A stretch of 64,000 nt of DNA, taken from IMG/VR virus record IMGVR_UViG_3300045911_000567, positions 12,914-76,913 of that record, one strand, 5' to 3'. The notes below the pieces were generated by a model. The model had not been told where the DNA came from and searched no databases. It was given only the letters and a program-made list of their open reading frames with translations. This document shows positions 1 through 64,000 of this stretch, piece after piece; position 1 is the first letter of the stretch, and each line of letters opens with the position of its first letter. The DNA comes from a virus. The translations under genes and the position numbers were made by a program.

Positions 1-2304
1 AGAAAACAACGATTAGAGCAAGCAAGAAAAGTTTTAGATTCCGCAAATCTTCAAGAAGAAGAAATGCTAAAATTAAATGAGAATATTGCTAGGGTACAAG
101 AAGCAATCACCCGAGACATACAACAACGAACCTCAATTTTCACAAAAGCTCGCGCTGCAATAACAAAATCTGCGTTTGGTTTCGGTGCATTACTGGTCGC
201 AGTCAGCAAAGGAGATCCATTGGTAGCGTTCGGAGCTAGTCTTTTGGGAAATTATGTTAAATCCAGAAAAGAAAAAAAACTACAACAAGAATCGGAGAGA
301 AGAGAAACACTAAGATCTGATTTAGAGGGATTTTCTGGAGCTGCCGCCAAAGATTTAATGTCAGAGTCAAAGCCATTATTAATTGAACCATCTTCATACG
401 GAGAAGATTTATTTGAACGGCCCCTAAGAAACAGATCAGAAGAAAGCGATAATAGCATTATTGAAATATTGGCTTTGCTGCTAACAACAAATCAAAAAAT
501 GCTTACAGTGCAAGAAGATATTCTTGCGGCAAATGAATTGATGTTAGAAATGCAAAACCTCGATATTCAAAGAAAGCGACGAGGAGATATAGAATCGGAA
601 CTAGAATCTAGGTATAGTAGCAGCGGCAAAATATTTGCGTTACCTACAGCAGAGACATCAAAAAAGGGCGGAATCCTAAAAAACATTGGCGGAGTAGTCC
701 AAGCGATTGGGGGGGCGGTGGGAGGTATTGGTACCGGAATATTAGGCGGTCTTTTAGGAGTGCTCGGTTTAAAGGGTTTGGTATCTGGTGGTGCGGGATT
801 AGCAAAAGTGCTGAAACTAAGCAATTTAGGAAAATTCGGAGGATTAGTTGCAAGAGGAGCAAGTGCCCCTGTTGCTCTTGCGACGCTCATATTGGGTGCT
901 AGTTATGATATTTTTTCTTCTTTATTTTCAAAAGGAGATCTGAGCAAAAGCAAAATTTTTCAATTTATCAACGGAGCCGAAGATTTTCTCATAGGAAAGA
1001 TGGGCGGCATATCTGAATCTGCCAAAGAAGAGGCTCAGAGAGCAAGAGGATTGTTGGGTTTTCCGTTTGTTGGTGTTTTGGTGGGCGGAGTAATCGGCGG
1101 CATCAAGGACATGTTAGTACACCTATGGACTGGCACCCAAGAAAAACTTAGCAACAGTCAATATGTACAGGATAGCGTTGGATTTATATTCGAAGATGTG
1201 GCGGGATTTTTTAAAGGTCTAATTGAAGGATTTTTTAATGGGGTAAAATCTCTCGCAGAGGGAGTTTTCGGATACATTCCCGGATTCAAAGAAAAAGTAG
1301 ATTCTATAACTGTCCGACTAAAGGATGCCATTCTTCCCGATGCACTAAAGCCGTCAGATACTTTAACTGCGGATGAAATATATCGAGATAGATTAATAAA
1401 AGAGATGGATAAAGCCGATAGTAATAAAGGAGAATATGCATCACTGAGTCAAGATGAAAAAGATGCATTGTTGCGACAAAAAAATCAAGAATTTCTTGCT
1501 CAAAAAGAAAAGATAAAAAATCGAATTAAGAAACTCAATTATAATACGAAAGAAAATCGTTCACAGCCGAGTTTAAGCAAACAAGACAACGAAACTATAT
1601 TGTTGAATGAGATTGCTGCCGCAGGAATTACAGATCCAGTAGAAATAGCAGCGCTTATGGCACAAGCAGCACACGAATCTGGTAACTTTAAGTACATGAA
1701 GGAAATTCCATCGGCAAAAAGCGGTCTTAATTTTGAAAATTATGATTTTAAAGGCAAGGGAAGTTTGGGTAATATGGGAGCGGGCGATGGAGCAAAGTAT
1801 CGCGGCAGAGGACATTTACAAATAACCGGCAGAGACAACTACACACGAATTGGAAAAATGATTGGCATTGATTTAGAAAACCACCCTGAACTATTAGAAG
1901 ACCCCGTAATAGCAGCGAAAGCGTCTGTCGCATACTGGAAAATGCGAGTATCGCCTAATGTTAGCGATTTTTCCGATGTTGGTAGAGTCACTAAATTAAT
2001 TCAAGGAACGAGCACCGATGCAATAGAGCGAAGAACTCGCAAATTTCGTGAATATTCAGCTAAACTAGGAGCCGATTCGCCTCTACAACTCGCTGCAAAT
2101 TATATGCCGGCGCTCAAAAGAAGTATTGATTTGAAAAATATGAGTTCCGGAAATAAATCATCGAATCAATCCGGACCAGTTACGGTGATAGATAACAAAA
2201 AAATTGTTAATCAAAACATAAATCAAGCATCCGGCGGAGTTAATGCTCAAACTCCGCCGGTTGTCAGTTCTTTGTCGCCATCTGCTATCGGTGCGATAAG
2301 CTAG
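1..2304 (+). CDS. Tail/baseplate hub or tape-measure-like protein with C-terminal GH19 (chitinase/lysozyme-like) domain; 5'-truncated by window
   Basis: Frame is open from base 1. Gly/Ala-rich helical region followed by GH19 motifs AQAAHESGNF and GDGAKYRGRGHLQITGRDNY. Convergent with gp32. Confidence 0.75.
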   Translation, partial: RKQRLEQARKVLDSANLQEEEMLKLNENIARVQEAITRDIQQRTSIFTKARAAITKSAFGFGALLVAVSKGDPLVAFGASLLGNYVKSRKEKKLQQESERRETLRSDLEGFSGAAAKDLMSESKPLLIEPSSYGEDLFERPLRNRSEESDNSIIEILALLLTTNQKMLTVQEDILAANELMLEMQNLDIQRKRRGDIESELESRYSSSGKIFALPTAETSKKGGILKNIGGVVQAIGGAVGGIGTGILGGLLGVLGLKGLVSGGAGLAKVLKLSNLGKFGGLVARGASAPVALATLILGASYDIFSSLFSKGDLSKSKIFQFINGAEDFLIGKMGGISESAKEEAQRARGLLGFPFVGVLVGGVIGGIKDMLVHLWTGTQEKLSNSQYVQDSVGFIFEDVAGFFKGLIEGFFNGVKSLAEGVFGYIPGFKEKVDSITVRLKDAILPDALKPSDTLTADEIYRDRLIKEMDKADSNKGEYASLSQDEKDALLRQKNQEFLAQKEKIKNRIKKLNYNTKENRSQPSLSKQDNETILLNEIAAAGITDPVEIAALMAQAAHESGNFKYMKEIPSAKSGLNFENYDFKGKGSLGNMGAGDGAKYRGRGHLQITGRDNYTRIGKMIGIDLENHPELLEDPVIAAKASVAYWKMRVSPNVSDFSDVGRVTKLIQGTSTDAIERRTRKFREYSAKLGADSPLQLAANYMPALKRSIDLKNMSSGNKSSNQSGPVTVIDNKKIVNQNINQASGGVNAQTPPVVSSLSPSAIGAIS

Positions 2305-3218
2305 GATTTGGCAAGTTTCTTCAGATAAGAAAGATCATCATCCTCGTCTAAATCGGTATCAGGGAATGATTCCATATCTTCTTCGTCTTCTATCGATGAG
2401 GCAACTTGTCTGACATTAGAAGAAGCTATAGGCGGAACAGAAGAACCAACCGGCATGCCGCCCGACAATCCTAGAACTTTATCTAATCTTGCTTTCAGTT
2501 CATCGTAGCTTTTAAATGTCTCAGGAGCAACCAATTCTTTCAGTGAATACTCAGTTTTCCATAGAGCATCAATCTGATCGTCATCGCCTCCAAACAGTGC
2601 AGATGGCTTTGAAAAAGACGAATCTGCATAAGAAATATACCCGTCAACTTTCGATGCTTTCAGTTTGAAATTTGCACCAGTCCACGGGCAGAAAGGATTA
2701 ATCGGTTCAATTTCATCAATGCCGTCCGATTGAGGATACATAACTTGCTCAAGTTTATCAAAGATTTTCTTGCCAAACTTGAAAAGAAATACTTTTCCTT
2801 CGTTTTCAGGAGCGGCAGGATCTTTCACTACGAGAATATTAGCAATATAGCTTAACTTGCGTTTCTGTTTTCGCGCCACTTCTTTATCAGCATCAGAACC
2901 TTTCCACAATCGTGCGTTTAACTCAGAAACAGGATCAGGAAGAGAAAGTGTGGTAAGAGATCGTTCGATATAATATCCACCCGGACCTTTGAAATGATGC
3001 TCGAATAGTCTAACGAATGGAAGGTTTTCCCCTTCGGGCGCAGGAAGGAATCGAATCACTGCTGCACCAACATCAGTCTTATCTCTTTTTAAAGACCAGA
3101 ATCTATCATCTTGAAATTTATTATCTTCTCCGGATTTGCCCTTGATTTTTTCGAGTTGCTCTTGCAGCGCACTGATGCCTGCCAAACCTTTTTGTTGCTT
3201 CAATTTACTTAATGACAT
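2301..3218 (-). CDS. gp32: Single-stranded DNA-binding protein
   Basis: DDRFW..AVIRFLPAP, KRKLSYIANILVVKDPAAPENEGKVFLFKFGKKIFDK, acidic C-tail. Confidence 0.97.
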   Translation of the reverse strand: MSLSKLKQQKGLAGISALQEQLEKIKGKSGEDNKFQDDRFWSLKRDKTDVGAAVIRFLPAPEGENLPFVRLFEHHFKGPGGYYIERSLTTLSLPDPVSELNARLWKGSDADKEVARKQKRKLSYIANILVVKDPAAPENEGKVFLFKFGKKIFDKLEQVMYPQSDGIDEIEPINPFCPWTGANFKLKASKVDGYISYADSSFSKPSALFGGDDDQIDALWKTEYSLKELVAPETFKSYDELKARLDKVLGLSGGMPVGSSVPPIASSNVRQVASSIEDEEDMESFPDTDLDEDDDLSYLKKLAKS

Positions 3219-3232
3219 ATGTATTCTCCATT

Positions 3233-3889
3233 CTATTGTTGTATAATATCACGTTCAGTTTCGCTTTGCAAAAAAATTTTTTTCATCACCTCTTTCATTC
3301 TCTCAATTTCGTCGGATGAAAGATTTAAAAATGGCGTCAGTTTTAAACATTTATGTTTATATGATTTCCATAATTTACCGTTAGTTCCAGACAAGTTTTT
3401 GTCAAACTTAGGGAAAAAATTCAATATTTCATTCATGATGATAAAACTTTCAATTTTGATATTTCCGTGTTTTACCATCCAGAAAATGGGAGGAATGTCA
3501 TCATAGAAACTAAAGAGTGAATCAAATGTATCATACACTGTATGAGTATCCAAAAAATTCTTGATATACTGCATGTCTTGCTTGAAACGATATAGTCTGG
3601 CTTGATTGTATTTGCGCCATAGTATCATATTATTGTGAGCATGTTCTTCTCTCAGTTCTGATATATAACAAGCTGGATGATACATGAAATTAGAAACAAA
3701 TAAATCTAATATATCTTTTTTGCTATATTTTCTGGCAATTGCCTCGAAGTATCCTTTGTCATGTCGTTTTTCGTATGTTGATAGTTTAACGGGACGTAGA
3801 CCGTTAGCAGTTTTGAAATGATCGTAGTGCTCCTTATTGAAATGGAGCTTTATTGAAAGATACATTCTATAGACATCATACCCTGTCAT
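3233..3889 (-). CDS. gp59: Helicase loader
   Basis: YRMYLSIKLHF..YD.F N-terminus; synteny 33-59-32. Confidence 0.9.
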   Translation of the reverse strand: MTGYDVYRMYLSIKLHFNKEHYDHFKTANGLRPVKLSTYEKRHDKGYFEAIARKYSKKDILDLFVSNFMYHPACYISELREEHAHNNMILWRKYNQARLYRFKQDMQYIKNFLDTHTVYDTFDSLFSFYDDIPPIFWMVKHGNIKIESFIIMNEILNFFPKFDKNLSGTNGKLWKSYKHKCLKLTPFLNLSSDEIERMKEVMKKIFLQSETERDIIQQ

Positions 3890-4122
3890 TTTAGTGGCAG
3901 TTTCGCGTGTTTTTTCCCTCGATTGATCAAATTTAATTCTGTTGCCTCAACTTCCAGTTTATGTTTTATTGGTTTCGATAGAAGTCTGCCTATCGTATCA
4001 ACTTCTATTTTCGCTTCAGCGCAATAGTGCATTATGGCATCTAGATATGAAATATTTAATTTACTGACCAGTCTTTCTATTTCATCCGAAAAACTTTGTT
4101 GTGTGTGTAATTTTAGGGACAT
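3886..4122 (-). CDS. gp33: Late transcription coactivator
   Basis: FSDEIERLV..ISYLDAI..YC, KLEVEA..LNLI; synteny. Confidence 0.9.
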   Translation of the reverse strand: MSLKLHTQQSFSDEIERLVSKLNISYLDAIMHYCAEAKIEVDTIGRLLSKPIKHKLEVEATELNLINRGKKHAKLPLK

Positions 4123-4123
4123 C

Positions 4124-4360
4124 TTACGCTATTAGTGATTGCTCTTTCAACAATTTCAATAAATCTTCATCGCTCATATATCCTCCAAGATCGAATTCGT
4201 GCTTTTCGGTTTGAAAGATTGTCTGATCGTCTTTAATAAAATTTAGTTTACCATATCTATACGATAAAACAATTTTTTCTTCATTTGATGTAAGAGCTGT
4301 CCATTCGCTCGGGAAGCCGATATTTGTCCTAGATATTGTTTCTAATTTAACTTTAATCAT
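4124..4360 (-). CDS. Hypothetical protein, paralog of 4353..4643
   Basis: Likely start ATG at 4360 overlapping the upstream stop; PSEW..YRYGKL..YMSDEDL. Confidence 0.65.
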   Translation of the reverse strand: MIKVKLETISRTNIGFPSEWTALTSNEEKIVLSYRYGKLNFIKDDQTIFQTEKHEFDLGGYMSDEDLLKLLKEQSLIA

Positions 4361-4643
4361 GATAGAAATCGTCCTCAAGTAAATCTTCTTCTTTGAGTAC
4401 AGCAACTAGATCTTCATGTGTCATAAAATTTGAAAAAGTATCTTGACTGATTCTGCCTGCAAAAATTATATGACCGTCATCTGGATTTTCTAGTCTGTTG
4501 TTTATTTCGTTAGAAAGATATATGATTAGGCTTCCGTGTTGATATATGATTCGTATAAAATGTCCAGTATGCACTTGGCCGAGCCAAATACTAGGATTAG
4601 AGAAATTAATTCTCATCAATTTCTCAGGATTAATTCTAATCAT
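4353..4643 (-). CDS. Hypothetical protein, paralog of 4124..4360
   Basis: PSIW..YQHGSL..FMTHEDL; overlaps both neighbours. Confidence 0.65.
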   Translation of the reverse strand: MIRINPEKLMRINFSNPSIWLGQVHTGHFIRIIYQHGSLIIYLSNEINNRLENPDDGHIIFAGRISQDTFSNFMTHEDLVAVLKEEDLLEDDFYHD

Positions 4644-5515
4644 AGATCCAATTCTGATCTGAATCCAATAAAAACAGGGAATCTTGGCAAATCGAGCATA
4701 CCAAGTTCCTGATACTTATACTTTATAATCTTATTTAGATATTTTTCTTTATTTGTCCATATCTCTTTACGAAGATCGTCGTCGAAACCCGAACCTATAT
4801 TAAAAACTTGTCCTGTTTTGATATTTTTCACAACGAGCGCGCCGAGCGTGTCAGATGCAACTAAGCCATCTTTTTTGCTGGATCTTTTTGACAATCCCAG
4901 TTCGTCTTTTTCTTTCTCGTTTGTGTTTTTGAATCTCTCTTCAAATCCAATTACTTCTGCTTCATCGTCTTTAAATCTTTTCAATTTAAGTAGTATCTGT
5001 TCACGAAGAGTCGATCTGCCGCATTTATATCTGCCCTTCGGACATCTAATCATAACTCCTTCATAGCCCATGGAAAGATATTTTTCTTCTATCTTCAGCA
5101 ACTCTTCTTGGTTTTCTATCAGAACAGAAGGGACCAATTTGATCCTAGAGTCGGCAATCGAAGAATACCAGTTTTCTAATGACTTCAATCTATTTTCATA
5201 TGAAACATCGAGACTATCCTGAACATAATCAAAAGCATGAAATGTGAAATCTGGTTCTCCATCAAAACTCATAATTTTTGATTGTATGTCTTGAAAAGAT
5301 CCTGATGACATTACTTCGCCATCAATGCCATCGGGCAGTATAGTTTCTAACTGCTTTCTCACGAACCTATTCGGAAGGTCTTTGAATTTTCTTGTGACTG
5401 CCTTTCCGTTTACTTTAAGGACTCTAATTCCATCTAACTTTGGTGTAACTATAACTGGAAATCTCAACAAACTTACATCTTCCAAAGTTTCTGCTAACAA
5501 GGGACGAGTTATCAC
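4640..5515 (-). CDS. ATP-dependent DNA ligase
   Basis: Motif I KLDGIR, DGE, FHAFD, EGVM, LLKLK, OB-fold GSGF..PRFPVF. Confidence 0.95.
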   Translation of the reverse strand: MITRPLLAETLEDVSLLRFPVIVTPKLDGIRVLKVNGKAVTRKFKDLPNRFVRKQLETILPDGIDGEVMSSGSFQDIQSKIMSFDGEPDFTFHAFDYVQDSLDVSYENRLKSLENWYSSIADSRIKLVPSVLIENQEELLKIEEKYLSMGYEGVMIRCPKGRYKCGRSTLREQILLKLKRFKDDEAEVIGFEERFKNTNEKEKDELGLSKRSSKKDGLVASDTLGALVVKNIKTGQVFNIGSGFDDDLRKEIWTNKEKYLNKIIKYKYQELGMLDLPRFPVFIGFRSELDL

Positions 5516-5985
5516 GGCAGAAAAATCCCCCCTTTCGATTGCTTCAATTTTTTATTTTTAATTTTATCGGCAAATTCTTTTCTTTTTGCTATTTCACTGC
5601 TAGTAAAGTCTTTGTCTACTAGAAGTCCTGGCTGAGATTTTCTGTCTAACTCTTCGATTATTTTTTCTTCGGGTATGGGCGGCTCGTATGTTGCATTTAC
5701 CGACATCACATCTTCTACTATTTCTAAAACATCACACCTACCATCTTCTAGGTTAGATAATTCCTCTAAATCTTTTTTTTCGTCGATTAATGTCCAGGGA
5801 ACAAGCCAGTTTTTCTCTCCGTCAATTATTTCTACCAGAGGAAGATTCTTCTCCTTGAATCTCTTAATCTTTCTTTTTTTTACAAAATCGAATATAAATT
5901 TCCATCTAGTTTCAAATAAAACTAATTCATCAGGAAAAAATGCCGAAATTTTATATGTTATAAGTCTATATTTTTTCATACTCAA
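5512..5985 (-). CDS. Hypothetical protein
   Basis: 157-aa ORF overlapping the ligase start. Confidence 0.6.
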   Translation of the reverse strand: MSMKKYRLITYKISAFFPDELVLFETRWKFIFDFVKKRKIKRFKEKNLPLVEIIDGEKNWLVPWTLIDEKKDLEELSNLEDGRCDVLEIVEDVMSVNATYEPPIPEEKIIEELDRKSQPGLLVDKDFTSSEIAKRKEFADKIKNKKLKQSKGGIFLP

Positions 5986-5993
5986 TTTTTAGG

Positions 5994-6065
5994 CTGGCAA
6001 GGTAGGACTCGAACCTACAACCGTCGCATTAACAGTGCGCTACTCTGCCATTGAGTTACTTGCCA
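5994..6065 (-). tRNA. tRNA-Asn(GTT)
   Basis: Cloverleaf on minus strand: acceptor TGGCAAG/CTTGCCA, D arm ACTC/GAGT, anticodon loop CTGTTAA, T arm GTAGG-TTCGAGT-CCTAC. Discriminator G is followed by CCT, so no CCA is encoded. Confidence 0.93.
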
Positions 6066-6466
6066 ATAATTCCTTTAATATTTTTTGGTTGTTTCAATTT
6101 CATGGAGAGCTCACGATATCCATTGGCTGTCCATCCCAATAATTCTAATTCGTCTTTTACCCTGACCGTGAGCATGCCCTCGGCTCCCCGAAGATACCAA
6201 TCCAAATAATCTTCATCATACTTCGGTTTTCTTAAATCCGCAACAAGTCCCGCTGCCGATCTCCAGGAAAGAGACGCTTGGTGAGTTTTTGGCAGATCTT
6301 TTCTCGTATATTGAATATTACACATAGCAGAATATAATTCTGCTGCAAATGTCTCATCAAGCACTAGTTTCCTGATTCTCTGAGAGTTAGTTAAATCCTC
6401 GATAAATTGCTGGGTGATGTCAAGAACGTCGCTCATATCAATTATAGTATCATATAACATCAGCAT
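6056..6466 (-). CDS. Conserved phage hypothetical protein (probable start MSDVLD at 6436)
   Basis: FAAELYSAMCN..SWRSAAGLVADLR..DYLDWY pattern. Confidence 0.7.
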   Translation of the reverse strand: MLMLYDTIIDMSDVLDITQQFIEDLTNSQRIRKLVLDETFAAELYSAMCNIQYTRKDLPKTHQASLSWRSAAGLVADLRKPKYDEDYLDWYLRGAEGMLTVRVKDELELLGWTANGYRELSMKLKQPKNIKGIIGK

Positions 6467-6561
6467 TTAGCAAATAAAAAAGCACGAACAACTAAAAACC
6501 CGAAAAGGAATTTATGCGCTACTTCCTGTCCCGTTTTAGTTGTTTGTGCTGCGCTAAAGCT
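6462..6561 (-). ncRNA. Candidate rod-like structured RNA or long hairpin
   Basis: Nested inverted repeats 6481-6497/6534-6550 and 6462-6471/6553-6561 around an inner AGGAA/TTCCT stem; GTAAATA immediately upstream. Confidence 0.4.
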
Positions 6562-6584
6562 AGTTATTTACCATTATTTTTCTT

Positions 6585-7463
6585 TCACGTCAACTTTTTA
6601 TGATCGTCTAATGCTTTTTTTAAGACTTTAATCTCAGATTTGGATATTTCTCCATCGGAAATTATTTTATTGACAGTTTTCAATAGTTTAAGATAATGGT
6701 ATTTTTCAAGAAGTTTATAAATTACATTTCCAGGAAGATAACTATTAGTTCCGTATGTTCTTATTTCTTCGGGTGTCAAAGTTTTATTATATGCATCTTC
6801 GCGTTTGGTCTTTATGTCATCATAAATCGCACTAATTTCTTCTGCATTTAGTTCCATATCTTCGATTGTCTGCTTTAACCTCTGTTTCAGTTGTCTTGCA
6901 TCTGCATCGGTCATATTTTTTATGGACTCGTAATCGAATAAAACATCATCTAATCGATCTGCAAGTAAATCGATTGCTTTAACTTTGTCGGCGTAATCTT
7001 GTAAATATAACTCTATCGAAAATTTTATATCTTTCGGTTTTTTGATAAACTCGTTATTTTTAATATCAAAAGATGCGTCAGCGGCTTCTGTTTTTCTTCT
7101 TTCATATTCTTTTGCATCATTCATAATAAAATAGTTAATGGGATAGGGCGTATTTTTATATTTTTTCCCTGATATTTTAGAAGTTATTTTTTTACTCTTC
7201 TCTAAGTCTTTTTCGGCTACAAGAACCGTGACATCTATATCACTATTTTCATCATATCTAAGAGTTAATATACTTCCAAGAAGTACATAGTCAAGTACCT
7301 TAACTTCAGCTACCAGCGGAGCCATTCTTTTAAGAATTTCATCACGTAAGTCGTCTTTTAATTTTGGATTAACCGCATTGGGGTCTTCGAATATATCAGG
7401 CGAAAGACTATCTTGCCTTTGACTTATTATAGACTCTTCGATGTAAGTACTAAATCGTTTCAT
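6585..7463 (-). CDS. Pol-beta-superfamily nucleotidyltransferase with capsid-targeting-like N-terminus
   Basis: LLGSI..SDIDV motif and later PINYF strand; start MKRFSTYIEE downstream of CTAAATA. Confidence 0.75.
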   Translation of the reverse strand: MKRFSTYIEESIISQRQDSLSPDIFEDPNAVNPKLKDDLRDEILKRMAPLVAEVKVLDYVLLGSILTLRYDENSDIDVTVLVAEKDLEKSKKITSKISGKKYKNTPYPINYFIMNDAKEYERRKTEAADASFDIKNNEFIKKPKDIKFSIELYLQDYADKVKAIDLLADRLDDVLFDYESIKNMTDADARQLKQRLKQTIEDMELNAEEISAIYDDIKTKREDAYNKTLTPEEIRTYGTNSYLPGNVIYKLLEKYHYLKLLKTVNKIISDGEISKSEIKVLKKALDDHKKLT

Positions 7464-7479
7464 TTTTCCGGTCGCACTA

Positions 7480-7486
7480 TATTTAG
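7480..7486 (-). promoter_or_regulatory. gp55-type late promoter CTAAATA
   Basis: Variant of T4 TATAAATA, 16 nt before the ATG at 7463; the motif recurs before other late genes. Confidence 0.65.
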
Positions 7487-7587
7487 CTAAAGGGGAGAGC
7501 GAGCTACGGGCACTTAAATGCACTATTGCGGCTGAATATCAGATGTCGATTTCTAAATGCTATATTACTAATAGGACATCTTCACAA

Positions 7588-8115
7588 TTATCTCAACTCT
7601 AATCTGCTATGTACATCTTTAACAACAATAAAATCTTTGCCCATAACTTTGCATGGGACCTCTATTCCATCAATAAAAGCAGTGAATGACACGGATATTG
7701 GAGCCTTGTTTTCAAAATCTTTGGGAAACCCACCCGGCTTGAAATTGAATCTACCAAATTTATGATTGGGCAAACGATTGCCTCTGAGGTGACCTCCCTC
7801 ATTGAAAGTTGTCTTGATCTTTATATTTTTGCCGTTTTTGTCAACGAACTTAATTCTTACATCGCGGGCTCTCAGCGTATCAGAACTCACAGAAACTACC
7901 ACCCCCTTGGGAAAAGTATCAGAATCTGGCTTCCATAAAAAAGAAGTGATAACCGGAATGGTTGATTTTTCCGGCTCCTCTAACGTCACCTCTGATTTTG
8001 GACTTTCGGTTGGTTTGACCGGTTCAGGCTTAGGCTTTGGTTCAGTAGCTTTTTCAGTTGATTTGCGAAAAAGTTTTTCTAACAATTCTTTAATTGCTGA
8101 CAATATCTCGTTCAT
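7588..8115 (-). CDS. Hypothetical protein with Pro-rich linker and FLWKP-type domain
   Basis: EPKPKPEP linker; FLWKPDSD..VVV..GRFNFKPG. Confidence 0.7.
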   Translation of the reverse strand: MNEILSAIKELLEKLFRKSTEKATEPKPKPEPVKPTESPKSEVTLEEPEKSTIPVITSFLWKPDSDTFPKGVVVSVSSDTLRARDVRIKFVDKNGKNIKIKTTFNEGGHLRGNRLPNHKFGRFNFKPGGFPKDFENKAPISVSFTAFIDGIEVPCKVMGKDFIVVKDVHSRLELR

Positions 8116-8149
8116 AATTGCTCATTATAAATGCGATCCGAATACTATA

Positions 8150-8536
8150 TTATATATCAGTTGATGTAGATTGTTCTTTTGAAGTGAAATAATTTTTCAT
8201 TGCATCTAGGCTCTCATCTGACAATTTCGGGCGGTCGTCTCGTCCTGTCTTTCTGAGGCTAAAAGCCAACAAAAAAAATATACAGCAGCCAGCATGAGCC
8301 AGATGGGATAATCCGGTTTCCTCGTCTTTGTCTTGACCCTGAAACCAGAGTGTTAAATGTCTCTGTAATGCACCAAAAACTCTGGACCAATCAAAGCCCA
8401 ATTCCCAGTTCCTGGCATTATATTTCTTTGCACCAAATGTTAATACTTTTGCAATTTCAGTTACAGAATCCCATGGAACCAGATCCATCCTAATTTTATT
8501 CTGATCGTATTTTATTCCTTCTTTTTTATCACTCAT
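8150..8536 (-). CDS. dATP/dGTP diphosphohydrolase-domain protein (DUF5664-like)
   Basis: GIKYD..K..DL, FGAKKY..NW..G, RHL..W..G..D.ETGLSHLAHA. Confidence 0.85.
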   Translation of the reverse strand: MSDKKEGIKYDQNKIRMDLVPWDSVTEIAKVLTFGAKKYNARNWELGFDWSRVFGALQRHLTLWFQGQDKDEETGLSHLAHAGCCIFFLLAFSLRKTGRDDRPKLSDESLDAMKNYFTSKEQSTSTDI

Positions 8537-9276
8537 ATCAATCCAGCTTTCATTCTAGCAAGCAAATACTCTTTTACAAATCCCGAACGAACTATATCTT
8601 CTATATCAAAGTCGACTATATCAAAACTTTTCATATAATTAGCACAAATTAATAATGAAAGCAAGCCGGACGTCTGCGATTTTTTTCCCAGATGCTTTAG
8701 GTCGTCTTGATATGTATCACCACAAACAATAATTCTTGTATTATGTCCTACTCTAGTCAATACTGAGGATAACTCATGGTCACTGAGATTTTGCGCCTCA
8801 TCTATAATGATGACTGCATCATCAATCGTCAATCCCCGCAGAAAAGACGTGCTCATGAATTCGAGCGCATCTTTTTTCTGTAGCAATTCATATGCATCTT
8901 TTCTATTGTTCATCAAATCTGAAACTATATTTTTGTATGGCTGTTCATACATCGACATTTTTTCGACTATTGTTCCGGGAAGAAAGCCCTGATCGCGAGT
9001 TGAAACCGCAGACCTAACAATCACTACTTTTTTTGCCAAGCCCTGCATTAAGTCATTCAGTGCAAGATAAAGTCCAACGAAAGTTTTTCCTGTTCCTGCA
9101 CAGCCAGTCATTATCACGTTCTTTCCACTAAAATATGAGTGAAAGACTTTCTCTTGATTTTTCGTTAATGGTTTTAGTTCAGATAATCTTAGATTATGAT
9201 TCAATATTTTTTTCTGTCTTCTATTAGGTTCTTCTATATCTACTTGCGGGGCGGACTTTCGAGACCTTTTTCCCAT
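8533..9276 (-). CDS. phoH: PhoH-family ATPase
   Basis: GCAGTGKT, GFLPG, FLRGLT, DEAQN, GD..Q.D, IVRSGFV. Confidence 0.95.
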   Translation of the reverse strand: MGKRSRKSAPQVDIEEPNRRQKKILNHNLRLSELKPLTKNQEKVFHSYFSGKNVIMTGCAGTGKTFVGLYLALNDLMQGLAKKVVIVRSAVSTRDQGFLPGTIVEKMSMYEQPYKNIVSDLMNNRKDAYELLQKKDALEFMSTSFLRGLTIDDAVIIIDEAQNLSDHELSSVLTRVGHNTRIIVCGDTYQDDLKHLGKKSQTSGLLSLLICANYMKSFDIVDFDIEDIVRSGFVKEYLLARMKAGLI

Positions 9277-9281
9277 ATATT

Positions 9282-9545
9282 TTAGTAATCTTTTAATTTA
9301 ACACTTTTAACGTTTTTATACCCATGTTTAATTTGTTGCATACGTTCTCTGAAATCGCTCTGTGGCTTTTTCAGACCATCTACTGCAAAGGGCGATATTA
9401 GCGACGATGCGCCAATGATTAGCTTTACTGACAGCTGCTTACATTTAGCACAAGGAGAATTTTCTGGGTCGAATCTTTTTGAAATAGAACAGAACTCAGT
9501 AAAAGTATGGTTGCAATTAGAACATTCATAATCATAAGTAGGCAT
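9282..9545 (-). CDS. FmdB-family zinc-ribbon protein
   Basis: MPTYDYECSNC...CAKC. Confidence 0.85.
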   Translation of the reverse strand: MPTYDYECSNCNHTFTEFCSISKRFDPENSPCAKCKQLSVKLIIGASSLISPFAVDGLKKPQSDFRERMQQIKHGYKNVKSVKLKDY

Positions 9546-10086
9546 TGATTACTCCTTCTTCATAATACCAATCCGGCTTAGATCTCAGTGACCATTTTGC
9601 CAAATGATTTTTTTCGTGTATGTAGTAATTGCGATATGCTTTTACTGCATCGGCGTCTTTATATTTATCCGGCATTGCCTGTGCAAATGGAGTCAAACCT
9701 ATATGAGGAATGTTTTTAGGAAGCGCAGATAGCAAATCTTTCAAGTCGATATATGTTTTATGATCTTTGTTTCGGCGATATCGAAACTCTTCTCCTAATG
9801 AAATAAAAAGTTTGTTTAACCAGATGTAATTTTGTGCAGAGCTTCTTGTCCAGATCGCACATGGATGGTTGATGTGCGTAGCCTGATAAAAGCTATCATT
9901 TTCTAGTTTATATCTGGTAACAAGTCTATTTGTTCGTGGATGTTTCTCTTGTATTTTTGTTCCATCCAGTACTCTATGAGCAGTAGACAATAATTGTGCG
10001 GTTTCCAATATCATCTTGGTTAGATGAGCATCGTTGTGATAAATTGCAGCTATTCGTGGATTTATATCTAGTACAAATATATTCAT
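9532..10086 (-). CDS. Pyrimidine-dimer DNA glycosylase family protein
   Basis: MNIFVLD, KMILETAQLLSTAH, THINHPC..W, AQAMPD.YK..D.V.AYR.YY. Confidence 0.85.
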   Translation of the reverse strand: MNIFVLDINPRIAAIYHNDAHLTKMILETAQLLSTAHRVLDGTKIQEKHPRTNRLVTRYKLENDSFYQATHINHPCAIWTRSSAQNYIWLNKLFISLGEEFRYRRNKDHKTYIDLKDLLSALPKNIPHIGLTPFAQAMPDKYKDADAVKAYRNYYIHEKNHLAKWSLRSKPDWYYEEGVINAYL

Positions 10087-10174
10087 AAGTGCCTATTACT
10101 ATTATATTATATAGTATAGCACAACTAAATCAATAAGAAAAGCTAAATAATTTGGTATTTCTATCAGGAATTTT

Positions 10175-10309
10175 ATGAAAAAATTAGTATCCAAAGTAAA
10201 ATGTTTGCTGGCAAGAGTAATGGTCGCCCTGAAACTCAAGAAAGTTGAAGAATGTAAGGCTCCTGCTCTAAAGAAGACACCTAAGAAGGTAGTCAAGAAA
10301 AAGAAGTAA
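10175..10309 (+). CDS. 44-aa lysine-rich small protein (not in ORF track)
   Basis: MKKLVSKVKCLLARVMVALKLKKVEECKAPALKKTPKKVVKKKK; CTAAATA at 10143-10149 and AGGA RBS upstream. Confidence 0.65.
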   Translation: MKKLVSKVKCLLARVMVALKLKKVEECKAPALKKTPKKVVKKKK

Positions 10310-10312
10310 ACT

Positions 10313-10945
10313 TCATTTGTCTGACAATACTGCACCAAGTATTTTTGTTTTCAGCGACGGTTTGTAGTATGGTCCCTCGCATTTTTGCCAAATATCTTGG
10401 TGGTGTCCGCTACCGGCTGTTGATGGATCATGTAGATGCAAAAACCAATGCTGCAATTCGTGCCTATATGTTTCATCCGCATCAATGTTTTCGACAATAT
10501 AAACTGTCTGAGTCTCTGGATGATAAAAACCAACAACTGCGCCGATGCCGGTAAATGTTACAACTGGAACAAAATTATAAGCACTTTCCGTTGAAGCAAC
10601 ATCAAGAGATTCCGTGGATATCACGAAACATCTGGGCGGAACCAATTCTTCAGATAATGGATTATCAGCCCAGACTTTCGTATTGACACAACTCAACGCT
10701 TGTTTAAAATTTTCCTTTTCGTCGAAATAAACGCCACACGGCTTCAGATGTGCCCATTTGGTATTTGGTATTATTGGATGAATATCAGAATTCTTGGAAA
10801 TCGTGGTTAGTTTGACAGGCGGATCTAAATTTATAGTGGGAGTAGTGAGTATTATTAGAACTAAAATTGATGGTAAAAAGGCAAAAAATAGGTAACTAAA
10901 CGATTTAACAGAAAATTTTATCGCTTCGATTATGATCTTTCTCAT
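10313..10945 (-). CDS. Membrane-anchored zincin-like metalloprotein
   Basis: N-terminal TM segment; GFYHP..HELQH..H. Confidence 0.6.
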   Translation of the reverse strand: MRKIIIEAIKFSVKSFSYLFFAFLPSILVLIILTTPTINLDPPVKLTTISKNSDIHPIIPNTKWAHLKPCGVYFDEKENFKQALSCVNTKVWADNPLSEELVPPRCFVISTESLDVASTESAYNFVPVVTFTGIGAVVGFYHPETQTVYIVENIDADETYRHELQHWFLHLHDPSTAGSGHHQDIWQKCEGPYYKPSLKTKILGAVLSDK

Positions 10946-10999
10946 ATTTGCCTCCCGTGGATATTTTTATTTAGAAAAATCCACAACGGAAGGCTGCCA

Positions 11000-11257
11000 T
11001 CACTCTAAGTCGTCAGCATTGTATAGTTTTACTCCTAGTTTAATAGATCGGTTTTCATCTAGGGAGATTTGCGGAAGGGTATCTTTTATGTTTTTTAATA
11101 ACAGTTCATTTATCTGATTCAAGATTCGACGAAATTCTGCCATTAAATTTTCGTCGGCTTCGGTCGTATCAAAAGACAAAATAAGATTATACGCCCTGAC
11201 TGTCGCTCTCGGTAGAATCTTTTTCTTCCTCGTCTTTTTCATCGCCTTTCTCCGCAC
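11000..11257 (-). CDS. Hypothetical protein
   Basis: Short ORF in the operon with basic N-terminus; start uncertain. Confidence 0.5.
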   Translation of the reverse strand: MRRKAMKKTRKKKILPRATVRAYNLILSFDTTEADENLMAEFRRILNQINELLLKNIKDTLPQISLDENRSIKLGVKLYNADDLE

Positions 11258-11699
11258 TATTATCTATCAGTCCGGGAAAGGCTTCTTCTATCATTTTACG
11301 AGTAACTCCAATATCCAGTTTCTTGTCTTTAGCAAGAAGAAGGACTTGCGCCTCTTCTTTGTCGAGTGATTCTAATAATGAAGCAAAGAGAACTTCTCTT
11401 TTCTTTTGTCGCAGGCCAGGAGAGAATTTTTTGAAAAACACATACATGGATTTAGCACAAGTTTTTAGTGTTGCGTTTCCAAAACCCGGAATATTATTGT
11501 TGCCTCTATAATCTTCGGGTATTCCCTCGGCGAGATCAAAATTGCAATTTGGATCGAAATTCAGCTTCAAGATTTGTCGAAGTGACTGGGAATCATTTTC
11601 TTTGAGCAATTTTATTCTTGCTGATTTAGTTTTTGCCAGAGAAACCTGATGAAGAAGCTCGGCAATGGTTGGTGGCGGATTGTATGTTTTTGGTGTCAT
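11187..11699 (-). CDS. Conserved T4-like phage protein adjacent to rnh
   Basis: LRQILKLNFDP..L.EG, KREVLF..LLESL..EA..L..AKDK. Confidence 0.75.
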   Translation of the reverse strand: MTPKTYNPPPTIAELLHQVSLAKTKSARIKLLKENDSQSLRQILKLNFDPNCNFDLAEGIPEDYRGNNNIPGFGNATLKTCAKSMYVFFKKFSPGLRQKKREVLFASLLESLDKEEAQVLLLAKDKKLDIGVTRKMIEEAFPGLIDNSAEKGDEKDEEEKDSTESDSQGV

Positions 11700-11700
11700 G

Positions 11701-12588
11701 TCAAAAATCTCCTATCGACTCCATTAAATATCTCAATTTATTCCTTATGAAATATGTCATCAGGTGTTTTGTGTTTCCCAGTTTAGCATTTTCATATGTA
11801 TATATAATTTTTTCTTGAATTTCGGCAGGAATCTTATCGAAATCAATCAGCGCTTCATTTCTTTTAAAATTTCTCAGCATATATTCATCGCAAAATTCTT
11901 GTGGATTGCCACACTTAAGCCACTCTTCTAGTTTCTTGGATTGAATTGATTTCTGTTTCTTCCCTTCGACGAGGAATATATTATCTTCCGATAGAAAATT
12001 AGGAATTCCATCTCCGGAATCTCCTCTAATGATATGTTCAAGTAAAACCTTTTTTGGATTTAAAGTAACGAGAAATTTCTTCTGCATAGGACTAAACTGC
12101 TTTACGTTTGCATATTTCTGTAGCTGTAAAAAATCCTTATCCGCAGAGAGAATCAGTACCGGCCTAGGTTCACGAACTAGCACGTTTTCTAGTAATTCAT
12201 TATCCTGACTATATTTTGAAAGAACAGCTATTATGTCATCTGCTTCTGCTTTTTCGACTTGTAAAACCTTGTACGGAAAATATTCTTTCAATTCTTCTCT
12301 TATTTTATTTAATAAGGTAAAGATTACTTTCCAGTCATACTTTGAATCGTCTCTTGCTTTTTTTCTACCAGCCTTATAGTATGGAAAAATCTCCTTGCGC
12401 CAGTAGTCTTTATCGTCTACACATAACACGACATTTCCAAACTCACCTGAAAATTTTTTCTTATAGTATAGAATCGAGCTAAGAACTATATGACGGATCA
12501 AATCTTCTGACACTTCCGTCGTTGGAGATGATCCTACATGAGACATAAAAGATGATATGAATGTTTGATGAAAATCGACTAATATCAC
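11701..12588 (-). CDS. rnh: RNase H / 5'-3' exonuclease
   Basis: YWRKEIFPYYKA.R, EADDII, SADKDFLQL, GDSGDGIPN. Confidence 0.95.
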   Translation of the reverse strand: MILVDFHQTFISSFMSHVGSSPTTEVSEDLIRHIVLSSILYYKKKFSGEFGNVVLCVDDKDYWRKEIFPYYKAGRKKARDDSKYDWKVIFTLLNKIREELKEYFPYKVLQVEKAEADDIIAVLSKYSQDNELLENVLVREPRPVLILSADKDFLQLQKYANVKQFSPMQKKFLVTLNPKKVLLEHIIRGDSGDGIPNFLSEDNIFLVEGKKQKSIQSKKLEEWLKCGNPQEFCDEYMLRNFKRNEALIDFDKIPAEIQEKIIYTYENAKLGNTKHLMTYFIRNKLRYLMESIGDF

Positions 12589-12842
12589 TGTTTCATCTCC
12601 GTCTTAAAATAAAATTTCTGGAAATCTTCGAAATATTCCAATGCTCTTTTTTCGACATATGCTTCTGGATCATATTCGCCCAGAGCATGAAAGAGAGAAT
12701 CTTTCCATGCGGAAAGATATGCATGTTTTGCAATAGTGCGTTCTCGTGTTTTAATAATTTTATTGACTCGTATATGATACCAAATCAATAATGCATATAC
12801 CAGCAGTGCTCCAGTGCACAATCCCAAAAAGAACAAAATCAT
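12585..12842 (-). CDS. Small membrane protein
   Basis: N-terminal hydrophobic helix; overlaps neighbours. Confidence 0.6.
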   Translation of the reverse strand: MILFFLGLCTGALLVYALLIWYHIRVNKIIKTRERTIAKHAYLSAWKDSLFHALGEYDPEAYVEKRALEYFEDFQKFYFKTEMKQ

Positions 12843-13057
12843 TCGTCTCCGGTCGTCAGTCTTTTTGTCAACAGTTTTAAAAACTCTTCATCGGTTACTT
12901 TTTTTCCACTCAATTCAATTTGTTTTTGCAAACGGTCCGCTTCTTTTATGATTTTTTCGGCAAGTATAGGTCCGGTAGATATTCCTCTACTAAAGCCAAG
13001 ATATTCCCCCCACAAAAAAGAAAGTAAGCACAGTATCAGTGTCAATATTGTCAACAT
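12839..13057 (-). CDS. Small membrane protein
   Basis: N-terminal hydrophobic helix; overlaps neighbours. Confidence 0.55.
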   Translation of the reverse strand: MLTILTLILCLLSFLWGEYLGFSRGISTGPILAEKIIKEADRLQKQIELSGKKVTDEEFLKLLTKRLTTGDE

Positions 13058-13809
13058 TTTATTCTTAAACTACTAATATCTATTTGTATTATATCACTCT
13101 TTGCTGGCTCTGTCGAATTTAATTTGACGCACGTTAAAGCACGACCTTTTGCCGCTCCGGTATCTACATTTATTCTGACCGGCAGGTTCGATAATACTTC
13201 ATTCCTTGGAATTGGTGTGTGTGCATGGACGACCAGTTTGCTCCACGGTTTAGTTTTAATGCGAGCGAAAAATGCGTTTCGATTGTCATCCGCCCAAATA
13301 AGTGTAAATTTTGTCTGTTCTTCTAGGGCTAGGTGAGAATTAACAGCAGCATGAACAAATAATGCTTCTGGTGTATCGTGGTATAACTTCAGAGAATTAA
13401 GAAAATCATAATGTTCCGGAAAATCTTCTCTAAATCGACTCGCAAAATTTTCTGCATAGTCTTTAAATTCTTTAGTAGAGTTCCAGTATCTAAGGATTTC
13501 ATTCGGATAAAAACTCTGTATAGTGGCATCGCCGCCATTTTGTATGAAGGCACTTCCAAACATGGCACCTTCTATGTTCATATACGACATGAACATATCT
13601 TCGTGATTTCCTAGAAGGCATATTGTGGTATATGATTTCTTAAAATTTATTAGATGACTAATAACTTCCTTGGAATTTGGTCCTCTATCAATGTAGTCTC
13701 CTAGAAAAATTACCACATCATCTCTACTTAATTGTTTGCTCAAATGTGCAGTTAATACGTCAAGAGGACGAATCAATCCATGAATATCTCCTATAGCATA
13801 ATAGTTCAT
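13051..13809 (-). CDS. Ser/Thr protein phosphatase-like metallophosphoesterase (PPP family)
   Basis: GDIHG, GDYIDRG, GNHE, VHA, HTP, DTG. Confidence 0.9.
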   Translation of the reverse strand: MNYYAIGDIHGLIRPLDVLTAHLSKQLSRDDVVIFLGDYIDRGPNSKEVISHLINFKKSYTTICLLGNHEDMFMSYMNIEGAMFGSAFIQNGGDATIQSFYPNEILRYWNSTKEFKDYAENFASRFREDFPEHYDFLNSLKLYHDTPEALFVHAAVNSHLALEEQTKFTLIWADDNRNAFFARIKTKPWSKLVVHAHTPIPRNEVLSNLPVRINVDTGAAKGRALTCVKLNSTEPAKSDIIQIDISSLRIKC

Positions 13810-15170
13810 TGGCGTATAATAGATTTTAAATGGGGAGCCACTTTCATGATATACGAATGATCGTAAAATTGTTTCAGTTTATTCAACAATTCTCGATCAT
13901 CTTTGTCTGTTGTTTTGTCTGCCAGTAGATTATCTATATCTCGATATAATTCTCCTAGTGTCGGATGAAAAGCTGGATTAAAAACGCCGTCAATTGGTTC
14001 TGTGATTGTGTCGGTTTTGTCTATTTTTAATTTGCCACCATACCTATATTCTGCATATTCTTTCAACTGCTCAAGATATTTGTCAGGCTGTTCGTTTATT
14101 TTGTGTCTAATATAGAGTTCTATTTCGTGCTTGTCTGCCCTCGACTCCATAGCTTGTCGAGAACGATTCCATATACTATTATTCAGCGATGTAATTCCAT
14201 CAAAATCTAATAGATAAATGAATTGTTCAATATCACAATTTTTAGGAGGAAAGAAATTATCTAGGTTTATATCTGATAGATCTTTCAGTGCGTTTTTTGC
14301 AATATCTTTCCACTCATCCAATTGATTGGCGACATTATTGTCTACAAAGAATGGACTAGTTCTTGTATTATACCAAAAGACGCATCTTTTATCCGGTATC
14401 TCGCCTGCATCAATTAATTTTTGATACTCTAATAAATCTATCCATAGAGCTTGGGTCGATTTTTCAACCAATAACACCATAGGCGACGTATCGTTATGGC
14501 TCTCCTCTTCTCTTTCATAGACACGAAGGAACTTAGGGCGAGTCCTTAAGACCAAAGATTTTCTAGGTTCATAACAATCAAAATCGGACCAATTCATATT
14601 ATAGCGTTTCTTAAATTCTTGCGCCACTTTGATTGTTAGTCGAACATCAAAAGAAGACTCGTGTAATTGTTTTCCTTCTAGTAGACCCAAACTTTTAGCG
14701 ACTGATTCGAGTGTCATATTATCATGTTGATGCAATGAATCATAGAAATTGCGATCAATCAATGAGACTTTCTGTGCCATATAAAAGACATCACAATAAT
14801 TTAGGTTTTTATTGAAATAGGGGTTGAGTCCATTCCTAATCATGCTTGTTCTGAGAAAAGGAACATCGAATCTATTTGAATTATACCCAACCAACACAGT
14901 CGGGTGTTTTTCAACTATAGACCAAATATAACTATGAATTCTTTGCAACGAAGATCTTTCATCTTCTGAGGTATTCTGATGTGCGAGTACATCCACTTTA
15001 TTTGCTAGAATCGCACGTGGAGTTGGTAGTTGAGTTGGATTTATTTTGATCTTGCCTGATAATTCAGACAAAGCCTTTCCTTCTTCGTTTGTTTCAATGA
15101 AACAATAATTGAGAATTTGTCCTACATATAATAGGTCTGTTGTTTCCAGATCGAAAAAAATGCTTCTCAT
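13806..15170 (-). CDS. Exonuclease I (SbcB)-like DEDDh 3'-5' exonuclease
   Basis: FDLETT, P.P.AIL, GYNSNRFDVPFLR, LE..A...LHESSFDV. Confidence 0.75.
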   Translation of the reverse strand: MRSIFFDLETTDLLYVGQILNYCFIETNEEGKALSELSGKIKINPTQLPTPRAILANKVDVLAHQNTSEDERSSLQRIHSYIWSIVEKHPTVLVGYNSNRFDVPFLRTSMIRNGLNPYFNKNLNYCDVFYMAQKVSLIDRNFYDSLHQHDNMTLESVAKSLGLLEGKQLHESSFDVRLTIKVAQEFKKRYNMNWSDFDCYEPRKSLVLRTRPKFLRVYEREEESHNDTSPMVLLVEKSTQALWIDLLEYQKLIDAGEIPDKRCVFWYNTRTSPFFVDNNVANQLDEWKDIAKNALKDLSDINLDNFFPPKNCDIEQFIYLLDFDGITSLNNSIWNRSRQAMESRADKHEIELYIRHKINEQPDKYLEQLKEYAEYRYGGKLKIDKTDTITEPIDGVFNPAFHPTLGELYRDIDNLLADKTTDKDDRELLNKLKQFYDHSYIMKVAPHLKSIIRQ

Positions 15171-16237
15171 ATGACACGAAGTAGTATCGTATCTTTATTG
15201 ATTCTTCCTGTCAACTTTTTCTCTTTAGTTTTCAGTGCGGGAAGTATTTTCTTGAGTGCCACTTTCCCGGCTTCTAGCACTTGAGGAAGCACCTCTTCTG
15301 GTTTTCGTAATACTTTAACGATGCTTTCTTTTACATCAAAATTTTGAATAGTGGAACCCTTCACGGTAAAGCCGTGATTGTTTGAACATATATAAACTCC
15401 TAATGTTTTATATCTCACATTATAAACCCATAACTGTGTCGCTCCAACTATCTTAGATGGCAGCACACTTTTCAGATTCTCGTATTCCTTGAGATAATAA
15501 AGTTTCGCGACTTGAACGCCGGCGGGTTTTTGCTTTCTTGTCTGTGTGCGTTTGGATGCTAATGCTATGGTCTTAGCATCATATAACCAAGACTCAGCAC
15601 TTTTAATTAATTGCTGTAGCGTAGATATGGTGTGTTTAACTCTCTGGCGGGATAAATGTTTGTATGCTTCTGTGAGCTGTTCATCTTTTTCATTCAGAAG
15701 ATCGACAAATTCATTTAATTGTTTTTTGTATGTTTTGATGATTGGTGGAATATACTGATGCTTGATATTGTTTTTTCTGAAGAATAAATCGAAATCATGC
15801 GATTTTCCTGAATCTATAGATTCATCTAATTTTTCGTCGATCTGCGAACAAATTCTATACAATTCATTTTTTATATTTTCTTGAACATTCTGCTTCGGAA
15901 GCACTTTTGATGTTATAACATTCTCTTTATTTTTCTTCTGGAGTTTTTGTTTTTTAATACGAAGAACCTCTTGTTCGATGCGAGGCAAAAACCTGTCTCT
16001 TAGATCTTCATTTAAGGTTATAATTCTCGATAAAAATCCTATAGTTAATGGAGTCGATCTTAATTCAGCTGCGGTTAAATCTAGTTTAAATTCTCGCTTG
16101 ATTAATTCTGCAAGATATTTGTATGCATCTGAGTTTTCTTTATTAGCGTGGTACCACGACAACAGATATATCAGGTCGGAATCTTTTTTTATTGATGTTG
16201 CAGATGGTTCGGAGGGTAGTTTTGCAGTTTTTCTCAT
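15167..16237 (-). CDS. Conserved T4-like phage hypothetical protein
   Basis: C-terminal S..PSKIVGA..LWVYN, VKGSTI..FD, LRKPEE, GRINKDTILL. Confidence 0.75.
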   Translation of the reverse strand: MRKTAKLPSEPSATSIKKDSDLIYLLSWYHANKENSDAYKYLAELIKREFKLDLTAAELRSTPLTIGFLSRIITLNEDLRDRFLPRIEQEVLRIKKQKLQKKNKENVITSKVLPKQNVQENIKNELYRICSQIDEKLDESIDSGKSHDFDLFFRKNNIKHQYIPPIIKTYKKQLNEFVDLLNEKDEQLTEAYKHLSRQRVKHTISTLQQLIKSAESWLYDAKTIALASKRTQTRKQKPAGVQVAKLYYLKEYENLKSVLPSKIVGATQLWVYNVRYKTLGVYICSNNHGFTVKGSTIQNFDVKESIVKVLRKPEEVLPQVLEAGKVALKKILPALKTKEKKLTGRINKDTILLRVI

Positions 16238-16242
16238 GACTC

Positions 16243-16272
16243 ATTATATCACATCAATCAATGACTTGTCAA
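16243..16272 (-). promoter_or_regulatory. Sigma70-type early promoter
   Basis: TTGACA-N18-TATAAT, 5 nt before the ATG at 16237. Confidence 0.75.
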
Positions 16273-16323
16273 TTCCCTATTTTGCGCCCAATAATATCAG
16301 CTAGTTATATGACGAAAAAAATC

Positions 16324-16908
16324 CTATTGAACGAAGTGATGTTCGTGTATATATTTCGCTATAAAGTATGAATCCACTATATCTGCGAGAGGACTGGCAC
16401 CCGCCTTAATGTCGAATATCGCCAATGGATCGAATCCAGTCTGAGAAACAAAAGATTCGAGCATTTTTATCTTATCTGCGCTTCCTTTTCCACAGGCATA
16501 TTTTTTTATTACTGTTGGCGGTATTGTGTGAAACGCGCGCCCTGATTTCCATAAATTATACTTTAAAATGCCAGCACATTCGGCTATATGAAAAACTCTG
16601 CCTTTCGATCCCATAGAATAATCTTCTATGGCTATCAGTGCATTTTTGTTTATTATTGATTCTGCCCAACAGGATAATTTATCGAATCTTTCCATACTAG
16701 TTTCGTGAACATCAAATGGTTGTTTATCATATCCAATGAATTGATTGCTGGGGAAAAGACATTTTTTCTTGTCTGTGATATAATAAAACTTACAGTTGGA
16801 AAAGTGCCAAACTTTTCCTTTATGTATTGTTATTGCCGGAGACGACATAGACCAGTCTATTCCGACCGTTACACTATTCTTCGTCTTCATCTTGTTCTGA
16901 GTCATCAT
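16324..16908 (-). CDS. RuvC-like (RNase H fold) nuclease
   Basis: GIDWS, IEDYS, IAE..GILK, PTVIKKYA.GKG.ADK, DIVDSY; start uncertain. Confidence 0.75.
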   Translation of the reverse strand: MMTQNKMKTKNSVTVGIDWSMSSPAITIHKGKVWHFSNCKFYYITDKKKCLFPSNQFIGYDKQPFDVHETSMERFDKLSCWAESIINKNALIAIEDYSMGSKGRVFHIAECAGILKYNLWKSGRAFHTIPPTVIKKYACGKGSADKIKMLESFVSQTGFDPLAIFDIKAGASPLADIVDSYFIAKYIHEHHFVQ

Positions 16909-17032
16909 GCTCTAAAATATCGGATTCGCCGCAAAATGGACAAACCTCAACATAAAAAGCCGCTGGGTGAGTGATTGTAAAAACAACATCACAATCCACA
17001 CATTTCAATTTATGTTTTTTTGCTCTCGCCAT
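16874..17032 (-). CDS. 52-aa zinc-ribbon protein with acidic tail (not in ORF track)
   Basis: MARAKKHKLKCVDC...CPFCGESDILEHDDSEQDEDEE. Confidence 0.7.
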   Translation of the reverse strand: MARAKKHKLKCVDCDVVFTITHPAAFYVEVCPFCGESDILEHDDSEQDEDEE

Positions 17033-17037
17033 GCTTA

Positions 17038-18942
17038 TTATATATCACATGAGCCTGCTGTACATGCCAATTCATGACTTGCAGCAGTATTATCTGTGGA
17101 TTCATATTGTTGAAGTTTACTCCAATCTATGTTCTTGGGCATCTTGTCGCTCAATTCGATATATGTTTTCTCGTCTATTTTCGTGTATGGAGCTTGTCTA
17201 TATATATGTTCCGTGTAAGGAAGAAATGAGACTCCTGCTATCTCGTCAAAATGTTTATATACAAATGCCGCAACCGATAACCACTCATCTTCTCTCACAT
17301 AAACTGTGATGGAAACCATATGTTCAGTCCAGTGTTTTCTGTATAATAGATATAACTCAAGCTGTTCAAGAGCGGATACATCATGCGCTTTTTTAACATC
17401 AAGCGGAGATTTCATCGGAAAGGAAAACACCGTCGTGTGTTCTGGTTTAGTTACATCTGGTTCGTTTGGAAAACCAGCATCTTTCATAAAAACACATAAA
17501 GGATCTTTATTATCGGATCTAACAGTTCTGATGTAATAATCAGAAAATCTGGGATGAATTCCCGGCGCCGAATTTACCAAAGAAGAAACTGTTCCCGAGG
17601 GCTTTATACACGTAATCGCAACCGAAGGATTTATATTCAGTTTTTTCGCCCACTTTTTATTTACTGCGATTGCATGTTCTCTTATTTCCGTTAAGAACGA
17701 TGCAAGCTCTTTGCTCGGCGTTGACATGAAAACATTATCATAAATTCCTGTAAGAGAAACTCCAAGTAATCTTTCTTCTTCGCAATTTTTCTGCCAATCT
17801 TTAGAAAGGTATCTAAACTCGGTTAGTGTAGATTGAAACGTGCCCAATATTGTTGCTATTTCAACTTTTTGTTTAATTGTCTTTTTTGTATCTTCTGGTC
17901 GAATTACAACTTCACTTAAATTGCAGGTCTCCTTCGATCTCAGACTTATCTCCCCGCAAGGGTTGGTTCCGGCTATTTTATCTGCGTCTCTTCTGCCAAT
18001 ACTCTTTACGAATTTTTTAAGTCCGTGCAAGTTGAAAATGCCTCTCTCTCCCGACTTAGAATCGTATAATGATTTCCATTCATCCATAAAAATTCCCATG
18101 TCCGGATGTTCGGTATAACAAGCAGAGTTATTGGCTAATGCTCTCTGTGGATGAATTTCCCACCAGTTTCCTGATTTAGCATGTCTCATTCTATCATCTG
18201 AAAGATTGGACAGCGATATCAGTGCTGATCGTCGGACTCCGCCTACGACAATCGTATCTGCTACTTTACACACAATATCGTGACACTCTACACTTTGAAG
18301 TTTTCTACCAGATGCTGATTTGAAGGTTTTTATACAAAAATTACACAGGTCAATAAATGGTTCTGGACCTGATGCTCTCCCGCCGAAAGTCTTTAGTGGG
18401 GTTCCCGCCGGTCTGACCTCTGAAACATCTATTTTAGGAATCATGCCCTGATATAGCATACCTATTAATTCCTTCAGAGCTTTTGCCCATCCAATTCTAG
18501 AATCTTTTACTTTGATTGTAGTTTCAGTCTCATAGAAAGTTTCTGCGATCTCGGGCAATTTTGAAACGTATTGACGCTCAACAGAAAATCCTACTCCGGT
18601 GCCACACGAAAGAATATATAAAATTTCATCAAAAGCTCTAGGCGAATCTATAGCTATAAATGAACAGTTGAAGCCAGACATTTCATCGCGTTCTAATGCC
18701 TTGCCGGCAGTCATCAGGCATCGCATAGAAGGCATGACATCTAATCGTAAAACAGCATTTTCTAATCTGTTTCTTGTCTTATTGTCTAATTTATACGATG
18801 TTCTTTTCTCTAAATGTTTCTCAAAAAAATCAAAATATCTTTTTACTGTTTCCTCCCATGTCTCTCTTCTCTTTTTATCCTCCAACCACCGAGAATATCT
18901 GCTGAGATGAATGTATGACTGGTATTGTGTGGGTAATGACAT
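17038..18942 (-). CDS. nrdJ: Class II (adenosylcobalamin-dependent) ribonucleotide reductase
   Basis: RETWEETV.RY, GTGVGFS, GGVRRSA, TNPCGE, CIKPSGTVS, C-terminal CxxxxC. Confidence 0.93.
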   Translation of the reverse strand: MSLPTQYQSYIHLSRYSRWLEDKKRRETWEETVKRYFDFFEKHLEKRTSYKLDNKTRNRLENAVLRLDVMPSMRCLMTAGKALERDEMSGFNCSFIAIDSPRAFDEILYILSCGTGVGFSVERQYVSKLPEIAETFYETETTIKVKDSRIGWAKALKELIGMLYQGMIPKIDVSEVRPAGTPLKTFGGRASGPEPFIDLCNFCIKTFKSASGRKLQSVECHDIVCKVADTIVVGGVRRSALISLSNLSDDRMRHAKSGNWWEIHPQRALANNSACYTEHPDMGIFMDEWKSLYDSKSGERGIFNLHGLKKFVKSIGRRDADKIAGTNPCGEISLRSKETCNLSEVVIRPEDTKKTIKQKVEIATILGTFQSTLTEFRYLSKDWQKNCEEERLLGVSLTGIYDNVFMSTPSKELASFLTEIREHAIAVNKKWAKKLNINPSVAITCIKPSGTVSSLVNSAPGIHPRFSDYYIRTVRSDNKDPLCVFMKDAGFPNEPDVTKPEHTTVFSFPMKSPLDVKKAHDVSALEQLELYLLYRKHWTEHMVSITVYVREDEWLSVAAFVYKHFDEIAGVSFLPYTEHIYRQAPYTKIDEKTYIELSDKMPKNIDWSKLQQYESTDNTAASHELACTAGSCDI

Positions 18943-18972
18943 TCAGAAGTTCCTTATTATCTCGACTATAAC

Positions 18973-19005
18973 AAAAAAAGAGCAAACAGTAAATTCTTTT
19001 TGCTC
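18973..19005 (-). terminator. Possible intrinsic terminator
   Basis: GAGCAAA..TTTGCTC stem followed by T7. Confidence 0.45.
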
Positions 19006-19029
19006 GATCATATTTACATTTTCAAAAAT

Positions 19030-19524
19030 CTAAATGTGCCACTCCTTCGGCGAAGAAGGATCAACAATTACTATATTTGCCTCATCGGATAATTTTGTTT
19101 TAATTGAAACGGGAGAAGTAGTGCCGTTTATGGTTGCATAAAAATATAGTTTCAGAGGGGAACAATTTATCAGATGTCTTTTATTGATATTGAGGCGAAA
19201 AACTAATCTGGCATATCTATCTTTTATGTGTTTCTGTGATCTGCATGTGGGAAAAAATGTTCCGACTAGATCATTTTTATAATCATATATGTTCATGTGT
19301 ATTTGAGTTCTGCAAATGCCATCTAAAGAAACCAGTAGATAGGGAGTGTTGTTTTTGATTTTCCAGGAATATCCCTTCACGAACATTTCAGAAAAATTTA
19401 TTTGTTTTGGCTCATAGTTGAAATATTGATTTCCAACCAACCTCAATCCAACATATTCCCCCGAGTGCGAAGATAAGCCTCTAATCGTTTCTAATGCGCG
19501 GATTATCAACTTTATAACAAACAT
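19030..19524 (-). CDS. Hypothetical protein, divergent FLWKP-type domain
   Basis: KGYSWK..LLVS..RLVFR..IVDP. Confidence 0.55.
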   Translation of the reverse strand: MFVIKLIIRALETIRGLSSHSGEYVGLRLVGNQYFNYEPKQINFSEMFVKGYSWKIKNNTPYLLVSLDGICRTQIHMNIYDYKNDLVGTFFPTCRSQKHIKDRYARLVFRLNINKRHLINCSPLKLYFYATINGTTSPVSIKTKLSDEANIVIVDPSSPKEWHI

Positions 19525-20884
19525 TATTAGAGAACCTTAATACTACCTGAAATGGGTATGATAGCGGCGTTTTAGTTGATCTATAGATGGGTCTTCCGTC
19601 TGTGAAATTTCCACTTCTATTATATGTATCTATAACTCGTCCGCGATGAATAACTCTAATATGTTTGCTTCTTGCAAGATCGCTCGGAGCAATAACGACT
19701 CCGCCCCTATTCGAGAACTCCGACTGCTTTAACAGAAAACCTTTCTTAAATCCATCATTTGGTTTTCTTACAGAAGAACACCCACGCAATGATATATTCT
19801 CCATTTCAGTCCAAATGAATTGAGCTGGAAATCTAACTCCATTTCTTCTAATTCTTATTAGCTCTTGTCTGATTTTAGAATGAATTGATCTATATTTTGA
19901 GCATTGACGCTTCGTGGGACCAATAAAACCTTTTCTATCTGGATCGAGACAGTTATATTCATCTACCCAAAAATAGGCAGTTTCGCACCTATTAGCAAAC
20001 TCCTCGAAGTATTGTTGTAATGGACGGCCGCTGTTTATCCAATTCTTCGATACGTTTGGCACACCCAACGCTCTGAGTCGTCTATATTCTTTTTCCCAGA
20101 ATGATTTTCTTTCAGGAAACCCTATATCTAATCCATCTGTGTTTACTATACAAGGGGCTTTAACTAATGGAAATAATCCATGATCTTCTATATAATCTGC
20201 TCCAGTTCTGCGCCGATTGATGCTATTTCCTCCCAAAGGATTCCAGATTACTCTACAATTAGGAAACAATTCTCTCGTCCAATTCACCAAAATTTTTCCA
20301 GATTGCCAGGATAAATTGCTCTCTAATACCGGAGAAATTCTACATTGAGTGTGCGCTGGCAAATGCTTAGCCAAAAATTTTCTAAGATTAGCTGTGTATT
20401 TGATGAAGTCTCGCTTCAGTTGTACATTATTTCTCGATTTAACTGCGGAATCAAAATCTTTCAGAGATTTGAACCTCCATAAAAATTCATGATTTTCCAG
20501 TCTATTATTTCTTAGTCCTGGGTTATTCATTAAATGAATATCGAGATATTCAACTATATTTTGGTTTAATGTTTTCTTTAAACAGTCATATCTTCTATCA
20601 TAGCTGTCAGATTTCAATTCGGACTCTTTACCAAAAGTATTATAAAGGAATGCAATTTGAATTGGAGTTATGCCTTGAATAGATGACAAAAACTCTCTGC
20701 ATCTAAATCCAGGATGGGCAATGGCAAATGGAGCTACACCGATGTTTGGAAGTGAGTCTTTGCTGTCCAACGCGGTATTTGCATATGTATATATGTCGGT
20801 TTTAATATCTGGTCGATTGACTGCAAAAAAAGCTGCAACCAAAATAAGAACAAATGCTGATATCCATTTAATCATAATTGCCAC
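19481..20884 (-). CDS. Exported or membrane-anchored protein with C-terminal FLWKP-type domain
   Basis: N-terminal signal/TM; DG..KGFLLKQSE..GVVIAP..GR..YR..VDNP..RND. Confidence 0.7.
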   Translation of the reverse strand: MAIMIKWISAFVLILVAAFFAVNRPDIKTDIYTYANTALDSKDSLPNIGVAPFAIAHPGFRCREFLSSIQGITPIQIAFLYNTFGKESELKSDSYDRRYDCLKKTLNQNIVEYLDIHLMNNPGLRNNRLENHEFLWRFKSLKDFDSAVKSRNNVQLKRDFIKYTANLRKFLAKHLPAHTQCRISPVLESNLSWQSGKILVNWTRELFPNCRVIWNPLGGNSINRRRTGADYIEDHGLFPLVKAPCIVNTDGLDIGFPERKSFWEKEYRRLRALGVPNVSKNWINSGRPLQQYFEEFANRCETAYFWVDEYNCLDPDRKGFIGPTKRQCSKYRSIHSKIRQELIRIRRNGVRFPAQFIWTEMENISLRGCSSVRKPNDGFKKGFLLKQSEFSNRGGVVIAPSDLARSKHIRVIHRGRVIDTYNRSGNFTDGRPIYRSTKTPLSYPFQVVLRFSNNVCYKVDNPRIRND

Positions 20885-20896
20885 ACTTAATATATA

Positions 20897-21886
20897 TCAA
20901 ACTTTTGCCCATGACGCCAGACGCAATTTCGCTTCCAATCCTGAATATGTTCGATTTTCGATTTCGGCGAGGATTTCATTCTCTGTAAGTCCAGACAATA
21001 TCATATCATTAATATCCTTTGCTTGATTTTTTTCGTTCCATATGCAAATCGAAAATCCATGATCGATTGCCTTTCTCATTAGTGCTATGATTTGTTTGTT
21101 TCTTGGTTCGTTGTCAAATATGTAAGTTACATTATATTCAGAAAAAATGCTCTTAACTTTTTCTAAATTCGAACCAATTGCAGCAACGCAATTGGGTAAA
21201 AACAAACTATCTATCGGTCCTTCGACCACGTATATTTTTTTATTAAAATCTATCGTCTCCAGCCCGAAAATCAATTCTTCGTTTGTTTTATTTTTTACTG
21301 TAATATACCTCAAATTACTGTTACCAAGTGCCCTGCCTTGCAATCCTATTAAATTTCCAGAGCGACTAAAAATTGGAAAAACGATTCTGGGTTCTTTTCT
21401 GAGAGAATATTCTTCTTGAAATAAATCCTCTACTAATGCTGCAAAATTTTCTGTATAATATATGCGTTCTTGATTTATTATTTTACGCGAGTCTAGATAT
21501 TGTCTGGCTGGATGATTGTCGGTCAAATCGACAATTTTTTTGATTAGAATACTCGATAGTTCAATAGAAGGGGATTCTGTTTTTTCTGGTTCTGAAGTAG
21601 ACTGAATGGAATTGTTAGCTCCAAACTTTTCAAAAATATATTCTTTATAGATGTTATGAAAATTGTTTTTCAGAAAAGATGCAAATGTCGTTCCTACTCC
21701 GCAATTATGACACCGATAAAATAATGATTGATTTTTCTCGTATATATAGCCCCTTGCCTTCGTTGAATTAGTTTTGCTATCTCCGCAAATAGGGCAAGAA
21801 AAATTATATAAATGACTTTTCTTTTGTCTGAAATTTCTTACATACGGAGAAATGTAAGAAACATATTTTAAGTCAATATAAAGCAT
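20897..21886 (-). CDS. gp61: DNA primase
   Basis: CPICGDS..CHNC zinc finger; TOPRIM VVEGPIDSLF, FDNEPRN, KDINDM. Confidence 0.96.
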   Translation of the reverse strand: MLYIDLKYVSYISPYVRNFRQKKSHLYNFSCPICGDSKTNSTKARGYIYEKNQSLFYRCHNCGVGTTFASFLKNNFHNIYKEYIFEKFGANNSIQSTSEPEKTESPSIELSSILIKKIVDLTDNHPARQYLDSRKIINQERIYYTENFAALVEDLFQEEYSLRKEPRIVFPIFSRSGNLIGLQGRALGNSNLRYITVKNKTNEELIFGLETIDFNKKIYVVEGPIDSLFLPNCVAAIGSNLEKVKSIFSEYNVTYIFDNEPRNKQIIALMRKAIDHGFSICIWNEKNQAKDINDMILSGLTENEILAEIENRTYSGLEAKLRLASWAKV

Positions 21887-21906
21887 CGATCTAATATATC
21901 AGATCT

Positions 21907-22182
21907 TTATGTTTTTACCAAATCGCTAATTTTTTCCTTTAACTCTTCAACCGCAAGTTCAAGATGTATAATTCTTGATAATAAGTCATGTTTTTTCAGT
22001 GGACGAATTTGAGGCTTATCTACCACTGGCTTTGGTTTTTCTTTCTTTGCTTTTTTCAATTCTTTTGATTTCTCATTAACTCTGCGAGCTTTTGATAAAT
22101 CTAAGTGCTGAACAATCTCTTCAGCATTATCGTCAAACTTCTTATCTAATTCTTTAGATGTTAGTTTATTCTTTTTAGGCAT
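21907..22182 (-). CDS. Protein with BrnA/CopG-antitoxin-like N-terminus and C-terminal coiled coil
   Basis: ELDKKFDD..EEIVQHLDLSKARRVN. Confidence 0.55.
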   Translation of the reverse strand: MPKKNKLTSKELDKKFDDNAEEIVQHLDLSKARRVNEKSKELKKAKKEKPKPVVDKPQIRPLKKHDLLSRIIHLELAVEELKEKISDLVKT

Positions 22183-22184
22183 AA

Positions 22185-22535
22185 TTATTCTCCATAATGT
22201 TCTTTATATGTATCTAGTGATTTTCTAAGAAGAATAATGTGCTGTTTAATCTCTTCGATATTTATCGCAAGATTCTCATAATTTGAACTTGTTAATCCAA
22301 AAACAACAGGATCTATATTCTTATCTCGTAAACTCTGAAAAACCTGATCTGCATTATCTTCATGTATGACGACAAATGAAACATCCCTCAGTTTCAACTC
22401 AGGAGGGTAGGGCAAATTCAGCGCAAATTTTTTATTACACGGGGGACATGGAAGTTTTGTTGCTGAGCAAGAAGTCATAAGCAACATAATGCAAATTGCA
22501 CTCATGATGTGTTTTATTTTCTTTACAGAATTCAT
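22185..22535 (-). CDS. Outer-membrane spanin (Rz1-like lipoprotein)
   Basis: Lipobox LMTSC, Pro-rich segment, LT..NYENLA.N; downstream of i-spanin. Confidence 0.75.
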   Translation of the reverse strand: MNSVKKIKHIMSAICIMLLMTSCSATKLPCPPCNKKFALNLPYPPELKLRDVSFVVIHEDNADQVFQSLRDKNIDPVVFGLTSSNYENLAINIEEIKQHIILLRKSLDTYKEHYGE

Positions 22536-22695
22536 TTCTATCCTTCAAGTCATACACTACATTTATCGGTCTAATGATAGGTTCCATTATCGTTACTATC
22601 ATTCTATCTATTTCATGTATTGTCGAACATCCAAACAAACATATTGCTGTTAATATTATGAGCAATCTTTGCCCTTTGAAATATCCTTGAAACAT
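22435..22695 (-). CDS. Small putative lipoprotein
   Basis: Hydrophobic stretch plus LFGC lipobox; start uncertain. Confidence 0.45.
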   Translation of the reverse strand: MFQGYFKGQRLLIILTAICLFGCSTIHEIDRMIVTIMEPIIRPINVVYDLKDRNEFCKENKTHHECNLHYVAYDFLLSNKTSMSPV

Positions 22696-23063
22696 TTAAA
22701 TACTTCTTTAGTTGCTAAGTTAGCTTTCTTTTCGATTAAAGAAGACTTTTTTAGCGCAAGCTCTCCCAGTGACTTCTTTCCTCTCGCTTTTCTATTTAGC
22801 TTATCTTCTAACTCTTTAATTTTCTCGCCTGCTTTTCGTTCTGCTAATTGAAAAGTTAGCAGTCTTTGTCGAACTGCTTCTGACTCTTTAATCAATAATT
22901 CTATTGCTTTCTCTTGAGAATGAACTAAAATAGTCAACTCCGCATTTTCTTTGGATAATCTTTCTATCTTTGCGCTTGTGCGATAATAGTAAACACCGGC
23001 AGTAGACAAAACTGATGCTATTAGTAAAAATCCTATAACATATCTATTTGCTAATAGTGACAT
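22656..23063 (-). CDS. Inner-membrane spanin (Rz-like)
   Basis: N-terminal TM, long coiled coil, C-terminal Cys; ATG at 23063. Confidence 0.75.
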   Translation of the reverse strand: MSLLANRYVIGFLLIASVLSTAGVYYYRTSAKIERLSKENAELTILVHSQEKAIELLIKESEAVRQRLLTFQLAERKAGEKIKELEDKLNRKARGKKSLGELALKKSSLIEKKANLATKEVFKCFKDISKGKDCS

Positions 23064-23090
23064 AAAAATGCGGGGAGACAAGCTCCCCGC
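23064..23090 (-). terminator. Intrinsic terminator-like hairpin
   Basis: GCGGGGAG-N5-CTCCCCGC followed by ATTTTT. Confidence 0.65.
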
Positions 23091-23097
23091 TCCATTA

Positions 23098-24612
23098 TTA
23101 TTTTAAACACACCTTCTTTTTATCTGGACACTTAGAAATTTCGGTTTGCACCTTGTTTCTAAGTTTTAGGGTATCGGGAGCAGTTTTTTCGCGATTGCGG
23201 CAAGCTAATCTAGCTCCTCTTTGGGCATCACTTGCTTGTTTATACAATCTTTCTGTTAACCGTCGCAGCTTTCTCAACTTAGCTGTATTGACTATGTTAG
23301 CGCACTCTCCCGGACACAGAAATACTGTTGTTTCTAGTGAGTCTACAGTTAGAAGATATTCTTCCAGTAGTTTTTTTACTGTTCTAATAGATTTTTTGGA
23401 TCTATTAGTTAGTCTTCTGTCGCACTTCGACTGTTTTTGAAAATAAGGAACACTCCTATTACTTAGTTGTCTTCCCAGTCTTTTCAAACTAGGCTTATTG
23501 ATGTATATCTCAGTCGGAAGATCACATTTTGGGCTCTCCGGTGTGGGAGTTGGCTCCGGTGTGGGAGTTGGCTCCGGTTCTGGCTCTTGACAAGAAGAAC
23601 CATCGCCGCCACAGACGCCGCACGAATCGACTACGGAAGAGCCGTTAGGAACTCCGGCGCAATCTAAACATGTCGAGTTATTTCCGCCACAGACGCCGCA
23701 CGAATCGACTACAGAAGAGCCGTTAGGAACTCCGGCGCAGTCAGCACAAGTGGAACCATCACCACCACAGACACCACACTCGTCTATTAGTTTATCTCCG
23801 TTTGGTGTTCCTGCACAATCCTGACAAGTCAACCCATCGTTTGATTTGTCGTTGTCACAAACACCACAAACATCGATGCTATTGTTTCCGTTAGGAACTC
23901 CAGCACAATCGGCACATGTAGAGCCATCGCCACCGCAGACTCCGCAAGCATCAACCACCGATACCTTATCAGGAGGAGTCAATTTGATGAGCTTTCCTGC
24001 GCAATCCACTTCACATGCTTTGCTATTTGAACTGGCTGTTGCAGTTTTACCCGTCAAAGACCAGACCAAATTACTTCCATTAAATGGAACTGAGAAAACA
24101 AAAGTTTGTCTGCCGACCAAAAATTGTGTTGGCTGTCCTCTGTTTTCTGGGCTAGGAGTAAACTTATTTCTGCTTCCTACAGGAACATTAACTGTTACTC
24201 CATTAGTATTATTTGTTCCGAAAAAAGCCACAAATTCATTATCTCCCTTTTTCTGAACACACTCTAAAACAGGAGAAACCTGAAGTTCCGGTTCTGGTGT
24301 AGGAACTACACACTGCCGATAAAACCACTTACCGTCACAGCCCGCTTTCACATATACCCCCGAGAGCTGTTTATTTTTTGTGAAGGTTCCGGATTTTCCT
24401 TGTTTTAGATTATCAAATTTAAACTGAGAGTTATCGCAAAATTTCAATATGACATGCGACAAGTCCTTAGATGAAGAGACAGAAACAGAGTTTCCGTCTC
24501 CTGAGAAATTAGCTATAAAAGGTGCGCCACTGGGGTTTGTAGCATTACTCGTAGAAAGACAACAAGCAAAGATCAATAAAACAAACACATTTTTTTTCAT
24601 AATAAGTCTCAC
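23098..24612 (-). CDS. Secreted Cys-rich repeat protein
   Basis: Signal peptide; about five D-x-CGVC-GG/DCAG-x-PNG repeats; EPTPTP linker; helical C-terminal domain. Confidence 0.8.
   Translation of the reverse strand: MRLIMKKNVFVLLIFACCLSTSNATNPSGAPFIANFSGDGNSVSVSSSKDLSHVILKFCDNSQFKFDNLKQGKSGTFTKNKQLSGVYVKAGCDGKWFYRQCVVPTPEPELQVSPVLECVQKKGDNEFVAFFGTNNTNGVTVNVPVGSRNKFTPSPENRGQPTQFLVGRQTFVFSVPFNGSNLVWSLTGKTATASSNSKACEVDCAGKLIKLTPPDKVSVVDACGVCGGDGSTCADCAGVPNGNNSIDVCGVCDNDKSNDGLTCQDCAGTPNGDKLIDECGVCGGDGSTCADCAGVPNGSSVVDSCGVCGGNNSTCLDCAGVPNGSSVVDSCGVCGGDGSSCQEPEPEPTPTPEPTPTPESPKCDLPTEIYINKPSLKRLGRQLSNRSVPYFQKQSKCDRRLTNRSKKSIRTVKKLLEEYLLTVDSLETTVFLCPGECANIVNTAKLRKLRRLTERLYKQASDAQRGARLACRNREKTAPDTLKLRNKVQTEISKCPDKKKVCLK
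23536..23739. repeat. Intragenic repeats: 18-nt tandem x2, and near-identical 56-nt copies with 78-nt period
   Basis: CTCCGGTGTGGGAGTTGG x2 (23536-23571); 23606-23661 versus 23684-23739 differ at one base. Confidence 0.9.
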
Positions 24613-24621
24613 TCCTATATG

Positions 24622-24662
24622 TATATATTAAAATTTTAACACACCACTCTTTCGAAGTCAAT
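24622..24662 (-). promoter_or_regulatory. Sigma70-type promoter for the Cys-rich gene
   Basis: TTGACT-N17-TAAAAT; AGGAG RBS downstream. Confidence 0.55.
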
Positions 24663-24666
24663 AATA

Positions 24667-25056
24667 TCAGTGCATAATAATATCTTTTGGTGGATATGGA
24701 AGTGAATCTATTTCCATCTGACCCAACAGATAAACATCCATAGCATCCTCTTGAATCATCTTGGATTTCTGATAAAACCGATTGATCATTAGTATGGTGT
24801 CTAATGGATCGTTTTCCAAGTATGCTTTTTTTAATCTTTCCAATTCCTCAAACATAGTGGCCATCATGGATAGATACAAATCAATACGAGAATCCATTAC
24901 CGAGCCTTTTTTACTTTTATTCTTGGCTTTGAGTATTTCTTGATACAAAGACTCTAGACTTTCTGGTAAAACTTTTTCTATGAGATCCTTTAAATTCATA
25001 TTAATGAACCTGCGATGATTGGTGTTTTCCAAAAATAACACCCCTACAGAAAGCAT
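24667..25056 (-). CDS. Hypothetical protein (probable start MNLKDL)
   Basis: Helical ORF in the operon. Confidence 0.55.
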   Translation of the reverse strand: MLSVGVLFLENTNHRRFINMNLKDLIEKVLPESLESLYQEILKAKNKSKKGSVMDSRIDLYLSMMATMFEELERLKKAYLENDPLDTILMINRFYQKSKMIQEDAMDVYLLGQMEIDSLPYPPKDIIMH

Positions 25057-25342
25057 GTAAGTCTTTGCCGTTTTCTGTTATTGCACATATGAATATCGCA
25101 GTTTCGAATATTCTCGATTTCAATAAATCAACATCAGATTCATGCCCGAATGTTTTTCTAAATGTCACGGATATTAAATCATTGAGGCGAAATGTTAGGG
25201 TGTCTAGATCTTCTGATATGATTGATGTTATTGCTGCCACAAAAGGATAAATTTTTCCAACTTCCAGGCCACCGGCTTCTATAAGTTCAGTTGAAAGGAT
25301 TTTTGTTAATTGCTTACTCATTTTTTTTATCATAGCTAACAA
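25001..25342 (-). CDS. Hypothetical protein
   Basis: ORF in the operon. Confidence 0.55.
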   Translation of the reverse strand: MLAMIKKMSKQLTKILSTELIEAGGLEVGKIYPFVAAITSIISEDLDTLTFRLNDLISVTFRKTFGHESDVDLLKSRIFETAIFICAITENGKDLHAFCRGVIFGKHQSSQVH

Positions 25343-26101
25343 TTATCTTTCTAGCAAATAATCTTTAAATTTCTTTTTAGGAAGTTTCTTAACTATCGGT
25401 TCTTGCAAACCAGCAACGCCGCCGGCGCCTACTGAATTAGCAGGAATATCTTCTTCAACTTTTTTGAGTCTTGTATAATAATCCGGCTTTTCTTTCAGGT
25501 GTGCCAGCACTATTTTGGCTAAATCTTCTTTTGTATTCGCTACACGAAGTTCTGGATCTGTGCTATGTTCTTGTTCAACCTCCAGCCCTTGTCTAAATTG
25601 ATTCAAATCGACTTTGGTCCAATCCACGCCCAATCTATTGCCTATTTCCTGTGCTTCCTGCTTTGAAATTTTTTCTATCTTTTCTTCAAGTAGTGCTAAA
25701 TGATTAAGAGCAGAAATATTTTCTTGTAGTAGTTGCAGTTGATTTGTAAAACTGGAATATAATAGATCAATGTCTTCATATTTTTCGAGATTATTCTCTT
25801 CTTTCAGCAAAAATAGTGCGGCGGCGAAATTTGCAAGACGAGTCCTGCCAGCCGGTAGTTTAGATATGATTTTCTTGAGGTTGAGAATTATCACATCAAA
25901 AATAGTAAATGATAATTTTTCTTCGCTTTTGGTGAGAGTGCTGCGTTTTCTGAGTATATTTCCTTCGGCATCTATAATACCAAATTTATATGCCTTCCAA
26001 TTCGAAAAAGGCGTAGCAAGTCGTTTTATAAACTGATAAATCAAAAAAGAATCGAATACAACCGACTCGTTAATTAATTCCGATTTGAGTTTATTCCTCA
26101 T
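25343..26101 (-). CDS. Conserved T4-like putative virion protein with inserted DUF5661-like domain
   Basis: YQFIKRL..PF..W.AYK.GIID..GN.L; GLEVEQEH..AHLKE.PDYYTRL; EEDIPANSVG tail. Confidence 0.7.
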   Translation of the reverse strand: MRNKLKSELINESVVFDSFLIYQFIKRLATPFSNWKAYKFGIIDAEGNILRKRSTLTKSEEKLSFTIFDVIILNLKKIISKLPAGRTRLANFAAALFLLKEENNLEKYEDIDLLYSSFTNQLQLLQENISALNHLALLEEKIEKISKQEAQEIGNRLGVDWTKVDLNQFRQGLEVEQEHSTDPELRVANTKEDLAKIVLAHLKEKPDYYTRLKKVEEDIPANSVGAGGVAGLQEPIVKKLPKKKFKDYLLER

Positions 26102-26514
26102 TAGATTTGCCTCAGTGCAGCAGCAATTTTCATGTCTATGGGTATATCACTACTAATAATTGGTTTATCGTCTATTCCATAAATTACCGAAGGCATATAA
26201 TTTAGAAAAACCAAAAAAGTCTTTAGCTGCACCCAGAACTTTTTGTTCACTTTATAAAACAAAATTTTGGTTGCGGCTTCTGGACCAAAGACATTATAAA
26301 GCACAATGATATGATTTAGAATCAATCTCTCTTTCAGTTCGCCGTCCATAACATAACGATTCAATAGTCGTTTGATGTATTTAATTCTGGTCAGATCATC
26401 ATGAAATTCTTTAATATCAAGACAGCCAGGATTATTGTATGCCTTCATCGCATACATCATGAAACTATCTTCTGTTAGACACTCAAATCTTGGATCGAAT
26501 CCCATAGCAAACAT
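26101..26514 (-). CDS. Conserved T4-like phage protein
   Basis: YAMKAYNNP.C..EF.DDL.RIKYIKRLL, ERLILNHII.LYNVF. Confidence 0.8.
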   Translation of the reverse strand: MFAMGFDPRFECLTEDSFMMYAMKAYNNPGCLDIKEFHDDLTRIKYIKRLLNRYVMDGELKERLILNHIIVLYNVFGPEAATKILFYKVNKKFWVQLKTFLVFLNYMPSVIYGIDDKPIISSDIPIDMKIAAALRQI

Positions 26515-26521
26515 TTATTGC

Positions 26522-27343
26522 TTACGGAACTACTCTGGTTCCAGCTCCTTGTGCCAACGCAGCCGTAATAGTCAATATCGCCGATTGTGCTGTATTTGCA
26601 GTTCTAACAATTGTACCAGAGATTGACTGTGCATCAATTGATAGTTCTGCGCTTTCGGCAGGAACGGTTCCTGCAAAAACAACTTCAGTTGTGTTCAATT
26701 GCTGCGATGCTGTTAGAATTATTGGACCTAGTGTTCCATCTGTAGTGAGTTGCAAAGTTGCTCCTGCCGAAGCATCGACCTCCTCACTAAATGTAACTGC
26801 TACGCTCACAGGATCGTTTTGTTGCAAGGATGCTTGTACGAATTGAACATCTTCGATAGAAACTTCGACTAACGGTATTATCCTGGTTCCAGCTGCCGTA
26901 ATTGCAGATACAGGAACAACCAAGTTAGTAGCAGTATTGTCGGTTGCATCTTGAATTGCTCCTGTTAAGGGAGATGTTACAGCTAATGTTACTTCTTCGC
27001 TTTCTAGTGGAACTGTTCCACTAAATACTGCCTCGTTCGTATTCAGTTGCTGTAGGGCGGTTAATGTAATTGGACCTAAAGGACCTGTGTTCGACAATGT
27101 TAAAGTTGCTCCAGCAGGAACATTAACCCTTTCATTGAATCTAACGGTTACAGAGATTGGATCTCCTTGTGCATATGATGTTGCATCGAAAGCTACTGAT
27201 AATACATCGCCAGGACCAGCTTTTGTTGTGAGCTTTCCTATGGCAACGAAGATTTCTCCGGTGTCAGGATCGACCCACCCCTGATCTGTTGCTACTGCGT
27301 TTGGTGCAAATGCTGGTGGTCCGTTTAAAGTCCATAATGGCAT
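26522..27343 (-). CDS. Virion structural or decoration protein with two Ig-like repeats
   Basis: ATDQGWV N-terminal motif; duplicated DP.SV.V.F.E.V..AGATL.L..GPI.LTA.QQLNT.E.VF.GTVP. Confidence 0.7.
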   Translation of the reverse strand: MPLWTLNGPPAFAPNAVATDQGWVDPDTGEIFVAIGKLTTKAGPGDVLSVAFDATSYAQGDPISVTVRFNERVNVPAGATLTLSNTGPLGPITLTALQQLNTNEAVFSGTVPLESEEVTLAVTSPLTGAIQDATDNTATNLVVPVSAITAAGTRIIPLVEVSIEDVQFVQASLQQNDPVSVAVTFSEEVDASAGATLQLTTDGTLGPIILTASQQLNTTEVVFAGTVPAESAELSIDAQSISGTIVRTANTAQSAILTITAALAQGAGTRVVP

Positions 27344-27359
27344 GGTATGTTACTCCTGA

Positions 27360-27917
27360 TTAAAATCCTAATTTTCTTAACTTATTTATCACTTCCGATG
27401 CCGATGTCCTTTGTATTGCTAGACCGCCGGCTGTTCTCCATTCATTGCAATTCTTATCGTAATCATCTATCAGTAGGTTTGGTTCGCCCTTGACATTTTT
27501 TGCAAATAACTGTTTTTGTGAGCGAGAAACCAAATGAATATTATCTACATTATTTATTCCAAGATGATCCTTAACCCATTGAAGTTTGTCGCGTTCGCAA
27601 ATGTCTCTATTCATTGAAGTTGTTGCACTCAAGATGTTTGGTTTGTATTTTTTGACTGCTTCCCATAATTTTTTGCCGTCTCTTAACCATCTCAAAGTCT
27701 GCCAAAAGTTTGGTTGTTGATATATGATTGACCAGCGAATATCATTAGCTTCGGTTTCGGAATATTCCTTAAGCCAAAATGAATGATGAAATTTCGGATA
27801 ACCAAATTTTTCTAAAATTTGATCTGCGCCTCTAGTAAAATCAACCAAGGTTTCGTCTAAATCCAGATATATTGTGGGCAAAGATTTGTCAATAATATAA
27901 GATTTCAAACTTTTCAT
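27360..27917 (-). CDS. HAD-family 5'(3')-nucleotidase-like phosphatase
   Basis: YLDLDETLVDF, ILSA, K..W, LIDD..N..W..GG.AI. Confidence 0.85.
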   Translation of the reverse strand: MKSLKSYIIDKSLPTIYLDLDETLVDFTRGADQILEKFGYPKFHHSFWLKEYSETEANDIRWSIIYQQPNFWQTLRWLRDGKKLWEAVKKYKPNILSATTSMNRDICERDKLQWVKDHLGINNVDNIHLVSRSQKQLFAKNVKGEPNLLIDDYDKNCNEWRTAGGLAIQRTSASEVINKLRKLGF

Positions 27918-27931
27918 TATCTTAAATCAAA

Positions 27932-28531
27932 CTAATCTCTGTCATTTCCTTTGAATTGAGGCTGCTCATGCGGAAGATCGCCCATAGCATCAATTAATAA
28001 AGGAAGTAGAACAGATTCATAATTTTCATACACACTTAATATATCATATAGATCCTCTTTTCTCTTTGCTCCCGGAAGGTGAGGCGCAGGAATTATTTCA
28101 GGCATTCCTGTAGCATATGTCACTAGTGCTCTATAGGCTGTTCTTTCTGAATCGGGTCTAATATCGTCCGCTGCTCGTTGTGTCAAATCTATATCGGAAA
28201 TAATGTCGATGTGTTTCGGTAGATTCCTATCTCTCATTGTCACAGCAGATGCCGGTTCTTTGGAAGCGACCTGACACGATTCATTTACTGATGCTAGTTC
28301 GGATTCTTTTTCCTGTTCTGACTCAAGCTGCTCGTTTTCTTCTGCCTCATCTTTTGCTTCGGTTTCTCCTAGTGTAGGTAAGCCAGAATGGGCTGCGGTT
28401 TTTTTTGCTTTGCTAGTGCAGTCACACCCTTGTTCGTGCACAGTGCACGTTTGTTCGGATAAACTTTTGTTCAATATACTGGAAACCGCATCAATTAATG
28501 ATTGTGATATACCTAAATCTTTGAATGACAT
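27932..28531 (-). CDS. Acidic late protein (possible head internal protein)
   Basis: CTAAATA at 28556-28562 and AGGAG RBS; LSE/VNE sites. Confidence 0.6.
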   Translation of the reverse strand: MSFKDLGISQSLIDAVSSILNKSLSEQTCTVHEQGCDCTSKAKKTAAHSGLPTLGETEAKDEAEENEQLESEQEKESELASVNESCQVASKEPASAVTMRDRNLPKHIDIISDIDLTQRAADDIRPDSERTAYRALVTYATGMPEIIPAPHLPGAKRKEDLYDILSVYENYESVLLPLLIDAMGDLPHEQPQFKGNDRD

Positions 28532-28567
28532 ATTTCTCTCCTTGCAGTAGTATATTATTTAGTTATT

Positions 28568-28780
28568 TTAATCATCTGGCGATTTTTTCTTAGATTTATA
28601 ATCGGTTTGATAAAATCCCGATCCCTTGAAAATTGGGGCAGATACGACTGAAAGAACTTTAGCTATCTCAGATTGACAATACGGACAATTTTTGATCGCG
28701 GCGTCTGAGATTTTTTGCTGTATCTCAAGAATTCCACAGGACTTACATTCGTATTCATATAACGGCATATTGTCACTCAC
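28568..28780 (-). CDS. FmdB-family zinc-ribbon protein
   Basis: MPLYEYECKSC..CPYC..FKGSGFYQTDY. Confidence 0.88.
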   Translation of the reverse strand: MSDNMPLYEYECKSCGILEIQQKISDAAIKNCPYCQSEIAKVLSVVSAPIFKGSGFYQTDYKSKKKSPDD

Positions 28781-29202
28781 ATCACTTTTTTGACGGATCC
28801 GTTCGGTAGATAATGATATACTGCAACTTTTTGATTGAATCTTAATGCTTTCCTAATATTATTAGCTTTCATCACCGCACCAAGTTTCGTTTTTTCTTTT
28901 TCTGAAAAGAGTTGCTTTCCTCCTGCATCGTATACCACAACCACGAACAGATCGGATTGTTCTTGTACTACACTACCTAATTGTTCTGGATCGGCTTGCT
29001 CATTTGCTCTCTTCTCTGCATCTTTTCGTGCTTGATCCTGCTTGCGCTGTGCTTCTTTGGCGGCGAAATCTGCTCGTCGAGCTTGTTCTATCTCTCGGGT
29101 GTGTTTTTTTTGTAGTTGTTCTTTCTCTCGTTTCTGACGTTCCCGTACTTTTTGAGCTTGGGACTCAAACTCTTCTTGTAAGTATTTTCTAAATCGTTTC
29201 AT
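28777..29202 (-). CDS. Coiled-coil putative internal head protein
   Basis: MKRFRKYLQEE N-terminus; charged coiled coil. Confidence 0.65.
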   Translation of the reverse strand: MKRFRKYLQEEFESQAQKVRERQKREKEQLQKKHTREIEQARRADFAAKEAQRKQDQARKDAEKRANEQADPEQLGSVVQEQSDLFVVVVYDAGGKQLFSEKEKTKLGAVMKANNIRKALRFNQKVAVYHYLPNGSVKKVM

Positions 29203-30199
29203 AAATTTTTTTTCTAGTGCTATAACGAGATTTCTTTGCTAGATTCAATAATTCTCTTATATTTAGAGAAACGACATGAGCTATAACTTTTTGTTTTTCA
29301 TCTATATTTCTGAGTGCAAATAGTTGATGATGACCATCCAGAATATAATCATCTGACGAAACTACAAACGGCTTTTTAGCATCTGGATGTTTTTTGAAAT
29401 GCTCATATTTCTGTTTAACTTTTTGTAGATTTATTTCTGATTGAGTTGGCTTCAATTTGTCCAGTCGAATGTATTTTTTCGAGACTAAAATGCCCTGTTC
29501 TTTCAGTTCATCCAAAAAAGAGGATATGTCCCTCTCCGCAATCTGTGGCATCTCATTTCTGGTAAAACCTAATCCTTTTATTTTATGAATAATAGACTCG
29601 GCGATTTTCATACTCTTTTTCAATTCGTCGAACATTTCTCTGGCAAATCTTTCTGATAGACCAGATAGAGTCATCGAATAAAATGATGCAAAATCATTTC
29701 GTTTGACTGCATCTCGCACTCTGGAAGCCGAAAACCCTTCCACTCCTTCGGCATCGGGATCTCTCAAACCAGCCGAGATAACCGCAAAATTTTTAATCGG
29801 CAGTCTTTTACTCTTATCTGGATGGTTTATGTATTTCTTTATCAAAGTATCGAATTCGGATACTCTATCGGCTCCAACTACCATCACCAAATTTGCGTAG
29901 CCAATTGAATGTAGATATTGTATCACATCGAAGATTGTTTTGATTTGACTATTTGCTACGATATATTTCTTATGATTCGAAATTCCCATAGCCAGATATT
30001 TTATTTTCTGTTGATATGATAGGGGATTCTTTCTAATATCTTGAGTCTGACTTAAAAAAATAAATGGTGTGGCATTTTCTTTTCTGGAAACCAACAGCAT
30101 ATTTTCAATAACTTTCTCATGTCCTCTATGAGGAGGATTCATTCTACCGAAGGTAAATACTGCTTTTTTACCCGATAAAATTTCACTTAAAAATTTCAT
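29189..30199 (-). CDS. HIGH-superfamily (cytidyltransferase-like) nucleotidyltransferase fused to ParB/Srx-like domain
   Basis: FGRMNPPHRGH, VVGADRV, SAG.RDPD..SASRVR; C-terminal LKPTQ..ILDGHH. Confidence 0.8.
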   Translation of the reverse strand: MKFLSEILSGKKAVFTFGRMNPPHRGHEKVIENMLLVSRKENATPFIFLSQTQDIRKNPLSYQQKIKYLAMGISNHKKYIVANSQIKTIFDVIQYLHSIGYANLVMVVGADRVSEFDTLIKKYINHPDKSKRLPIKNFAVISAGLRDPDAEGVEGFSASRVRDAVKRNDFASFYSMTLSGLSERFAREMFDELKKSMKIAESIIHKIKGLGFTRNEMPQIAERDISSFLDELKEQGILVSKKYIRLDKLKPTQSEINLQKVKQKYEHFKKHPDAKKPFVVSSDDYILDGHHQLFALRNIDEKQKVIAHVVSLNIRELLNLAKKSRYSTRKKIYETI

Positions 30200-30201
30200 T
30201 A

Positions 30202-30744
30202 TTAATCTTTTACTATCGCGTCGTAATAGTTATGTCTTAGTTCGTGTTTTAGTAGATCGCTGTCTCTGATAATATCTCGTAAAACTAATTCAGCATCGCC
30301 GTTCTGGAGAGAAAATAGTAAAATTTTATTCGAATCTTTAGTTTGTTTAAGCATCTTGTTTATTGTTGAAAGGTCGAATCCATATTCTCTCAACTTATCT
30401 TTCTTGATTGCAGGAAGATTGGGATAAATTTTTACAGATTCTTTGAGTGAAACATCATTGGACTCGGAGAAACTCGCCGATGCTAAATCTGATACATTAT
30501 ATAATATATGAGATGGTTCAACGCCGTGCGATTTTACTATATGTTCTACTGCGGCTCTCAACGAAGAAAATCTTTCATTCTTATTGGTTACATAACGTCC
30601 CGATGGTCTGTGGTATGCTACTGCACCAACACGGGCTTTATTAACGTAAACTGCTGCAAATGCAACAGAACGATTTGATGCCAGCCTTTCTAGTTTGACC
30701 ACTGCACCTGACGACTCTTTAAGGTATGTGTTAAATTTTTTCAT
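30202..30744 (-). CDS. Putative internal head protein
   Basis: MKKFNTYLKES; CTAAATA at 30751-30757. Confidence 0.65.
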   Translation of the reverse strand: MKKFNTYLKESSGAVVKLERLASNRSVAFAAVYVNKARVGAVAYHRPSGRYVTNKNERFSSLRAAVEHIVKSHGVEPSHILYNVSDLASASFSESNDVSLKESVKIYPNLPAIKKDKLREYGFDLSTINKMLKQTKDSNKILLFSLQNGDAELVLRDIIRDSDLLKHELRHNYYDAIVKD

Positions 30745-30753
30745 ATACTATAT

Positions 30754-31485
30754 TTAGTTTGCTTGTTGCTTATATAAAACTTTGCTTATTTTACCTAAAT
30801 CTTCAATATTCGACGTTTTTGTGTCGTAGTTTGCCACAGTTTTATATGACCACTTCATATTAACTTTAAATCTATGGTGTAACTTAGTATCAATAACAAC
30901 AATCATGCCTTCTTTTAGTTTAGGAATAACCTTGCCAGATGTAAATAAATTTATGTGCTCAGAAGCGGGCTGCATGATTTCATTTTGTTTAGATAAAGGA
31001 AATAATGCTATAAAGTAATTGTCTATGTTCTCTTTTCTATAAATGAAGGCAATCATTGTTTTACTTGGAAGATGGTCATATTCATCGGGGTGGCCTGTAT
31101 GATCTATTGGAATATCCATCCCTAGTTTTTGACTAAACTCTTTTCTATATTTCTGAAATACAGGACCATGCATACCATAATCACTAATGCTATTTTTAGC
31201 GATAAAGGCATGTATCATTTCATGAGCCACAATCTTAGTCAAAGTTTCTTCTGTAAAATTCAGGGGAGCGATCACGATTTCGATTGTTTCAGGCAAAACA
31301 ACTCTGCTCTGTTTGTATATTTTATATGTAGTCAATCCCATTTGTTGTTTAGGAAGTTTACCGAATTTGATAGGGATTTCTTTGAGGGCACCATTAAAAA
31401 GTTTAGCATCAAGCTCTCGGTAAATCTTCTGAAGAGTAGCATTATCTTGGACTTTTTCTGTTATGAATTGCTTGAATTTTTTCAT
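30754..31485 (-). CDS. SprT-like zinc metalloprotease
   Basis: LFNG.L, HEMIH, HGPVF; MKKFKQFITE N-terminus; CTAAATA at 31493-31499. Confidence 0.8.
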   Translation of the reverse strand: MKKFKQFITEKVQDNATLQKIYRELDAKLFNGALKEIPIKFGKLPKQQMGLTTYKIYKQSRVVLPETIEIVIAPLNFTEETLTKIVAHEMIHAFIAKNSISDYGMHGPVFQKYRKEFSQKLGMDIPIDHTGHPDEYDHLPSKTMIAFIYRKENIDNYFIALFPLSKQNEIMQPASEHINLFTSGKVIPKLKEGMIVVIDTKLHHRFKVNMKWSYKTVANYDTKTSNIEDLGKISKVLYKQQAN

Positions 31486-33488
31486 AATAGTCTATTTAGT
31501 ACCTCTGGTACTGCCAAACCTTCGTTTCTTAGTGCTTCATCTGTTCCTTTTAGGATAGATTTAACCGCCTCTGGATAGATAAAATCTGGAGACAACACCG
31601 CCGAGAGAACTTTTTCGAATACCAGTAAATCTGAAGGAGAAAATTTAGGACCAAATAATAATTCTGTTATGATTTTTGGTGTAGTAGATATGAAAGCCGA
31701 CGATTTTGTCTGAAAATTTTTTGTTATGCCTCTTTTACCTTCTCTGGACTGGGTGGAAAAGAATAATCCCTTAGAATAATCTAATAGTAAGCGCTGTTGC
31801 TCAATTGGCTGTCCAGAATTTGATTTTGTTATTCTGAGTGCCACAAACTTTGCTATTTGATTCAATAATATATTTCTATAAATTCCTTTAAATTCACTTT
31901 CTGATGTTGCCGGACCATAATAAATCCATTCGCTATAATCCAAATTATTAACTAACATCAAATCAACCTGTACCGATTTATTGTGTTGTTTTTTATTTAT
32001 GTTTACAATCGGAAATGCGAAAGACACGATTCCAAGACCTCTACTATCTTTAACAGAAGCAGAAATTCGTTTAATCTTAGAAACAACAAAATCAAACAAC
32101 TCTTCTCTATTAAAGGATTTTGTACTCAAAATAGATTTAGCTGATATTGCTATGTCGATGTCACCAGAAGATTCTCCTGGCAATTTTTTTCCCGCCGAAC
32201 CCAGTACCCTGAGATCGCTTTTTTCTATATTTAAAACAGAAGAAACGGCGGATATGGCTGCTTTTATCGTCTCGGCTGCATTCTCTTGATCTAATCGCGA
32301 GACTCCTATTATTGCGTTTCCTCCTTCATTGAGTGAGGCATGGAAAGAAAAATTCAGTCGAGAGAATTCAAGTCTATCCACCAATTTTATCACACGACCA
32401 GATCTGCTATTAAGAGCAACAAAACCTTCCTGTCCCGTAACTCTGAAACCATCGCCGGTTTGAATGAAGGTGCTCATAGAAGATATTTGATTTAATTTTT
32501 TAAGAATGATCGATTTTAGTTCTACTATGTAAAGTTGATATTTTAACAACTCTACCAAACTTGATTGATTATCAACGAGAAATTTTATATGTCTTTCTTT
32601 TCCGTATGCAGACCTATACTTTGATGAAACATACTCAATCAGGCCAGGAATATCGGAAACTGTCATTTGCTTGCCCGTTCTCACTAATATATTGCTATAC
32701 GCCTTGACGTGGGTAGATATAGGAGAGTTAGATAATTCATCTGCGAATGACCGGATACTTTTTAGTGATTGTTTTGCCTTTTCTATTAATGAATTTAAAT
32801 ACGAAATTTCGGTTTTATTAAATTGAACGCCGGAACTTACATTTTTTAATGTTGCATCGTCAAACCAAACATCTTTTATTTTTTTCAGTTTGGTTATATC
32901 AGGGCTGAAGCTGGCTTTCATTTTGCTCATCTCGGAACCCTTATATTCGGTGTGCCATACTATTCCCAACTGGGCAGAGAGTATGTCTTTTGCTAAGGGA
33001 CTGTTGAGTGGAACGCCATACGTTAGGGTATTTGGTTTAAATAGCACCATTTCTTGACCATCTATTGAGTCCAGAAAAAGACTACTTTTAGTGAAGATTA
33101 CATCACCCTGTAGGACCCCTTTTATTCCCAGAGCCGGAAGAGTTGCCAGAGCAATTTTTAATATCTCTTGTACCCTGTCACTATTAGCATGATTTAACTC
33201 TATATCTTTTGGCGTAAAATTCAATTTTGGATTATTAGATAAAACAGCTTTTGTTCCAACAAAAAATTTCTTTGTTTTGGGATCAATTCCGGCAAAGATA
33301 GCAAGGGAGCCATCCCATTTAGTTGTAATCTTCGAATCAGAAACAGATCCCTCTAAATTTTTAATGATATCTGATAGAACATCGAGAGCATATTTTCCTC
33401 CTCGGGCACCATCATTAATGATGTAGTCCTCTACATGCTCAATGTGGGTATTTTTTGCTTCCGAGATGTATTGAAAAAACTTTTTCAT
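31482..33488 (-). CDS. Fusion of a ligase-fold (DUF6267-like) domain and a Pol-beta nucleotidyltransferase domain
   Basis: KNTHIEHVED, TKWDGS, LQGD, EGFV, KLVDRLEFS; after LNEGG come LGSAGK..SGDIDIA and VQVDLM. Confidence 0.75.
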   Translation of the reverse strand: MKKFFQYISEAKNTHIEHVEDYIINDGARGGKYALDVLSDIIKNLEGSVSDSKITTKWDGSLAIFAGIDPKTKKFFVGTKAVLSNNPKLNFTPKDIELNHANSDRVQEILKIALATLPALGIKGVLQGDVIFTKSSLFLDSIDGQEMVLFKPNTLTYGVPLNSPLAKDILSAQLGIVWHTEYKGSEMSKMKASFSPDITKLKKIKDVWFDDATLKNVSSGVQFNKTEISYLNSLIEKAKQSLKSIRSFADELSNSPISTHVKAYSNILVRTGKQMTVSDIPGLIEYVSSKYRSAYGKERHIKFLVDNQSSLVELLKYQLYIVELKSIILKKLNQISSMSTFIQTGDGFRVTGQEGFVALNSRSGRVIKLVDRLEFSRLNFSFHASLNEGGNAIIGVSRLDQENAAETIKAAISAVSSVLNIEKSDLRVLGSAGKKLPGESSGDIDIAISAKSILSTKSFNREELFDFVVSKIKRISASVKDSRGLGIVSFAFPIVNINKKQHNKSVQVDLMLVNNLDYSEWIYYGPATSESEFKGIYRNILLNQIAKFVALRITKSNSGQPIEQQRLLLDYSKGLFFSTQSREGKRGITKNFQTKSSAFISTTPKIITELLFGPKFSPSDLLVFEKVLSAVLSPDFIYPEAVKSILKGTDEALRNEGLAVPEVLNRLL

Positions 33489-33497
33489 ATAACATAT

Positions 33498-33504
33498 TAT
33501 TTAG
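33498..33504 (-). promoter_or_regulatory. Late promoter CTAAATA
   Basis: 9 nt upstream of the ATG at 33488. Confidence 0.65.
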
Positions 33505-33517
33505 TTCGCCCTGATGT

Positions 33518-34963
33518 TTATATGTCATCGTCATAATTGAAAGATCTAAATCTGCTGATCTTTTCGGCTTTCATTCGCAAACCGAACTGAGATTTATCAA
33601 ATGCTGGTGTATCTTTCTCTGCCTTGCGGTCGGATTGTTTTTTTTCTAAAAGATCACTTTGAGCACTTTCTTCTACATCATATAACCTCATTTTCGACCT
33701 ATCTATTCCTAGAATAAATCGTTTGTTAGACATTACATTATTATATCTATTCTTGAGTTGTTTTACTAATATCTGCCCCATCTTCTCGAGGTCTTCTGTA
33801 GAAATCAATGCTGCCATGAAATCTGCTGTTGCTGGCAATCCCCACGATTCTGATGTATGATCGAGATCGACATCATTGTTTGAAAACCCCTTGCGAGAAG
33901 TTTGGGTTGCCGACCAAATGGGAACATTCTGTTCTTGTGCAAGTCCTCTAAATTCTTCTGCTATCGCTTTAATATAAAGATAAGAATTGCTGCTTGCATC
34001 CGAACTAAGCCTTGATGATGCGGCTATATTCAAATAATCGACGAGAATAACATCGGGTATGAAATTCTTTTTGATCTTTAATTCATGAAGCAGTGCCCTA
34101 AAGTGCGTAACGGTTGCTGATGCCGTAGGATATTCTTTTATGATAATCTTACCTTTTGTTTTCGATCTAATTGCTTCTATTTTCTTGTCGTACACATCTT
34201 TAGGAAGAACTGCCAGGTCAACTATAGGAACATCTAAAAGGTTGGCATCAATTCTTTCTGCAATTCTTTCTTGTGACATTTCAAGCGTGATATACAAAAC
34301 ATTATAGCCGCGCATCATGTATGCACCGGCAAGATGGCATAAAGTCAGAGATTTGCCAATTCCGGTACTCGACATAAAGATATTAAGGGTTTTTCTCGGA
34401 ACGCCACCCCCAGTAATCTTATTCATATAATCTAAGTCGAATGGAAGTTTATCCTCGATATTACGATAAGATTGAAATCTTTCGTTGAAATCTTCCAAAT
34501 AGTTATGCCCGACACTGTTGTCGAATGTCACGGCAAGAGCATCCGAAAATAACTGTGGAATAACTGCTTTGCTCTTTTTGCCAGATTTGTCTTGCATAAT
34601 CTCTACCGTTGCCTGTGCGGCTAGATTAAATGCACAAAACTGGCACCATTTTTCTGTTTCTTTTATTAGAAAATCAAGATCACTGAAAATATCAGGTTTG
34701 GTCAATTTTGATATTGTGTCTTTTATACTCTTAAATGACGAAGTATCTGCGGTGGTATTATTCGAGAGTTTAATCATCAATCCTTCGATGGTAGGATTGA
34801 CATCATATGTATCTATGAAACTCTTTATTTCGTGAAAGATCGTTCGTTCGGCATAATCAAAAAAGTAATCTTCTTTGATATAAGGTATCACCCGTTTCAT
34901 GTATTCGGGATACCATATCAAATTCGTTAATATTACTAATTCAATCCTTTCATTCAGAAGCAT
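33518..34963 (-). CDS. gp41: Replicative DnaB-like helicase
   Basis: STGIGKS, YITLEM..ERI, VDYLNI, SATQT, SES.GLPATAD, KQLKNRY. Confidence 0.97.
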   Translation of the reverse strand: MLLNERIELVILTNLIWYPEYMKRVIPYIKEDYFFDYAERTIFHEIKSFIDTYDVNPTIEGLMIKLSNNTTADTSSFKSIKDTISKLTKPDIFSDLDFLIKETEKWCQFCAFNLAAQATVEIMQDKSGKKSKAVIPQLFSDALAVTFDNSVGHNYLEDFNERFQSYRNIEDKLPFDLDYMNKITGGGVPRKTLNIFMSSTGIGKSLTLCHLAGAYMMRGYNVLYITLEMSQERIAERIDANLLDVPIVDLAVLPKDVYDKKIEAIRSKTKGKIIIKEYPTASATVTHFRALLHELKIKKNFIPDVILVDYLNIAASSRLSSDASSNSYLYIKAIAEEFRGLAQEQNVPIWSATQTSRKGFSNNDVDLDHTSESWGLPATADFMAALISTEDLEKMGQILVKQLKNRYNNVMSNKRFILGIDRSKMRLYDVEESAQSDLLEKKQSDRKAEKDTPAFDKSQFGLRMKAEKISRFRSFNYDDDI

Positions 34964-35336
34964 CTGATTTATTCAAAAATGGATTTTCGAGATCGAGTAT
35001 CATTTTTCCTGAGGGAGATTTTGTCAATCTATCAGAATATTTTTCAATAATAGAAATCAGTATATCTCCGACTAATTTTTTAAAATCTTTCTCATCTTCT
35101 TCTGAAAAATCTACACCTCTAAATCTATCAGGAACATACCATATATCCTGTTCAAATGACATAGTTGGGTTTGGCTTTAGCAATGAAGGCTCTTTGATTT
35201 GAATTTTGCCATAAGAATACACTATGCCTTCCCATTTTCCTGCGGAGGCGGTTAATTTTACACACCACCTCTTATGTTTCTTCGCACTCGGAGATGGATC
35301 GTGGATTATCTGATATTTCGATTCTAAATCACTCAT
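34950..35336 (-). CDS. Hypothetical protein (gp40-like position)
   Basis: Between uvsX and gp41; G.VYSYGKI..F..LVGDIL. Confidence 0.6.
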   Translation of the reverse strand: MSDLESKYQIIHDPSPSAKKHKRWCVKLTASAGKWEGIVYSYGKIQIKEPSLLKPNPTMSFEQDIWYVPDRFRGVDFSEEDEKDFKKLVGDILISIIEKYSDRLTKSPSGKMILDLENPFLNKSDASE

Positions 35337-36390
35337 TTTCTAATATTTCATCAACTAAAGATTCAGGCGAGGAAATTCCATATTCAAATTTACTCTTAAC
35401 AAAAGCGTCGAGTTGTTTTAAAACATCTTCAGTAAAATACTTTTCGGGATTTTTAATAATAGCATTACCAAAAACAGAAGTGCCGTCAGGCAAAACAATT
35501 TTGGTGGAACTTTTTTTAAATATATTAGCTTCTATAGCAAGTTCGAGTAATCCAAAATACCTGTCGAGGCCCTTATCAAAAGATAAAGCAGTGAAAATTT
35601 CGGAACCCTCTCTGGTCAATCTGCCTTTTACTGTCTTGCATCTAATCTTAACACCTTTCTGAACTCCCTCTGTGTCTTTATCTTTACTCTTGCCCAGAGC
35701 AACAATAATACTTGCTGAATATTTCAATCCGGAACCTCCTGCTAACTCTTTTGTGGGAAACATTCCCATTGTTTGATACACATGATTCGTTACAAGCATG
35801 GGGATTCCTGCTCGAGCTAGTTTTAGAGTTAGAACGCGAAAAGCTGCCTTAATTTCTTGCGTTCGTGTCATGTCTTTCACTTCTTTGCCTGACTCAGTAT
35901 CTGCCATTTCCTTTGAGGTCGATAACATTCCCAGAGAGTCCAACAAGAACATCATGTTTCTTCTGTCTTTTTCGTTTTTATTGAGGTGGTTGTCAACAAT
36001 TTTCAGTGCTTGTGTTTTGAATTGTTGAACCGTTTCAACTGGAACAACCAACACTCTAGAAACATCAATTTGCCTATCAATAAGGAGATCTTTTGTAATA
36101 GCTCCTTCTGATTCAAAAATGATTCCGAGGTTCTTTTTATCCAGCGATAGAAAATGCTTTAATACAGACAAGACGAAGTAGGTTTTTCCTGTTGCTTCCT
36201 CGCCGGCAAAAGCCACAATTTTATTCGATGGAATTCCTTTATAGATAGATCCTGATAAGAGGGCATTGAGTGTATAAGAACCGGTGTCAATAAAACCTGC
36301 AATATCTGCATAGGTTCCATCTTCTGCGACGGAAGCATTTTCATTTGCTATTAATGATATAATTTCACCTAAATCATTATTCTTCGACAT
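35329..36390 (-). CDS. uvsX: RecA-like recombinase
   Basis: DTGSY.LNALLSG, GEEATGKT, LDSLG, DMTR, GGSGLKYSAS. Confidence 0.96.
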   Translation of the reverse strand: MSKNNDLGEIISLIANENASVAEDGTYADIAGFIDTGSYTLNALLSGSIYKGIPSNKIVAFAGEEATGKTYFVLSVLKHFLSLDKKNLGIIFESEGAITKDLLIDRQIDVSRVLVVPVETVQQFKTQALKIVDNHLNKNEKDRRNMMFLLDSLGMLSTSKEMADTESGKEVKDMTRTQEIKAAFRVLTLKLARAGIPMLVTNHVYQTMGMFPTKELAGGSGLKYSASIIVALGKSKDKDTEGVQKGVKIRCKTVKGRLTREGSEIFTALSFDKGLDRYFGLLELAIEANIFKKSSTKIVLPDGTSVFGNAIIKNPEKYFTEDVLKQLDAFVKSKFEYGISSPESLVDEILENE

Positions 36391-36398
36391 ATGTACTC

Positions 36399-38954
36399 CT
36401 ATCCAAAAAAATATTCTAGTGATGTTTCTTGTTCTGCCTTCCAGTTGATCGCGGCAAGAATGTGTTGCATCGGTTCTAGGAACGCCTTTTCAAACTGTTT
36501 ATCGTAATCGACATACTTATGTAAGTTTAATTCTTGCGGAAGTCCAGTTTCAGGAACAGCTATTACATGTGATTGAACGGGATTTGGCTCTCTTAAATAC
36601 ATAAACTTAATCTTATCACCATCACGAATCAAAGGCAAAATTTTATCTAATCCTTTTGAATTAACAAAATGATTGTATAATAAAGCCCCTCGAACATGAA
36701 TTGGAGTTCCTCCCTTAAAAAGTTCGACCTCATCTGTATATTTGACTAATCCATTCATGCCACGAGGAAAAGCTACATCTGCCGGATTTAAGGTTCTAAA
36801 TTCCTCTTTTTTTTCTGATATAAATTTTTGTAGGGTTGCTTCATCTGTATCAAATATGAGCTGGGTTGCCTCAGTAATATACCTTCGACATATTTCTGGA
36901 GTTGATGATCGAACCGCTTCAATGCCCATGATCTTTAATTTTTTCTTTCGTATGCCTTCAATATCATATGTGTTGAGCATATATCTCTTCTTGGCAGTCC
37001 ATACCCCTTTGTTGGCAATGACTTCTCGTTTCATGTTGATTGACTGAGAATAGCAATTCAAATATTCACTAAGCGCAAAAGCGGATTTTGATATAACTGG
37101 CTTTATCTTATTTTCAGAGAATTGATCCAATACATCTACTATTTTATCATTAGAATCTAATTTTAATTGCTTGATCAAATCTCCTAAAGTAATATAGATG
37201 GAGTCTGTGTCTATGGCAACAATTCGATTCTTATTATCTTTCATCAGAGAGGATAGATATAGATCAACGTCTTTTGCAATCCACTTAATAGCAAGTTGAC
37301 CAGATAGGGTTACGGCTTCGGCAAGTCGAGTGTCATAAAATCGAAAATAATTGGTTCCCATTGCTCCGTATGCCGAATTCAATTGAATCTTTTTCGTCAA
37401 TTGAAAATTGTTGTATTTAGAAACATCAAATTCGAGTTGTTTAACTTTATTTTTAAGATTAATGTCGTCTGGTCGTATTTGAAGTATCTTCAATGTTTCT
37501 TCTAATTCCCGCTTTGCCTCTGCAAGTTTTTTCTTATATAACTTTCGATCTTCTATCATTCGGTTTAATATGTCAGGTAAAAACCCTCTTTTTTCTTTAC
37601 TGAAAGTAAACCCATTGACCGCTAGAGTTTCGTCTTTCTCGTTCAAAAACTTGGTATCAATTTTTTTATTGAGTAGGTCGTCTACATTATATTCATCTCT
37701 CTCTTCGATGTATTTAAATGTATCGGAAACAAAAGTTCCTGTAATTGTTTCAGGAGAAATATTAAACTGAACAATAAGGTGTGGATATAATGAATCTATG
37801 TCAAAAGAAACTATCCAATCATACATACCGGGAATAACATCCTTGACATAGGCTCCTGCGTATTTTTCTAATTTATTTTTATGTTCATGCTGGGGTAGAA
37901 CTAGATTGTGCTGTTTAAAATAGTTGAAGATAATCGAATCCCACAATCTTACTTGAGTGAAAACGTCTGTGTAATTAGTCTTTGCATCATATGCAATATT
38001 GATACTCATTTCTATCAACTTCAATTTTTCTTCGAGGCGATATACTAACTCAACATCTTTGATGTTATAATCGATGAACTTCTGATAATTTTCATGATAT
38101 AAGTTATGCAATGAACCATATTCATCATACGATAACTTATGTTCATTCAGTTCGACATATGCAATATAATTCAACTTTTCGCTTTCTTGTTTTGGTTGAA
38201 ACTTTCTATACAACTCATAATAATCAAGAACTGCTATCCCAATCAACTCCACTACGTCTTGTTTTTTTCCTTTGTGTATTACTTGTCTTATGCCGATCTG
38301 CCTCCACGGAGATAACTTTGATGCGGTCTTTTCATCTAAGACTCTAATAATTCTGTTCACTAGATAAGGAAGATCGAAAAATTGAATATTCCAGCCTGAG
38401 ACGATATCTATTTCCTTGGAACGCCACAGTTCTATAAATTTTTTCAATAAGTCTTCTTCACTTTCACAGAAAATAAATTTGACATTATTTCTGGTATTTT
38501 TATATCTATTAAGACCAAAAACAAAATAGCAACCATTAATTAACATAGTAATGGCTGTTATTTTTTGCCAAGGATTTTCGGGAGAGGCATAACCATTTGC
38601 TGTATCAACTTCTATATCAATATATGCGGTATTGATATATTTAAAATCATAGTCTATCTTTTGCTCTTTGTGGTAATCTGCTATGAATGCATAAATGAAT
38701 TTCGTGTTACCAAAAAAGGATAAATTTGAGATGTCCTTGGTTTCCCGTATGAACCTATTTGCATCAGAGATCGATTCGAATTGAATTCTTTCTACTGGCT
38801 CGTCTTGTAATGTTTTATAGTCAGTGGGCTTGTTTGTTTTGACGAACAATGATGGTTTGTATTCAATTTTTTTCTTGACCCGTTCTCCGTTTGAAACGCC
38901 ACGGTATAAAATATTATTCCCCAATAGGGATACATTAGTATAAAACTCAGACAT
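36399..38954 (-). CDS. gp43: Family B DNA polymerase
   Basis: Exonuclease DIEV, FD.PY, YNIKD; polymerase SFDIDSLYP, KIQLNSAYG, DTDS. Confidence 0.98.
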   Translation of the reverse strand: MSEFYTNVSLLGNNILYRGVSNGERVKKKIEYKPSLFVKTNKPTDYKTLQDEPVERIQFESISDANRFIRETKDISNLSFFGNTKFIYAFIADYHKEQKIDYDFKYINTAYIDIEVDTANGYASPENPWQKITAITMLINGCYFVFGLNRYKNTRNNVKFIFCESEEDLLKKFIELWRSKEIDIVSGWNIQFFDLPYLVNRIIRVLDEKTASKLSPWRQIGIRQVIHKGKKQDVVELIGIAVLDYYELYRKFQPKQESEKLNYIAYVELNEHKLSYDEYGSLHNLYHENYQKFIDYNIKDVELVYRLEEKLKLIEMSINIAYDAKTNYTDVFTQVRLWDSIIFNYFKQHNLVLPQHEHKNKLEKYAGAYVKDVIPGMYDWIVSFDIDSLYPHLIVQFNISPETITGTFVSDTFKYIEERDEYNVDDLLNKKIDTKFLNEKDETLAVNGFTFSKEKRGFLPDILNRMIEDRKLYKKKLAEAKRELEETLKILQIRPDDINLKNKVKQLEFDVSKYNNFQLTKKIQLNSAYGAMGTNYFRFYDTRLAEAVTLSGQLAIKWIAKDVDLYLSSLMKDNKNRIVAIDTDSIYITLGDLIKQLKLDSNDKIVDVLDQFSENKIKPVISKSAFALSEYLNCYSQSINMKREVIANKGVWTAKKRYMLNTYDIEGIRKKKLKIMGIEAVRSSTPEICRRYITEATQLIFDTDEATLQKFISEKKEEFRTLNPADVAFPRGMNGLVKYTDEVELFKGGTPIHVRGALLYNHFVNSKGLDKILPLIRDGDKIKFMYLREPNPVQSHVIAVPETGLPQELNLHKYVDYDKQFEKAFLEPMQHILAAINWKAEQETSLEYFFG

Positions 38955-38977
38955 ATGTGATTATATAGCACGTATTT

Positions 38978-39283
38978 CTAGCGTGGACTAATAATTTGGG
39001 ACGACGGCGTAATTATTTTACTGTGTATTTTCTGATAATGTTGAACTATCGAGGATGCCGGCTCATATGTAAAAAGTACCTTATCTTTACTAATCACAAA
39101 ACTTGTTTCGGCAGCAAAAGGCAAAAAGGGATGAAACTGGACACCGATACTGCCTCTGTCATTCGACGGAGTTGGAATTATTACAGTAGGATTTATTAAT
39201 CTATAACTTGAACCGAGATCCTCAAATTCTGCTAACACCTCAACCGATGTTTGTAGAGCAAATATCATTATCTTCTGAGCCAT
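38978..39283 (-). CDS. Conserved small beta-rich protein upstream of gp43
   Basis: EVLAE..L.NP..PFLPF..Y.KI.SKIITP. Confidence 0.65.
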   Translation of the reverse strand: MAQKIMIFALQTSVEVLAEFEDLGSSYRLINPTVIIPTPSNDRGSIGVQFHPFLPFAAETSFVISKDKVLFTYEPASSIVQHYQKIHSKIITPSSQIISPR

Positions 39284-39792
39284 CGTCTCCTCTTGCTTGG
39301 TTGTTCTGCGACTTCTTCGGGTTTTGTTTTCGGTTCCTCAACTCTAATCGGCGTGTCGAATAATCTCTTTTCCGCTTCTCTTCTTCTAACCAGACCCGGC
39401 AGCACTTGACCGTTAGCTCTTGTCCATCTCAATAATTGTTCGCTTGCGCCCTCATAGTTTCCACTATTCAATAACTTCAGTAAAGTGGATGATCGAAAAT
39501 TACCTTCTCCTACATTATACACAAAAGACACTAATGCGTCAAATTGATTTTGATTTAATTCAACTGTTGTGTGTCTTGTAACCGCTGCCTCAAATGCTTT
39601 TAAATCCTCCTTCAATAGACGTTCGGCCTCTTCGACTGTAATTTTTGTGCCCAAGTTAATGGGCTTTCCATTAATTCTGGTAGTTCCATATCCTATTGTT
39701 ACCACTTTTGCAGGACACAGATACGCTTCGAGTTTTAGTCCCTCGAAGTGTTTTATTATACTAAGACCATTATTACTTGTCTTCATGCTCAT
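39268..39792 (-). CDS. GH24 phage lysozyme (endolysin)
   Basis: FEGL.L.AY.CP...TIGYG, NQFDALVSF.YN.G, GLVRRR.AE. Confidence 0.93.
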   Translation of the reverse strand: MSMKTSNNGLSIIKHFEGLKLEAYLCPAKVVTIGYGTTRINGKPINLGTKITVEEAERLLKEDLKAFEAAVTRHTTVELNQNQFDALVSFVYNVGEGNFRSSTLLKLLNSGNYEGASEQLLRWTRANGQVLPGLVRRREAEKRLFDTPIRVEEPKTKPEEVAEQPSKRRRWLRR

Positions 39793-40447
39793 GTGAAAAT
39801 CCCTTCTTATTTACTTCAATTATTATAGGATCATTAACTAGTGCATATCTATGATCTAACATCGAAACATTATAAAAACTTATGCCATCGACTGATGTGT
39901 GTCCATATGCCTCATGTATATGACCAAAAATATGAAACTTCGGCTTAATCTTCAACACCCGTTCCAATAGTGCTTGACATCCCACGGATTGTCCGGAAAC
40001 AGTTTTATCGAGTATTCCTTTCGGAGGACCGTGTGTTATTAAAAAGTCTATATCGTCGGGTATTAAATCCCAATAATAATGCATTTCATCGCGGGAAGCC
40101 ATAAATGCCCAATTATAAAATTCCGGAGTCATCGGAGACCCCCAGAATTTCACTTCATCTATTATATAACCAGAATTTTCCAAATATACAATACCACTCG
40201 ATTCTAAAATGGCTATAGCTTCATGTTTTGGAATTTTTGCACGAGGATGTCTGTCGAAAGATAAATCATGATTACCAGCTATAACTAACTTATGTTGATA
40301 TTGTTTCTTTGAGAGAATTTCAGCAAATTTTATTATGTCTCGCTTCTCTCCCACGGACGAAAGATCGCCTGCGAAAACTAAAACATCCGCATCAGGAAGT
40401 TCAAAATTGCTGATGCCATGCGTATCGCTGAACGCTAAGACTTTCAT
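39773..40447 (-). CDS. Metallophosphoesterase
   Basis: SDTH, AGD, GNHD, THGPP, FGHIHE. Confidence 0.9.
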   Translation of the reverse strand: MKVLAFSDTHGISNFELPDADVLVFAGDLSSVGEKRDIIKFAEILSKKQYQHKLVIAGNHDLSFDRHPRAKIPKHEAIAILESSGIVYLENSGYIIDEVKFWGSPMTPEFYNWAFMASRDEMHYYWDLIPDDIDFLITHGPPKGILDKTVSGQSVGCQALLERVLKIKPKFHIFGHIHEAYGHTSVDGISFYNVSMLDHRYALVNDPIIIEVNKKGFSHEHEDK

Positions 40448-40911
40448 GATTTTCCTGTGCTGCCAAAACCACCGGTCCGGTTGCCTTTCAAAGCCGGTTT
40501 TTGTTTTGTTTCCTTAATAGTGAATCGTAAATCTTTTACAATTTCTCCTTGAGCAATTCTATCACCATGCTGAATTATCGCAATTTTTTCTGGATGAAGA
40601 TTTATCAATGCAACGAAAATTTGATCCACATAATCAGCGTCAATAATACCTTGACCATTAATTAAAGTCAGTCCATCTCTGGCTGCAAGACCGGATCTGG
40701 CATGAATTCGTAAGGAATATCCTTCGGGTAAATCTACAAACAGCCCAGTAGGAACTAGAAACTTTTCTCCTGGGCGTAGGGTAATTGTTGAGTCTCTGTT
40801 GTCGAAGTGTGCTCTAATGTCAAAACATGCAGACTGTAGTGTTGAATATTCTGGCAACCTTGCTCCTTCGGCAAGATAAAATTTTACCTCATTTTTTCTT
40901 TTTGCTTCCAA
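40444..40911 (-). CDS. dut: Trimeric dUTPase
   Basis: ACFDI, RSGLA, GIIDADY, DRIAQ, RTGGFGSTG. Confidence 0.95.
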   Translation of the reverse strand: MEAKRKNEVKFYLAEGARLPEYSTLQSACFDIRAHFDNRDSTITLRPGEKFLVPTGLFVDLPEGYSLRIHARSGLAARDGLTLINGQGIIDADYVDQIFVALINLHPEKIAIIQHGDRIAQGEIVKDLRFTIKETKQKPALKGNRTGGFGSTGKS

Positions 40912-41302
40912 TGTTATATTTTGCCTCTAATTGCCATTCATTTTTTTCCTTGAAGGATAGTATTTTTAAATTCCCCACGGGAATTGTTTTTTCTACCCGG
41001 TTCTTGTCACGAATAACCAATAAATTCCATTCTTCAAGAATTTTTACAATAGTGTTTCTTCGTGCTATGTCGTCGTCTGTTAGAGTTGCTTGCTTTCCAT
41101 CAAGTTTGAATAACTCCTTGAAATGTAGTATAGCATATTCTCCGCGCTTATGCAAGATATGGCAACTCTGAAAAAGTTTTTTTTCTTTTGCCGAAGATAT
41201 TCCAATGCGAGTGAGTGTCTCGCGGATTTTAAGGAAATCCTTCTGATCTATAAGATTTATGCGAACGCCCAAACCTAGAAAAACATCATTATCTACAATC
41301 AT
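40889..41302 (-). CDS. regA: Translational repressor RegA
   Basis: FLKIRETLTRIGI, QSCHILHKRG.Y.I.HFKELF.LDG. Confidence 0.96.
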   Translation of the reverse strand: MIVDNDVFLGLGVRINLIDQKDFLKIRETLTRIGISSAKEKKLFQSCHILHKRGEYAILHFKELFKLDGKQATLTDDDIARRNTIVKILEEWNLLVIRDKNRVEKTIPVGNLKILSFKEKNEWQLEAKYNIGSKKKK

Positions 41303-41331
41303 AATAATCCACCGATAAAATATTACTATCT

Positions 41332-41338
41332 TATTTAG
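41332..41338 (-). promoter_or_regulatory. Late promoter CTAAATA upstream of regA-dut-MPE-lysozyme
   Basis: Motif lies in the intergenic gap. Confidence 0.55.
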
Positions 41339-41344
41339 TGGATA

Positions 41345-41509
41345 TTAAATTCTAAATAATCGTTTCCATAGAGATTTTTTCGGAGGATATAGCTTTTTAA
41401 ATATGGGCAATAGCAATTTTTCACAGTCTTTAAGAGACTGTTTATTATCTTCAAGTTGTTTTAATATCTCTAAAAGAAGTTTATTTCTTTCTGCTTCTTC
41501 TCTGTTCAC
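41345..41509 (-). CDS. 54-aa hypothetical protein (not in ORF track)
   Basis: GTG start with GGAG RBS; MNREEAERNKLLLEILKQL...SLWKRLFRI fills the gp62-regA gap. Confidence 0.55.
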   Translation of the reverse strand: MNREEAERNKLLLEILKQLEDNKQSLKDCEKLLLPIFKKLYPPKKSLWKRLFRI

Positions 41510-41957
41510 TAACTCCACCCGTTTCGTATGTCTTTTTTATTGCTGCTATCTGATCTTCATTATGCAAATGGAGAACTTCTTTGGCTCTCCTTCTACTGTA
41601 TGTATAATATTTCATCAATAGTTCTACTGTTTCGTCCTTGGGAGACTTATGCCACTTTAGGTATCTTTTACTAGGTCTAATTGAATGTAAATAATAATCA
41701 TATTGTAGTCGTATTGGTGCCCTATGGTGACAATTCATCTCCTCAGCATATAATATCGTGGAAACATCGGCTGAAAGAAATCGATTGATTAGATAAGGAA
41801 CATACTTACTCTGATTCTCTTCGGTAAGAATATCTTTCTTCTCTTTAGTTATGTCATTGAGAAAATCGAAAAGCTCTGTTCCTTTCTCTTTAAGTGAAGG
41901 CTCTTCTGACTCAGACTCATTCTTTAAAAGATCAAAAATGTTCATGCGAATTCGCAA
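41481..41957 (-). CDS. gp62: Clamp loader small subunit
   Basis: YVPYLINRFLS, A.EMN, QYDY, KYY.YS..A. Confidence 0.92.
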   Translation of the reverse strand: MRIRMNIFDLLKNESESEEPSLKEKGTELFDFLNDITKEKKDILTEENQSKYVPYLINRFLSADVSTILYAEEMNCHHRAPIRLQYDYYLHSIRPSKRYLKWHKSPKDETVELLMKYYTYSRRRAKEVLHLHNEDQIAAIKKTYETGGVSEQRRSRKK

Positions 41958-42880
41958 TCAACCATGATTCTGATTAGACATGCCATTAGTGTAATTTCTT
42001 GATCTGCACTTCTCGAACTTCTGTCGAGAGCATCATCTATATGAATAACAGCAGCAGGAATAGATTGTGGTTTTAGTACACTCTTCAATGAGTCGTATAT
42101 CTTTCGATATATCCTAGCAGGATCATTGTCGCTATTTTCTATTACCCACTCGTGAACTTTATTATATTTCTGCTCCTTAAGTGCCGTTATAAGTTTACTC
42201 AATGAGATATCCTGAACTGCTGAAAGTATCGCTTCGGAAATTTCCCCATTCCTCTGTGCAAATGTTTGCAGTTCATTAACGGTCCGCCTAAAATCGGGAA
42301 AAAACTTCATCACAACATGAGCGAGGACCTTAGAATCAAAAGTCACCGACTCCTTCTTTAGTATCATGGCAACTCTTTTATAGAATTCTTCTATGATTGC
42401 TTCTTTATCTTCGCTTGGAATTTTAAAATCTTTAACAGCACATCTAGATTGTAGCGGAACAATTATTCTATCTTTATAATTACATGTTAAAATAAAAGCA
42501 CAATTCGAAGCGCATTGTTCCATTACTCCTCTAAGACCCGCTTGAGCATTGGGAGAGAGAAAATCTGCTTCGTCATAAATCAAAACTCGTCTTCCGCCAG
42601 AAAATGATAGAGCAGATGCAAATGTAGTTATAGTGTTTCTAACATCATCAATGCTGTTATCTGTAGAACCATTCAGCATCATCCACTCAAGACCAAGCTC
42701 ATTACATATAGCTTTTGCTACTGTCGTTTTTCCAGAGCCTTGTTGACCAACTAGCAGTAAATGTGGAACATCACCAGATTTGACAATCCCTCGAAAGATT
42801 TCTTTGAGAGATTTTGGTAATATGCACTCATCAATAGTAGCTGGACGGTATTTCTCCGTCCATAAAATATGCTCTCTCAT
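41942..42880 (-). CDS. gp44: Clamp loader large subunit
   Basis: WTEKYRP, GSGKTT, DEAD, SRC, FPDFRR. Confidence 0.96.
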   Translation of the reverse strand: MREHILWTEKYRPATIDECILPKSLKEIFRGIVKSGDVPHLLLVGQQGSGKTTVAKAICNELGLEWMMLNGSTDNSIDDVRNTITTFASALSFSGGRRVLIYDEADFLSPNAQAGLRGVMEQCASNCAFILTCNYKDRIIVPLQSRCAVKDFKIPSEDKEAIIEEFYKRVAMILKKESVTFDSKVLAHVVMKFFPDFRRTVNELQTFAQRNGEISEAILSAVQDISLSKLITALKEQKYNKVHEWVIENSDNDPARIYRKIYDSLKSVLKPQSIPAAVIHIDDALDRSSRSADQEITLMACLIRIMVDCEFA

Positions 42881-42892
42881 TGAAATATCGGA

Positions 42893-43246
42893 TTACTTTT
42901 TTTCTTCTTCTGATTGTAAGCGATTTTTGGTATCTAAGTCAAGTTCTTGCATCAATTTATTTGTCGTTTCTGCTGCCAAAATCAGTAATTCATCTGCACT
43001 ATGTTTCCTTCCCACCAATCGGTTATCTTTTTCGAGAAGAACTGTTGTTATAGCAGAGAATACTACACTTTTCGAGAGAAGATAGAGATTATATTTAATA
43101 TAATCTGCTATAATCAATCCTTGCTGTACTGCGGCATTATTAAATTTAACCGACTCTGATAAAGCATCAACTCTCATTGAAAGCTCAGCAAGACTTATCG
43201 GTGCATTCTGTGTTGTCTTATTTTCCGCCTGTTTCGCTTTTTTCAT
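42893..43246 (-). CDS. Hypothetical protein
   Basis: ORF between gp45 and gp44. Confidence 0.55.
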   Translation of the reverse strand: MKKAKQAENKTTQNAPISLAELSMRVDALSESVKFNNAAVQQGLIIADYIKYNLYLLSKSVVFSAITTVLLEKDNRLVGRKHSADELLILAAETTNKLMQELDLDTKNRLQSEEEKK

Positions 43247-43469
43247 TTTCTTTCTCCTGTAAAATTTCTAAAGTTGTTTTCCACTGTGATAGTTTTTGTT
43301 CTAGCTTGACTCTTCGCTTAGAAGATTTCACAGAGGCTAATTGTTTTTCCAAAGATTCTATTGCTCCTTGTGCATATAGAACCGGAAACGCAAGTAACTT
43401 GATGTGGTTTGGCAATGTCATGAAAACCGACTCTCCTTTTCGAGTGCCACCCAATATTGAATCGGACAT
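43218..43469 (-). CDS. Hypothetical protein (probable start MTLPNH)
   Basis: Overlaps the gp45 stop. Confidence 0.5.
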   Translation of the reverse strand: MSDSILGGTRKGESVFMTLPNHIKLLAFPVLYAQGAIESLEKQLASVKSSKRRVKLEQKLSQWKTTLEILQEKENEKSETGGK

Positions 43470-44098
43470 GAAAGGTTCTTAAAATTGCCAACTATGACAC
43501 CCGATTTTCCTTCTGCTTTAGAAAATGCTACTTCATAATCGCCATCGACAATCTTTAAGTTCTCTACCTTGATGACAAGCCGAAAATTTTTGTTGGGATT
43601 GACTGATACATCAACTTTAAACGCATCTGTCGCGCTGTTGTTAATATCTTGTACGTTTACCCTGATACTATCTCCAGAAGATTCCACAACTAGATGCGGA
43701 GCTTTCAATATCAATGCGGCTTTCTGTAGTATAGATAATTCTTCTTTCTTGAGAGTGAATTTAATCTGCGCTTCAGGCACCTCGATGTTTTTGGACAAAC
43801 CCTTGACGGTGCTAGGATCCGCAAAACCATAGCGAATTGATTTATTTCCGGCTTTAACTAATAAATGATCATCTTTAATTTCAAAATCAGGATCATTAAA
43901 TAAGCTCTCTATTGCCAGAAATTTATTCAAATCATATATCGTAAAGTCTCTTGGTATTTCCTCTTTGATTACCGCCTCTGCAACAATCGAACTCTTCGGA
44001 CTGATAGTTTTTAAAACCGTGCCCTGTTTAAAATGCAGACCAGTATTAATCTCTGCAAAATTTTTTAAAATAGCAAATGTGTCTTTTGAGAATTTCAT
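43418..44098 (-). CDS. gp45: Sliding clamp
   Basis: LKNFA.IN, F.IYDLN.FL, ENLK...DY.V, YWVALE. Confidence 0.95.
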   Translation of the reverse strand: MKFSKDTFAILKNFAEINTGLHFKQGTVLKTISPKSSIVAEAVIKEEIPRDFTIYDLNKFLAIESLFNDPDFEIKDDHLLVKAGNKSIRYGFADPSTVKGLSKNIEVPEAQIKFTLKKEELSILQKAALILKAPHLVVESSGDSIRVNVQDINNSATDAFKVDVSVNPNKNFRLVIKVENLKIVDGDYEVAFSKAEGKSGVIVGNFKNLSCPIQYWVALEKESRFS

Positions 44099-44107
44099 AA
44101 TTAAATT

Positions 44108-44136
44108 AAAAATAAGGGGCGGCGCTCGGCCGCCCC
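44108..44136 (-). terminator. Intrinsic terminator
   Basis: GGGGCGGC-N5-GCCGCCCC followed by TTATTTTT. Confidence 0.85.
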
Positions 44137-44142
44137 ACTGAA

Positions 44143-44388
44143 TTATGCCAATGCGTTAGTGTTGAGTCTGTAAGCTGTAACCTTACGCTTAACGAAGCGA
44201 TTGCCCTGCTTACGAACTACATTAACCTTATTGGTATAAATCGGAAAACCATCTTCCCTCAACTCAAAAATTCTTGCTGAGAGTCGATTGATTCCTAGCT
44301 TTTGCTTTGCTTCATCAACAGGAAGGTTCTTTCCCGTTAGAAGTCTGTTTAACAGTCTTTTTGATTGTGTTTGTGTTTTGCGTGCCAT
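44143..44388 (-). CDS. Winged helix-turn-helix DNA-binding protein
   Basis: GINRLSARIFELREDGFPIYT..AYRL; flanked by its own promoter, AGGAG RBS and terminator. Confidence 0.8.
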   Translation of the reverse strand: MARKTQTQSKRLLNRLLTGKNLPVDEAKQKLGINRLSARIFELREDGFPIYTNKVNVVRKQGNRFVKRKVTAYRLNTNALA

Positions 44389-44453
44389 GTTTCTCCTATA
44401 ATAATATTATGCAAGGCTCTGTTACTATATCATACCTCTTATTAAAATCAAAT

Positions 44454-44481
44454 AAAAAAGAGGGAGGCGATTGCCTCCCTC
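44454..44481 (-). terminator. Intrinsic terminator
   Basis: GAGGGAGGC-N4-GCCTCCCTC followed by T6. Confidence 0.85.
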
Positions 44482-44514
44482 TCCAAACTACTTCTTCGAT
44501 GTGGGGAATATGGA

Positions 44515-45465
44515 TTAAGAAGAAGTTGCTTGTTCGAATATGTCCTTGAGCGAATTGGTTCGCTTCTCTTCCTTTTTCTTTAATGCTTCGAGTTCCTCTT
44601 GCTGTAATTGCTTTGCTCTAAGTACACTTTCATCTAGTATAGATTCATCAAACTTTTCATATAATTCCATAAACGCTTGCTTATTATGTGAATCAAACCT
44701 AGATATACACAACTCAATTGCCTTTCGTTTATCTTTCAATATAGAAAATGCTTTCACAATATGAACTAATCTACGAGTAGTAATGATTTCCGAAGAGACA
44801 TCAGCATAAAAATTCTGTCTGGATTGAGCTGCCCAATCAAGAAGAGCACGCACAAAAGCAGGATCTTTGATTCCTTCGTGCTCTAAAACTAAATTGAGTA
44901 TTTTTTCTTCAACCCTAGAATCGGGATAATTATGTTCAAATGTTACAGGAAATCTTTCCAAGAACGCTTCGTTCATTATATTAGTTCCAATAAACTTTCC
45001 GGACTCGGATCCTTGTCCCTTAGTGTTTGCTGTGGCTACTATATTAAATCCTTTTGCTGGTTGAATATATTGATTGATTTTCTTCAAAAAAATGCCCTTG
45101 CCTTCTAATACGGGCTGTAAACACATGATTTTCGTTGAAGCAAGATCCACCTCATCTAACAGTAATACTGCACCAGATTTCATCGCTCTGATTACTGGTC
45201 CATCAAACCACTTAGTAGAATCGTTAATTAGTCTAAATCCTCCCAATAAATCGTCCTCGTCAGTTTCAATCGTGATATTCACTCTAATTAATTCTCTGTT
45301 AGCATGAGCACAAGATTGCTCAATCATAAATGTCTTACCATTTCCGGACAGTCCAGTTACAAACAAGGGATAGAATAGCTTCGACTCTATAATCTTTCTA
45401 ATATCCTCGAATGGTCCGAATTGTACAAAAAGCGGATCTTTAGCCGGTATTGTATTTGTTTCCAT
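44515..45465 (-). CDS. CobS/MoxR-like AAA+ ATPase
   Basis: GLSGNGKT, ETDEDDLLGG, LLDEVD, ATANTKG, AFLERF, TTRRL. Confidence 0.92.
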   Translation of the reverse strand: METNTIPAKDPLFVQFGPFEDIRKIIESKLFYPLFVTGLSGNGKTFMIEQSCAHANRELIRVNITIETDEDDLLGGFRLINDSTKWFDGPVIRAMKSGAVLLLDEVDLASTKIMCLQPVLEGKGIFLKKINQYIQPAKGFNIVATANTKGQGSESGKFIGTNIMNEAFLERFPVTFEHNYPDSRVEEKILNLVLEHEGIKDPAFVRALLDWAAQSRQNFYADVSSEIITTRRLVHIVKAFSILKDKRKAIELCISRFDSHNKQAFMELYEKFDESILDESVLRAKQLQQEELEALKKKEEKRTNSLKDIFEQATSS

Positions 45466-45498
45466 GATTATTCCCCCACTATTTTAATTACTATTATT

Positions 45499-45529
45499 AT
45501 TATACTTTATAACATCAGTTGGTGTCAAG
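45499..45529 (-). promoter_or_regulatory. Sigma70-type promoter
   Basis: TTGACA-N18-TATAAT upstream of the AAA ATPase. Confidence 0.7.
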
Positions 45530-47537
45530 AGATTAAATCTATGAATGTATTCAATAACTTACGTGAATTTTTGATATTTCTATAAAACTCTCGCAATGAA
45601 CTTTCGATTTCTGATTTGGCAATTCCGTCAATTTTTTTATTTTCTATCTCTAGCGACTTGCCGCCTTTGATTAGAAAAAATGCATCGTATGCTTCGTTGG
45701 TGATTTTGATTATTCCATCAGCATTAAATTTCTGTTCATTGTATTCTTCTGATATTCCCTCTATCTCGTGCGTAATATAAAATCCAATAACATTGCAGTC
45801 AAATCTCTCTTTCAATGTTTTTAGAAAAAAATCGGAAGTTTTCTTTGTATTATAATCTAGGCTCGACCATGTTATCTGATACTTATTATCCCTGAGAATT
45901 ATTTCGGCATTTTTAACCAAAGACTCACCTAGAATCTTTTTTTCTTTGCCAGTTTTAACTTTATTAATAACCGAAGGGGCACTTGTAGCATCTCCATCAG
46001 TTAAGGTTATTAAATTCACAATCTGAAGGTTGTGTTTATTTTTGAAATTCTCGAATAAGTAATGAGCACAATAGGTTGCTTCAATCAGCGGAGTGCTACC
46101 CAATTTATCTGTTATGGGCATATACGATTGATCACGCAAAAGCATCATATGTTCGAGCATAGCATTAAATTCATTCATCTTCATAGAAGATGTGAAGTAT
46201 TGTCTAAGACTGAATCCTTCGTTTTTGAGATCTGGTGTATATTGAATATACGTACTCTTCGGCAAAGATGCGGCCGAGTAATGATTATCAGTAAATCCAT
46301 AAACTTCAAATGGAATCCCCACTTGCTTGCAGAATAAAACAAGGACCAATAATTGTTCGATTGCTCCTTTCATATTTGGTGACATACTAGCCGAAAGATC
46401 CAATAGCATTAAAAGTCCATGATTTTTGCCCGTTGGCACTTCGGTGGATTTAAAAAATACATCCTCGTTATATCTATAACTGTAGAGTTTATTTACATCC
46501 AATTTGCCGGTGGAAGCTGTTTTAGCTTTAAGTAATTGAATTGCCCTCTTCTTCTGTTCAAAAAGCTGAGCCAATAAACCAACAGAGGACTTATTTTCTG
46601 CTCTAAACTTTCTTAGGCTCTCGGATGCTTTAATTCGCAGAGTACTAAGATTCTGATAGAATTCTTGAAAGTCAGACAAAATTCTCTCGTATGGAACCAC
46701 ATAATCCTTCACATTAAAATTCTTAGTAATTTCTACATATATTTTATTCTTCAGTTTTTTCGATCCGGTTTTTGAGAAATAATCTGAAAGTGCCTTCTGT
46801 AATTTCGACATCAGTTCTATCTCTTTATCACCATTGTCGCAGTTTCCTTTTGAAGCCGGAACGGAAAATGGTTGGGGTGGATATTTGTCCGGGTGTTTTT
46901 GTGCCTCTTCTTTAGCGAACTCATATAAAATTCTGGCTACTTCTATTGCATCTTGTTGGGTTTTACATGAATCAACGAGTAGTAGATATTTTTGCTGCTC
47001 TTCTGTAAACTCAATCTTAGTATTTTTGAATGGTCTTCCTGAAAGTTTAAAGAAAAGATTAATTTTATCTAAGATAGAAAGATTATTCTCATCTATCTTA
47101 TCTGATATGAAAGGCATATCAAATAACTCTTGTGTGCCGTAGTGATATGCCTTTAGGGTGCCTGGATATCTCTTCTGCATCAGCTTGTCGATTCTTGCAT
47201 CCTCGACCAGATTCCATACATTGAAAAATCCTGGCTTATCTTCTGCTTCTTTTTTAATTTCGCTGAGATCGTTTTGACTGAATAGAGCATGACCTATTTC
47301 ATGAGTCACTAGCATTGCCGATACATCATAAGATATATCTCCCCAATCTGGAAGAAATAGTTTTCTATTTTCAGTATCAAATGCAGCTATTGGTGCTACC
47401 GAATTCTGTATTAAAACATCATTAACAAAATCCACCGAAATATTCTCGGTTGCCATTAGTCTAGCAAGGGTGGCCTGTAGCTCTTGCTTTCGTCTGATTT
47501 CTCTGTCTTGTATGATTTTATTTGTGTCTGTCCCCAT
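45525..47537 (-). CDS. CobT-like metallopeptidase plus vWA domain protein
   Basis: HEIGH..N..EDARI; MIDAS DLSASM, STPL, LTDGD. Confidence 0.88.
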   Translation of the reverse strand: MGTDTNKIIQDREIRRKQELQATLARLMATENISVDFVNDVLIQNSVAPIAAFDTENRKLFLPDWGDISYDVSAMLVTHEIGHALFSQNDLSEIKKEAEDKPGFFNVWNLVEDARIDKLMQKRYPGTLKAYHYGTQELFDMPFISDKIDENNLSILDKINLFFKLSGRPFKNTKIEFTEEQQKYLLLVDSCKTQQDAIEVARILYEFAKEEAQKHPDKYPPQPFSVPASKGNCDNGDKEIELMSKLQKALSDYFSKTGSKKLKNKIYVEITKNFNVKDYVVPYERILSDFQEFYQNLSTLRIKASESLRKFRAENKSSVGLLAQLFEQKKRAIQLLKAKTASTGKLDVNKLYSYRYNEDVFFKSTEVPTGKNHGLLMLLDLSASMSPNMKGAIEQLLVLVLFCKQVGIPFEVYGFTDNHYSAASLPKSTYIQYTPDLKNEGFSLRQYFTSSMKMNEFNAMLEHMMLLRDQSYMPITDKLGSTPLIEATYCAHYLFENFKNKHNLQIVNLITLTDGDATSAPSVINKVKTGKEKKILGESLVKNAEIILRDNKYQITWSSLDYNTKKTSDFFLKTLKERFDCNVIGFYITHEIEGISEEYNEQKFNADGIIKITNEAYDAFFLIKGGKSLEIENKKIDGIAKSEIESSLREFYRNIKNSRKLLNTFIDLIS

Positions 47538-47600
47538 ATTTCTATATTACAACAAAAACCGACTTAATGTCAATAGTATCATTATAATGAATATTATCAA

Positions 47601-47855
47601 CTACTTATTATAGATCCTATATAATAGGTAGTTGAACGTGGAAAGAAATGATGTCACCGAGTAATTTAAAATCAATGGAAACCCAGATTTAACTAAGAGT
47701 GAATAAACAATCATTATTGAGCTTCCGATCATTAGAAGAATTAACATCAATTCGCTGATGCCGGAAGTTTCTTTAGTCACAATAAACTTAATTGTCTGAG
47801 GAACCGCCGATAGAATCAAACAGGCCGATCCGATATATCCAAAAAACTCGATCAT
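47601..47855 (-). CDS. PQ-loop / SemiSWEET-like membrane protein
   Basis: Three TM helices; AVPQ..K..T.GIS motif. Confidence 0.8.
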   Translation of the reverse strand: MIEFFGYIGSACLILSAVPQTIKFIVTKETSGISELMLILLMIGSSIMIVYSLLVKSGFPLILNYSVTSFLSTFNYLLYRIYNK

Positions 47856-49453
47856 GGTTTTCTAAAAATAAAAATCGGCTCATATTTAAAATATCCTTCA
47901 TCTCCAGAACCAGACAATTTCACCTTACAGAAATTTTTCATCATAGGATCTCCGGTCTCTGGGTCAAGTCTGTTGCGTCCAGGCATTCTAGACAATACCA
48001 TTTTTAGTGTTTCAATATGCTGCATACCCAACGATTTTAGGTAATCTATAGAATCTTGTTCTAATGGAAGAATATCCTTCTTACCAAACTTAACATCGGC
48101 TATATTCCAAGCGATATAGCCTCCTGGTTTTAACCAATCAAAAGCGGTTTTTAGTGTTCGTTTTAAAAAATTATCTCTCCATGAATCATATGTATCAAAC
48201 TTAATCGCACTCTGTGCAGGATCGTCACTATACAGTTCCTTACAAAAATAGGCTGGACTCGTAAACACTAAATCTAGATTTCCTTTGTATTTTTGAAAAT
48301 TGTCTTGAAGATGCATTTCTTCCGAACCACATTGATAGATTTCATATGTATTAAGTGGCGCACAGAATGGACCAGATCTATATGTTTGAGTATTATAAAA
48401 ATCTGCAAGCTCGTGATATTTTGTTCTTCCTGGTGTCGTTGTATGATCTGGATTAGGATCGGTTCCTATATAATGAATTCCCCTGTCTTGACTTACTGCC
48501 ATGGCTCCTAATATTCTTCCTCCCCAGCCAGAAGAAGGATCCCAGACTATAGCTTTTGTATTTGGCTTAGTGTATCTTTCGTAAATTAACTTTGCCGTAA
48601 GTGGAGGAAAGTTAACTGCTTGCTGACATACCGAAACTCTAAATGCTCTGAGTCCTGCTGGAAAAATTCGCTGACCTTTCTTAAAAAGTCTTATTCTATA
48701 TTGGGTTGCCTCCGGAAAATATTCAAGAATTGTTTTGCATCTGGGTCTAATCAAATCTCCGCTAGTCTCTAATTCTTCTTTACTTATAGATAGACATGTT
48801 ATTTCTCGCAATTCATCAATATACCCAGAATAAAAATTTTCTTCGGTTTTTGGCTCCAAGAAATAATCGTATTCACCTCCTGAATAATACCGTTCAAAAA
48901 TTTCAATCCATCTGAGACCAATATTTTCATGTTCGGCTATGAGATATGTTTTCTTATATTCATGTAAATCCGTTTTATCAGGATGAAAAGTTCTAACGGG
49001 AGAAGCATAAACATAAAAAGAATCTCTCTTGAAATGTCTCCTAGCATAAGTAATCATCTTGTTGAGTAGGGCGGGATCCTTAAAGTGGTCATATATAGAT
49101 AAACCCGCATTTACTTGAGTTGTATAATTTATTTTTGTTTTCATCATAGTAGGAAACCATTCGTTAGCGGCATTACCTACTATGCTCGTGTTCCGAATAC
49201 AATCTATAGTATTGGTTAATTCGTCTTTAACCAAAAACTTATGAACAGGAAAAGATTCTAACTGATTAAATTGGTCAATTATCTCGGGTTCATCTAATCC
49301 TAATCTAGGAGGAAGACCATAGTTATCCCATAGATCAACTACAACAGCTCGCATTTCTGCGACCCATGCACAAAATTCTGCATCTGACATCCACAACAAT
49401 TCTTCAAATGTTTTATTGACAGAATGCTCTATGAGTCTATTGTTTCTTGGCAT
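47852..49453 (-). CDS. SAM-dependent DNA amino-methyltransferase-like protein
   Basis: NFPPLTAK, DPSSGWGGR, GTDPN, FTSPAY. Confidence 0.8.
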   Translation of the reverse strand: MPRNNRLIEHSVNKTFEELLWMSDAEFCAWVAEMRAVVVDLWDNYGLPPRLGLDEPEIIDQFNQLESFPVHKFLVKDELTNTIDCIRNTSIVGNAANEWFPTMMKTKINYTTQVNAGLSIYDHFKDPALLNKMITYARRHFKRDSFYVYASPVRTFHPDKTDLHEYKKTYLIAEHENIGLRWIEIFERYYSGGEYDYFLEPKTEENFYSGYIDELREITCLSISKEELETSGDLIRPRCKTILEYFPEATQYRIRLFKKGQRIFPAGLRAFRVSVCQQAVNFPPLTAKLIYERYTKPNTKAIVWDPSSGWGGRILGAMAVSQDRGIHYIGTDPNPDHTTTPGRTKYHELADFYNTQTYRSGPFCAPLNTYEIYQCGSEEMHLQDNFQKYKGNLDLVFTSPAYFCKELYSDDPAQSAIKFDTYDSWRDNFLKRTLKTAFDWLKPGGYIAWNIADVKFGKKDILPLEQDSIDYLKSLGMQHIETLKMVLSRMPGRNRLDPETGDPMMKNFCKVKLSGSGDEGYFKYEPIFIFRKP

Positions 49454-50072
49454 CTTTCTTTTCTATTTTCTTTTTAAGAGTCGGCTTTTTTTCTTTCTTC
49501 GGTGCTGGGAATTGAAGAAGTCCTAATGTTTGCATTTCAGAAAAATAAGGAATACCTACATGATCTACTATTTTGTGTTTTCGTGCTTCTTCTGCCGAAA
49601 GAAACCAGTCGATGTGTTTTCTTTTTTCAACTTCTTTTTTGAAATAATCTGTGGGTTGATTGCATTTTTCTGATAGAAGTTTATATAAAACTTCGTTTAG
49701 TCTCTCGGCTTCTCTGACATCTGCTTTAAGATCCTCAATTTTTCCCCACGACACCTTACCTGCATCATGAATCATCACAGTAGAATATTTCCCTATAAAT
49801 CTCAAGCCAGGATTTCCGCTGGCAAGAAGTATACTACCGCATGACATTGCTTTTCCTAATGCTATGGTGGCTTTTGGTATTTCAACACTTTCCATTATGT
49901 CGAGCATTGCCATCAGTGAATATATTTCTCCACCAAAAGAATCGATGAAAATTGGGATGCAAGGAAGATCGGAATGTTTCAGACGATCAAAATCTTCTTT
50001 GAATTTCTTAACGGCATCCTCTGTAAATTCATTAACAAGAATATATGGTTGATGTTTTCTGGGGTCTTCCAT
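49437..50072 (-). CDS. ClpP-family protease
   Basis: IDSFGGE, G.AMSCGS, VMIH, W.SAEEA...IVD. Confidence 0.88.
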   Translation of the reverse strand: MEDPRKHQPYILVNEFTEDAVKKFKEDFDRLKHSDLPCIPIFIDSFGGEIYSLMAMLDIMESVEIPKATIALGKAMSCGSILLASGNPGLRFIGKYSTVMIHDAGKVSWGKIEDLKADVREAERLNEVLYKLLSEKCNQPTDYFKKEVEKRKHIDWFLSAEEARKHKIVDHVGIPYFSEMQTLGLLQFPAPKKEKKPTLKKKIEKKDAKKQ

Positions 50073-50124
50073 TCAAATCTCCATTTATTCATTATAGTAT
50101 AATATTAAATATCAAATGTAAAGT

Positions 50125-51636
50125 TTATTTTTCTGAATACAAGAACACCAGATTGCCGCTATCATATAGGCGATAGTATCCATTCTTTTTCATATTTTCC
50201 TCTTCTGATAATAATGGATCATAGTTCTGTAGCTTGAATGTAAGTTTCTTCTTTTGGTATTGGTATCTACTAATAAGTTTTCCTCCAACGAGATATTTGT
50301 AATTTGGTTGAGTTTTTCCTAATAATTTAAATCCCAATTTTTTATATAAATTTCCATCTGAATATGTTCTGTCTGCATAAGACACAACGGTCGATGGCTG
50401 CCTTCTGATAAAGGTTTTAAACAACCTAGACGCTCCTGCAATGACTCTATATCCGCATTTCGTTGAGAATCTAGTCAACTCAAAATCGGCATCTTTATTC
50501 CACCTAGACTTAGAAAACGTCATTACTGCATAAATTTCTTCGCTATCATCTACCAGAGCATAAGCAAATCTATATCCAAGGGAACCATATAGATGATTTT
50601 CGCGAAGAAAATTCTGTATTTTAAGAAAATCTAGGTCATCTCTGACTGTTAGGTTTCTTGCATAGATGGGTTTAGTTTTTCCTAATTTATTCAGGATCAT
50701 TGATTTTATGATATGCTCTTTGCTGCGCCAGTCATGGTCAAAAATATGAATTAGTTGAATATTCTTGTTCTCACATAGTTCAGTCTTATTCATATGCATA
50801 AATTTGCTTCTGAATTTTGTGGTATGATAATACACACCGTTACACTCTATTGCAAGATTCAAGTCAGGAAGATATATGTCCAATTCTTTTGGTGGTATTA
50901 TATTGCGGGCATTTCTAAGGATTTTTCCGCTATAGTTATCGGCAATAAATTCAAATACTTCAACTTCGAATCCGTTCGTTCTTTCTATTTTTTCTATACC
51001 GAAATAATTTTTCAGTTTGCTTCCTAACCAAGAATCCGATACTTCATATTCTCGTGCTATTCTACTGATCGATTTTCCATTTTTTATGTATTCATGTTCC
51101 AATAATTCTTTGTTCCATAATATAGTTTCATGGGAAACTTTGGATCGATGAGTTTTCGAAATTTTCTTTGCTCTTCGTTCTACAACCTCTCTGTTATAGG
51201 AAATGTTATCAACGCCATATTTCCTTCGAATATGATTGGATATTAAATCTGTTCTCTTGAAATAATTTTTGACACCATATTTCTTTTCCGTTGTTGCTTC
51301 TGCTTTGGTTCTATTATTATAATTCTCGCTGCCGTATCTGAGTTTCTTTGTAACTTTCGATTTTTTAGATGTTGCTAATGCAGAACAGCGAGGTGAACAG
51401 TATAATTTATATCTGCCGTGCTTGAACTTTACCTTATTTTTGCATGTCGGGCAAATAGGGCTGCTACGAATATTATTTTTAATGCAATATAGTCTTTCTT
51501 TTATCGTGGCATCTGGATCTAAAAATTTAGTATCTTCGATGATCGCACGGATTATATCTTCTGGGAACCCATGTCGGTGATATATTCTCTTTATCGATCC
51601 TGACCGATCAAATATAATTTGATACTCGTTCTTCAT
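50125..51636 (-). mobile_element. Hef-like putative homing endonuclease
   Basis: Zn-finger and KYGV repeats, HTH, ELDIYLP..AIECNG.Y.H nuclease, C-terminal SYADR..G.LY..LGF; abuts gp46. Confidence 0.75.
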
Positions 51637-53342
51637 TCTATCGAACTAAAATTTTTGCTCTTAATGAACTTGATTCTATTGTCAAATTTATCTGCTATGT
51701 TTTCTTTGTGCGATATAACAAAAATATTGCTATCTTTAAACATATCTTGTTTTAACATCGATAGAACATTTTCAGTTGCAGTTGTATCGAGATATGAATC
51801 CAGAACTTCATCTAAAACCAATAGATTGGTGTTGACCGAGTTTTTCAATTTTGCTATTGTTCTCCAAGTAAAGAGTAATGCCAAGTCGATTCTTTGTTTT
51901 TCTCCTTCTGAGAAGTTGGCATATGAAAATGCTTCTTTGCCATCGAATTTGATATATTCGTTGAATTCTTCGTCGAGGGTAAAGGTCACATAGAAATTCA
52001 TAGCAGATAGAAACTTATTGGTGAACTTGTTTATCAATGGAAGATATTGTTTAATTATCTTAGACTTGACTCCGGAATCTTTCAGCAATAGGGAAGCCAC
52101 TTCATACACCGACTTAGTTTCTATAATGTCAGACTTAGCCGATTCGTTGTCGTGTAATTCTTTTTCCACTTCGTCTTGAGAAAAATCTTGGGAAATGTTT
52201 GATGCCTCTTTTTTCAGATCTATTGTATCTTGTGCTATCTTTTGCATGAATTGTCTAATTGCATATATCGAAGAGTTTTTCTGGTTTATTAATAATGTCA
52301 ATTGTTTTATTTCATTCTCTATAACTAACGCTTCTTTCAATTTTGCGTTAAAATTTTCGATTAAGGTGGCAGCAGAGCCAATACCTTCTGTTATTTCTGA
52401 CATTTCTTTGTTCTTAAAATCTATCTGCTTGTTTCTGAAATCATCATTGATGTCCTGTTTGCACGTAGGACACTCAGAATGCTCTTTATAGAAAACTAAC
52501 TCTTTAGATAGATTTTTCTTCTTGTCTTCCAGTTTAGATAAAACTGTGCGGATTTCCTGTAATTTATGTTCTATGTCTAACTTAAAACTTATCTGATCTT
52601 TTTTGTTTGATATTTCGTTGTTATGCAGATCTATTTCTTTCTGTAAATCTGATATCTTCTTTTCATTGTCGCTAAGTATTGCCAAATTTGTCCTTATTTT
52701 TTCTTCCTTATCTTTGGATATATCCTCAAGGTATTTCTGATGCATTATTAACTTCTCTCTCGCAAGAGAAATTCTATACTCAATTGAGTTTAATTCATCT
52801 TTCAGTTTAGAGAGCTTTTCCTTCAATAATACATTCATAGTGGAGAAAATTTCTATATCAAGCAATCCCTCGATTATCACTCTTCTATCTGCCGGCTTCA
52901 ATTGCATGAAAGGAGTAAAATTAGATGCACCCAATACCACTATCTGAGAAAATGCCTTAAAGTTAAACTTCAATATCTGTTGTTCTAGTTGCTCTTGATA
53001 ATCTTTATTATGCGAATCCTGATTGATAAGTTCCGAGTTTTTATAAATCTCAAAAATATTCGGCTTTATTCCTCGCCTAATAAAATAATTATTTTTGCCT
53101 ATTGAAAATTCTATTTCAACTAATAGGTTCTTTTGATTGACGGTATTAATTAACTGAGTTCTATTGATATTCCTGAAGGGTTTGCTGAATAATACAAATG
53201 CAATCGCATCAAGAAAAGTTGATTTTCCTGAACCAGAAACCCCGAGCAATATTGTACTATGGCTACGAGATAAATCTATTTCGGTGAATTCATTTCCCGT
53301 AGATAGAAAGTTTTTCCACCTAATTTTCTTGAAAAGTATCAT
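51633..53342 (-). CDS. gp46: Recombination endonuclease ATPase subunit (Rad50-like)
   Basis: GSGKST, CPTC hook, FSEGEKQRIDL, LDE, ISH. Confidence 0.97.
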   Translation of the reverse strand: MILFKKIRWKNFLSTGNEFTEIDLSRSHSTILLGVSGSGKSTFLDAIAFVLFSKPFRNINRTQLINTVNQKNLLVEIEFSIGKNNYFIRRGIKPNIFEIYKNSELINQDSHNKDYQEQLEQQILKFNFKAFSQIVVLGASNFTPFMQLKPADRRVIIEGLLDIEIFSTMNVLLKEKLSKLKDELNSIEYRISLAREKLIMHQKYLEDISKDKEEKIRTNLAILSDNEKKISDLQKEIDLHNNEISNKKDQISFKLDIEHKLQEIRTVLSKLEDKKKNLSKELVFYKEHSECPTCKQDINDDFRNKQIDFKNKEMSEITEGIGSAATLIENFNAKLKEALVIENEIKQLTLLINQKNSSIYAIRQFMQKIAQDTIDLKKEASNISQDFSQDEVEKELHDNESAKSDIIETKSVYEVASLLLKDSGVKSKIIKQYLPLINKFTNKFLSAMNFYVTFTLDEEFNEYIKFDGKEAFSYANFSEGEKQRIDLALLFTWRTIAKLKNSVNTNLLVLDEVLDSYLDTTATENVLSMLKQDMFKDSNIFVISHKENIADKFDNRIKFIKSKNFSSIE

Positions 53343-54430
53343 TAAGCTCTGTAATTTTTATCTGTGATAGTTAGGGCTTCTGAATACAATTCTCTTATAG
53401 TTGTATACACTCTCTCTGCATTATTGATATCAAGACTATCTATGTATTCTTTGAGAAGAGTTAAGGTGTCTTTTGTTTCATTAAATGTATCCTCGTCGAT
53501 ATTACCCGACTCGGCAGAAATATCAACTATATGAATATCAGCAGGATTCTTTTCTGTTAATACTTCCTGTAGTTTTTCAAAAAAATATGGATTATTCTTA
53601 TTCTTAACTACTATTTTTATGAATCTATTTGTTGCATTAAGCGCATCAATATTTTTTATGATTGATTGTATCTCATTTTCATTGCTATCATTATATATGA
53701 TCTTCTTGAAAATGCTCTCTGTAAATTCTATAAACTCTAATTTTTTTGTATGGGTGTCAAAGACATGAAATCCCCTAGAGTCGCCGTAATCTGCCCATGT
53801 CATCGGATACGGACTTCCCAGATATGTTATGGAATTTTTTGTTGATCTGTGGTGAAAATGTCCGGAGAAGGTATGGTAAAATTTATCGAAAATAGATGGA
53901 CTTAACCCACGATCAGTATTTTCATGACCGGCGAACATCTCAAAACCTAATAATTCGAGATGACCGAAACAGAACATAGCATCCGTATTCTGTATGAGAT
54001 TCATGGAACTTTCTATATTGTCGTCACACATCCAAGGAACATATAAAACTTTGTCAATAGCTCCGAGGGAAACGACCTGAGCATTTTTGAAAACCTTGAA
54101 TTTATTGGAATAAACCTGTAGTAATTGATCTACGGAATTTATCTCGTTGGTGTTTTTGAAATATGTATCGTGATTTCCTAATATAATATCGACACTGTCA
54201 ACTTGATCATATAATGGTTGAAAAACTCTTTGATTCCAAGAAGAGAGTATATTGAAATTAATATATTTTCTGCGGTCAAATACATCACCAAGATGTACGA
54301 CTTTTTTAATGTTGTGCTCCGTCAGATAAGGAAAAAATAATTGTTCATAGAATCTGATGAAATATTCATTAAAAATAGGAGAGTCATTTCTTGCTCCTGC
54401 ATGTGTGTCGCTAATTAAAGCTACTTTCAT
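53342..54430 (-). CDS. gp47: Recombination endonuclease nuclease subunit (Mre11-like)
   Basis: SDTHAG, GDVFDRR, GNHD, GHLE, SGHFH. Confidence 0.96.
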   Translation of the reverse strand: MKVALISDTHAGARNDSPIFNEYFIRFYEQLFFPYLTEHNIKKVVHLGDVFDRRKYINFNILSSWNQRVFQPLYDQVDSVDIILGNHDTYFKNTNEINSVDQLLQVYSNKFKVFKNAQVVSLGAIDKVLYVPWMCDDNIESSMNLIQNTDAMFCFGHLELLGFEMFAGHENTDRGLSPSIFDKFYHTFSGHFHHRSTKNSITYLGSPYPMTWADYGDSRGFHVFDTHTKKLEFIEFTESIFKKIIYNDSNENEIQSIIKNIDALNATNRFIKIVVKNKNNPYFFEKLQEVLTEKNPADIHIVDISAESGNIDEDTFNETKDTLTLLKEYIDSLDINNAERVYTTIRELYSEALTITDKNYRA

Positions 54431-54470
54431 GGGTCTAATTTTATTAGATTTAATCTTGGATGCAAATAAA

Positions 54471-55007
54471 TTATACCCAAAGCGAAGAGCGAATTTTAGC
54501 CAGTCTGATTAACATTCTCGTGTCTTCTTCGTAATACTGTGTTTCTAATTTAGTACTTGCCATTATGTCATCCATGCTTAACAATTCCTCATCGGATTTT
54601 CTTTTATTCCTGTCCACTGTCCACCATTTGTATAATTTGTATATTTCTCTGCGATGAAGCACTCTTTGTCTCAGAAAAGAATTTTTGCCGTCGCGTAATG
54701 ATTGCACATCGTCTTTATATGCATCAGCAATCATTGCTTGCAAGAAATCAACTTTTGATGAATTTTTTCCCAATGATGGAAAAAATTTTCCGAGGGCTTT
54801 AATTTCCTCGTCAACAAATTTTTCGAGAATTGCAAAAGATGTATGAAGTAATAATGTATCTGGATCGTAATATCCAGGAGGTAATTTGCTATCGACGATA
54901 TGATGGCGGCTAATAGTTCTATGTTTAATCCAACGAATACCGGATTTTATAGTAAATTTAATCTGATATAGTACATCAACAATAAATTCTTTCATATTGT
55001 GTTTCAT
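54471..55007 (-). CDS. Hypothetical protein
   Basis: LPPGYYD.D..LLH..F.IL, LYKWW, L.RL.KIR..LW. Confidence 0.65.
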   Translation of the reverse strand: MKHNMKEFIVDVLYQIKFTIKSGIRWIKHRTISRHHIVDSKLPPGYYDPDTLLLHTSFAILEKFVDEEIKALGKFFPSLGKNSSKVDFLQAMIADAYKDDVQSLRDGKNSFLRQRVLHRREIYKLYKWWTVDRNKRKSDEELLSMDDIMASTKLETQYYEEDTRMLIRLAKIRSSLWV

Positions 55008-55567
55008 TTCATAATTAATTCAAGATTCTTCTGTCTTGTTTTCTTTCTCTTCGCTGCTATGGCTTTTTTCTTGTTGGTTTTTCTCTTTTCTTCTTTTTTT
55101 TCTTCAAATGTATTCATGAAATCTCGCATCAAGTCATCTGAGTATTCTGATATGTACTGTTGAATTTGAGGAACTTCTGATTCATGTGCTTGGTTTAGTA
55201 CAAATTCATCAACATATCTGTATTTGGTATAGAGATGGGTTTTTTCATTGTCTATTCTATTCAAGAAAGCATAATATATTATTTGAGTAAAATATGCAAA
55301 AGGATTGTCATATCCAATATCATAATTATGAGCATATTTTATACACTTTTCAATTCCATCGGAAATCATTTCTTCTCTGAATGGATAATTCATGAAATTG
55401 GGTCTGTTCGCTAGTTTATTTGCGATTTTTAATATACACTCACCAACAAATTCCGGAACAGGTGGCTGGGGCAGTTTTTCTCTTTTAGCTTTGCGTAAAG
55501 ATTTAATATAAATCTTCATATGCCGATATAGTTCTTTATTATCGACGTAGTGTACTTTACTGCTCAT
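55004..55567 (-). CDS. gp55: Late sigma factor
   Basis: HYVDNK, PNF.NY..REEMISDGIE, NPFAYFTQI.YYAF..RI..EK. Confidence 0.96.
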   Translation of the reverse strand: MSSKVHYVDNKELYRHMKIYIKSLRKAKREKLPQPPVPEFVGECILKIANKLANRPNFMNYPFREEMISDGIEKCIKYAHNYDIGYDNPFAYFTQIIYYAFLNRIDNEKTHLYTKYRYVDEFVLNQAHESEVPQIQQYISEYSDDLMRDFMNTFEEKKEEKRKTNKKKAIAAKRKKTRQKNLELIMK

Positions 55568-56139
55568 TATAGTCTGTCGTTATTTCTCGTTATATTATTT
55601 CCTAATAACTATTATCATAGCAGTTTAATCCTATTAAACCTAGAAAAAAAATATATTAGGTGAGCGAAGCGAACTGATTGCGGAGTGAAACGTAGCAATC
55701 AACAACCCGAGCAGATTTTAAACGCAACTATCCTTTGGGTGCACAGGATTGTTCGTCAAGCTACGCTTGCCGAGTCAAACTCGTAAACTCGTTTGACAAG
55801 GACTATTTTATAACTTATGGATAACCTAGGATTATTGCTCTCAGAATCCCTTTAAACTTGATTGATAAATCAATCAAGTGACGCCCCCCTTCAAGCCCCT
55901 CTCAGCCTCCCCTCCATCCCCCCAAACCCCTTATGATTTATCTGATTTTTTGCCAAAACCTCCCTTGCTACAAAAATTTTACAAAAATTTTACATCCATG
56001 TTACATTTCATATCATATTATATCCACATTAAATGGATTTGCATTTTGTTGCATAGACGTGTTGCCGCATAGCATAGCAGCAATACGTTTATTTTAGCTT
56101 TGCAAGTGGTTGATTTTATTGACCGCCTAAAACACTTTT
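55568..56139. other. Large non-coding region, candidate replication origin or control region
   Basis: No credible ORF. Palindromes at 55676-55701, 55774-55797 and 55857-55878; C-tracts at 55884-55930; 11-nt direct repeat at 55970-55994. Confidence 0.5.
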
Positions 56140-56511
56140 TTAGTGTTCGTAGTCATCTGTGTTCTTATCTAAGTCCTCTAATGACTCAATATCATCGCTC
56201 TCTTCTATTAGATAGAAATCTATGCCTTCTCGATTAAGATACTTAACATAAGTATCGAGCATAGTTTTTATAGGAGCGCCCATCGTCATTATATTAGCAA
56301 TAAAAATGGATAACATAGAATCTTTAATTCCTGGAATCCACGGGAGGAAAAATGTTTCATAACCTTCTAATGCTTCTGAATATCTATAATCCAGTTTTCT
56401 GGGATATGAAATGCTTATAACTCTAGGATCCATCGTTTCGTAAACAATGCCGATGATTGTTTCTTGGTTGAGTAGATGTAATATGAGGATCTCTCCTCTT
56501 TTTTCTTTCAT
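56140..56511 (-). CDS. Conserved hypothetical protein downstream of uvsW
   Basis: L.L.N.E.IIG..P..PWIP pattern; acidic tail. Confidence 0.6.
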   Translation of the reverse strand: MKEKRGEILILHLLNQETIIGIVYETMDPRVISISYPRKLDYRYSEALEGYETFFLPWIPGIKDSMLSIFIANIMTMGAPIKTMLDTYVKYLNREGIDFYLIEESDDIESLEDLDKNTDDYEH

Positions 56512-56517
56512 TGCTTA

Positions 56518-57996
56518 TTATTTATCTGATAGATCAATGTCAATTATTTTGTATGTAAATTTCTCCTCATCATAGATTTTTAATCTTTCAAAAAAGTGCT
56601 TTAAGGAAAAATTTTTACTTGATTTATATGACATATCATCTGCAATATCATATAGGGTTACTGTATCAGATGTAGCAGAAATCCTTAGACCTCTACCAAT
56701 ACTCTGAAGGGTTTTGATTCTTGCTTTAGTCGGAGAAGTGAATATCACATTCTGAATGTTCGTTATATTAACGCCTGTACTAAATGTTCCTGATGATGCA
56801 ATTATTATGGCGTCTTTTTCTTTTTCTACAATATGCCTTATATCCTCTCTTACCTTAGCTTCGGTGTCTCCATACACAAAAAACACTTTTCGGTCAGAAT
56901 TCTCTTGAGTAAGTTTATCTTCTACTATTTTCTTTAATGCTTTTCCGTGTTCGATAATTTGAAACAACACCAAAGTATTTTCGGTGGTGTTAAGTATAAG
57001 ATTTCTTGTGAAAATAAGTCGCTGTTTATTTCTCAATAGAAATTTCAACTCGTCCTGATATTTGAGATTTCTTGCGAGTTTACATATCTCATCTGAATAT
57101 TTCAACACAAGACAGCGGATTTTTAAGTCAGCTAGTTGTTTTCTATCCATCAATGATTTTGTTGTAATTGTCTGATACACAGATCCGAAGAGTCCTTCTA
57201 GCACCAATCTATGCGTTTTGGTTCCGTCGAGAGTTCCGGTAGTTCCGATTCGATATTCTGTGTTTACTAAGTTGTGTAAAATTTTCTTCAGAGAATCAGA
57301 TTTAAACAAATGAACTTCATCGCCCAGAACTAAATGAAAATCTTGAAAATAAGATTTAGGCATTTTATATATGCTTTGCCATGTAGTAATAACTACATTT
57401 TTTGATGTATGTTTTTCCTTTCCTTGAAATATTATATGACATTCTTTTTCTGCATCAAAGCTAGAATCATTTTCCGAATATTTCTGAAAATCACTATATA
57501 TCTGATTAACTAGCGAAATGGTAGGAACAATCAACAAGGTTCTTTTCTTAGTCAACCTAATTATGCTGTAGATGATAGCAGATTTTCCACTGGCAGTTGG
57601 ACTTAAAATTAATCTACGTTTTTCGTTCAGTGACTGCTTGATTGCATCAAGTTGATAGTCTCTCAATTCAAAAGGAAGTTTCAGTTCATCGGTCAGGGAT
57701 TTAATTTCTTCATCTGTATAGCTATTTTTATCTTCCAGTAGAGGATCTATATCATATGAATAGTTTCGATTCTTACAAAACAATTTAAGATATGGAAGTA
57801 GACCAACATATAATGTACTATCAAATACACTGTATAACTTGATATATCCATCCCACATTTTTGCCCTATATTTGGGCATGAATTGGTATCCTGGAACTCT
57901 AAATTTGAAATAATCTGCTAATTCGTTTGAGACGTGAGCCTCGCATCTAATATGCAAAAAAACTGCATTTATCTTATTGATCACTAGATGCGACAT
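56518..57996 (-). CDS. uvsW: SF2 DNA/RNA helicase
   Basis: RDYQ, PTASGKS, DEVH, TGT, STGVNI, QSIGRGLR. Confidence 0.96.
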   Translation of the reverse strand: MSHLVINKINAVFLHIRCEAHVSNELADYFKFRVPGYQFMPKYRAKMWDGYIKLYSVFDSTLYVGLLPYLKLFCKNRNYSYDIDPLLEDKNSYTDEEIKSLTDELKLPFELRDYQLDAIKQSLNEKRRLILSPTASGKSAIIYSIIRLTKKRTLLIVPTISLVNQIYSDFQKYSENDSSFDAEKECHIIFQGKEKHTSKNVVITTWQSIYKMPKSYFQDFHLVLGDEVHLFKSDSLKKILHNLVNTEYRIGTTGTLDGTKTHRLVLEGLFGSVYQTITTKSLMDRKQLADLKIRCLVLKYSDEICKLARNLKYQDELKFLLRNKQRLIFTRNLILNTTENTLVLFQIIEHGKALKKIVEDKLTQENSDRKVFFVYGDTEAKVREDIRHIVEKEKDAIIIASSGTFSTGVNITNIQNVIFTSPTKARIKTLQSIGRGLRISATSDTVTLYDIADDMSYKSSKNFSLKHFFERLKIYDEEKFTYKIIDIDLSDK

Positions 57997-57998
57997 GC

Positions 57999-58436
57999 CT
58001 ACGATCCGCCATTAGACCACTTCAAGAAATCAATCGCATTTTTAATCAAAAAACCTCTTTTGTTTATGTTGTCGATTATAGACTCAAGAAAAGAAATTTT
58101 TTCCTGTTGCGCTGCAATCAATAAACTCTGGTCTATCAATTCTTGATCGGCATTTAAATATACACTAAGATCTTTTCCTACCAGCAATCTCATGGGTTCC
58201 CATCCGAGAGATGTCCTTTCTTCTGGATCCATTTTTCCGCTAAAATAGTCGTGTTTCAGTTTATATAGTTGTTGATATTTTGCATCAAGTTGTTTCAGTC
58301 TTAATTTCTCTTTAATATAGAGCTTATAATATTTGTTATGTAATTCTGGAATCTTAAGCGATTCTACATCCAAAGATGATTTATCGATAGAACAATCGGA
58401 TGTCCATAATTCTTGTAATTCTTCAATGCTTGCCAT
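57999..58436 (-). CDS. uvsY: Recombination mediator
   Basis: W..D..ID...L..ESLKIP.LH.KY, RGF.IKNAIDF. Confidence 0.92.
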   Translation of the reverse strand: MASIEELQELWTSDCSIDKSSLDVESLKIPELHNKYYKLYIKEKLRLKQLDAKYQQLYKLKHDYFSGKMDPEERTSLGWEPMRLLVGKDLSVYLNADQELIDQSLLIAAQQEKISFLESIIDNINKRGFLIKNAIDFLKWSNGGS

Positions 58437-58451
58437 AATATAAATTTAAAG

Positions 58452-58775
58452 TTATTTCTCAGTTTTTTTATGAATCCATTTTCCTAGTGATGGGTTTTCT
58501 AATAAAACCTGAGTTAAAGCTCCCGACAACTCACGCACGATTTTTTCTTCGCTTCTTCTATCTATACTTACTTTATATTCTTCAATGATAGAATGAAGTA
58601 ACTCATGTAAAAATGTATCCAGAAGTTCTGTGTCATCTTCGTGCGGAGCTATTTCAATTTTTGCCGCGTCATATCTAATCATTCCCATAGCCTTGTGCCT
58701 TTTGGACCAAGCCTTATCTTTAGAAACTATTTCATATACTTTTTCATTTACTTTTACTTTATGCGGTCTTTTCAT
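58452..58775 (-). CDS. Small HExxH metallopeptidase-like protein
   Basis: DTFLHELLH..EE..V. Confidence 0.7.
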   Translation of the reverse strand: MKRPHKVKVNEKVYEIVSKDKAWSKRHKAMGMIRYDAAKIEIAPHEDDTELLDTFLHELLHSIIEEYKVSIDRRSEEKIVRELSGALTQVLLENPSLGKWIHKKTEK

Positions 58776-58786
58776 CTGATGCTCTC

Positions 58787-59350
58787 CTATGGCTTTTCTA
58801 CTGTATAATAATCATACCGAAACGTCACGGTTGCAGTCATTTCTTCTGTATTCTCTGCTGTATAATTGAATTCTAGTTCAGATAGAGAAATGGGATATAC
58901 ATCGACAAAATTGATTATAAGGTGTGCGTTATTGTGAGAGGTATTGCAAAAGAGTTTTGCTTGACCATATATATGTCCTATTGGGGGAACGTTGGGTAAC
59001 GGATCTCTCTTTTCGTCGTCGAGGTTTTCGAGTTGTCCTTTTTTGAGGGTTGCATATTGTTCAAAAGATTGAGGGAAGCCGATTGCAACCATCCACGAAA
59101 AGATTTCATACCAATTTCTCATTCCTTCGGAAACTTTAAATTCTGCCACCAGATCATTGAATTGAATATGATCGCCCTGATGATATATTTTAGAGAGTGG
59201 AGTTTGTTGTTCGGCAGAATTAATATTGAGTGCTGGAATAGATACTCTCTGAATGAAATGATTGAAGTCAGGTAGACGATCTACAAAAAATTGAAACTTA
59301 TTCTTCGGTTGAAGGTTTCGATTTTTAACTTGTCTATGCTTATTATTCAT
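58787..59350 (-). CDS. gp3: Tail tube terminator/completion protein
   Basis: F.F..RLP..F.Q.V.IP, G..I.F..L..F.V.E..NW.EI..WM, FRYDYY; ATAAATA at 59379-59385. Confidence 0.85.
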   Translation of the reverse strand: MNNKHRQVKNRNLQPKNKFQFFVDRLPDFNHFIQRVSIPALNINSAEQQTPLSKIYHQGDHIQFNDLVAEFKVSEGMRNWYEIFSWMVAIGFPQSFEQYATLKKGQLENLDDEKRDPLPNVPPIGHIYGQAKLFCNTSHNNAHLIINFVDVYPISLSELEFNYTAENTEEMTATVTFRYDYYTVEKP

Positions 59351-59514
59351 GCTAAAATGAGCTCTTGTGGATACATAGTATTTATCCTAACAGAATCATA
59401 TTAGCAAAGCAAGAGAATTGCGAAAGTGTGTGGAAATATTATGAATTTATAATAATTTAGATTTTCGTCATTATATCATGGATATGGGCGGAGTCAACAA
59501 AAAATTGACTTTAT

Positions 59515-60855
59515 GTGTATATTCATGACACAATGAAGCAAATGAGAAAGCCCAGAAGTTATTATAAATCCATAGACGCAAATATACTTCTACAAATGCT
59601 CAATGAGGGATTTTCTCAGTATGAAATTAGTGACCAACTTGGTTTATGTAGAGAATACATACGAAAACTATTCCGAAGTCATAATATTCCAATTGTTAAT
59701 AGAAGAAAAAAAGAAGCTCTACCTAAAGAATTGCTACTTAAAGAACATTATGACAATCAATTGACCCTTAAAGAAATTGCTACGAAATATAATAGAACGT
59801 ACAGATCAATCAAACATCAATTCAAAAAATATCAAATAGAAGTAAGAAACAACACGGTTTTCAAAAATAACAGGAAACGGCAACAATTCATAGAAAACAT
59901 CAAACTTGATTATGGAACACTCACCAAAAAAGAGTTGCAACAAAAATATGAAATTGGTCAACAGTATATTGATTCTTTTTTGGAAGGAGAAAGAAAATTC
60001 TTTACTCAGTCATCCCAGGAAAAACTATTATATGATTGGTTAAAAAGTATGTCAGAGAATGTGATAACCAATGATAGAACGGTCATATCACCAAAAGAAA
60101 TTGATTTATTTTTGCCAGATAAAAACTTGGGTATAGAAATTTATGGTCTATATTGGCACTCGACTAAAAATCGACAAAAAACTAATCGATATGAATTGTT
60201 AGATAAGATTAACTTATGTTCCGATATATCACTTCTTCAGTTTTATGAAGATGAAATAGCAAACAAACTGGATATTTGCAAATCTATTATCTTAAACAAA
60301 CTAGGCAAATCCGAAAAAATATTTGCAAGAAAGACTTCGATTGAAATTATATCAAGTAACGAAGCTAATCGTTTTTTTAATGAAACCCATTTACAAGGAT
60401 CTTGCGTTTCTACTTTTTATGTAGGATTAAGACATAATAACGAACTAGTTTCTGTTATGTCATTTTCTAAGCACAGATTTAGTAATTCAGCACAATGGGA
60501 AATAACCAGATTTTCAAACAAACTCAACACCCAAGTAATTGGTGGAGCATCGAAATTGCTTTCATATTTTGAAAATCGCATGAAACCAAAAATAATAATA
60601 TCGTATGCAGATCGAAGAATTTCGAATGGAAATTTATACAAGAAACTGGGGTTTTCTCTTTCCCACACAACCAAACCCAACTATTATTATGTGATAGGCA
60701 AAACTCGTTCTAATAGAATGAATTGGCAGAAAAAGAAACTTTCTACCAAACTAGAACACTACGATCCGGCATTGACTGAGGAACAAAACATGCAGAACTA
60801 TGGATTCTACCGCATATACGATTCCGGGCAGTTGGTTTATAGAAAAGCTCTTTAA
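59515..60855 (+). mobile_element. Hef-like putative homing endonuclease
   Basis: HTH repeats; EIDLFLP..GIE..G.YWH; SYADR..G.LY..LGF; inverted insertion next to gp23. Confidence 0.75.
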
Positions 60856-60870
60856 ATATATAGAGTCAAC

Positions 60871-60898
60871 AAAAAAGGGAGCCATGGCTCCCTTTTTT
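60871..60898. terminator. Bidirectional intrinsic terminator
   Basis: A6-GGGAGCC-AT-GGCTCCC-T6 between convergent genes. Confidence 0.9.
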
Positions 60899-60917
60899 AT
60901 TTATTTTCAGTCTTCTA

Positions 60918-62216
60918 TTACAGAAGATTGAGGATTCGGGTCTTTCTGTAGTAAACGTTAGCGTTTGCTACCAGAGAACCGTTTGAGTTACCAGCTAAGT
61001 TACCGAATGGATTCGTTACAATACCGTAACGAGTCTTAAATCCGATTTTCGGCTGGAAGCTGTTCTCCCCAACTGCTCTTAGCATCTGAAGGGGAACATA
61101 TGGACAGTAGAACAGTCCGGCATCATATTGATTTGCGCCTTTGAAACCTACAACCGCAAAGTTGAGGGTAAGAGGAGCATAAGGATCAATAAACACTTTG
61201 AATCGACCATTAAGCACTCCAACGAAGTTATTAGCAGTATCGTCTACGTTTAGGCTATCCTTGAGTGCACTATTGCAATCAAGAAGACCTGCTACACTGA
61301 GGGCAGAAGCAGTATCACTATCACAGATAATGAAGTTACCACGTCCTCTACGAGTTTGCTTTGCAATAGCATTTGCTTCGCGCTCAAGCTGAACCATCAG
61401 ACCTTTATACTTTTCTACCGACCAACGACCGTTAGAATCTACATCGAGGTTGAACTGTCCAGCAACCGCAACATCTTGTTGAGCACCAGGAACCGCGTTA
61501 TTGTAAATGACCCGGATTACCTCTCTGTTGATTTCGGCGAGGATCTCAGCAGAAAGAATATTAGCGAGTTCTGTTTCAGCATCAAGACCATGAACCGCTT
61601 TCAAATCTTGTGCGATTTCCATGGTGTATTCTGCTTTCAGAGCACGAGTTTTAGCTTCAACAACAACTTTATCGATGCTGAAAGCCATCTCAGGAAATTC
61701 TGGTTCAGGAGCACCAGTTCCAAGACCTTCACCATCAGCAGTTGAGATTCCTTCGCCGTAGTTGTTAGGACTGAAGGGGTCGAGTGTGTTTTGCGGACCG
61801 CCACCGGTGATTCCAGTTCCGGAGAAGAAGCTATCTGCTTCGAAGTGAAGTGCTTCGTTTCCGCCCTGAGAGGTATATCTGCTCTTAAGTGCAAAGATCA
61901 TTCCGGTTGATGCCTTCATCGGCTGAACACCACAAACATCAAACGCCATCAGGTTAGGCAGTGCTCGTCTCAGCAAAGAAATGAGAACCGGATCGTAACC
62001 TTTTAGGTTTGCGTTGTTATTTGGAAACCCCTGAGCGGCGTTAGCAGGAACAGCTTCGGTTAGAAGTCCGCCTGCCTTGCTCTCAATGAGCTCTTTCTCT
62101 TGGTTTTCAAGAAGAACTGTTAGAACAGCCCTCTTATGGGCATCTCTAATAGCAGGAAGATCTTTATGATCTAGCACTTTTGCCCATTTCTCTTGAAGTT
62201 GTTCGGTAAGATACAT
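60918..62216 (-). CDS. gp23: Major capsid protein
   Basis: DPVLISL.RR, GVQPM, RALKAEYT.E.AQDLKAVHGLDAE.EL, YCPYVPL, FQPKIGFKTRYG. Confidence 0.98.
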   Translation of the reverse strand: MYLTEQLQEKWAKVLDHKDLPAIRDAHKRAVLTVLLENQEKELIESKAGGLLTEAVPANAAQGFPNNNANLKGYDPVLISLLRRALPNLMAFDVCGVQPMKASTGMIFALKSRYTSQGGNEALHFEADSFFSGTGITGGGPQNTLDPFSPNNYGEGISTADGEGLGTGAPEPEFPEMAFSIDKVVVEAKTRALKAEYTMEIAQDLKAVHGLDAETELANILSAEILAEINREVIRVIYNNAVPGAQQDVAVAGQFNLDVDSNGRWSVEKYKGLMVQLEREANAIAKQTRRGRGNFIICDSDTASALSVAGLLDCNSALKDSLNVDDTANNFVGVLNGRFKVFIDPYAPLTLNFAVVGFKGANQYDAGLFYCPYVPLQMLRAVGENSFQPKIGFKTRYGIVTNPFGNLAGNSNGSLVANANVYYRKTRILNLL

Positions 62217-62248
62217 TTGCTTAACTCCTTAGTAAGTTTTCTATATTC

Positions 62249-62256
62249 TATTTATA
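62249..62256 (-). promoter_or_regulatory. Canonical T4 late promoter TATAAATA for gp23
   Basis: Exact match; AAGGAG RBS downstream. Confidence 0.8.
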
Positions 62257-63508
62257 TGTTACGGTTTTTCACTTGTCTGGAAATAGCTTCTGCAACCAGA
62301 TCGGCTTCAGTCGAAACTTCTCTTTTTTCATGTCGATTGCTATCCAGACCGCCTTCTGCTAATAAAGATGCACTCAAGTCACCGGCTTGAGCAGATGCCT
62401 TAGCCGGGAAATAAGACTCTTTAATCACTTTCAATTTTGCTTTGAATGATTTTTCGTCATCAAACGCAAGATTTTCACAATATTTTGCAAACCGCACTCC
62501 ATCACTCTTAACAAGGTCTTCACTCAGCTCCCTGATAATAGCATTTCGTTTTAGGTCTGTTACCTCTTTACGAAGTTGCAGGTTTTTGAGATGGGTTTCG
62601 TTGAGTTCTCTTTCTAGTTCGGCAGCTTTATTTTCTGCTTCTACTAGAATATCTCGCTTAACCGATGGAACTTTAACATTATGATTTTCTAGTAATGTTT
62701 TCATGCCAGAGAAAAATTCTTCTGCAAGCTGAACCTTAATACCAGATTCGATGGCAACTTCATTTTCTTTTACCCACTCTTCGACCACATAATCAAGGTA
62801 TCCATCGACTTGCTCGGTTAGAGTTTCGGCAATTTTCTTTGTTCTTTTATTGAGTTTTTTAGCATAGATAGAAGAAAGTTTCTTTGCAATTTTAGCCGAT
62901 CTGTTCGCAACTATGTTTTTGATGGCAGCTTCAAAAAGAGCGCCAGCTTTAACTCTAAACTCTTCAGGAAGTTCCTCGTCATGAGTTAAAGATTCGACAT
63001 GCTTTTTAACATGTTCCTCTTCTTCTTCTTCGAGTTTTTTCTCTTCTTCTTCTAGTTCTTTCTCTTCTTCTTCTGAGAGTTTTTCGTCTTCTAATTCTTT
63101 AACGAGTTCTTTCTCTTCTTCTTCTGAGAGTTCTTTATCCTCTTCTTCTGCAACTACTTCATCATCGGAAGCATAAGATTCAAGGGCTTTAATTAGATCT
63201 TCTTCTTCTTCGGAAAAATGATCAGGCACTTGTTCAGCGGCATCAGAAGGATGTATAGGCAGTAATTCATCATGATGGGATGATTCATGCATTTCATCTT
63301 CTTCTTCTGGAATATGCACGGATTGTGCATTTCCATATTTGCCCGAAGCCTGAGCAACTGCATGACCGTCATGAGCAGCCTTGACAGCTCTTTTCCCAAG
63401 TTTTCCGAGAAGTGAATCTGGAACCTCCGAACTTGCATCAGAAGGATGAACAGGAAGATGTTCTTGATTTTCTCGCAGAGAACGCAATGTTTTTACTTTT
63501 GTTGGCAT
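62252..63508 (-). CDS. gp22: Prohead core scaffold protein
   Basis: LPEEF..KA..LFEAA, VDGYLDYVVEEW..EN.VA.E.G, IKESYF; upstream of gp23. Confidence 0.93.
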   Translation of the reverse strand: MPTKVKTLRSLRENQEHLPVHPSDASSEVPDSLLGKLGKRAVKAAHDGHAVAQASGKYGNAQSVHIPEEEDEMHESSHHDELLPIHPSDAAEQVPDHFSEEEEDLIKALESYASDDEVVAEEEDKELSEEEEKELVKELEDEKLSEEEEKELEEEEKKLEEEEEEHVKKHVESLTHDEELPEEFRVKAGALFEAAIKNIVANRSAKIAKKLSSIYAKKLNKRTKKIAETLTEQVDGYLDYVVEEWVKENEVAIESGIKVQLAEEFFSGMKTLLENHNVKVPSVKRDILVEAENKAAELERELNETHLKNLQLRKEVTDLKRNAIIRELSEDLVKSDGVRFAKYCENLAFDDEKSFKAKLKVIKESYFPAKASAQAGDLSASLLAEGGLDSNRHEKREVSTEADLVAEAISRQVKNRNI

Positions 63509-63542
63509 TATAAATCGCTCCTAGAAGTTGATATTTCTGTTT

Positions 63543-63556
63543 TATTTATATTTATA
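63543..63556 (-). promoter_or_regulatory. Two overlapping TATAAATA late promoters for gp22
   Basis: TATTTATATTTATA on the plus strand. Confidence 0.7.
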
Positions 63557-63563
63557 TTAAAGT

Positions 63564-63905
63564 CTAATTTTCACGTATTCTTAGATAAATTTCATCTTCG
63601 AGTTTAGACCCATTATCAAATTCAACGCGAAAAGTCATCTTATAATCATAATTATGCTCTCCGTCTCTCAAAAATACTAAAATTTTGGTTTTATTGGGTT
63701 CTAATATCAGCGGAACCGGATTAACGAATATTTCATTGGTTGCATTTGTTTTGACTTCTGGGTTTTTTCTTAACCACTTTTCAGCAGAAGCCTCGGCAGA
63801 AACAATTTCAGTTGCACCCAAAGGAAGACTTCTGCCAAAGTTTAGTTCAATAGGAAAAGACTCGTAGGGTTGTTTTTCCACAACTTGTCTTCGATCTACT
63901 GCCAT
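63564..63905 (-). CDS. Putative virion adaptor-like protein
   Basis: KQPYE..F..L, G..Y..TF.V..G.KLEDE; beta-rich. Confidence 0.55.
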   Translation of the reverse strand: MAVDRRQVVEKQPYESFPIELNFGRSLPLGATEIVSAEASAEKWLRKNPEVKTNATNEIFVNPVPLILEPNKTKILVFLRDGEHNYDYKMTFRVEFDNGSKLEDEIYLRIREN

Positions 63906-63922
63906 CTATTCTCTAATTAAAT

Positions 63923-64000
63923 TTAAAGTTTGAAGATTTTATTAGCTCCATTATCCCATTGAACAATAATGTCACCGCCGTTGGGAATAACAGGCAACCC
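63923..64000 (-). CDS. C-terminus of a conserved phage structural protein (truncated by window)
   Basis: GLPVIPNGGDIIVQWDNGANKIFKL*. Confidence 0.6.
   Translation of the reverse strand, partial: GLPVIPNGGDIIVQWDNGANKIFKL

Follow-up and report, generated by a model that had tools for sequence, protein, structure and literature searches.

A shared N-terminal peptide resembling the T4 capsid-targeting sequence marks a candidate virion-packaged enzyme payload in a marine T4-like phage

The internal proteins IPII and IPIII of phage T4 start with MKTYQEFIAE, and IPI starts with MKTFKEFTS (reference peptides from NC_000866). Mutagenesis of this capsid-targeting sequence (CTS) by Mullaney and Black, as summarized in a review (PMC9026906), assigned targeting to residues 4 and 7 and processing to residues 8 and 10. 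The discovery of ip genes through the tag is established practice in T-even phages (Repoila 1994, as cited in PMC12373910). No report of such a tag system for marine T4-like phages was found in the literature.

The window analyzed here is a 64,000-nucleotide stretch (positions 12,914 to 76,913 of IMG/VR record IMGVR_UViG_3300045911_000567) of a marine T4-like myophage contig, which is 47% complete and whose nearest isolate is Methylophilales phage Melnitz. All window genes located below lie on the minus strand. Five of them start with M-K-[KR]-F-x-x-[YF]-[IL]-x-E: MKKFFQYISE (31482–33488), MKKFKQFITE (30754–31485), MKKFNTYLKE (30202–30744), MKRFRKYLQE (28777–29202) and, at a distance, MKRFSTYIEE (6585–7463). 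The other two of the seven tags, MKFLSE (29189–30199) and MKSLKSYIID (27360–27917), are degenerate, which was counted against capsid loading. The start ATG of the four strictly tagged cluster genes is the first ATG, GTG or TTG past the upstream stop codon; for 6585–7463, a GTG located 20 codons ahead of the ATG is another possible start, but the CTAAATA motif of this gene lies downstream of that GTG. Of the 108 contig proteins, 5 have the pattern [FY]xx[FYH][IL]xE from residue 4, whereas the internal frequency of the motif in proteins predicts 0.03 (Poisson P value = 2.7 × 10−10). Gene starts and this count confirm the earlier note, which had described near-identical N-termini on neighbouring genes and a distant nucleotidyltransferase (NTase). 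A scan of the contig proteome, suggested in the same note, placed the enrichment at protein starts, and the tag start was absent from the replication and recombination proteins of the contig (gp41, gp43, gp44, gp45, gp46/47, UvsX, UvsW, gp55, gp61 and Nrd were inspected). A sixth tag-like gene lies on the same contig outside the window (contig positions 5144–5836), starting with MLKKFKKHLLNE and with AATAAATA at −39.

The four experimentally defined CTS positions of T4 (4, 7, 8 and 10) are the invariant tag positions here, and the AlphaFold2 models leave the tag unpacked (pLDDT < 50 at residues 5–13 of the 668-aa protein encoded by 31482–33488 and at residues 1–13 of 6585–7463). The gp23 cleavage site is conserved in alignment, reading GGLLTE|AV in the window, SAFLSE|AA in Melnitz and GSFLTE|AE in T4. 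In the window, gp23, the major capsid protein (60918–62216), has this site at E54 (codon 62055–62057) and TATAAATA at −40, and the gp22-type acidic prohead scaffold (62252–63508) contains 18 [LI]xE sites and is preceded by TATAAATA at −42 and −48. No gp21 gene was found on the 47%-complete contig. Melnitz gp21 starts with MKLIAE...EYITE|AKE, the ending of which is common to many cargo tags. Taken together with the evidence below, the shared N-terminus is probably (roughly 70%) a T4-type capsid-targeting propeptide, and the tagged enzymes would be packaged and delivered with the DNA. In the proposed sequence of events, tagged genes would be transcribed late from TAAATA-type promoters; the amphipathic 10-mer, with aromatic residues at positions 4 and 7, would dock each protein on the prohead scaffolding core (gp22); a gp21-type prohead protease would cleave after Glu10 ([IL]-x-E); and the mature, mostly basic proteins would remain in the head and be ejected together with the DNA when the next cell is infected. 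By analogy with T4, we infer that this phage packages, cleaves and ejects these proteins, and likewise what the enzymes would do after entry.

The largest candidate cargo is the 668-aa fusion protein (31482–33488; tag residues 1–10 at 33459–33488). An RNA-ligase-like DUF6267 domain (residues 13–382, 32343–33452; Pfam E = 4 × 10−91) is joined through a disordered linker containing L386-N387-E388 (32325–32333) to a minimal Pol X-like domain with palm and thumb (residues 389–668, 31485–32324). The AlphaFold2 model has a mean pLDDT of 92, with values < 50 only in the tag region noted above and at linker residues 379–388, and > 90 in the flanking domains. Structural alignment with VIA-align matched the N-terminal domain to RNA ligases (5cot, Z 7.8; Trl1, 7.0; T4 Rnl2, 6.9; T4 Rnl1, 6.6) and the C-terminal domain to Tth Pol X (Z 11.0) and ASFV Pol X (Z 10.3), and no sequence-level similarity of the fusion domains to any solved structure was found. 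The ligase-like motifs K57-W-D-G, E354-G and K368 are invariant, and the Pol X-like domain has GS(430)...D-I-D(443–445) and D510. The earlier calls of a ligase fold and a Pol-beta NTase hold for this protein and are refined to RNA-ligase-like (DUF6267) and minimal Pol X. Stand-alone Pol X-like homologues start with M[KL]xFKxYIKE|GGNA, or directly with MGGNA. LNE|GGNA in the linker is a putative relic cleavage site, and a second cut, at L386-N387-E388, probably frees the RNA-ligase-like enzyme from the minimal Pol X.

Downstream of the fusion gene, 30754–31485 encodes a 243-aa SprT-like zinc metalloprotease (HEMIH at residue 88; Pfam SprT-like 36.9 bits, cut-off 25.6), of which no homologue was found in 160 related loci. 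The 180-aa product of 30202–30744 (mature pI 9.4) gave no Pfam or PHROG match and only weak look-alikes in an Atlas search. A 336-aa fusion of a HIGH-motif NTase and a ParB-like domain is encoded by 29189–30199 (Pfam CTP_transf_like and ParBc_2, both above cut-off; PHROG cytidyltransferase, E = 6 × 10−50), with HRGH at residue 24 of this cytidylyltransferase-like protein and DGHH at residue 288 in the ParB-like domain; its orthologues bear full tags. The tagged 141-aa product of 28777–29202 is basic and coiled-coil-rich (mature pI 9.8). Two untagged genes lie inside the cluster, one for a zinc-ribbon protein of 66–70 aa (28568–28768; Pfam Zn_ribbon_8, E = 2 × 10−13) and one for a 199-aa acidic protein with its own CTAAATA (27932–28531). 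The last gene, 27360–27917, encodes a 185-aa HAD-family 5′-nucleotidase-like protein (DLDET at residue 19; Pfam NT5C 30.7 bits; PHROG 5′-3′ deoxyribonucleotidase, E = 1 × 10−24), a relative of which (locus L127) bears the full tag MKKFKEFILE. The distant gene 6585–7463 encodes a 292-aa Pol-beta-superfamily NTase with Pfam matches below cut-off, an invariant GS(63–64)...D75-x-D77 and Foldseek matches to MNT antitoxin and ANT enzymes (E values 5 × 10−3 to 3 × 10−2); most of its 17 other homologues start with MKTFLEYLxE|SIIDP. The remaining enzyme assignments of the earlier note (HIGH NTase, ParB-like, HAD, SprT and distant NTase) stand, the last being refined to MNT/ANT-like. The putative payload comprises a ligase-like enzyme, Pol X, a HAD nucleotidase/phosphatase, SprT, the HIGH-NTase with ParB, an MNT-like NTase and two others without assigned function; as a set, it resembles a kit for healing and sealing the ends of nucleic acids. 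The earlier note had suggested RNA or tRNA repair, manipulation of nucleotide signals or NAD, or the elimination of defence proteins as activities that such a payload might have.

The strongest support for capsid loading is experimental and comes from the virions of cyanophage S-CREM2 (Kyanoviridae), which were CsCl-purified and analyzed by mass spectrometry, with 52 ORFs given in Table 3 of the report (PMC10665884). Forty-eight of these proteome ORFs were matched among 254 ORFs called. All three strict-tag genes were in the published proteome (Fisher P value = 0.006), as were five of six relaxed-tag genes (P value = 0.001); these data record protein presence rather than N-terminal peptides, and virion mass spectrometry may catch contaminants. 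S-CREM2 and the nearest isolates belong to one virus family, and S-CREM2 proteins have the same tag (MKDFDSFLEE, (V)KRFDAFLTE and MKNFSSFLTE), with TATAAATA motifs upstream of those tagged genes that were examined. Its gp154 (MKNFSSFLTE, TATAAATA upstream), a homologue of the 29189–30199 cytidylyltransferase (E = 7 × 10−20), is in virions. Virion-associated non-structural proteins of S-CREM2 include a SAM hydrolase, an APH-like kinase and a cytidylyltransferase; the cargo sets differ, however, in that the proteome list of S-CREM2 contains neither a ligase-like nor a Pol X-like protein. The text of the S-CREM2 report and its supplement, as searched by terms, mention neither a shared tag nor the T4 CTS.

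The earlier note had given three cluster genes and the distant gene each a CTAAATA late promoter. All four have it, 13–23 nt from first base to ATG: at 33498–33504 on the minus strand (16 nt before the ATG of 31482–33488), 31493–31499 (30754–31485), 30751–30757 (30202–30744) and 7480–7486 (6585–7463). More genes carry it than that note had counted, namely the tagged 28777–29202 (29260–29266, 64 nt before) and the untagged 27932–28531 (28556–28562, 31 nt before). TAAATA lay ≤ 60 nt upstream of 4 of 5 tagged and 12 of 103 other genes on the contig, where it otherwise precedes late-looking genes, among them a lysozyme-like gene, gp22 and gp23; in the gp41 loci it was found at the same distance from 22/46 tagged versus 135/1431 other genes (P value = 8 × 10−11). 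Two observations weighed against capsid loading: CTAAATA was not enriched over the whole contig (16 seen, approximately 29 expected), and at three cluster ATGs it is just 6–9 nt away, leaving almost no room for leader RNA.

An unlikely alternative is that the tag docks or regulates these proteins with a cytoplasmic partner, for example as a clamp-, SSB- or helicase-binding motif recruiting repair enzymes to the replisome, or as a turnover-timing degron. The named cargo consists almost entirely of nucleic-acid enzymes encoded between the gp41 helicase (33518–34963, the upstream boundary of the cluster) and the gp61 primase, a slot in which tagged genes also lie in relatives. No terminator was found between gp41 and the cluster, so early transcripts may read through into it, and tag presence among members of the ligase, Pol X and CTase families does not follow an own TAAATA motif; both were counted against capsid loading. 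So were the untagged ligase-like and Pol X-like pair adjoining the helicase of Sinorhizobium phage Phosso, the untagged Pol X-like gene of Lak phages and the absence of strict tags from HTVC008M and S-RIM44. The untagged relatives in Phosso, Lak phages and S-RIM44 fit an ancestral cytoplasmic role in replication or repair. Against docking stand the match to T4 at four functional positions, the tag ending shared with the gp23 and gp21 cleavage motif of the clade, the late-promoter enrichment and the physical presence of tagged proteins in S-CREM2 virions. The breadth of the tag argues likewise: the 160 related loci hold 268 tagged proteins of at least 96 families, dozens of them small and unrelated, with a maximum of 16 tagged genes among 28 in one cluster. 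The tag is detachable and portable by sequence comparison, orthologues occurring with and without it, as in DUF6267 homologues that are tagged (MKFSEYITE|AKEGKNVH) or untagged (MATKTDKNVH; cyanophage S-RIM44). CTS positions, gp23/gp21 sites, portability, late-promoter motifs and the S-CREM2 proteome thus support what the earlier note had proposed, T4-type capsid-targeting propeptides on late-expressed enzymes.

It is likewise improbable that the proteins enter the prohead core and are trimmed there, to act in head assembly or DNA packaging only or to be broken down and lost from the head as scaffold fragments are. Most T4 core proteins (gp22, gp67 and gp68) are cut up and leave the head, according to the review cited above (PMC9026906), and the DUF6267 domain contains several additional [LI]xE motifs. 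However, apart from two in disordered segments, the [LI]xE motifs inside the 668-aa protein are located in helices that the model folds with confidence, and tagged enzymes of S-CREM2, the homologue included, remain in mature CsCl-purified virions. It is very unlikely that the common start is conserved as nucleic acid, the peptide itself having no role, for instance as a cassette for translation initiation or of promoter plus start that recombination has spread: CTAAATA is close to the ATGAAA start in four window genes that all lack a Shine-Dalgarno sequence, but codons vary at conserved residues (ATC, ATA, CTT, TTA and ATC at residue 8 of the five strict tags; AAG, AAA or CGA at residue 3), so that conservation acts on the peptide, the motif-to-ATG distance ranges from 13 to 64 nt, the pattern persists in relatives whose DNA and promoter spacing are quite unlike those here, and some families shift the register by one residue with the aromatic-x-x-aromatic-[IL]-x-E spacing intact.

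Read as a capsid-targeting propeptide, the tag can be compared with known systems. This marine, Kyanoviridae-like phage shares with T4 (Tequatrovirus) and its internal proteins the ten-residue N-terminal M-K-x-aromatic-x-x-aromatic-[IL]-x-E, late expression signals, a head system of gp22 and gp23 with [LI]xE cleavage, and a single tag that precedes unrelated, mostly basic mature proteins. The internal proteins of T4 are small inhibitors of GmrSD restriction and not enzymes, whereas the cargo here is mostly enzymes of 20–73 kDa and includes, unlike T4, a fusion of two enzymes that has another cleavage-type site. T4 Alt is a large head-packaged enzyme that is trimmed by gp21, ejected and active before phage gene expression, a course that the tagged enzymes here would share; this ADP-ribosyltransferase differs in its distinct 7-residue propeptide, additional C-terminal processing and other chemistry. 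The ejection proteins of the giant phages phiKZ and SPN3US are likewise numerous head-internal proteins, including enzymes, with N-terminal propeptides cut after Glu by a T4-type (gp21-like) protease, but these propeptides span 80–130 residues and are not conserved as a short tag. The ligase-like domain has the fold, KxDG, EG and motif V lysine of nick-sealing RNA ligases (T4 Rnl1, Rnl2, Naegleria NgrRnl and fungal Trl1), and its partner has the fold, GS...DxD...D, palm and thumb of minimal family X polymerases such as ASFV Pol X. Unlike in these enzymes, the two are combined here in one polypeptide behind a putative capsid tag.

The window lies on a contig, the whole virus record, of 76.9 kb that CheckV scores as 47% complete and whose genes are nearly all on the minus strand. 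The gene set is that of a T4-like myophage, comprising the gp41 helicase, gp43 polymerase, clamp, clamp loader, gp46/47 and gp55 late sigma factor, together with UvsW, UvsX, gp61, the gp22 scaffold and the gp23 capsid protein; no radical-SAM partner gene was found on the contig. Methylophilales phage Melnitz is the nearest isolate (gp23 61% identical), followed by Stenotrophomonas phage DLP_6, Pelagibacter phage HTVC008M and the cyanomyophages. Both Melnitz and cyanophage S-CREM2 are cultured relatives.

The N-terminal peptide M-K-[KR]-F-x-x-[YF]-[IL]-x-E, hereafter the tag, heads five genes in its exact form (31482-33488, 30754-31485, 30202-30744, 28777-29202 and 6585-7463), and weaker versions head two more, MKFLSE (29189-30199) and MKSLKSYIID (27360-27917). 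The core pattern from residue 4 was present in 5 of the 108 contig proteins against 0.03 expected (P = 2.7 × 10−10) and in none of the contig's replication or recombination proteins. A 230-aa ORF on the minus strand at contig positions 5144-5836, 7.1-7.8 kb ahead of the window start, begins with MLKKFKKHLLNE, a tag variant longer by one residue, and has AATAAATA 39 nt upstream; its homologues on comparison locus L118 carry the tag, and it is probably a further cargo gene of the same phage. The 252-aa protein encoded at 25343-26101 (minus strand) consists of a DUF5661 domain and an N-terminal part common to Melnitz and two loci. Its C-terminus is KKLPKKKFKDYLLER, a tag-like motif that may have been left behind when a downstream gene start was fused on, or may serve as a C-terminal propeptide like that of T4 Alt.

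In the T4 record (NC_000866), IPII and IPIII start with MKTYQEFIAE and IPI with MKTFKEFTS. According to a review of the experiments of Mullaney and Black, residues 4 and 7 of the T4 capsid-targeting sequence (CTS) serve mainly targeting and residues 8 and 10 processing, and Asp at residue 10 blocks cleavage while targeting is kept (PMC9026906). The invariant positions of the tag are the same four, 4, 7, 8 and 10; five genes have exactly the CTS combination of an aromatic residue at 4 and 7, I/L at 8 and Glu at 10, and the tag of the HAD protein (27360-27917) ends in Asp. The contig also encodes T4-type prohead core components, namely the gp22 scaffold and a gp23 with an [LI]xE propeptide site, and the gp23 maturation sites align as GSFLTE↓AE in T4, GGLLTE↓AV in the window and SAFLSE↓AA in Melnitz (the arrow marks the known or predicted cleavage position). 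The Melnitz protease gp21 starts with MKLIAE...EYITE↓AKE, an ending common to many cargo tags. A gp21 protease (Peptidase_S77, PF03420) gave no match on the 47%-complete contig, whose end is just past gp22, and a gp21-type protease is encoded by Melnitz, HTVC008M, S-CREM2 and one uncultured contig rich in tagged genes. A 113-aa ORF at the contig end was considered as the counterpart of the HTVC008M gp21-gp22 intervening ORF and rejected, the sequences not being similar.

Scanning T4 with the DNA pattern of the tag recovered ipII, ipIII and gene 61.1. The last of these (NC_000866, 18966-19130, minus strand; L088:1467-1631) is an uncharacterised 54-aa ORF whose start, MKTFKEFIKE, is a near-perfect CTS and whose slot between genes 41 and 61 is that of the cluster here; judged by its sequence, it is a possible fourth internal protein of T4 that has escaped recognition. 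The mechanism proposed for the tag is itself the known T4 one, and finding ip genes by their tag is already established for T-even phages. No paper that connects the CTS mechanism with DUF6267 or with marine T4-like phages came up in a literature search.

In 80 loci fetched with gp41, the pattern occurred at residue 4 in 32 proteins against 0.12 expected, and 160 loci held 268 tagged proteins in at least 96 sequence families. Tagged DUF6267 homologues mostly start with MKFSEYITE↓AKEGKNVH and untagged ones with MATKTDKNVH, while that of cyanophage S-RIM44 begins directly at the domain. Stand-alone Pol X-like homologues showed a tag-like N-terminus in 71 of 120 cases (~60%, by a loose pattern), for example M[KL]xFKxYIKE↓GGNA, the others including starts with MGGNA, and MKTFLEYLxE↓SIIDP opens most homologues of the 292-aa nucleotidyltransferase (6585-7463). 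No homologue of the SprT-like, 180-aa or 141-aa protein occurs in the 160 loci, and the tag therefore also sits on lineage-specific cargo. On some contigs of uncultured phages, which CheckV rates ~50% complete at 126-144 kb, as many as 16 of 28 genes are tagged. Arrays of as many as 16 genes in a row, for proteins of 50-430 aa, are present in L156:1-15100 and L149:3800-19600, and also in L147 and L157; all array genes start with MKHI(x)TFE(x)F(L/I)NE, a 13-residue variant ending in LNE. One array contig encodes gp23 and a gp21-type protease, the latter inside a 634-aa ORF, and the gp23 of distant contigs rich in genes led by MKHIxTFExFLNE showed no clear co-variation with the tag ending. Strict tag patterns were absent from HTVC008M and S-RIM44, indicating that not every member of the family has the tag.

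In S-CREM2 (Kyanoviridae), 52 of the 221 ORFs were detected in CsCl-purified virions (PMC10665884). A pattern scan of the whole S-CREM2 record gave three genes that start with the tag: ORF6 (SAM hydrolase, MKDFDSFLEE), ORF136 and ORF154 (cytidylyltransferase, MKNFSSFLTE). All three belong to the virion proteome. Scored with our own ORF calls, which cover 97% of the genome, the strict pattern gives 3/3 (P = 0.006) and a relaxed pattern five of six (P = 0.001), the latter adding an APH-like kinase ((V)KRFDAFLTE) and gp13 (MKDLHSFLTE); none of nine neighbouring non-virion genes is tagged. ORF154 is a homologue of the window protein 29189-30199 (E = 7 × 10−20) and has TATAAATA upstream. The S-CREM2 authors describe these proteins as possibly encapsulated, and the accessible text of their paper makes no mention of a shared tag (PMC10665884). 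An 869-aa protein, gp12 (L177:4705-7314, minus strand), which the same source lists in the virion and which is annotated as a Cas9-like endonuclease, carries a tag-like LRFASFMAE↓A at residues 17-25, away from residue 1, which suggests a mis-called start or a longer propeptide.

CTAAATA was found upstream of five tagged genes, four in the cluster plus the distant one, and of one cluster gene without a tag, more than the three cluster genes and the distant gene to which the earlier note had ascribed their own copy. TAAATA-type motifs precede four of the five tagged genes on the contig and, elsewhere on it, gp22, gp23, a lysozyme-like gene and other late-looking genes; CTAAATA is not enriched on the contig overall. 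At the gp41 loci, 48% of tagged genes against 9% of the others have TAAATA no more than 60 nt ahead of their start (P = 8 × 10−11), most commonly in the canonical form TATAAATA. Whether a member of the ligase, Pol X or CTase family has the tag showed no correlation with an own TAAATA motif, and this neutral test is therefore not counted as support. Scanning the cluster for sigma-70 promoters and terminators gave what is expected of shuffled sequence. The promoter-like motifs would fit late expression of the tagged genes. The copies at 30751-30757, 31493-31499 and 33498-33504 end only 6-9 nt ahead of the ATG of genes lacking a Shine-Dalgarno sequence, and the transcripts would be nearly leaderless if these motifs were late promoters. 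Just downstream of the cluster, 26522-27343 (minus strand) encodes an Ig-like repeat protein homologous to the Melnitz 'putative S-layer protein' and has GATAAATA upstream, and 26101-26514 (minus strand) encodes a DUF7207 protein with homologues in Melnitz, S-RIM44 (N-terminal similarity) and S-CREM2 (gp159); both look like conserved late genes.

The 668-aa protein encoded at 31482-33488 joins the tag, a DUF6267 domain, a linker and a Pol X-like domain, and its model (mean pLDDT 92) is disordered only at the tag (residues 5-13) and the inter-domain linker (379-388). In the DUF6267 domain, K57, D59, G60, E354, G355 and K368 (KxDG, EG and the motif V lysine) are invariant in 31 sequences, and the fold matches six RNA ligases with Z 6.2-7.8 over 179-205 residues. 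As these Z scores are middling and come from a two-domain model, the fold alone would not decide the assignment; PDB sequence searches with the 668-aa protein and with the DUF6267 profile returned nothing meaningful, so the ligase call rests on motifs and fold together. The presence of motifs I, IV and V on a modelled adenylyltransferase fold points to a covalent nucleotidyltransferase, in agreement with the ligase-fold enzyme previously proposed. In the C-terminal domain, G, S, D, D and D (GS...DxD...D) are invariant in 30 sequences, and the model matches Tth Pol X (Z 11.0, rmsd 3.2, 164 aligned), TdT (Z 10.6), Pol beta (Z 10.3) and ASFV Pol X (Z 10.3, 164/176 residues), with a Foldseek E of 5 × 10−5 to Pol beta. 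The family X matches all cover palm and thumb, and the structure matches begin at the palm, with residue 142 of Pol beta; neither an 8-kDa nor a fingers domain was seen, and ASFV Pol X likewise lacks both. The catalytic motif and the modelled palm and thumb argue for a family X DNA polymerase.

The linker of this protein reads ...FHASLNE↓GGNAI. Since LNE↓GGNAI sits exactly where stand-alone Pol X-like genes have the tag followed by GGNA, it is read as a relic tag and, from its sequence, is likely a second cleavage site. Each half has its closest homologue in a separate protein (P0002 and P0123, both ~51% identical), each of them recorded on a 31,999-bp contig. Other fusions join DUF6267 to a cytidylyltransferase (667 aa, L010:3521-5524, and 709 aa, L011:14043-16172; junctions PVTE↓K and YLLE↓A) or Pol X to a ligase-like domain (1058 aa, untagged, L145:9998-13174), and PHROG 455 models the DUF6267-cytidyltransferase fusion too.

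Most of the other enzymes named in the earlier note held up. The SprT-like protease (30754-31485) scores 36.9 bits against a Pfam cut-off of 25.6 and has HEMIH (HExxH) at residue 88. The HIGH nucleotidyltransferase with its ParB-like domain (29189-30199) has HRGH (HxGH) at residue 24, matches to PF01467 (23 bits, cut-off 21) and ParBc_2 (26.4 bits, cut-off 23.6), and a PHROG cytidyltransferase match (E = 6 × 10−50), and the HAD phosphatase (27360-27917) has DLDET (DxDxT) at residue 19 and an NT5C match of 30.7 bits (cut-off 24.8). The two predicted Pol-beta nucleotidyltransferases fared unequally: the fused one is Pol X-like, whereas the distant one (6585-7463) has an invariant GS...DxD, Pfam matches below cut-off and a best Foldseek E of 5 × 10−3 (MNT antitoxin), all its MNT/ANT matches being weak. 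The VIA-align list for the 292-aa model of the latter was unusable, being filled by a helical hairpin, and paralogy between the two was undetectable. The 180-, 141- and 199-aa proteins gave no Pfam match at E up to 5, and an atlas search with the 180-aa protein gave no usable lead. The cargo list thus comprises the 668-aa fusion, the SprT-like protease, the HIGH nucleotidyltransferase with ParB, the HAD nucleotidase, the MNT-like nucleotidyltransferase and two unknowns, the predicted mature forms being mostly basic (pI 9.0-9.8).

In the jumbo Sinorhizobium phage Phosso (469 kb), a ligase-like gene (KLDGS) and a Pol X-like gene lie just downstream of a DnaB-like helicase gene (L174:1788-3840), and the Pol X-like gene is also found in Lak megaphages (e.g. 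L175:3004-3969, Prevotella phage Lak-A1). The Phosso pair and the Lak gene are untagged, and the ligase-like and Pol X-like genes together look like a phage module of great age and wide distribution. As neither the Phosso pair nor the DUF6267 of S-RIM44 carries the tag, the ancestral role of the pair may, by sequence comparison, have been cytoplasmic. Regarding the tag as a replisome-docking peptide is a less probable alternative, which fits the data worse than packaging. A purely nucleic-acid feature behind the shared start is contradicted by the varying codons of the conserved tag residues, which indicate that selection acts on the peptide.

A bolder reading, to which we give a probability of roughly 35%, makes the tag a portable address label in general use among Kyanoviridae and other uncultured T4-superfamily phages. 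It would define a large unexplored injected set (at least 96 families in the 160 loci sampled; as many as 16 of the 28 genes of one cluster). Here it would bring in a ready-made nucleic-acid repair kit made up of a phosphatase, SprT, two nucleotidyltransferases and, cut from one polyprotein at LNE↓GGNA, a minimal Pol X and an RNA-ligase-like enzyme. Before phage gene expression, the kit would work on either the incoming genome or RNA cleaved by the host. By analogy with T4, the tagged proteins of this phage would be packaged, cleaved and ejected.

Injected proteins act before phage genes are read and are therefore front-line tools of counter-defence and take-over. To our knowledge, they are almost unknown beyond T-even coliphages and a few giant phages, because discovering them takes proteomics on the virions of phages in culture. 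With a short tag predictive of packaging, the injected proteins of uncultured marine phages could be read directly from metagenomes, and phage engineering outside T4 would gain a packaging signal that is both natural and modular. If true, a cargo of nucleic-acid healing and sealing enzymes, rather than small inhibitors, would represent a type of payload new to phages and akin to the repair enzymes that some large eukaryotic viruses carry in their virions.
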